From NCBI GenBank assembly GCA_905250055.1, contig CAJNOF010000289.1, forward strand, positions 125,844-147,143: a DNA stretch of 21,300 bases, read 5' to 3'. Under the pieces are notes generated by a model. The model ran no database searches. It worked only from the letters and a program-made list of their open reading frames with translations, and had not been told where the DNA came from. This DNA comes from Rotaria sp. Taxonomy: Eukaryota. Position numbers and translations under genes: made by a program. The stretch's first letter is position 1. Every line of letters begins with the position of its first letter. Shown here in pieces: positions 1-21,300 of the stretch.

Positions 1-124
1 ATTTGTCTTATTTTTCGGTGCTCTTTTCACACTTAACTAATTTGGTGCTCATTTGTCTTATTTTTTGGTGCTCTTTTCACATATAACTAATTAGGTGCTC
101 AATTGTCTTTTTTTTTGGTGCTCA
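1..124. repeat. Tandem repeat with a ~50-bp unit and ~2.5 copies (atttgtcttatttttYggtgctcttttcacaNNtaactaattNggtgctc). The array may continue beyond the left edge of the window.
   Basis: Direct reading: units at 1-50, 51-101 and 102-124 are >90% identical. Confidence 0.8.
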
Positions 125-1189
125 AAAGACATGTCGTCCATGATTCTTGTGTACATTAATTCTATTTCATTTATTCTTTTTTTCTTTATCTATTATTTCA
201 CTTATTTTTGATTTTATTCAAATCTTTGTTTACGATTAAAAATAAGATTTGATTTATTTGATTGATCTATATTTGTTAAAGTAATTCAATCTTTGATGGA
301 TTTTGACATATATGATTTCTCTCAATTAGGTTGAAGAATCAAAAATATATTATTCTCTTTCGAATAAATTCAATGAAAAAAAAAAAAAAGTAAATCGAGA
401 AACTTTTAATATAAAATAAGACTAGAATTTTAAATATATTATAGTGATACGTTGTAATAGAAAGTCGAATAGAACTATCGAAATCATTGATTTGAATAAG
501 GATAATGATGATGTTAAACAAGAATCTTTTATGCATAATCATTCTCAATCATCAACATTTCATTATAGTTATAATATTGAAATTGAAATAAAGGTCAGTC
601 TATCACATTCAACATCTCAATTGAGATTTTTCATCGGAAATTTAAAATAATTCTTCATAGTTTTATTGATGACTGATTAATATTTCATCTTTTCTTATTT
701 TAGAAGAAAATAATGAATAGTTTCTTTTCATACAGATAATAAAGCTTTTTGAAATTAGCACAATCCTCTAAGGTATTCTTTACGAAAAAAAATAAAGAAG
801 TTTTTTCTTAAAATTATTTTTAATATTTGTCATATGTTGAGTTGTTTTTCATCAATTATGACAAGTACAAATTTTTTCTTTTTGAAAAATTTACGAGTTA
901 AAAATAATGAACGAATTACGTAGTTGCTGTGAAAAATATTTTTTAATGTGTGTTAATTTTCATCAGATACCATCAAATATTATACATACAACAAGTATCA
1001 ATAAAGAATCATCTTTATCAAATGATCATTATATAAATAAGAAAAAATTCAATGTAAGTACTTGAACGTTTATTATTCTCTCGATTGATATATTAATCGA
1101 AAGACGATTTAATAATATCGCGATCAGTTGAAAATATTTTATTTCATTTGTTTTAAAATAATTGATCAATGAATTCTTTCATTTAGTCA

Positions 1190-1771
1190 ATGATAAATAA
1201 ATATTTGATTATCGATTGTATTAAAGGATTAAAAATGTTATCAAATGATTCAATACAATGTATCATAACTTCTCCACCATACAATAAACTTGGTCTACGA
1301 CAAGGTTGTCCATATAATGGACAAATAATTTATGATACATATGATGATAATATGAATGAAATTGAATATCAAAAAAATGGCAATGTCAATTTTTAAATGA
1401 AATAAATCGTATTTTAACACCTTCAGGTTTATTATTTTATATTCATAAAGATCGACGATATTCTCATTGTGATTATCCTCCAGAACAGTTTATATTTCGA
1501 AGTAAATTAAAATTATATCAAACAATTATATGGGATCGAGGTTCAACACCTAATCAAAATAATTCTTATTTTCGACCTAATCATGAAAAAATTTTTTGGT
1601 TAACTAAATCTTCATCTAATATATCATTACCACCTAAATATTATCGTGATTGTCTACCAGAATATTTTAAAGGTGCAATTTGGAAAATTAAACCTGATCG
1701 AAAAAATAAACATCCAGCACCATTTCCATCAATTATTGCTGAAATTTGTATTTTAACAACAACTGATGAAA
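1190..1771 (+). CDS. N4CMT: Exon 1 of an N4-cytosine-type (beta-class) DNA methyltransferase, carrying motif IV SPPY and downstream motifs. There is a 1-nt frame break in the A7 run at 1371-1377.
   Basis: ATG at 1190. Translation is MINKYLIIDCIKGLKMLSNDSIQCIITSPPYN...EYQK[frame break]WQCQFLNEINRILTPSGLLFYIHKDRRY...RPNHEKIFWLTK...HPAPFPSIIAEICILTTTDE. SPPY (1271-1282) sits ahead of FxGxG, which is the beta-class motif order. The exon ends at a GTAAGT donor at 1772. Confidence 0.85.
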
Positions 1772-1961
1772 GTAAGTCAAGATATATATTTACAAAAAAA
1801 AAATCATTTCATGTCATTCAGAAAATATGATTCATTTTTCTCAATTACATTTTCAAATAGATCAGAACAATTTTTAAATATTGTATCCATAAAATCGAAG
1901 AGAAACTAAAGAGAATATTAAAATGTCAAGTTTTATTTCAATTTCATTGATCAGTGATATA

Positions 1962-2466
1962 AATCATTCGATAGAAAAAATTATTCTCTTTCAATCTATA
2001 CAAGGCCAAGCTCGATAGCTTGCTCCGTTTGGTAGCTATAGGTATTTTCCTGAGACCTCCGAAATCGACCAGGTGACGCGGAATCATCCTTAAAAGCATT
2101 ACATTATAGGTAAGCGACCATGCTGAATTCAGTGGTGATTTTTGTTTTTCATTTCAAAGTAACCTGAAATCATTATAAAATAGTTTTCGTAAATCTAGTT
2201 TTTGCTGCTATCTGGCTTAAAGAACACGTATATTGAAAATCTTGATACAGTGATCTCAAATTACTTTGAAATAAACAACAAACATCACCAATGAATTCAG
2301 CGTGGTCGATTACCTATAATGTAATGCTTTTAAGGATGATTTCGCGTCGCCTGGTCGATTTCGGACGTCTCAGGAAAATACCTGTAGCTACCGAACGGAA
2401 CAAGCTATCGAGCTCGGGCTTGTGTAGATCGAAAGAAAATAATTTTTTCTATCGAATGATCTAATT
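1962..2466. mobile_element. Foldback (hairpin) inverted-repeat element inside N4CMT intron 1. The arms are ~175 bp (1962-2137 and 2291-2466) at ~90% identity, separated by a ~150-bp loop.
   Basis: The reverse complement of 2291-2466 aligns base-for-base with 1962-2137, for example ...ccaagctcgatagcttgctccgtttggtagctataggtattttcctgagacctccgaaatcgaccaggtgacgcgg... Confidence 0.8.
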
Positions 2467-2496
2467 GAAGTTCAAAATCCAAAACCTATCTTCAAA

Positions 2497-2640
2497 ATGT
2501 CCAATGAGCTTTCATTCTATTGGTTCATTATTGACCAATGAAATTTTTCCATAGATTTACGTGCCACGGTGTTCGCTTTTTAATGGTGAAAACTGCAGCT
2601 CCATAGCTGCTTCTGTTCTTGAGTTATTCGACTTGCAATC
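2497..2640 (-). repeat. Copy of a dispersed repeat family. The second copy, in opposite orientation, is at ~20785-20905.
   Basis: The reverse complement of 2497-2640 (..gcagttttcaccattaaaaagcgaaca..atttcattggtcaataatgaaccaatagaatgaa..) aligns with 20806-20900 (..gtggttttcaccattcaacagagaaca..atttcattggtccaataagtgaccaatcaagtgaa..). Confidence 0.6.
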
Positions 2641-2713
2641 ACTCGCCTTCTATTTTGAAATAGATAGTAGTTCGAATTGTTGAAAAATAAATAGTTAAAT
2701 TGGTTTTTTTTAG

Positions 2714-2970
2714 AAGATGTCGTATTAGATCCATTTGCTGGATCTGGTACAACACTTATAGCTGCAAATAATTTGAAACGATCTTTTATTGGTTTTGATA
2801 TTAGTAAAAAATATCAAAATATGTTTAAACAACGATTGGCTAATTCAAGTGGTAAGATTCATCTCTGGGAAGAAATGTTTATTGTAGAAAAAATTCTAGA
2901 TCGTAGAATTAAAAATGGTTCTATTGAATATCTTCTCAAATGGAAAGGTTTTAATCATGATCAAAATACC
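2714..2970 (+). CDS. N4CMT: N4CMT exon 2: AdoMet-binding motif I, the end of the methyltransferase domain, and the N-terminal half of the chromodomain.
   Basis: Acceptor tttttttag at 2713. Translation is KDVVLDPFAGSGTTLIAANNLKRSFIGFDISKKYQNMFKQRLANSSGKIHLWEEMFIVEKILDRRIKNGSIEYLLKWKGFNHDQNT, followed by a GTAAGT donor at 2971. It is in phase with exon 1 (phase 1). Confidence 0.85.
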
Positions 2971-3147
2971 GTAAGTTCAATTTTTGTTTTTCTTGTTTTC
3001 TAAACCAACAGTTAAGTTAAAAAAAAAGTATTTGAAATTTCAAACAAAAATAAAACAGTCATTTTGAATATTATGAAACAATGTCATTATTAGGATGTGG
3101 CTCTTTAAGTGGAATAAATGCGAAATTTTTTGTTTTTTTTTATTTAG

Positions 3148-3276
3148 TGGGAGAACGAAACTAATCTGGATTGTCCAGATTTACTTGAACAATTTAAAAT
3201 ATCATTGAAAAAATACAAAAAAAAGAAACATTCATCGTCAAATAAAAGGTCTTTGGTTAAAATGTCATCAATAAAA
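3148..3276 (+). CDS. N4CMT: N4CMT exon 3: C-terminal half of the chromodomain plus a basic tail. A short terminal exon may follow at ~3398-3424, but this is uncertain.
   Basis: Acceptor ttatttag. Translation is WENETNLDCPDLLEQFKISLKKYKKKKHSSSNKRSLVKMSSIK, then a GTAAGC donor. WE..NLDCPDL is the canonical second half of the chromodomain. Confidence 0.8.
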
Positions 3277-4743
3277 GTAAGCCATTCCTACCATTGTATT
3301 TCAATGTATAGATTGTTTCATTGAATCATTGTCACTTATATTAACTATCAAATTTAATTTTACACTTTTTTTCCTTCGGTGATCGAACTGACTTAGATTT
3401 ATATGAGAGATTTATTATATTGAATATGGTTATAGCAGTTCATACTTAGAAAAAGACGAACATCACTCATATCATATAACATTGATGGTATGAAAAATAA
3501 TTCATTAAATCTTAGTCAATGGATATCATTTAGTGAACTTGAACAAAGAGAATTTTTCAATTAAAATCTTCATTTATTCATTTAGTTACGTACACACAAA
3601 AGAAAGATCAGTTCTTTTACTTCCTCAACAGATAGAAGAATGGTAAAAAGATATTGTCAATATATGGATACTTCATCAAGCAACGACGATAATGATTAAT
3701 ATTGATAGAAGATTCTATCCTCCTCATGGATTTTTCAATTGATTTTATAAACATTTTGTTTTTTTTTTGTTGTTCGATATTTTTTTTTTCATATTGTGCA
3801 GATATTCATGTTTGTGGAATAACAAACATTGTTAAATATATTCATTCGATTTTCTTTATTATCAAGGCTTTGGAAATGAAGAAATAGAAAATATTATCCT
3901 ATTCAAATGGAGACATTACCTCTTCCCATAGAGACGACAAACGATTATCATTATATAATATATGAAAATGAACATGTTGAAATACACTAGAATGATCGAT
4001 CATATGAATTTTCTACATAAAAAAAATTCTGATCACAGGATTTTTTAAAAAGAACAGAAAATAAATAAACAAATAGAGTAGTGATTTCTAAAGTTTCATC
4101 TTAAAAAATGATGAATTTCCTGAATGGATATAAGTTCAATGTTAATTTTCAAATTATTTCTTTCGAGCTTTTGACATCATACTTTTTAGTCACTAGTTAC
4201 TCTAAAATGTGAAAGTGACTAATCGCGTCTAACTACGAATCTTGAACTTTTCTCAAATTTTGAAAAACACTTGAAAAACTAATCCAAGATCACAGATATT
4301 TATTCTGTTTTTAATTCTTCATATCTAATCATGATCTACTTTTTCGTTGCAAAATTTTCTTCTTTTTGTATTCTCTGTTCATTTATCTTAAAACAACAAG
4401 AGTAGAAATCACTATCTCATATCAATGAAAACAGCATAGAGATTATGATTTTCACGACATGAGACAATTAGCAACGACGTTAATGACGAAATGCATTAAT
4501 GTTAGACTTCATGACTTGTGAAAATTTCCATGGTATACCGACTATTTCATCAGCTTGTGCAATAACTCAACGTGCGGAACTGTAAAGAAAAATATTAATA
4601 ACATTTATCTACTCCTTGTTTTTTCTTTTTTCCTTTGCATGGGGTAACACGTAACCACATTAGTCATCACACGATTATATTGAAAATGGGTCATAAGATG
4701 AATACGTTCGTAGATTGACTCGTAAGTCATTGATTATTTTCAG

Positions 4744-4902
4744 ATGAAACAAACTACTACCTCTACTTTATTATTATCACCATTCAATGGCAAAACAATT
4801 GTACTCGAACTTGGCCATGAAATAAGTTTCAAAGCTAAACAAGAATTGATCAACTATTTACGAGAACAGCAAGCACATATTTCATATATTTTGACAGCTA
4901 GT
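4744..4902 (+). CDS. PARP4: PARP4-like exon 1 (BRCT domain, part 1).
   Basis: ATG at 4744. Translation is MKQTTTSTLLLSPFNGKTIVLELGHEISFKAKQELINYLREQQAHISYILTAS, then a GTATGT donor. Confidence 0.7.
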
Positions 4903-4955
4903 GTATGTTATCGTTTTATTTCATCGAACATGTGGTTGAAGTTGACTTTTTTTAG

Positions 4956-5345
4956 ACTGATTATGTTTTGGCTACGAGTAATGTAGATAGTTACAAGATA
5001 CGTCGTGCCAAACAGCTTGGTTTACCAGTGATCAATGTTCAATATGTATACGAATGTCGTTCTTTGCCACCTGGTCAAACACCAATTGATATTAACAAAT
5101 TTATTATGAAGTCAGCTGAAGATCAAGAAAATTTTATAAAAACCGGCACTATTTCCATGGGAGGTATTATCAGTTGTTTTAAAAATCATTTAAGATATCC
5201 TTGTTTATTAGAATCTCGAGCAAATGTAACTAAAATCAATAAATTTGATTTGACTAAAATCAAACTATGGAATTCGGACGATGCCGATTTACCTCGTTTC
5301 GATGAGTTGACACATTGTGAGATTGGCAAATGGGCTATTTTCAAA
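4956..5345 (+). CDS. PARP4: PARP4-like exon 2 (rest of the BRCT domain plus linker).
   Basis: Translation is TDYVLATSNVDSYKIRRAKQLGLPVINVQYVYECRSLPPGQ... The 53-nt upstream intron is in phase. The 3' end at the GTAGAT donor is tentative. Confidence 0.6.
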
Positions 5346-5402
5346 GTAGATTTGTATCAATTTCTAGTTATTGTTCTCTTATATTTCTACTGTTCATAAC
5401 AG

Positions 5403-5702
5403 GAAACCAACGATAATTCAAATGTATTTTTTGTTCTCGAACTTCAAATTATTCCCGAACAGTACTACGATCGAACAACGAGCGATTATCGACTACGATT
5501 TCGATATGAAAAACAGACTATTATTGGCGAAGAACAACAACAATACGATAAAAAAGTATTGATACAATACGTATTCAGTGATGATCCAAACGAACAACAA
5601 CAATTGTTTGCATCGTACTATTATCGATTAGCTACAATGCCACGTATAACACGAATTCGTGAAATGTTACCTAATAAATTAGGTTCAAAACTATTGTTAC
5701 GA
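5403..5702 (+). CDS. PARP4: PARP4-like exon 3.
   Basis: Open 100-codon frame ETNDNSNVFFVLELQIIPEQYYDRTTSDYRLRFRYEKQ...LPNKLGSKLLLR, with a GTAAGT donor at 5703. Confidence 0.7.
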
Positions 5703-5793
5703 GTAAGTAAATAATATTGATCAGGAGAAACTATTTTTTCGAAAGAAAATCAATTATTTTTAGTCTTTATTTACTCATCGTATCGATACACAG

Positions 5794-5901
5794 ATACTTG
5801 ATGAGAATGTATGTCAATTAATTGAATCAATTTGGTTAGAATCAATTGGTGATTTGAATAAAATTTTGAGCATATCACTCGAATCGATCACTCTCAAAAC
5901 G
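5794..5901 (+). CDS. PARP4: PARP4-like exon 4 (start of the PARP alpha-helical domain).
   Basis: ILDENVCQLIESIWLESIGDLNKILSISLESITLKT matches the LD..vq.LI..i pattern of the PARP helical domain. Confidence 0.6.
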
Positions 5902-5947
5902 GTATTTACACATTTATATTAATTTGTGTTCTAAACTATTAAAATAG

Positions 5948-6103
5948 ATCATTGAAGCCGAAGCTGCACTGCTTGAACTCAAATCGACTAACAATCCTGC
6001 TGCTGCACTTCGTTTCTATTCACTTATACCACATCGACAACAGTATAATATTGATCTCATCAAGAATCGTCGAGCGTTGACTGAAAAAATAGACTTATGT
6101 CAA
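5948..6103 (+). CDS. PARP4: PARP4-like exon 5 (PARP helical domain).
   Basis: IIEAEAALLELKSTNNPAAALRFYSLIPHRQQYNIDLIKNRRALTEKIDLCQ carries the FY.LIPH motif. GTACGT donor. Confidence 0.7.
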
Positions 6104-6152
6104 GTACGTCTATATCTTTTTATTCGTTTTATTTGATCTTTTACCTGTTCAG

Positions 6153-6313
6153 ATGCTTCGAGATATGCTTACAGTCAACGAACTAACCAATTGGAATGTT
6201 AAAGCACCAATCGAAGCTAAATATCGAGCATTGAAGTGTCATATTGAAAGGGTGGCTAGTTCAACACTCGACTTTAAGAATATTGCTAACCTCATTCAAT
6301 CGTCGACGGATAG
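6153..6313 (+). CDS. PARP4: PARP4-like exon 6.
   Basis: Translation is MLRDMLTVNELTNWNVKAPIEAKYRALKCHIERVASSTLDFKNIANLIQSSTDR. GTGAGA donor, phase 2. Confidence 0.7.
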
Positions 6314-6373
6314 GTGAGAAAATTTAACATTCGTTTTTTTCATAATGATAGCTTATTTGTTTTTGCTCATTAG

Positions 6374-6511
6374 CGGTGAACAAATTGTTATTCACAACGT
6401 ATTCAGCGTAGCTAAACAGATAGATGCACTCAATTTTTGTACAACACTATCCCATCAACGGCAACTATTTCATGGATCGAAATATGTCAATTTTCTTGGG
6501 ATTCTTTCACG
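6374..6511 (+). CDS. PARP4: PARP4-like exon 7 (catalytic-domain H-G-S motif).
   Basis: Translation is ..GEQIVIHNVFSVAKQIDALNFCTTLSHQRQLFHGSKYVNFLGILSR. This parallels PARP1 RRLLWHGSRTTNFAGILSQ. GTAAAA donor. Confidence 0.8.
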
Positions 6512-6560
6512 GTAAAATATTCATTTCATCCTCTAGACAAAATATAATGTGTACATTCAG

Positions 6561-6846
6561 TGGTTTGGTCATGCCTAAAATGGTAGTGGAAGAATTGGGT
6601 GTTGAACGTACTGATGTTGGTTGTCTCGGTTATGGGATATACTTTTCTGATTCTGCTTCGACGTCTTTAAAATATACGACAGCAAGTACAATACAACCAG
6701 GTCGTCGTTTGTTATGCATTTGTCAAGTAGCACTTGGTGAATCAGCTAACTATTATTCATTTTCATCGACTCTCACCAAACCTCCGAATGGTTTTCATAG
6801 TACGCATGGAGTTAAACGAACAGAAGATAATCATTCAATGTTTACT
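6561..6846 (+). CDS. PARP4: PARP4-like exon 8 (catalytic core: GIYFSD, then LLCICQVALG, with Gln in place of the catalytic Glu).
   Basis: The 49-nt intron 6512-6560 restores the frame. Translation is GLVMPKMVVEELGVERTDVGCLGYGIYFSDSASTSLKYTTASTIQPGRRLLCICQVALGESANYY...SMFT. GTAAGT donor at 6847. Confidence 0.85.
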
Positions 6847-7065
6847 GTAAGTAGTTAGTGTTATTGTGTCCTGTCAAAGAAAAAGAAAAGAATATTTTCG
6901 AAAATTTTGGTGAATTTAATAGAATCAGCAAACCAAATTTTTTTGTCAATAACAGTAACTAATCATTCATTTATGTCCGAGTTCGTCGGTAGAGCTTATA
7001 AAATCCATTGACTATTGAAATCATAGTTGATAGTGCAATCATAAATTTGATATTTATCGAAATAG

Positions 7066-7216
7066 GATAATGAATATGCGATCTATCAACTCGATCAACA
7101 ACGTTTACTCTACATTGTGGAAGTTTCATGGGCACCGAAAGATAATCTCAATATCGAATTAGAACGATTACCAATTATTCATCATCAACAATATGCATTA
7201 AAATTGAGTGAACATG
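7066..7216 (+). CDS. PARP4: PARP4-like exon 9 (end of the catalytic domain).
   Basis: DNEYAIYQLDQQRLLYIVEVSW matches PARP1 NEYIVYDIAQVNLKYLLKL. Confidence 0.7.
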
Positions 7217-7278
7217 GTAATGATGATTCTTTTTTATTAGATTAGAATTCAATTATCAGATTATCTGTTACATTCTAG

Positions 7279-7418
7279 TCGAAGTTCCCATGACAATCGA
7301 TGATGAAATCATTGAAATAGCTGAACAAGACTATGGTTTAATATGTTCATCATCGGGAAAACTTGTACCACTTAAATCATTTCATATTCGTGCTCAAATT
7401 GTTGATGTTACAGTTGAA
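7279..7418 (+). CDS. PARP4: PARP4-like exon 10 (start of the VIT domain).
   Basis: Translation is EVPMTIDDEIIEIAEQDYGLICSSSGKLVPLKSFHIRAQIVDVTVE. The exon could instead extend to 7445 with a 39-nt intron, which remains in frame. Confidence 0.6.
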
Positions 7419-7484
7419 GTAGATTATATCTATTTTTCCATTGAAGTAAAATACTAATTCATCATATTTCTATTTAATGAAAAG

Positions 7485-8361
7485 GTTGTTCTCTATCAAG
7501 TCTATCACAATACGAGTTCGATACCGATTGAAGCTAAATATGTGTTTCCTCTTGATGAAAATTCAACTGTATGTGGTTTTGAAGCACATATCAATAATAA
7601 AGTTATCAAAGGTGTCGTTAAAGAGAAAGAACAAGCCAAACGAGAATATAGAGAAGCAATTGAAAAGGGACATGGCGCCTATTTAATGCATCAAGAAGAA
7701 GCCCAAGTGTTCAGCGTTGCTGTTGGTAATTTGCCAGCGCACAATGAAGTTATCATCAAGATAACCTATGTCGCCGAATTAGAAATCGAAAATGATGATA
7801 TTATTTTTCGTCTTCCAGCCAAAATGGCTTCATGGCAATCGAAAAAAGCTGTCGAAACCAAAGACCAATCGATTTTACGATCTATTGGTATTGTCGAAGA
7901 AAAAGTTGAATTCAGTTTCAAAGCATCGATTCGAATGCCATACAAAATAGTGAAATTGTTTTCGCCAACACATCGTCTTCGTCGAAAGTTAACTGATTGT
8001 ATAGCTATGATCGAACTTGTCGATAATGTCTTACTTGATCAAGATTTTATTCTTTCGATCACAGTCAACAGTCCTAATTTACCTCGAATATCAAATGAAA
8101 CATTGTCATTGGATGACAATAGTGGAACAACTGACACATCGAACAATCATAATTCTCAGGCATGTATGCTTACCTTTTATCCACGATTCGAAACATTGAC
8201 GAATTCGAACGAACGAGTTGAAATTATTTTCATTGTTGATGTATCAAATTCAATGGACGGCAGTCACGTACAACAAGCTAAACAGTTAGCTCATTTGTTT
8301 CTTATGAATTTGAAAGTTGGCGATGAGAATACATATTTTAATGTAATTACTTTTGGATCAG
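7485..8361 (+). CDS. PARP4: PARP4-like exon 11 (VIT domain plus the start of vWA with its DxSxS MIDAS motif).
   Basis: Translation is VVLYQVYHNTSSIPIEAKYVFPLDENSTVCGFEAHINNKVIKGVVKEKEQAKREYREAIEKGHGAYLMHQEEAQVF...RVEIIFIVDVSNSMDGSHVQQAKQLAHLFLMNLKVGDENTYFNVITFGS. GTAATA donor. Confidence 0.85.
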
Positions 8362-8439
8362 GTAATAAGATGATATTCTACAGCGTTATTGTGTACTCAA
8401 AAAGTGAGCACACTATAGAATCGGTCAGTGTGTCCATTC

Positions 8440-8960
8440 GGCCGTTTACACGATAACTCCTTCAAAATATCATCCGATTGTGATGAAATTTTGCACACAA
8501 AATTGTCTCATCAATATCTCGGCCGAGTTATTGGAAGGTACTTTTAGATCCTCTAGTACTATGTTATGAAAGTCAATTGAAATGTTATAGTGGAGTATAT
8601 TAAGGCACACAGAAGGGTAAACTGCCTCAGTTTAGTTTCTGGAGTTGAGAAACAGACACCTAAATGGTAGAAGATTTTGTACAGTCAAGGGATCTAGTGG
8701 ATCGCTTTGATCCACTCTACGTATTATATACAATTCGATAGAGAATTTCACGGGCTACAAAATGGTATACAAAACATTAGAAAACAACAAGGCTAAGTCA
8801 TCTATTGCAAAGATACTTATTTAAACTGAAACTGATGACTACTACCTTATGAGTCGATGAAGTGTAAGAGCAGCACTCGCATGTGTAGATCTTGTCGATC
8901 TTTGTTGATTTCATCGTAGCCAGTCTAGTTATTTTTTAAAGTACACATAACACTCGGATT
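8440..8960. mobile_element. Probable decayed mobile-element or foreign insert that accounts for the unusually long (650-nt) PARP4 intron 11. It is GC-richer than its flanks and contains palindromes ctcggccgag and ctcggatttaaatccgag.
   Basis: The intron is ~10x the local norm, and this block differs in composition from the surrounding AT-rich intronic sequence. Confidence 0.3.
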
Positions 8961-9011
8961 TAAATCCGAGGTTTCTACATTTATTTTACTATTCAAATTG
9001 GAACTATTTAG

Positions 9012-9085
9012 ATAATGATGAATGTTTTCCTATATCAGCACCAATTACAAAAGAAAATCTTGATAAAGCCAAACACTTTGTTCTG
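9012..9085 (+). CDS. PARP4: PARP4-like exon 12 (vWA).
   Basis: DNDECFPISAPITKENLDKAKHFVL, in phase, with a GTTAGT donor. Confidence 0.6.
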
Positions 9086-9147
9086 GTTAGTAGTTTATCT
9101 TTTAAATCTGATTTTCCTATTGAAATATACGTGTTCACATATTCTAG

Positions 9148-9922
9148 CATTCACTTGTCCATCGTGGTAATACGGATCTATTTGCTGTTCTTCATCGTTA
9201 TTCACTATTACCATCGTCATTATCGTCGAAATTTGGTCGTCAATTCATTCTTCTATCCGATGGACATATTCACGATCTTAATTCGATTCTTGCTCTACTC
9301 AAACATCGACCAACTATGCGTCGTGATCGTTTGTTTACATGTTCAATTGGTAATGTTGCAAACAAACATAGTTTGAAACAGTTAGCTAATGGAGCAAATG
9401 GAGGCGGTCTAATAACAATGTTCGATTCGAACTATCGATCGAAATGGAAAACAAAAGTATTGAACATTCTCGAACAGATTCGACAACCATGTGTTACAAG
9501 TATATCAATCGATTGGCATGGTTGTTTGAATGAAGAGCAAAAATTCAATATGCAAGCACCGAAAATGATTCGATCTTTGTTCAATGGAATGCGACTTACT
9601 GTCTATCGATTCATAGAAAATTGTCACAAGGCAACGTTGACGGCTACTATTGATGGACAAGAATTTGTTACCACTGTATTTAGTAGTACGATGACAACGA
9701 CCAGAGGACGTATTCTACACTGTTTAACCACTCGAGCGATCATCGATGATTATGACAATGGACTATTGGATGTAGATGAGAGCGAAAACGAATTGATTAA
9801 AGTTCAATATAAACGAGATCTCATCGATCTCAGCATCAAACATTCTGTTGTCAGTGCATACACTAGTTTTGTTGCCATCGAAGAACGTAATGTTAAAACG
9901 GATATAAAAACTCTTCAACCAG
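9148..9922 (+). CDS. PARP4: PARP4-like exon 13 (rest of vWA and an ITIH-like C-terminal region).
   Basis: Translation is HSLVHRGNTDLFAVLHRYSLLPSSLSSKFGRQFILLSDGHIHDLNSILALLKHRPTMRRDRLFTCSIGNVANKHSLKQLANGANGGG...SAYTSFVAIEE...TLQP. Confidence 0.85.
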
Positions 9923-10141
9923 GTTAGTAAAAAAAAGTTGAGATTTTATGAGTAAACTCATGGGTTGATTAGTGACAGAACAGCACAAAAGTAAAAATTT
10001 ATCTACATGCTTCTGATAATATGGATCAAAAATCTTAATACCACCAAAATTCAAGTATCTACATTCGAGTTGTAGCCAATAATCGATATAGTTTTGTCAT
10101 GCAATCTACATCACTATTGAAACATGTACTTTCTGTTATAG

Positions 10142-10450
10142 GTGTTCGTCTGCTTGAAGTTATGCTGGAACGCGATGTTGACTTACTACCATGCATGGGA
10201 TGGGATGGTGACGCATCATATTTGACTTTAATCAAACAGCAATTAGCCGATGCGCGCATTTCACTCCAATGTGCGTCGATTCAGGACAAAAAAGAAACAG
10301 TTGCTGATATTGAAAAACTTTGTCAAAAAATTTCCTACCGAGCAGGTGGTGATGCAAAATTTGGTACAATGATGACTATCATACGCACATATCGTTATTC
10401 ATTGAATGAATACAATAAAGCAGATGAACTCGAAGACAAAATGCGAAACG
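10142..10450 (+). CDS. PARP4: PARP4-like exon 14.
   Basis: Translation is VRLLEVMLERDVDLLPCMGWDGDASYLTLIKQQLADARISLQ...EDKMRN. GTATGT donor, phase 1. Confidence 0.7.
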
Positions 10451-10537
10451 GTATGTTAATTGAACTAGAACCAAAATATACATTTATTGATTTTGAAAAA
10501 TGAATAGATATACTGACCGAAATGATTAGTGCAACAG

Positions 10538-10608
10538 CAGAAGAACGACAAGCATTGCAAAAACAATGTCTGGCGAACAGTTTGATAATCACAAATGACG
10601 AATTGTAA
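10538..10608 (+). CDS. PARP4: PARP4-like terminal exon (tentative), with stop TAA at 10606-10608.
   Basis: An 87-nt intron gives AEERQALQKQCLANSLIITNDEL followed by a stop. An alternative acceptor at 10529 gives a different short tail. Confidence 0.4.
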
Positions 10609-11070
10609 GTGAAAGAAAGGAAAGGAACATTCAAAAAAACTTTGATGTTCGTTCTCTTGCAGTGAATCATTGGCTAAATACGATGGTAAGAAGAAAACTT
10701 GATCATTTTACTTCGGAAAACTTAAACGAGAGAAAGAAAGTGATTCTATAATTTAGACCAAAATGAAAAATTAGGCACACACTATCGACTATCAAAGTAA
10801 TAGACAAAAAGAATCTGATTATTTTGGTTTGTGTATATTATAGCATCTGAGCAATTCGATTAAGACAGCACAGAGTAAAATATAGTTTTTCTATTCAATT
10901 TTTAATCGTAGGTTTGTGTTTCCTCTCTCTATAACATAGTATAATTTGAATAAGAGGACTTGAACATAACAAAAGAATAAAGTATTATTTGAATCGTGAT
11001 GGATCCAAGAAAAATCTTAATAATTGCATAACATATCCACACTACGTATATTGATCTTCGACAGACTTAC

Positions 11071-11227
11071 GAGGGAAGGCCACGAACTGATAAATCGCTT
11101 TTTAAATTTTGGTCATGCCAATTTGTAGTGCTTGTTGAGTTATTAACTGATATAATAACTCAACAAGCTCTACAAATTGGCATAGCTAAAATTTAAAAAG
11201 CGATTTATTAGTTTGTGGCCTTCCCTC
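11071..11227. repeat. Near-perfect 157-bp palindrome (foldback) with arms of ~75 bp and no spacer.
   Basis: gagggaaggccacgaactgataaatcgctttttaaattttggtcatgccaatttgtagtgcttgttgagttattaactgatat | ataataactcaacaagctctacaaattggcatagctaaaatttaaaaagcgatttattagtttgtggccttccctc. Confidence 0.85.
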
Positions 11228-13240
11228 ATTAGCCAATTGCTTATGGAATAAGATATCTGAAAGTGTTCTGTTCTCAATTGTATTGTCGATATTGATATAA
11301 TCTACTCATCGCTATAATGAGATATTCTAATGTGTTTTATTCAAAAAATAAACGAGTTCACTGGAGTAGAAATTCATTGTCATGTTAGGATAAACATTTT
11401 ATCCATTCACTTGAACTTAGCGTCGAGAACAAAAATGAATAACCATTGCATGTTCTCAAGCTTCATATTGCATTTTTGAAACTCTAACAGTAGTAGGAAA
11501 TCGTTTTTGAAAGCTTTGGCGAAGTGATATTAAACGGAATTGCTTGGATGTTTTTTGAAAGAATTATATAGTCTAACTTTACAGCCTGACCTATACTAAG
11601 TAGAACATTTAAGAACATCACAATGAATACTTTGCGAAAAAAGTGAAGATCATTTTCAAAGCAATATTTATATTTCATTTTCATAGATTTGGTTCGTATG
11701 CTTGGAGCTGATTTCAAGGATTTAACAACAGTTGAACAAATAGAAAAGATAAGAAAACTATGCACCATGGTGCGCCAATTCAATGCTACATATAAGAATA
11801 ATGCCGAAAATTGAATATTTCTTTTTCAGTTAGGTGAAGTACCAGATTTTACTGGTGAATTATTTATGCCAACAACAGCAAACCTATCACCAATACCTGA
11901 AAAGCAATTTCCAACTACAGATAACATGAAGATAACGGTGCGTAAGTGAAAGAGGGACCATCATCCACAGCTGCACCCTGACTGAAAGACAAATTTTCAT
12001 ATAAGGATCTTTCTTTCTCAGTAAAAGTATCTTCAAAATACTTCATCCAGTTGAGTTGAAATTGATACCGATGCTAAACCGTTGCGTAGAAAGGGCACAG
12101 TAAATATTAGAGCACAAAAAATTAAATTGCGGGGCGAGTCATAGGTGGTGCCAAAATCCACAAATTTCAGGATAATATTAAATTAAAGGCGGCACTTTTG
12201 GATGGCTTTCTGTTCTCTTAGTACGGAACTCAAACGAAAATGTTTTTTAACGAACGATAGTACTTAGATATAATTATTCATCTGTAGAGTAACACTGTTT
12301 AGTAATTAAAAACAAAATTGAGCTTTATTCAGGGTAATCTTAAACGAAAATCTGATGGTTTTCCAAAAAAACTGCTGTAAATATTTGAAAGAAACAAAGA
12401 ACAGTTTAGTAAGAAAAGGACGACTTCGATTGATATAAATACAAGATATATGTATTTCGAAAGAAGAGACTTCACCGCATGTCTCTATAGAAGACAATTC
12501 ATTTTTGCTTTAGAGAAAAAAAATCAACTTCTGTTAAGAGCTATTAGCATAATAAATCAAATAGGAAAACTTCATCTTAACATTTTTCACATTAAACTGA
12601 GTTGAAAAAATATTTACGACACAAGAAGCATGTCATGTTCAATGGAGTCGAACTGAAAAAAGAGGTCTAACTTTTTAAGTTAAGAAATGTGACCTTTAGT
12701 TACTTATTTTCTTAATCTTTAGGCTTCCTTCATCAAGAATTTGTTTTCAAATAAAACAAATACAAAAATATTAGAAATAATTTCTCAAAACAAAATATGT
12801 AAAGTGTCATATACTACAGAAAACATACTTGCAAACAAAAACAACGATTTGACTAGAATATCAGTCGAATTTCATCAAGACATATTTCTGATAGAGTCTA
12901 CATATTATTTCATGTTTTAGTTCTATGTTGATTCTAAACATTGTATTCATTTTATTTCGCACTACACTTCATTCCCAGGAGGTTCAGTTAAAATTGAGTG
13001 CAAGGAAAGATAGGATTTCTCTTAGTCTCAAGTATTACAGATTTTTTAAGTAGAACTCATTCAAATTTGATTTGCTTCTCCTCATCGGCAAGATTATATG
13101 TCAAGAATATGAAAAATAGGTCTTTTTAGATTGAATTTTTCATGTTAACTGCGAAGTTTTTTTCTCTCTCGGATCACTACCAAATGGTTCCAATACTGAT
13201 TATTGTGAACCCGTTCATTCAGTCCTATTATTTATTCTAG

Positions 13241-13384
<144 letters not shown>

Positions 13385-13398
13385 TAAATATTAATTAG

Positions 13399-13476
13399 GT
13401 ACGGTGATGCGTAGTCTTGGTCAAAATCCAACTGAAGCTGAATTGCAAGATATGATCAATGAAGTTGATGCTGATG
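13399..13476 (+). CDS. Calmodulin-like exon (EF-hand 2, first part).
   Basis: [26 protein letters not shown]. The 61-nt intron is in phase. Confidence 0.85.
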
Positions 13477-13659
13477 GTAAGGTTTTAATCAATCAAATAG
13501 TAAATTTGATTTGGTCTATATTTTGATTACATTAAACAGAAAAGAATTTCTAACCTTTAATTGAACATAGACGCCCGTATCTAATTAAAATCAAATCTCG
13601 AGATATATTTATTCTTGAAGTCATTCGATTTTTTCTCTTGTATATAAAAGAACAAATAG

Positions 13660-13836
<177 letters not shown>

Positions 13837-13884
13837 TAAGGGAAAAAATCTAACATACAAATATGTTTATTCTTTTTTTTAAAG

Positions 13885-13969
13885 TCATGTCATGACAAAT
13901 TTGGGTGAAAAACTCACTGATGAAGAAGTTGATAAAATGATTCGAGAAGCAGATATTGATGAAGGTTAG
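13885..13969 (+). CDS. Calmodulin-like last exon found. The frame stops inside the EF-hand 4 loop (..IREADIDEG*), with TAG at 13967-13969.
   Basis: HVMTNLGEKLTDEEVDKMIREADIDEG followed by a stop. No downstream exon encoding the GQVNYEEF...TAK tail was found. Confidence 0.75.
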
Positions 13970-14084
13970 ACCATTATTTTTATTAAAGAATATTCCTTCG
14001 ACTGAAGGGAGGGTCATATGAAAAAAAAATGATTTTGTGTGTCTGTGTATTTGTGGCAAAGTCAAAAGAACATTCGCTTAAAGA

Positions 14085-14420
14085 TCAATGCTCAGGTTTC
14101 TTCGATATCTAGCTTTCGTCCAATCAGTTTCTTTTGGGTTAGAATTTCAGCTTATCAAGGGTTTTCGATATTGGCCTTTCGGCCGATCAGATCCTTTTAG
14201 CTTGAAGTTCCAGTGAATCAGGGATTTTCGATATCGGGCTTTCGACTAATCAGATTCGTTCAGCTTGGAGTGTCAACCAATTACGGGTTTTTCGATATTG
14301 GAGTTTTGACCAATAAGATTGTGTCTGTTAGAAATTTCAGCTATTGAAACATTTTCCAGAACTTACCTGCCATCCAATCGGATTGTGAGAATCTGGGCTT
14401 TAAGCCGATCAGTATTTTGT
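14085..14420. repeat. Degenerate tandem repeat with a ~63-bp unit and ~5 copies (core tcgatatYggSctttcgRcYaatcag).
   Basis: Successive units read gggttttcgatattggcctttcggccgatcagatcc.. / gggattttcgatatcgggctttcgactaatcagattcg.. / gggtttttcgatattggagttttgaccaataagattg.. Confidence 0.7.
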
Positions 14421-15250
14421 TGGTGCATTCCTCGTTCAACCAGACTTTGTCGGAGGGGTGTCGACAAATGACTAGCCACTCATTTCTGAGGTCAACTGCA
14501 GCTATGCTTGAGAATAGATCGATATGAAATCTAACATGTCTTTTGGGACACTTCATTAGGGTTCCGTTAATGAAAAATTCCAGATTAACACAGTTTCTAT
14601 AGCAAGATCGAGAAAAGAAAGGTGTTAAGTATAGTTCACAATAAAATGTCCTCTTTTCGAAAATTTGTGTCGAGATTTCTTCTATTTTTTCTACGAAAAA
14701 TATACCTGTTGTGTAATGCTTCGCCTCTTCGTTGTTACGATGAACATAGTCCATCAGGTTTAATTTCCTATGAAGCTGCCTATTAGAAAGGAAATGGTAG
14801 AAGCTTCTACATTCTGACTTTCGCCCATCTCACGCTTTTCGAAAATGCATCTGAGTTCTACAAAGAGATTTTCCAATGAGAAATTGCACTTGGGAATGGA
14901 AGCCACTAGCTGTGAATGGCATCTCAAAGGGTACTAACGATTAGTTGCTCTGATGAATTCGCCGAAGGTGTGCTTCAGACCGATCAAGTCGGATCGGCTG
15001 AAACTGTGTTAGAAAGCGGCAATAGGCTGAAAAAGTTTTCTTTAAACTATCTGCGGTTTTGACATCTTTTTCAGCTATTGTACATTTGACTGAAACACAT
15101 CGATATCTTTTGCCTATTTTCATGGGAAATGTTTTGTACGTGTTTGAACCAGAGATGATCATGACTCGGTTTTTTAAATTTTGAACCGAAACGAAACCCA
15201 GAGAAATTCAACTAGGGCTGAACCGAATCGAATTGAAAAAGCTTTTTGTT
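14400..15250. other. GC-richer non-coding block, probably a decayed mobile-element remnant. It overlaps the unrecognisable antisense ORF at 14341-14754.
   Basis: Visibly higher G+C than its flanks. No frame gives a recognisable protein. It contains short internal direct repeats (gaaccgaaacgaaa / gaaccgaatcgaat at 15180-15240). Confidence 0.3.
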
Positions 15251-17330
15251 CTACTGTATATAATTAATGTTATATCATCGTTAAATAGATTTCTTCTTTT
15301 TTTTCTGAGCTACTATCAATAAGAAGCAGGTTGAATAATACTGTGTATGTTTAATAAAGAATAAATATTTATTTTGCATTGAATTCGATGACTAGCTGCC
15401 TTATTTTAGTTCGAAAAATAGGTCAAAATTCAAAAAAATTTGCACATGAAAATACGGAAAACCACAGATAGTTTTTATCTGAATTAGTTCTTAGACCTAT
15501 CTATGGGCAAAGTTTCAGATTCGATTTGCTTAATTTGATTTTTTCAGTAAATACCTAGGAATAGGTCAAAAATGCAGTAAAAGGACCATAACCTTTTGAA
15601 GGAAAAGCCATGGACAGAAACCGTTTTGGACTTTTTACTACCTCTATATACTCTATCAAATGAGATATGAATCATTTTAAATGGAGAGTGAAACTTCGGA
15701 TGGTTCCCTCGTTAGATTTATGCGAATCGAGACTGGTGTGAGGTAAAATCAGTCAGGTGACTCTCATGGAGAAGGATGCGGTGTGGTGCCTTTCCTAGTA
15801 CGAACGTGCAAAACGATTGTTTCCACTTTCTTTGGTTAAAACTGTGTTTTATAGATGAAAACTGTATTAATTAATGAGAAAAATTTTTTATTTCATTATT
15901 GAATATCCAAAAATCGATTTCGTTTTTGGAGACTTATTTCCACTTAAGAAAACTCACTATGCTTTTATGAAATGAATTTCTTCTGAGGAAAGTCGTGTAA
16001 TTACCTGCCTCGTAATTAAAATTAAAATCAAGCCTTATCTCTGACCTTTTTGACTTCACTCATAACATATTTCCTGCCGGAATTATAATTTATAATTGTG
16101 ATAAAATTTTCAGTCGAGGATCAAGTGAGTTGTAGCGACGAGCATTACTTGTCATTATAATGAAGGAAATACTAAATAGCAATTATCTTTACTTATATTG
16201 AAAGGTGAAGAAAATTGCATCGAGCAGTATCGTTCATGAAATGGTTTAGAATAGTAATGTATGACAGAGTAGTAGATATTTGTGTCATCGTGAAATCTGT
16301 ATCAAAAACGATTAGAATTTTGACATTCAGATCGATTAATAAAATACTTTCTTAAAAATTGCTTATGAACTTTTGATAATTGACTCTACTACAATTGCAT
16401 AGATAACAATTTTAGTGAATTTATTCATGTGGCATAAGTAAGCATAATCTTAATGCGTGATATTTAATATAATCAATTTCAAGTGATTATTAGGTACATA
16501 ATCCATTTTAATAAACACATCTTTGAATAAATAATACGTTGCTATTCTGATTGCCACTACTACAAGACTACGATTTCTAATCCTTTACCTTACCACCCAT
16601 AACTGTTCTAAAAGACTCACAGATAAAATAATCACACGACTAGAGCACTAATCTTTCCAATATGTCAGTAGAGGAAAGAATGGAACAACTTGAAAAGTTC
16701 TACTTCATATCTCTTTATCGGCAATGTTGATTAGATTAAGAGGATTTACTTAAATCAGTGGATTTATCTATTGATAGCATATAATACATTTTCACCGTAC
16801 CAAAAGAAAGCTATAGCTCAGAAGAGTTAGTCCTCATCCTCAACTACAAACTCTGTCCATGAAAATCTCATGATGAGGGTACCTTCATAGCAGTTGATAT
16901 ATTTTCTAATCCATCAGTGCAAACTAATACATTAGATAGAAAATTTCGAGCGCTTCAGAATATGTTATTATGCTTTTACAAATATCGTGACGATATATTA
17001 TTTTTTCCAGAGGTATATATGGATTAATCTTATATCGAATTGTTTTTTGACATATGAGATTTGTAGATTGACATGATGTAGACATTTAATTTAGTACTGA
17101 AATATTTGTTGTGATGTTTTATAGTTTATCGCAGCTGCAGTCAGCGAAGAAGAGTAATTAATTTGGTGTAACTGTTTGCTTTCTTTTATCAAAAATGAAT
17201 AGCTTATTTGTCACTAATCTAGACAACAGTATTTTGTAGCTACTGTTGAAGTTTATTTTTAGGGATAAAACTATCAGAATTGCGATCGAAAACAAGTGGT
17301 TTGAAACAAGAGTCATTAGAGGAATATGAA

Positions 17331-17580
17331 ATGGCAGATTCATACGATGACAAGGGCAAAGACACCGACGATTCATCTTCGCTTCGGTTTATACACACCT
17401 GTTGGCCTTTGTCGACGAGTCATGATTTGCCCACTTCGAAGATAATTCTAGGTAATGAAAAGGAACGCTTGACAGAATCAAATTTTCTTAAGTTACTTTC
17501 GAAATCAGAAGGCCAACCAATGCCAATGTCTACTGTTGATAAGAAACTGAAAAAAAAGAAGATGAAAGAAAGAGGTACAG
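17331..17580 (+). CDS. HSP70 substrate-binding-domain-like gene, exon 1 (low-complexity acidic and basic N-terminus).
   Basis: First in-frame ATG at 17331. Translation is MADSYDDKGKDTDDSSSLRFIHTCWPLSTSHDLPTSKIILGNEKERLTESNFLKLLSKSEGQPMPMSTVDKKLKKKKMKERGT. GTAAGA donor. Confidence 0.55.
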
Positions 17581-17627
17581 GTAAGAACGCTATTAGAATC
17601 AAGTTCATTTCATTATCTCCGTTATAG

Positions 17628-17706
17628 GATCAGTGCCTGCACCACCATCAGGGCCACTACTAGGACCGCCTCAACAACAACCAAAACCTAGCACCAAGAT
17701 GCCAAT
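17628..17706 (+). CDS. HSP70-SBD-like gene, exon 2 (Pro/Gln-rich).
   Basis: GSVPAPPSGPLLGPPQQQPKPSTKMP. 47-nt intron, phases consistent. Confidence 0.55.
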
Positions 17707-17757
17707 GTATGTATTTTCCGGACTCTGTGTCATGTAGTCATTGATGTTTTCTGTTAG

Positions 17758-17852
17758 GATGGCAGGTTTGACATTACCATGCAATCAGCCATCAGTACAA
17801 ATATCTGAAGCTGCAGCATCGTCATCTTGTATCGATGATCTCAAGACTACAA
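17758..17852 (+). CDS. HSP70-SBD-like gene, exon 3.
   Basis: MMAGLTLPCNQPSVQISEAAASSSCIDDLKTT. GTAAGA donor. Confidence 0.55.
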
Positions 17853-18129
17853 GTAAGATTTGAATTTCCGCCTATTAATGTTCATGGTAATTCCTAACTT
17901 CAACTAGATTTGAGCTATAATACTTCGACTTCTTGCGCAAATAATAGGTTGTTCTTATACGATCAAGAGTTTCGAATGTTTTACACCTATTTCCGAGGAG
18001 GAAGCAGTAATTTATGAGTTTGATGAATTTGATTAAATTTGAGTGAGTATAGTAAGCTAAATTCAAGTCACTGAGACTCACTGGAGTTAACGTTAAACAT
18101 TCTACGTTCTGATTTGATGTCCATTTTAG

Positions 18130-18333
18130 GTCTTGAATTGGCAGCACCATTCGATTCATCTGATCATGTAATTGATCCTTCTGCATTGACTTCTCTTTCT
18201 TTACCTGAACCACGATCACCAGACATATCATATCGAACAATATCACTATCAAAAGAAGCGGCAAAATTTGCATTCCCCGATAGTGGCAACTGTATGCAAT
18301 CTCCAATAGCATCAAAACCGAAGCCAAGTGTTA
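18130..18333 (+). CDS. HSP70-SBD-like gene, exon 4.
   Basis: SLELAAPFDSSDHVIDPSALTSLSLPEPRSPDISYRTISLSKEAAKFAFPDSGNCMQSPIASKPKPSV. GTAAGT donor. Confidence 0.6.
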
Positions 18334-18390
18334 GTAAGTTAGAATCATACAAATTTCTCGATTATTTTAATTAATGATCTTTGAACATAG

Positions 18391-18661
18391 AAACACCTTC
18401 ACGAGTTTTGTCAAAGAGTGGTAAACATGGTAGCATGCGAGTACTTGTCAGTGAACCACAAAGTTCAGACGATGATACAATGTATGAAATACTACCAATG
18501 GATTCGACATATTTCTCTCCAGATGAAACTGTACGATGTGATGAGATGTTTAACAAAATACGTGTGCCAATGGAAAAACGAGAAGATGATATGAGAAAGT
18601 TTACAAGTGAAAGCGCAAAATCAAAATCCACGATTCATAAAAGGGCAAGACAATCAGAAAT
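18391..18661 (+). CDS. HSP70-SBD-like gene, exon 5.
   Basis: KTPSRVLSKSGKHGSMRVLVSEPQSSDDDTMYEILPMDSTYFSPDETVRCDEMFNKIRVPMEKREDDMRKFTSESAKSKSTIHKRARQSE. GTAAGT donor. Confidence 0.6.
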
Positions 18662-18753
18662 GTAAGTTTTGACAAAGGTGTGCGATGATTAATTATTAAT
18701 CGTCATTCTCGATCGATGGCTTTGTTTTTAATGAGAATTAAATGAAAATTTAG

Positions 18754-19000
18754 GTCTCGATCAAGAATGACACATAGTTCAACATCCGACGCATCTGTCT
18801 GTAATCTACTTCTTCTGGATGTCTGCCCACTTAGTCTAGGCATCGAAGATATTCACGGTAACATGCATACACTCATTCGTCGTAATACAATTATTCCAAC
18901 GCGAACTGAACTTTATCCAATATTCACAAATGCTTATGCCTATCAGACAACAGCTACCATTCGCATATTTGAAGGTGAACATAATTTCACAAAATACAAT
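18754..19000 (+). CDS. HSP70-SBD-like gene, exon 6 (first half of the HSP70 SBD-beta).
   Basis: ..[72 protein letters not shown] parallels HSP70 [63 protein letters not shown]. Confidence 0.8.
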
Positions 19001-19053
19001 GTACGTAGTGTTCTAACTTCATAAATTTTATTTTCTAGCCTTCTCTATTGTAG

Positions 19054-19222
19054 ACATTATTGGGCGAGTTTAGTCTTTCCGGCCTAACAAGCAACTTCGC
19101 TCCTCAGACACTCGAAATAGCTATTCGTATGGATATCGATGCTAATGGGATACTTCGTGTCGATGCTGAAGAAGCGCGTTCGGGCGTGAAAGCTTCATTT
19201 ACTCTTGAGTCCAATCAGCAAA
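19054..19222 (+). CDS. HSP70-SBD-like gene, exon 7 (second half of SBD-beta).
   Basis: [56 protein letters not shown] parallels [55 protein letters not shown]. Confidence 0.75.
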
Positions 19223-19280
19223 GTTCTACAATTTCTTAGATGTTTCATATCATCATTAAATGCCGTTTATATTTATCTAG

Positions 19281-19352
19281 GATTGAACAAAGATGATATT
19301 GAGCGACATATTACCTATGTAGAAAGTGATACAAATTTTGCAGCTAAATCTG
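19281..19352 (+). CDS. HSP70-SBD-like gene, exon 8 (start of the lid region).
   Basis: RLNKDDIERHITYVESDTNFAAKS parallels HSP70 [22 protein letters not shown]. 58-nt intron, GTTAGT donor. Confidence 0.7.
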
Positions 19353-19400
19353 GTTAGTGTGAAAAAAGGATAAATGATATTCAATTATTGTTCTTTTGTA

Positions 19401-20283
19401 GTTTATGATCGAAAACCCAATGATCCATTGTACTTAGTTCGTACTATGTCATCTGTTCATAGTTCGTTTTTCCACTTTTTCTGTCTTTTCTTAGCTCGAT
19501 GGTCAAATTACACCCGTTACACGTAACTTTTCAGCTGAATTTGTTACCTCATTCGGTAATTTGTCCTTTGTTGTTGTTTGAAAGATATACTGCAATAGTA
19601 TATGAATTCAGGTCAAATAACTGGTGCTCCACTTCTCATTAAACTGAAAAATGTTCGATCTTCAAGAACAATGATTGAAAAGCTCATCAAACTTCAATCC
19701 GAGGTAATATCATTTTCAAAGTTTATTATCGATTCATTGCTTTGCATGTGATTCGAATATAGGACGGTTCATTTACGTTGAATAAAGATTTAGCTGATAT
19801 ACTTCATGTCAATGTTGATACTTTCAATGGTCTAGAACAATATTTATGCGAACAAGGTTTTAAATCACTCGGTAAGATCGTATGATTCATTACAGAGACA
19901 TGAACTTTAATTTTCGTAGCTTTGAACATACAAAACGAAATTGTTCGTTTAATCGGTACAGGCGTCATTCTTCTTTGGCTCGTTCTTCAAATACAAGATT
20001 TACAACAAAATACGTGTCAATTTTTATTTAACATTGAACACATCAAAGTGAATTTTTTTTCCGATCTTTTCAATTTACATCCTACTCTCTCTATGTTGCT
20101 AAGGTTTATCTCTACAACCATTTACCTACTAACATGAGCGAACAAATTAACAAAGCGATCGAATTCTATCAACAAACAAGTCAACGTAATGGTATCTATT
20201 GTAAACAATTAGAATTGAGCGATTCATCGTGGGACATGTTTATTCAACGTATAGTTATCGGCATCGATCATGTCAATAACTAA
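19401..20283 (+). CDS. HSP70-SBD-like gene, 3' exons. Boundaries are tentative: 19401-19435, 19494-19554, 19612-19703, 19763-19871, 19920-~20097, and ~20133-20283, with TAA at 20281-20283.
   Basis: A chain of in-phase exons separated by 48-59-nt GT-AG introns (LDGQITPVTRNFSAEFVTSF / GQITGAPLLIKLKNVRSSRTMIEKLIKLQSE / DGSFTLNKDLADILHVNVDTFNGLEQYLCEQGFKSL / ...EQINKAIEFYQQTSQRNGIYCKQLELSDSSWDMFIQRIVIGIDHVNN*). A TACTAAC branch point precedes the last acceptor. Confidence 0.4.
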
Positions 20284-21300
20284 AAAGTGATTCTGAGTGA
20301 CATATCTTTTTTTTTTCTAATAATTTTGCCATTACACTTTTATTATTCTAATCTTGAAGTACTTCAACATTGCTTATTCTTCAACAAGAAAAGAAACAAA
20401 AGAATTTTAAGGATACAGGTGAATGTACGTGTGATACTAAACATAAGACGCACATCGTCATATTTTTCATGAGTCATGTGTTGGAAAAAGCAGTTGCAAG
20501 AATCTTCAATGCAAATCTTGGTGTACAAGCAATTATTCCTGGTTTACGACTAAATTGATAAATACTTCAATCTTGTTGGAAAATCTGACAAAATTTGCCA
20601 AGATCTAAACGAAGTAGAACGCATGGAAAAACTTGCCATTTCTATCGTTCAACAGACAAATACATTAAAAATTTGTGGTTACTGAGTTTTAAGCTAACAG
20701 TAACATTCTTTCAGCTAGTAAGCCTCATTTTATTTATTATAGACGCCAAAATATAAGGCAGGTGGTTGTTTTTGAATAAGTTTCGATAGGAACAAGCTAG
20801 AGACCTGTGGTTTTCACCATTCAACAGAGAACAGAGATGAGTATCCAGCCATCTGGAATTTCATTGGTCCAATAAGTGACCAATCAAGTGAATTTCCTAA
20901 TAGAAATTTTGAGAATGAGATTCTAAAGAAATTTTCCATTACATTTTGGTTTCTGGTACTACCATTCGATAGAGAAATTCGTTCTCTTTCGATCTACGCA
21001 AATTCTAAATCTGTCACTCGTTCCATTCAAGAGATAGACGGGTTTTGGAAAAGCTTCAGATTTTGCTAAATTGATCTCCAATTATTCGAAAAACTGTCTG
21101 GAGAGGGGTAGTTGATCTTGCTAAGTCAAATGGTGACGTTTATTTTTGGTTTCAAAGTGACTGCAGATATCTTCAGCAGGATTCCTGAAAATCCATATTT
21201 TCCTGCTATGGAAGGTAAATAGCCAATGTGTTGAAAATCTTTCTATAGAGATCTCCAATCGTTTTGAAACAAAAAAATGAACGTTACCATTCGACTTAGC

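Follow-up and report, generated by a model that had tools for sequence, protein, structure and literature searches.

In the window, by which we mean the whole stretch of 21,300 nt of Rotaria sp. DNA analyzed here, a gene for the DNA methyltransferase N4CMT carries a frame break inside an A7 homopolymer, and this break probably reflects a recent, genuine slippage mutation that would have turned the copy into a null allele or a very young pseudogene. As read from the alignment of related loci, the lesion is shown to be a gain of two A's (A5 to A7) and not the loss of one A from an A8.

The gene and its reading frame

The gene lies on the forward strand (~373-3699) and is a bdelloid-rotifer N4CMT, namely a bacterial-type N4-cytosine DNA methyltransferase fused to an HP1-type chromodomain. 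N4CMT is a horizontally acquired gene of bacterial origin. It was described in bdelloid rotifers by Rodriguez et al. (2022, Nat Commun, PMC8885841) and reported there from every sequenced bdelloid family, and structures of the A. vaga enzyme (8S9M/8S9N/8S9O) were published by Zhou et al. (2023, JBC, PMC10406627). The original prediction had called the gene a methyltransferase, and this identity was borne out once the protein had been conceptually repaired: it matched the crystal chains of A. vaga N4CMT (8S9M/8S9N) with E = 1e-119, as well as HP1/CBX chromodomain chains (CBX5, CBX1 and CBX3) with E = 1e-24 to 1e-18. In Pfam, the repaired protein matched N6_N4_Mtase (PF01555) with 140 bits over profile positions 1-220 of 221, followed on its C-terminal side by Chromo (PF00385) with 65 bits. 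Its motifs come in the beta-class order, with motif IV (SPPY) placed N-terminal to the SAM-binding motif I (DPFAGSG, of the FxGxG form). The closest match in the protein database, among more than 6000, was the N4CMT of R. sordida at 89% identity, and the other annotated N4CMT matches came from further Rotaria (66-74%) and from Adineta (67-68%). Within the methyltransferase core, identity is ~69% to A. vaga and 89% to R. sordida.

The window DNA is AT-rich (23-40% GC) and eukaryotic, with short GT-AG introns. The exons were read from the sequence and then verified by tblastn with the R. sordida protein, in which the exon breaks of the window and of the R. sordida locus fell at identical protein positions, with GT-AG borders (Table 1).

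Table 1. Features of the N4CMT gene in the window.
Feature	Position	Strand	Basis or remark
Putative mini-exon 1, ATG followed by A14	373..389	+	R. sordida model has ATG + A10; model doubtful
Exon 2, annotated N-terminal extension, weakly constrained in the window/R. sordida lineage	445..593	+	tblastn with R. sordida protein
Exon 3, annotated N-terminal extension	967..1053	+	Sequence reading, tblastn
Exon 4, with bacterial-type N-terminus MINKY (ATG 1190), SPPY (1271-1282) and central methyltransferase domain	1187..1771	+	Homology, Pfam
A7 homopolymer with the frame break	1371..1377	+	A5 in the R. sordida orthologue; CAACAA in other Rotaria
Formal X_XXY_YYZ heptamer A_AAA_AAT, zero frame	1372..1378	+	By-product of the A expansion
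Premature TAA in the upstream frame, 6 codons past the run, with 375 nt left to the exon 4 donor	1394..1396	+	Frame translation
Foldback inside intron 4	1960..2463	.	Inverted arms; no counterpart in the R. sordida intron
Exon 5, with DPFAGSG (2728-2748), end of the methyltransferase domain and start of the chromodomain (2878)	2714..2970	+	Homology, Pfam
Exon 6, with the remaining chromodomain (to ~3198) and a Lys-rich tail with an in-frame A8 (3217-3224)	3148..3276	+	tblastn, Pfam
Last exon, ending ...SSSNDDND with TAA 3697-3699, as the R. sordida protein does	3586..3699	+	tblastn

The first N4CMT exon was called variable and omitted by Rodriguez et al. (2022, PMC8885841), and the A14 of the window (376-389) is out of frame with the R. 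sordida mini-exon model, which has A10 there. The ATG used by other Rotaria is a GTG in both the window and R. sordida, and the R. sordida model borrows the mini-exon instead. In the N-terminal extension, dN/dS between the window and R. sordida is ~2.2 (22.5 nonsynonymous vs 2.5 synonymous changes), compared to ~0.4 in other pairs. Translation in both may start at MINKY (1190), and the extension is perhaps no longer coding. The A14 vs A10 difference was considered as a second lesion and was not counted as such, as the mini-exon model is doubtful and the extension is unconstrained here.

The frame break itself lies in exon 4, and direct reading confirmed the original prediction both in the position of the A7 run (1371-1377) in the methyltransferase and in the course of the two frames around it. 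Starting from ATG 1190 or ATG 1235, the upstream frame reads ...NEIEYQKNGNVNF and ends at the TAA of 1394-1396, while the conserved continuation starts at TGG 1378 and reads WQCQFLNEINRILTPSGLLFY...TTTDE (also given as WQCQFLNEINRIL...) to the end of exon 4, with no stop up to the donor at 1772. With the A7 shift and the stop that follows it, the window copy lacks an uninterrupted reading frame for the full enzyme. The heptamer A_AAA_AAT, which had been singled out as a slippery site, is a formally valid X_XXY_YYZ, its zero-frame codons being CAA (1370-72), AAA (1373-75) and AAT (1376-78).

Direction of the lesion and its predicted consequences

In all 17 aligned orthologous proteins, exactly one residue separates the Q from the W (EYQ-K/Q/R/N-WQ), and the Y-Q-x-W spacing is kept in bacterial and phage homologues as well (Data S1, PMC8885841). 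The same holds for the DNA of six loci, one from R. sordida, three from Rotaria sp. Silwood1, one from R. socialis and one from a metagenome contig. The R. sordida locus (L001), which is 87.5% identical to the window across exons and introns, reads TATC-AAAAA-TGG, that is, an A5 (CAA AAA TGG), and the two extra A's of the window are the sole gap between the two exon 4 sequences. The five further loci read TA(T/C)CAACAATGG or TATAAACGGTGG, always with 3 nt between Q and W. Since the in-frame state in every relative is either A5 or CAACAA, with one codon between Q and W, the lesion reads as a 2-nt gain. A degenerate-pattern scan of metagenomes for N4CMT with a Q-W gap of 1-6 nt returned one contig (L007), which is in frame and reads CAA CAA TGG.

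These comparisons reverse the direction given in the original prediction, which had described a 1-nt break, one A short of an A8, whereas the change leads from the A5 of R. sordida to the A7 of the window. It is correct that one added A would yield an uninterrupted EYQKKWQCQF; such an A8, however, does not represent the conserved state, which in orthologues as in bacterial and phage homologues is Y-Q-x-W. A true A8 would thus be an unprecedented Lys insertion, and a true A5 would need a +2 error in the consensus.

Two ways in which the frame might be rescued within the gene were rejected. A compensating indel was dismissed, the +2 being the only gap in exon 4 relative to R. sordida, and so was a cryptic intron, given that the only nearby GT...AG (1385-1426, 42 nt) removes the conserved CQFLNEINRILTPS and does not restore the frame.

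We propose that a C-to-A change in the R. sordida/window lineage turned CAA CAA TGG into CAA AAA TGG and so created an A5 tract, which in the window copy would then have been extended to A7 by replication slippage, with a gain of two A's. Translation would leave the conserved frame past ...EYQK and stop six codons on, and the resulting product of ~68 aa would keep SPPY and be devoid of the dimer interface, SAM-binding motif I and the chromodomain, making the copy a null. This 68-aa sequence matched no Pfam family. It is also predicted to be without the dimer 'tenon' region and without His253 and Asp301 (A. vaga numbering), the equivalents of which lie downstream of the break in the alignment to 8S9M/8S9N; both are SAM-contacting residues of the A. 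vaga enzyme (PMC10406627). The transcript would be non-functional or degraded by nonsense-mediated decay, the latter being likely with 375 nt between the premature stop and the next exon junction downstream. No in-frame ATG is left in the remainder of exon 4, and re-initiation could therefore not restore a methyltransferase. Loss of this copy is presumably tolerated thanks to another, functional copy in the degenerate-tetraploid, asexual genome, which would imply that an intact partner exists; this partner is assumed here.

State of the rest of the gene and rival explanations

When the two A's are removed, the coding sequence is open from exon 2 to the stop shared with R. sordida (...DDND). 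All splice sites and exon boundaries are kept, and in ~1.3 kb of coding sequence we found no further disabling lesion beyond the +2. Relative to R. sordida, the exons carry 1.5 indels per kb, compared to 19.8 per kb in the aligned non-coding DNA, a 13-fold difference, and the exon indels are two, the +2 and a 12-nt gap in the tail that keeps the frame. For the methyltransferase domain, the pairwise Nei-Gojobori comparison with R. sordida gave dS = 0.13 and dN/dS = 0.37, with dN/dS among intact Rotaria orthologues ranging from 0.13 to 0.41. When substitutions were polarized with two outgroups, 24 nonsynonymous and 11 synonymous changes fell on the window branch, and 23 and 8, respectively, on the R. 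sordida branch (Fisher p = 0.79). Changes at sites with at least 90% conservation among the other orthologues number 5 in the window, as against 8 in the A. vaga enzyme, which is biochemically active, and 0 to 14 across the intact orthologues. Three of the window's five are private to it, namely P to S, S to L, and, in FYNHKD, N to I. We found no asymmetry in either the branch counts or the conserved-site changes and therefore rejected the idea that constraint had been relaxed in the window lineage. With the rest of the gene intact, the lesion would therefore have to be very recent, and the substitution pattern argues that purifying selection acted on the window copy until very recently, or still acts on it.

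The same intactness bears on the chief rival of this reading, as an equally selected appearance is expected of an intact gene whose homopolymer was miscalled. A run-length error of the assembly in an intact gene, with a true A8 under-called by one or a true A5 over-called by two, is a possible, if doubtful, explanation. It draws on the lesion falling exactly in a homopolymer, on the functional look of everything else (open coding sequence, intact splice sites, dN/dS of 0.37 and symmetric branch changes), and on N4CMT having been reported in every sequenced bdelloid family (PMC8885841). An exact-protein look-up of two window ORFs in the protein/contig collection returned no match that would provide independent sequence of the same organism, which leaves room for an error, and protein searches with the window sequence gave no match above 92% identity, the best for a neighboring exon being at most 92%. 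Furthermore, just one other homopolymer differs greatly in length from R. sordida, the A14 vs A10 at 376-389, and it is also in N4CMT; this would fit either real slippage or local miscalling. Yet each route to an artefact asks for something unusual. If the run were truly A8, a real Lys would have been inserted, in addition to the miscall, where the spacing never varies from phage and bacteria to rotifers; if it were truly A5, the consensus would be wrong by +2 in a 5-mer, an unlikely error on any platform. Nor was there any sign of systematic homopolymer miscalling in the window: in a symmetric comparison of A/T runs of at least 6 nt, 18 of 25 were equal in length to their counterparts in relatives, and the remainder, 3 longer and 4 shorter, showed no directional bias. 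(A first comparison, in which window runs appeared shorter, was discarded as an ascertainment artefact, the runs having been defined in the other sequence; no such trend appeared in the symmetric test.) About 12 other runs of at least 6 nt in confident exons are in frame, including the A8 at 3217-3224 in N4CMT itself and an A8 at 17550-17557, and two large exons of the neighboring PARP4-like gene match their counterparts in a related contig in ORF length (304 aa and 203 aa). The neighboring PARP4-like, calmodulin and Hsp70-like exons showed no frame breaks, and a search for adjacent HSPs in different frames gave no unambiguous case besides N4CMT, the others lying at apparent intron-exon junctions. 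In our view, a real +2 is more parsimonious than either artefact route, the over-called A5 or the under-called A8. As regards error versus pseudogene, the data favor what would be a genuine and very recent lesion, and we infer that the two A's are present in the organism and not merely in its assembly.

Other readings differ in what they make of the copy itself. It is very improbable that the window holds a long-inactive N4CMT duplicate decaying neutrally, like a copy of Rotaria sp. Silwood1 (L008). Such decayed copies do occur in Rotaria genomes, the downstream synteny with the R. sordida locus stops at ~4442, intron 4 contains a foldback insertion, and the three private changes are non-conservative and hit otherwise invariant sites; against this stand the single disabling lesion in ~1.3 kb, the retention of all splice sites, a dN/dS that is not near 1 together with symmetric branch counts, the 13-fold depletion of exon indels, and the finding that L008, at comparable divergence, has at least four lesions in exon 4 alone. 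Improbable, too, is a very recent natural knock-out of the 4mC writer, in which the species would have no N4CMT locus besides the window copy and this copy would be truly dead, a reading which would fit the unusual load of lineage-specific insertions (the intron 4 foldback and ~5 kb in introns and spacers of the neighboring genes). Finally, that the full-length enzyme is made from the A7 allele after all, by a -1 frameshift on A_AAA_AAT (...EYQKN-WQCQF...) or by transcriptional slippage (+1 A or -2), seems to us hardly credible. The heptamer is formally valid and in the correct phase, the shift lands on TGG, the zero-frame stop comes close behind, and no decay is seen in the gene downstream. 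However, the heptamer arises automatically once AA enters CAA AAA TGG and so provides no independent signal, chance alone would readily place a zero-frame stop this close in out-of-frame sequence of ~24% GC, the -1 product (...QKN-WQC...) has an extra residue unseen in any family member, and an A7 is short for efficient Pol II slippage. None of the orthologues has a two-frame layout, the 17 proteins and six DNA loci all being single-frame with one codon fewer, and because all of them are single ORFs at this point, there is no selection for a frameshift site. The lack of a pseudoknot, which the original prediction had already remarked on, was upheld for the 122 nt downstream (1379-1500): their minimum free energy is -13 kcal/mol, compared to a shuffle mean of -14.8 (z = +0.59), with 144 of 200 dinucleotide shuffles folding at least as well, and Rfam gave no match over the window. 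Error, pseudogene and -1 frameshift had thus rightly been set out as the three candidates, and it is the last of these that has lost its footing, with neither a downstream structure nor a conserved two-frame layout to sustain it.

Locus context and comparison with known systems

Intron 4 measures 942 bp in the window and 576 bp in R. sordida, and the two share only the last ~46 bp before the acceptor. Its foldback spans 504 bp, with 229-nt arms that are 88% complementary and a 46-nt loop, and it is GC-richer than its surroundings; it is possibly an insertion of a MITE or a foldback transposon and could form a long hairpin in the pre-mRNA. Downstream of the gene, synteny breaks at ~4442-4469. 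To the left of this point, the R. sordida N4CMT locus (L001) is the collinear counterpart of the window; from 4469 on, the collinear counterparts are two ENA metagenome contigs (L002 and L003) that carry the PARP4-like, calmodulin and Hsp70-like genes and have no N4CMT upstream. In L002 the upstream position is taken by a TIR-domain ORF, and L001 and L002 have no sequence in common. Identity of the window to these contigs is ~90% for L003 and ~83% for L002.

The neighboring genes appear intact, and comprise a multi-exon PARP4-like gene (vault PARP, with PARP, VIT and vWA domains; 4744-~11950), a calmodulin gene (13250-14000) and an Hsp70-family gene (~17250-20280). Four blocks of the window (8390-8981, 11049-11663, 11980-13226 and 14125-16893), ~5.2 kb together, are absent from both L003 and L002; an inverted repeat with 80-nt arms (11066-11232) lies inside one of them, and Pfam searches with the ORFs within the blocks gave no match. 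Their appearance suggests insertions specific to the lineage, placed in introns and spacers, which would be unusual for the transposon-poor genomes of bdelloids. In L003 (ENA contig ctg89718_2x_l, low-coverage), the exon matching window ORF 10099-10503 changes frame at ~3607-3617, where it has an A7 and the window an A6; the extra A is probably a homopolymer error or a lesion in L003 and not in the window. At its other end, the window begins with two copies of a 50-nt tandem repeat (ATTTGTCTTATTTTTCGGTGCTC...; 1-130), apparently with a partial third copy next to them.

To our knowledge, N4CMT is the only metazoan 4mC DNA methyltransferase. Its disruption in bdelloids was described as not possible, the tools for genetic manipulation having yet to be developed (Rodriguez et al., 2022, PMC8885841). 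As a possible null allele, a copy with a natural frameshift has modest interest. Should the window copy be the sole N4CMT locus of its species and dead, it would offer a natural experiment on the need for 4mC in transposon silencing, a question that genetics cannot address in bdelloids. In itself, a frameshift at one homopolymer is an ordinary event when it affects one of several copies of a gene and the genome is asexual and degenerate-tetraploid, and it involves no new mechanism; the gene family is already known, and the frameshifted copy adds one more member to it and is of low general interest. A practical consequence concerns annotation, as gene predictors may skip the window copy or bridge the break with a fake intron.

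The published N4CMT copies, namely the allelic pair of A. vaga and the orthologues of Adineta, Rotaria and habrotrochids, are intact, whereas the window copy is truncated after motif IV. The main text and part of the supplements of PMC8885841 make no mention of a frameshifted or pseudogene copy.

With regard to known recoding sites, the window resembles the programmed -1 sites of retroviral gag-pol and of cellular PEG10 in having a zero-frame X_XXY_YYZ heptamer followed by an early zero-frame stop. Unlike those sites, it has no downstream stem-loop or pseudoknot, no conservation and no retroelement ancestry, and the resemblance is a side effect of the homopolymer.

A closer comparison is provided by Rotaria sp. 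Silwood1, whose assemblies contain at least three distinct N4CMT loci (L004, L009 and L008), 5.5-7.8% apart in exon 4. One of these, L008 (GCA_905332315.1), is truly decayed, with lesions that include the same EYQ-x-W neighborhood: a 10-nt deletion and a TGG-to-TGA change sit right at the EYQ-x-W site, and further frameshifts occur besides. For its region 3630-5051, the annotation gives a 235-aa 'chromodomain' protein (P0028), and P0105 is a model of the same sort. Exon 4 of L008 diverges from intact relatives by 5.5-7.8%, and that of the window from R. sordida by 5.9%; in this exon, L008 has at least four lesions (the 10-nt deletion, the TGG-to-TGA change and two +1 insertions), compared to one in the window. 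With a single lesion set against many, the window copy is either far younger as a pseudogene than L008, or no pseudogene at all.
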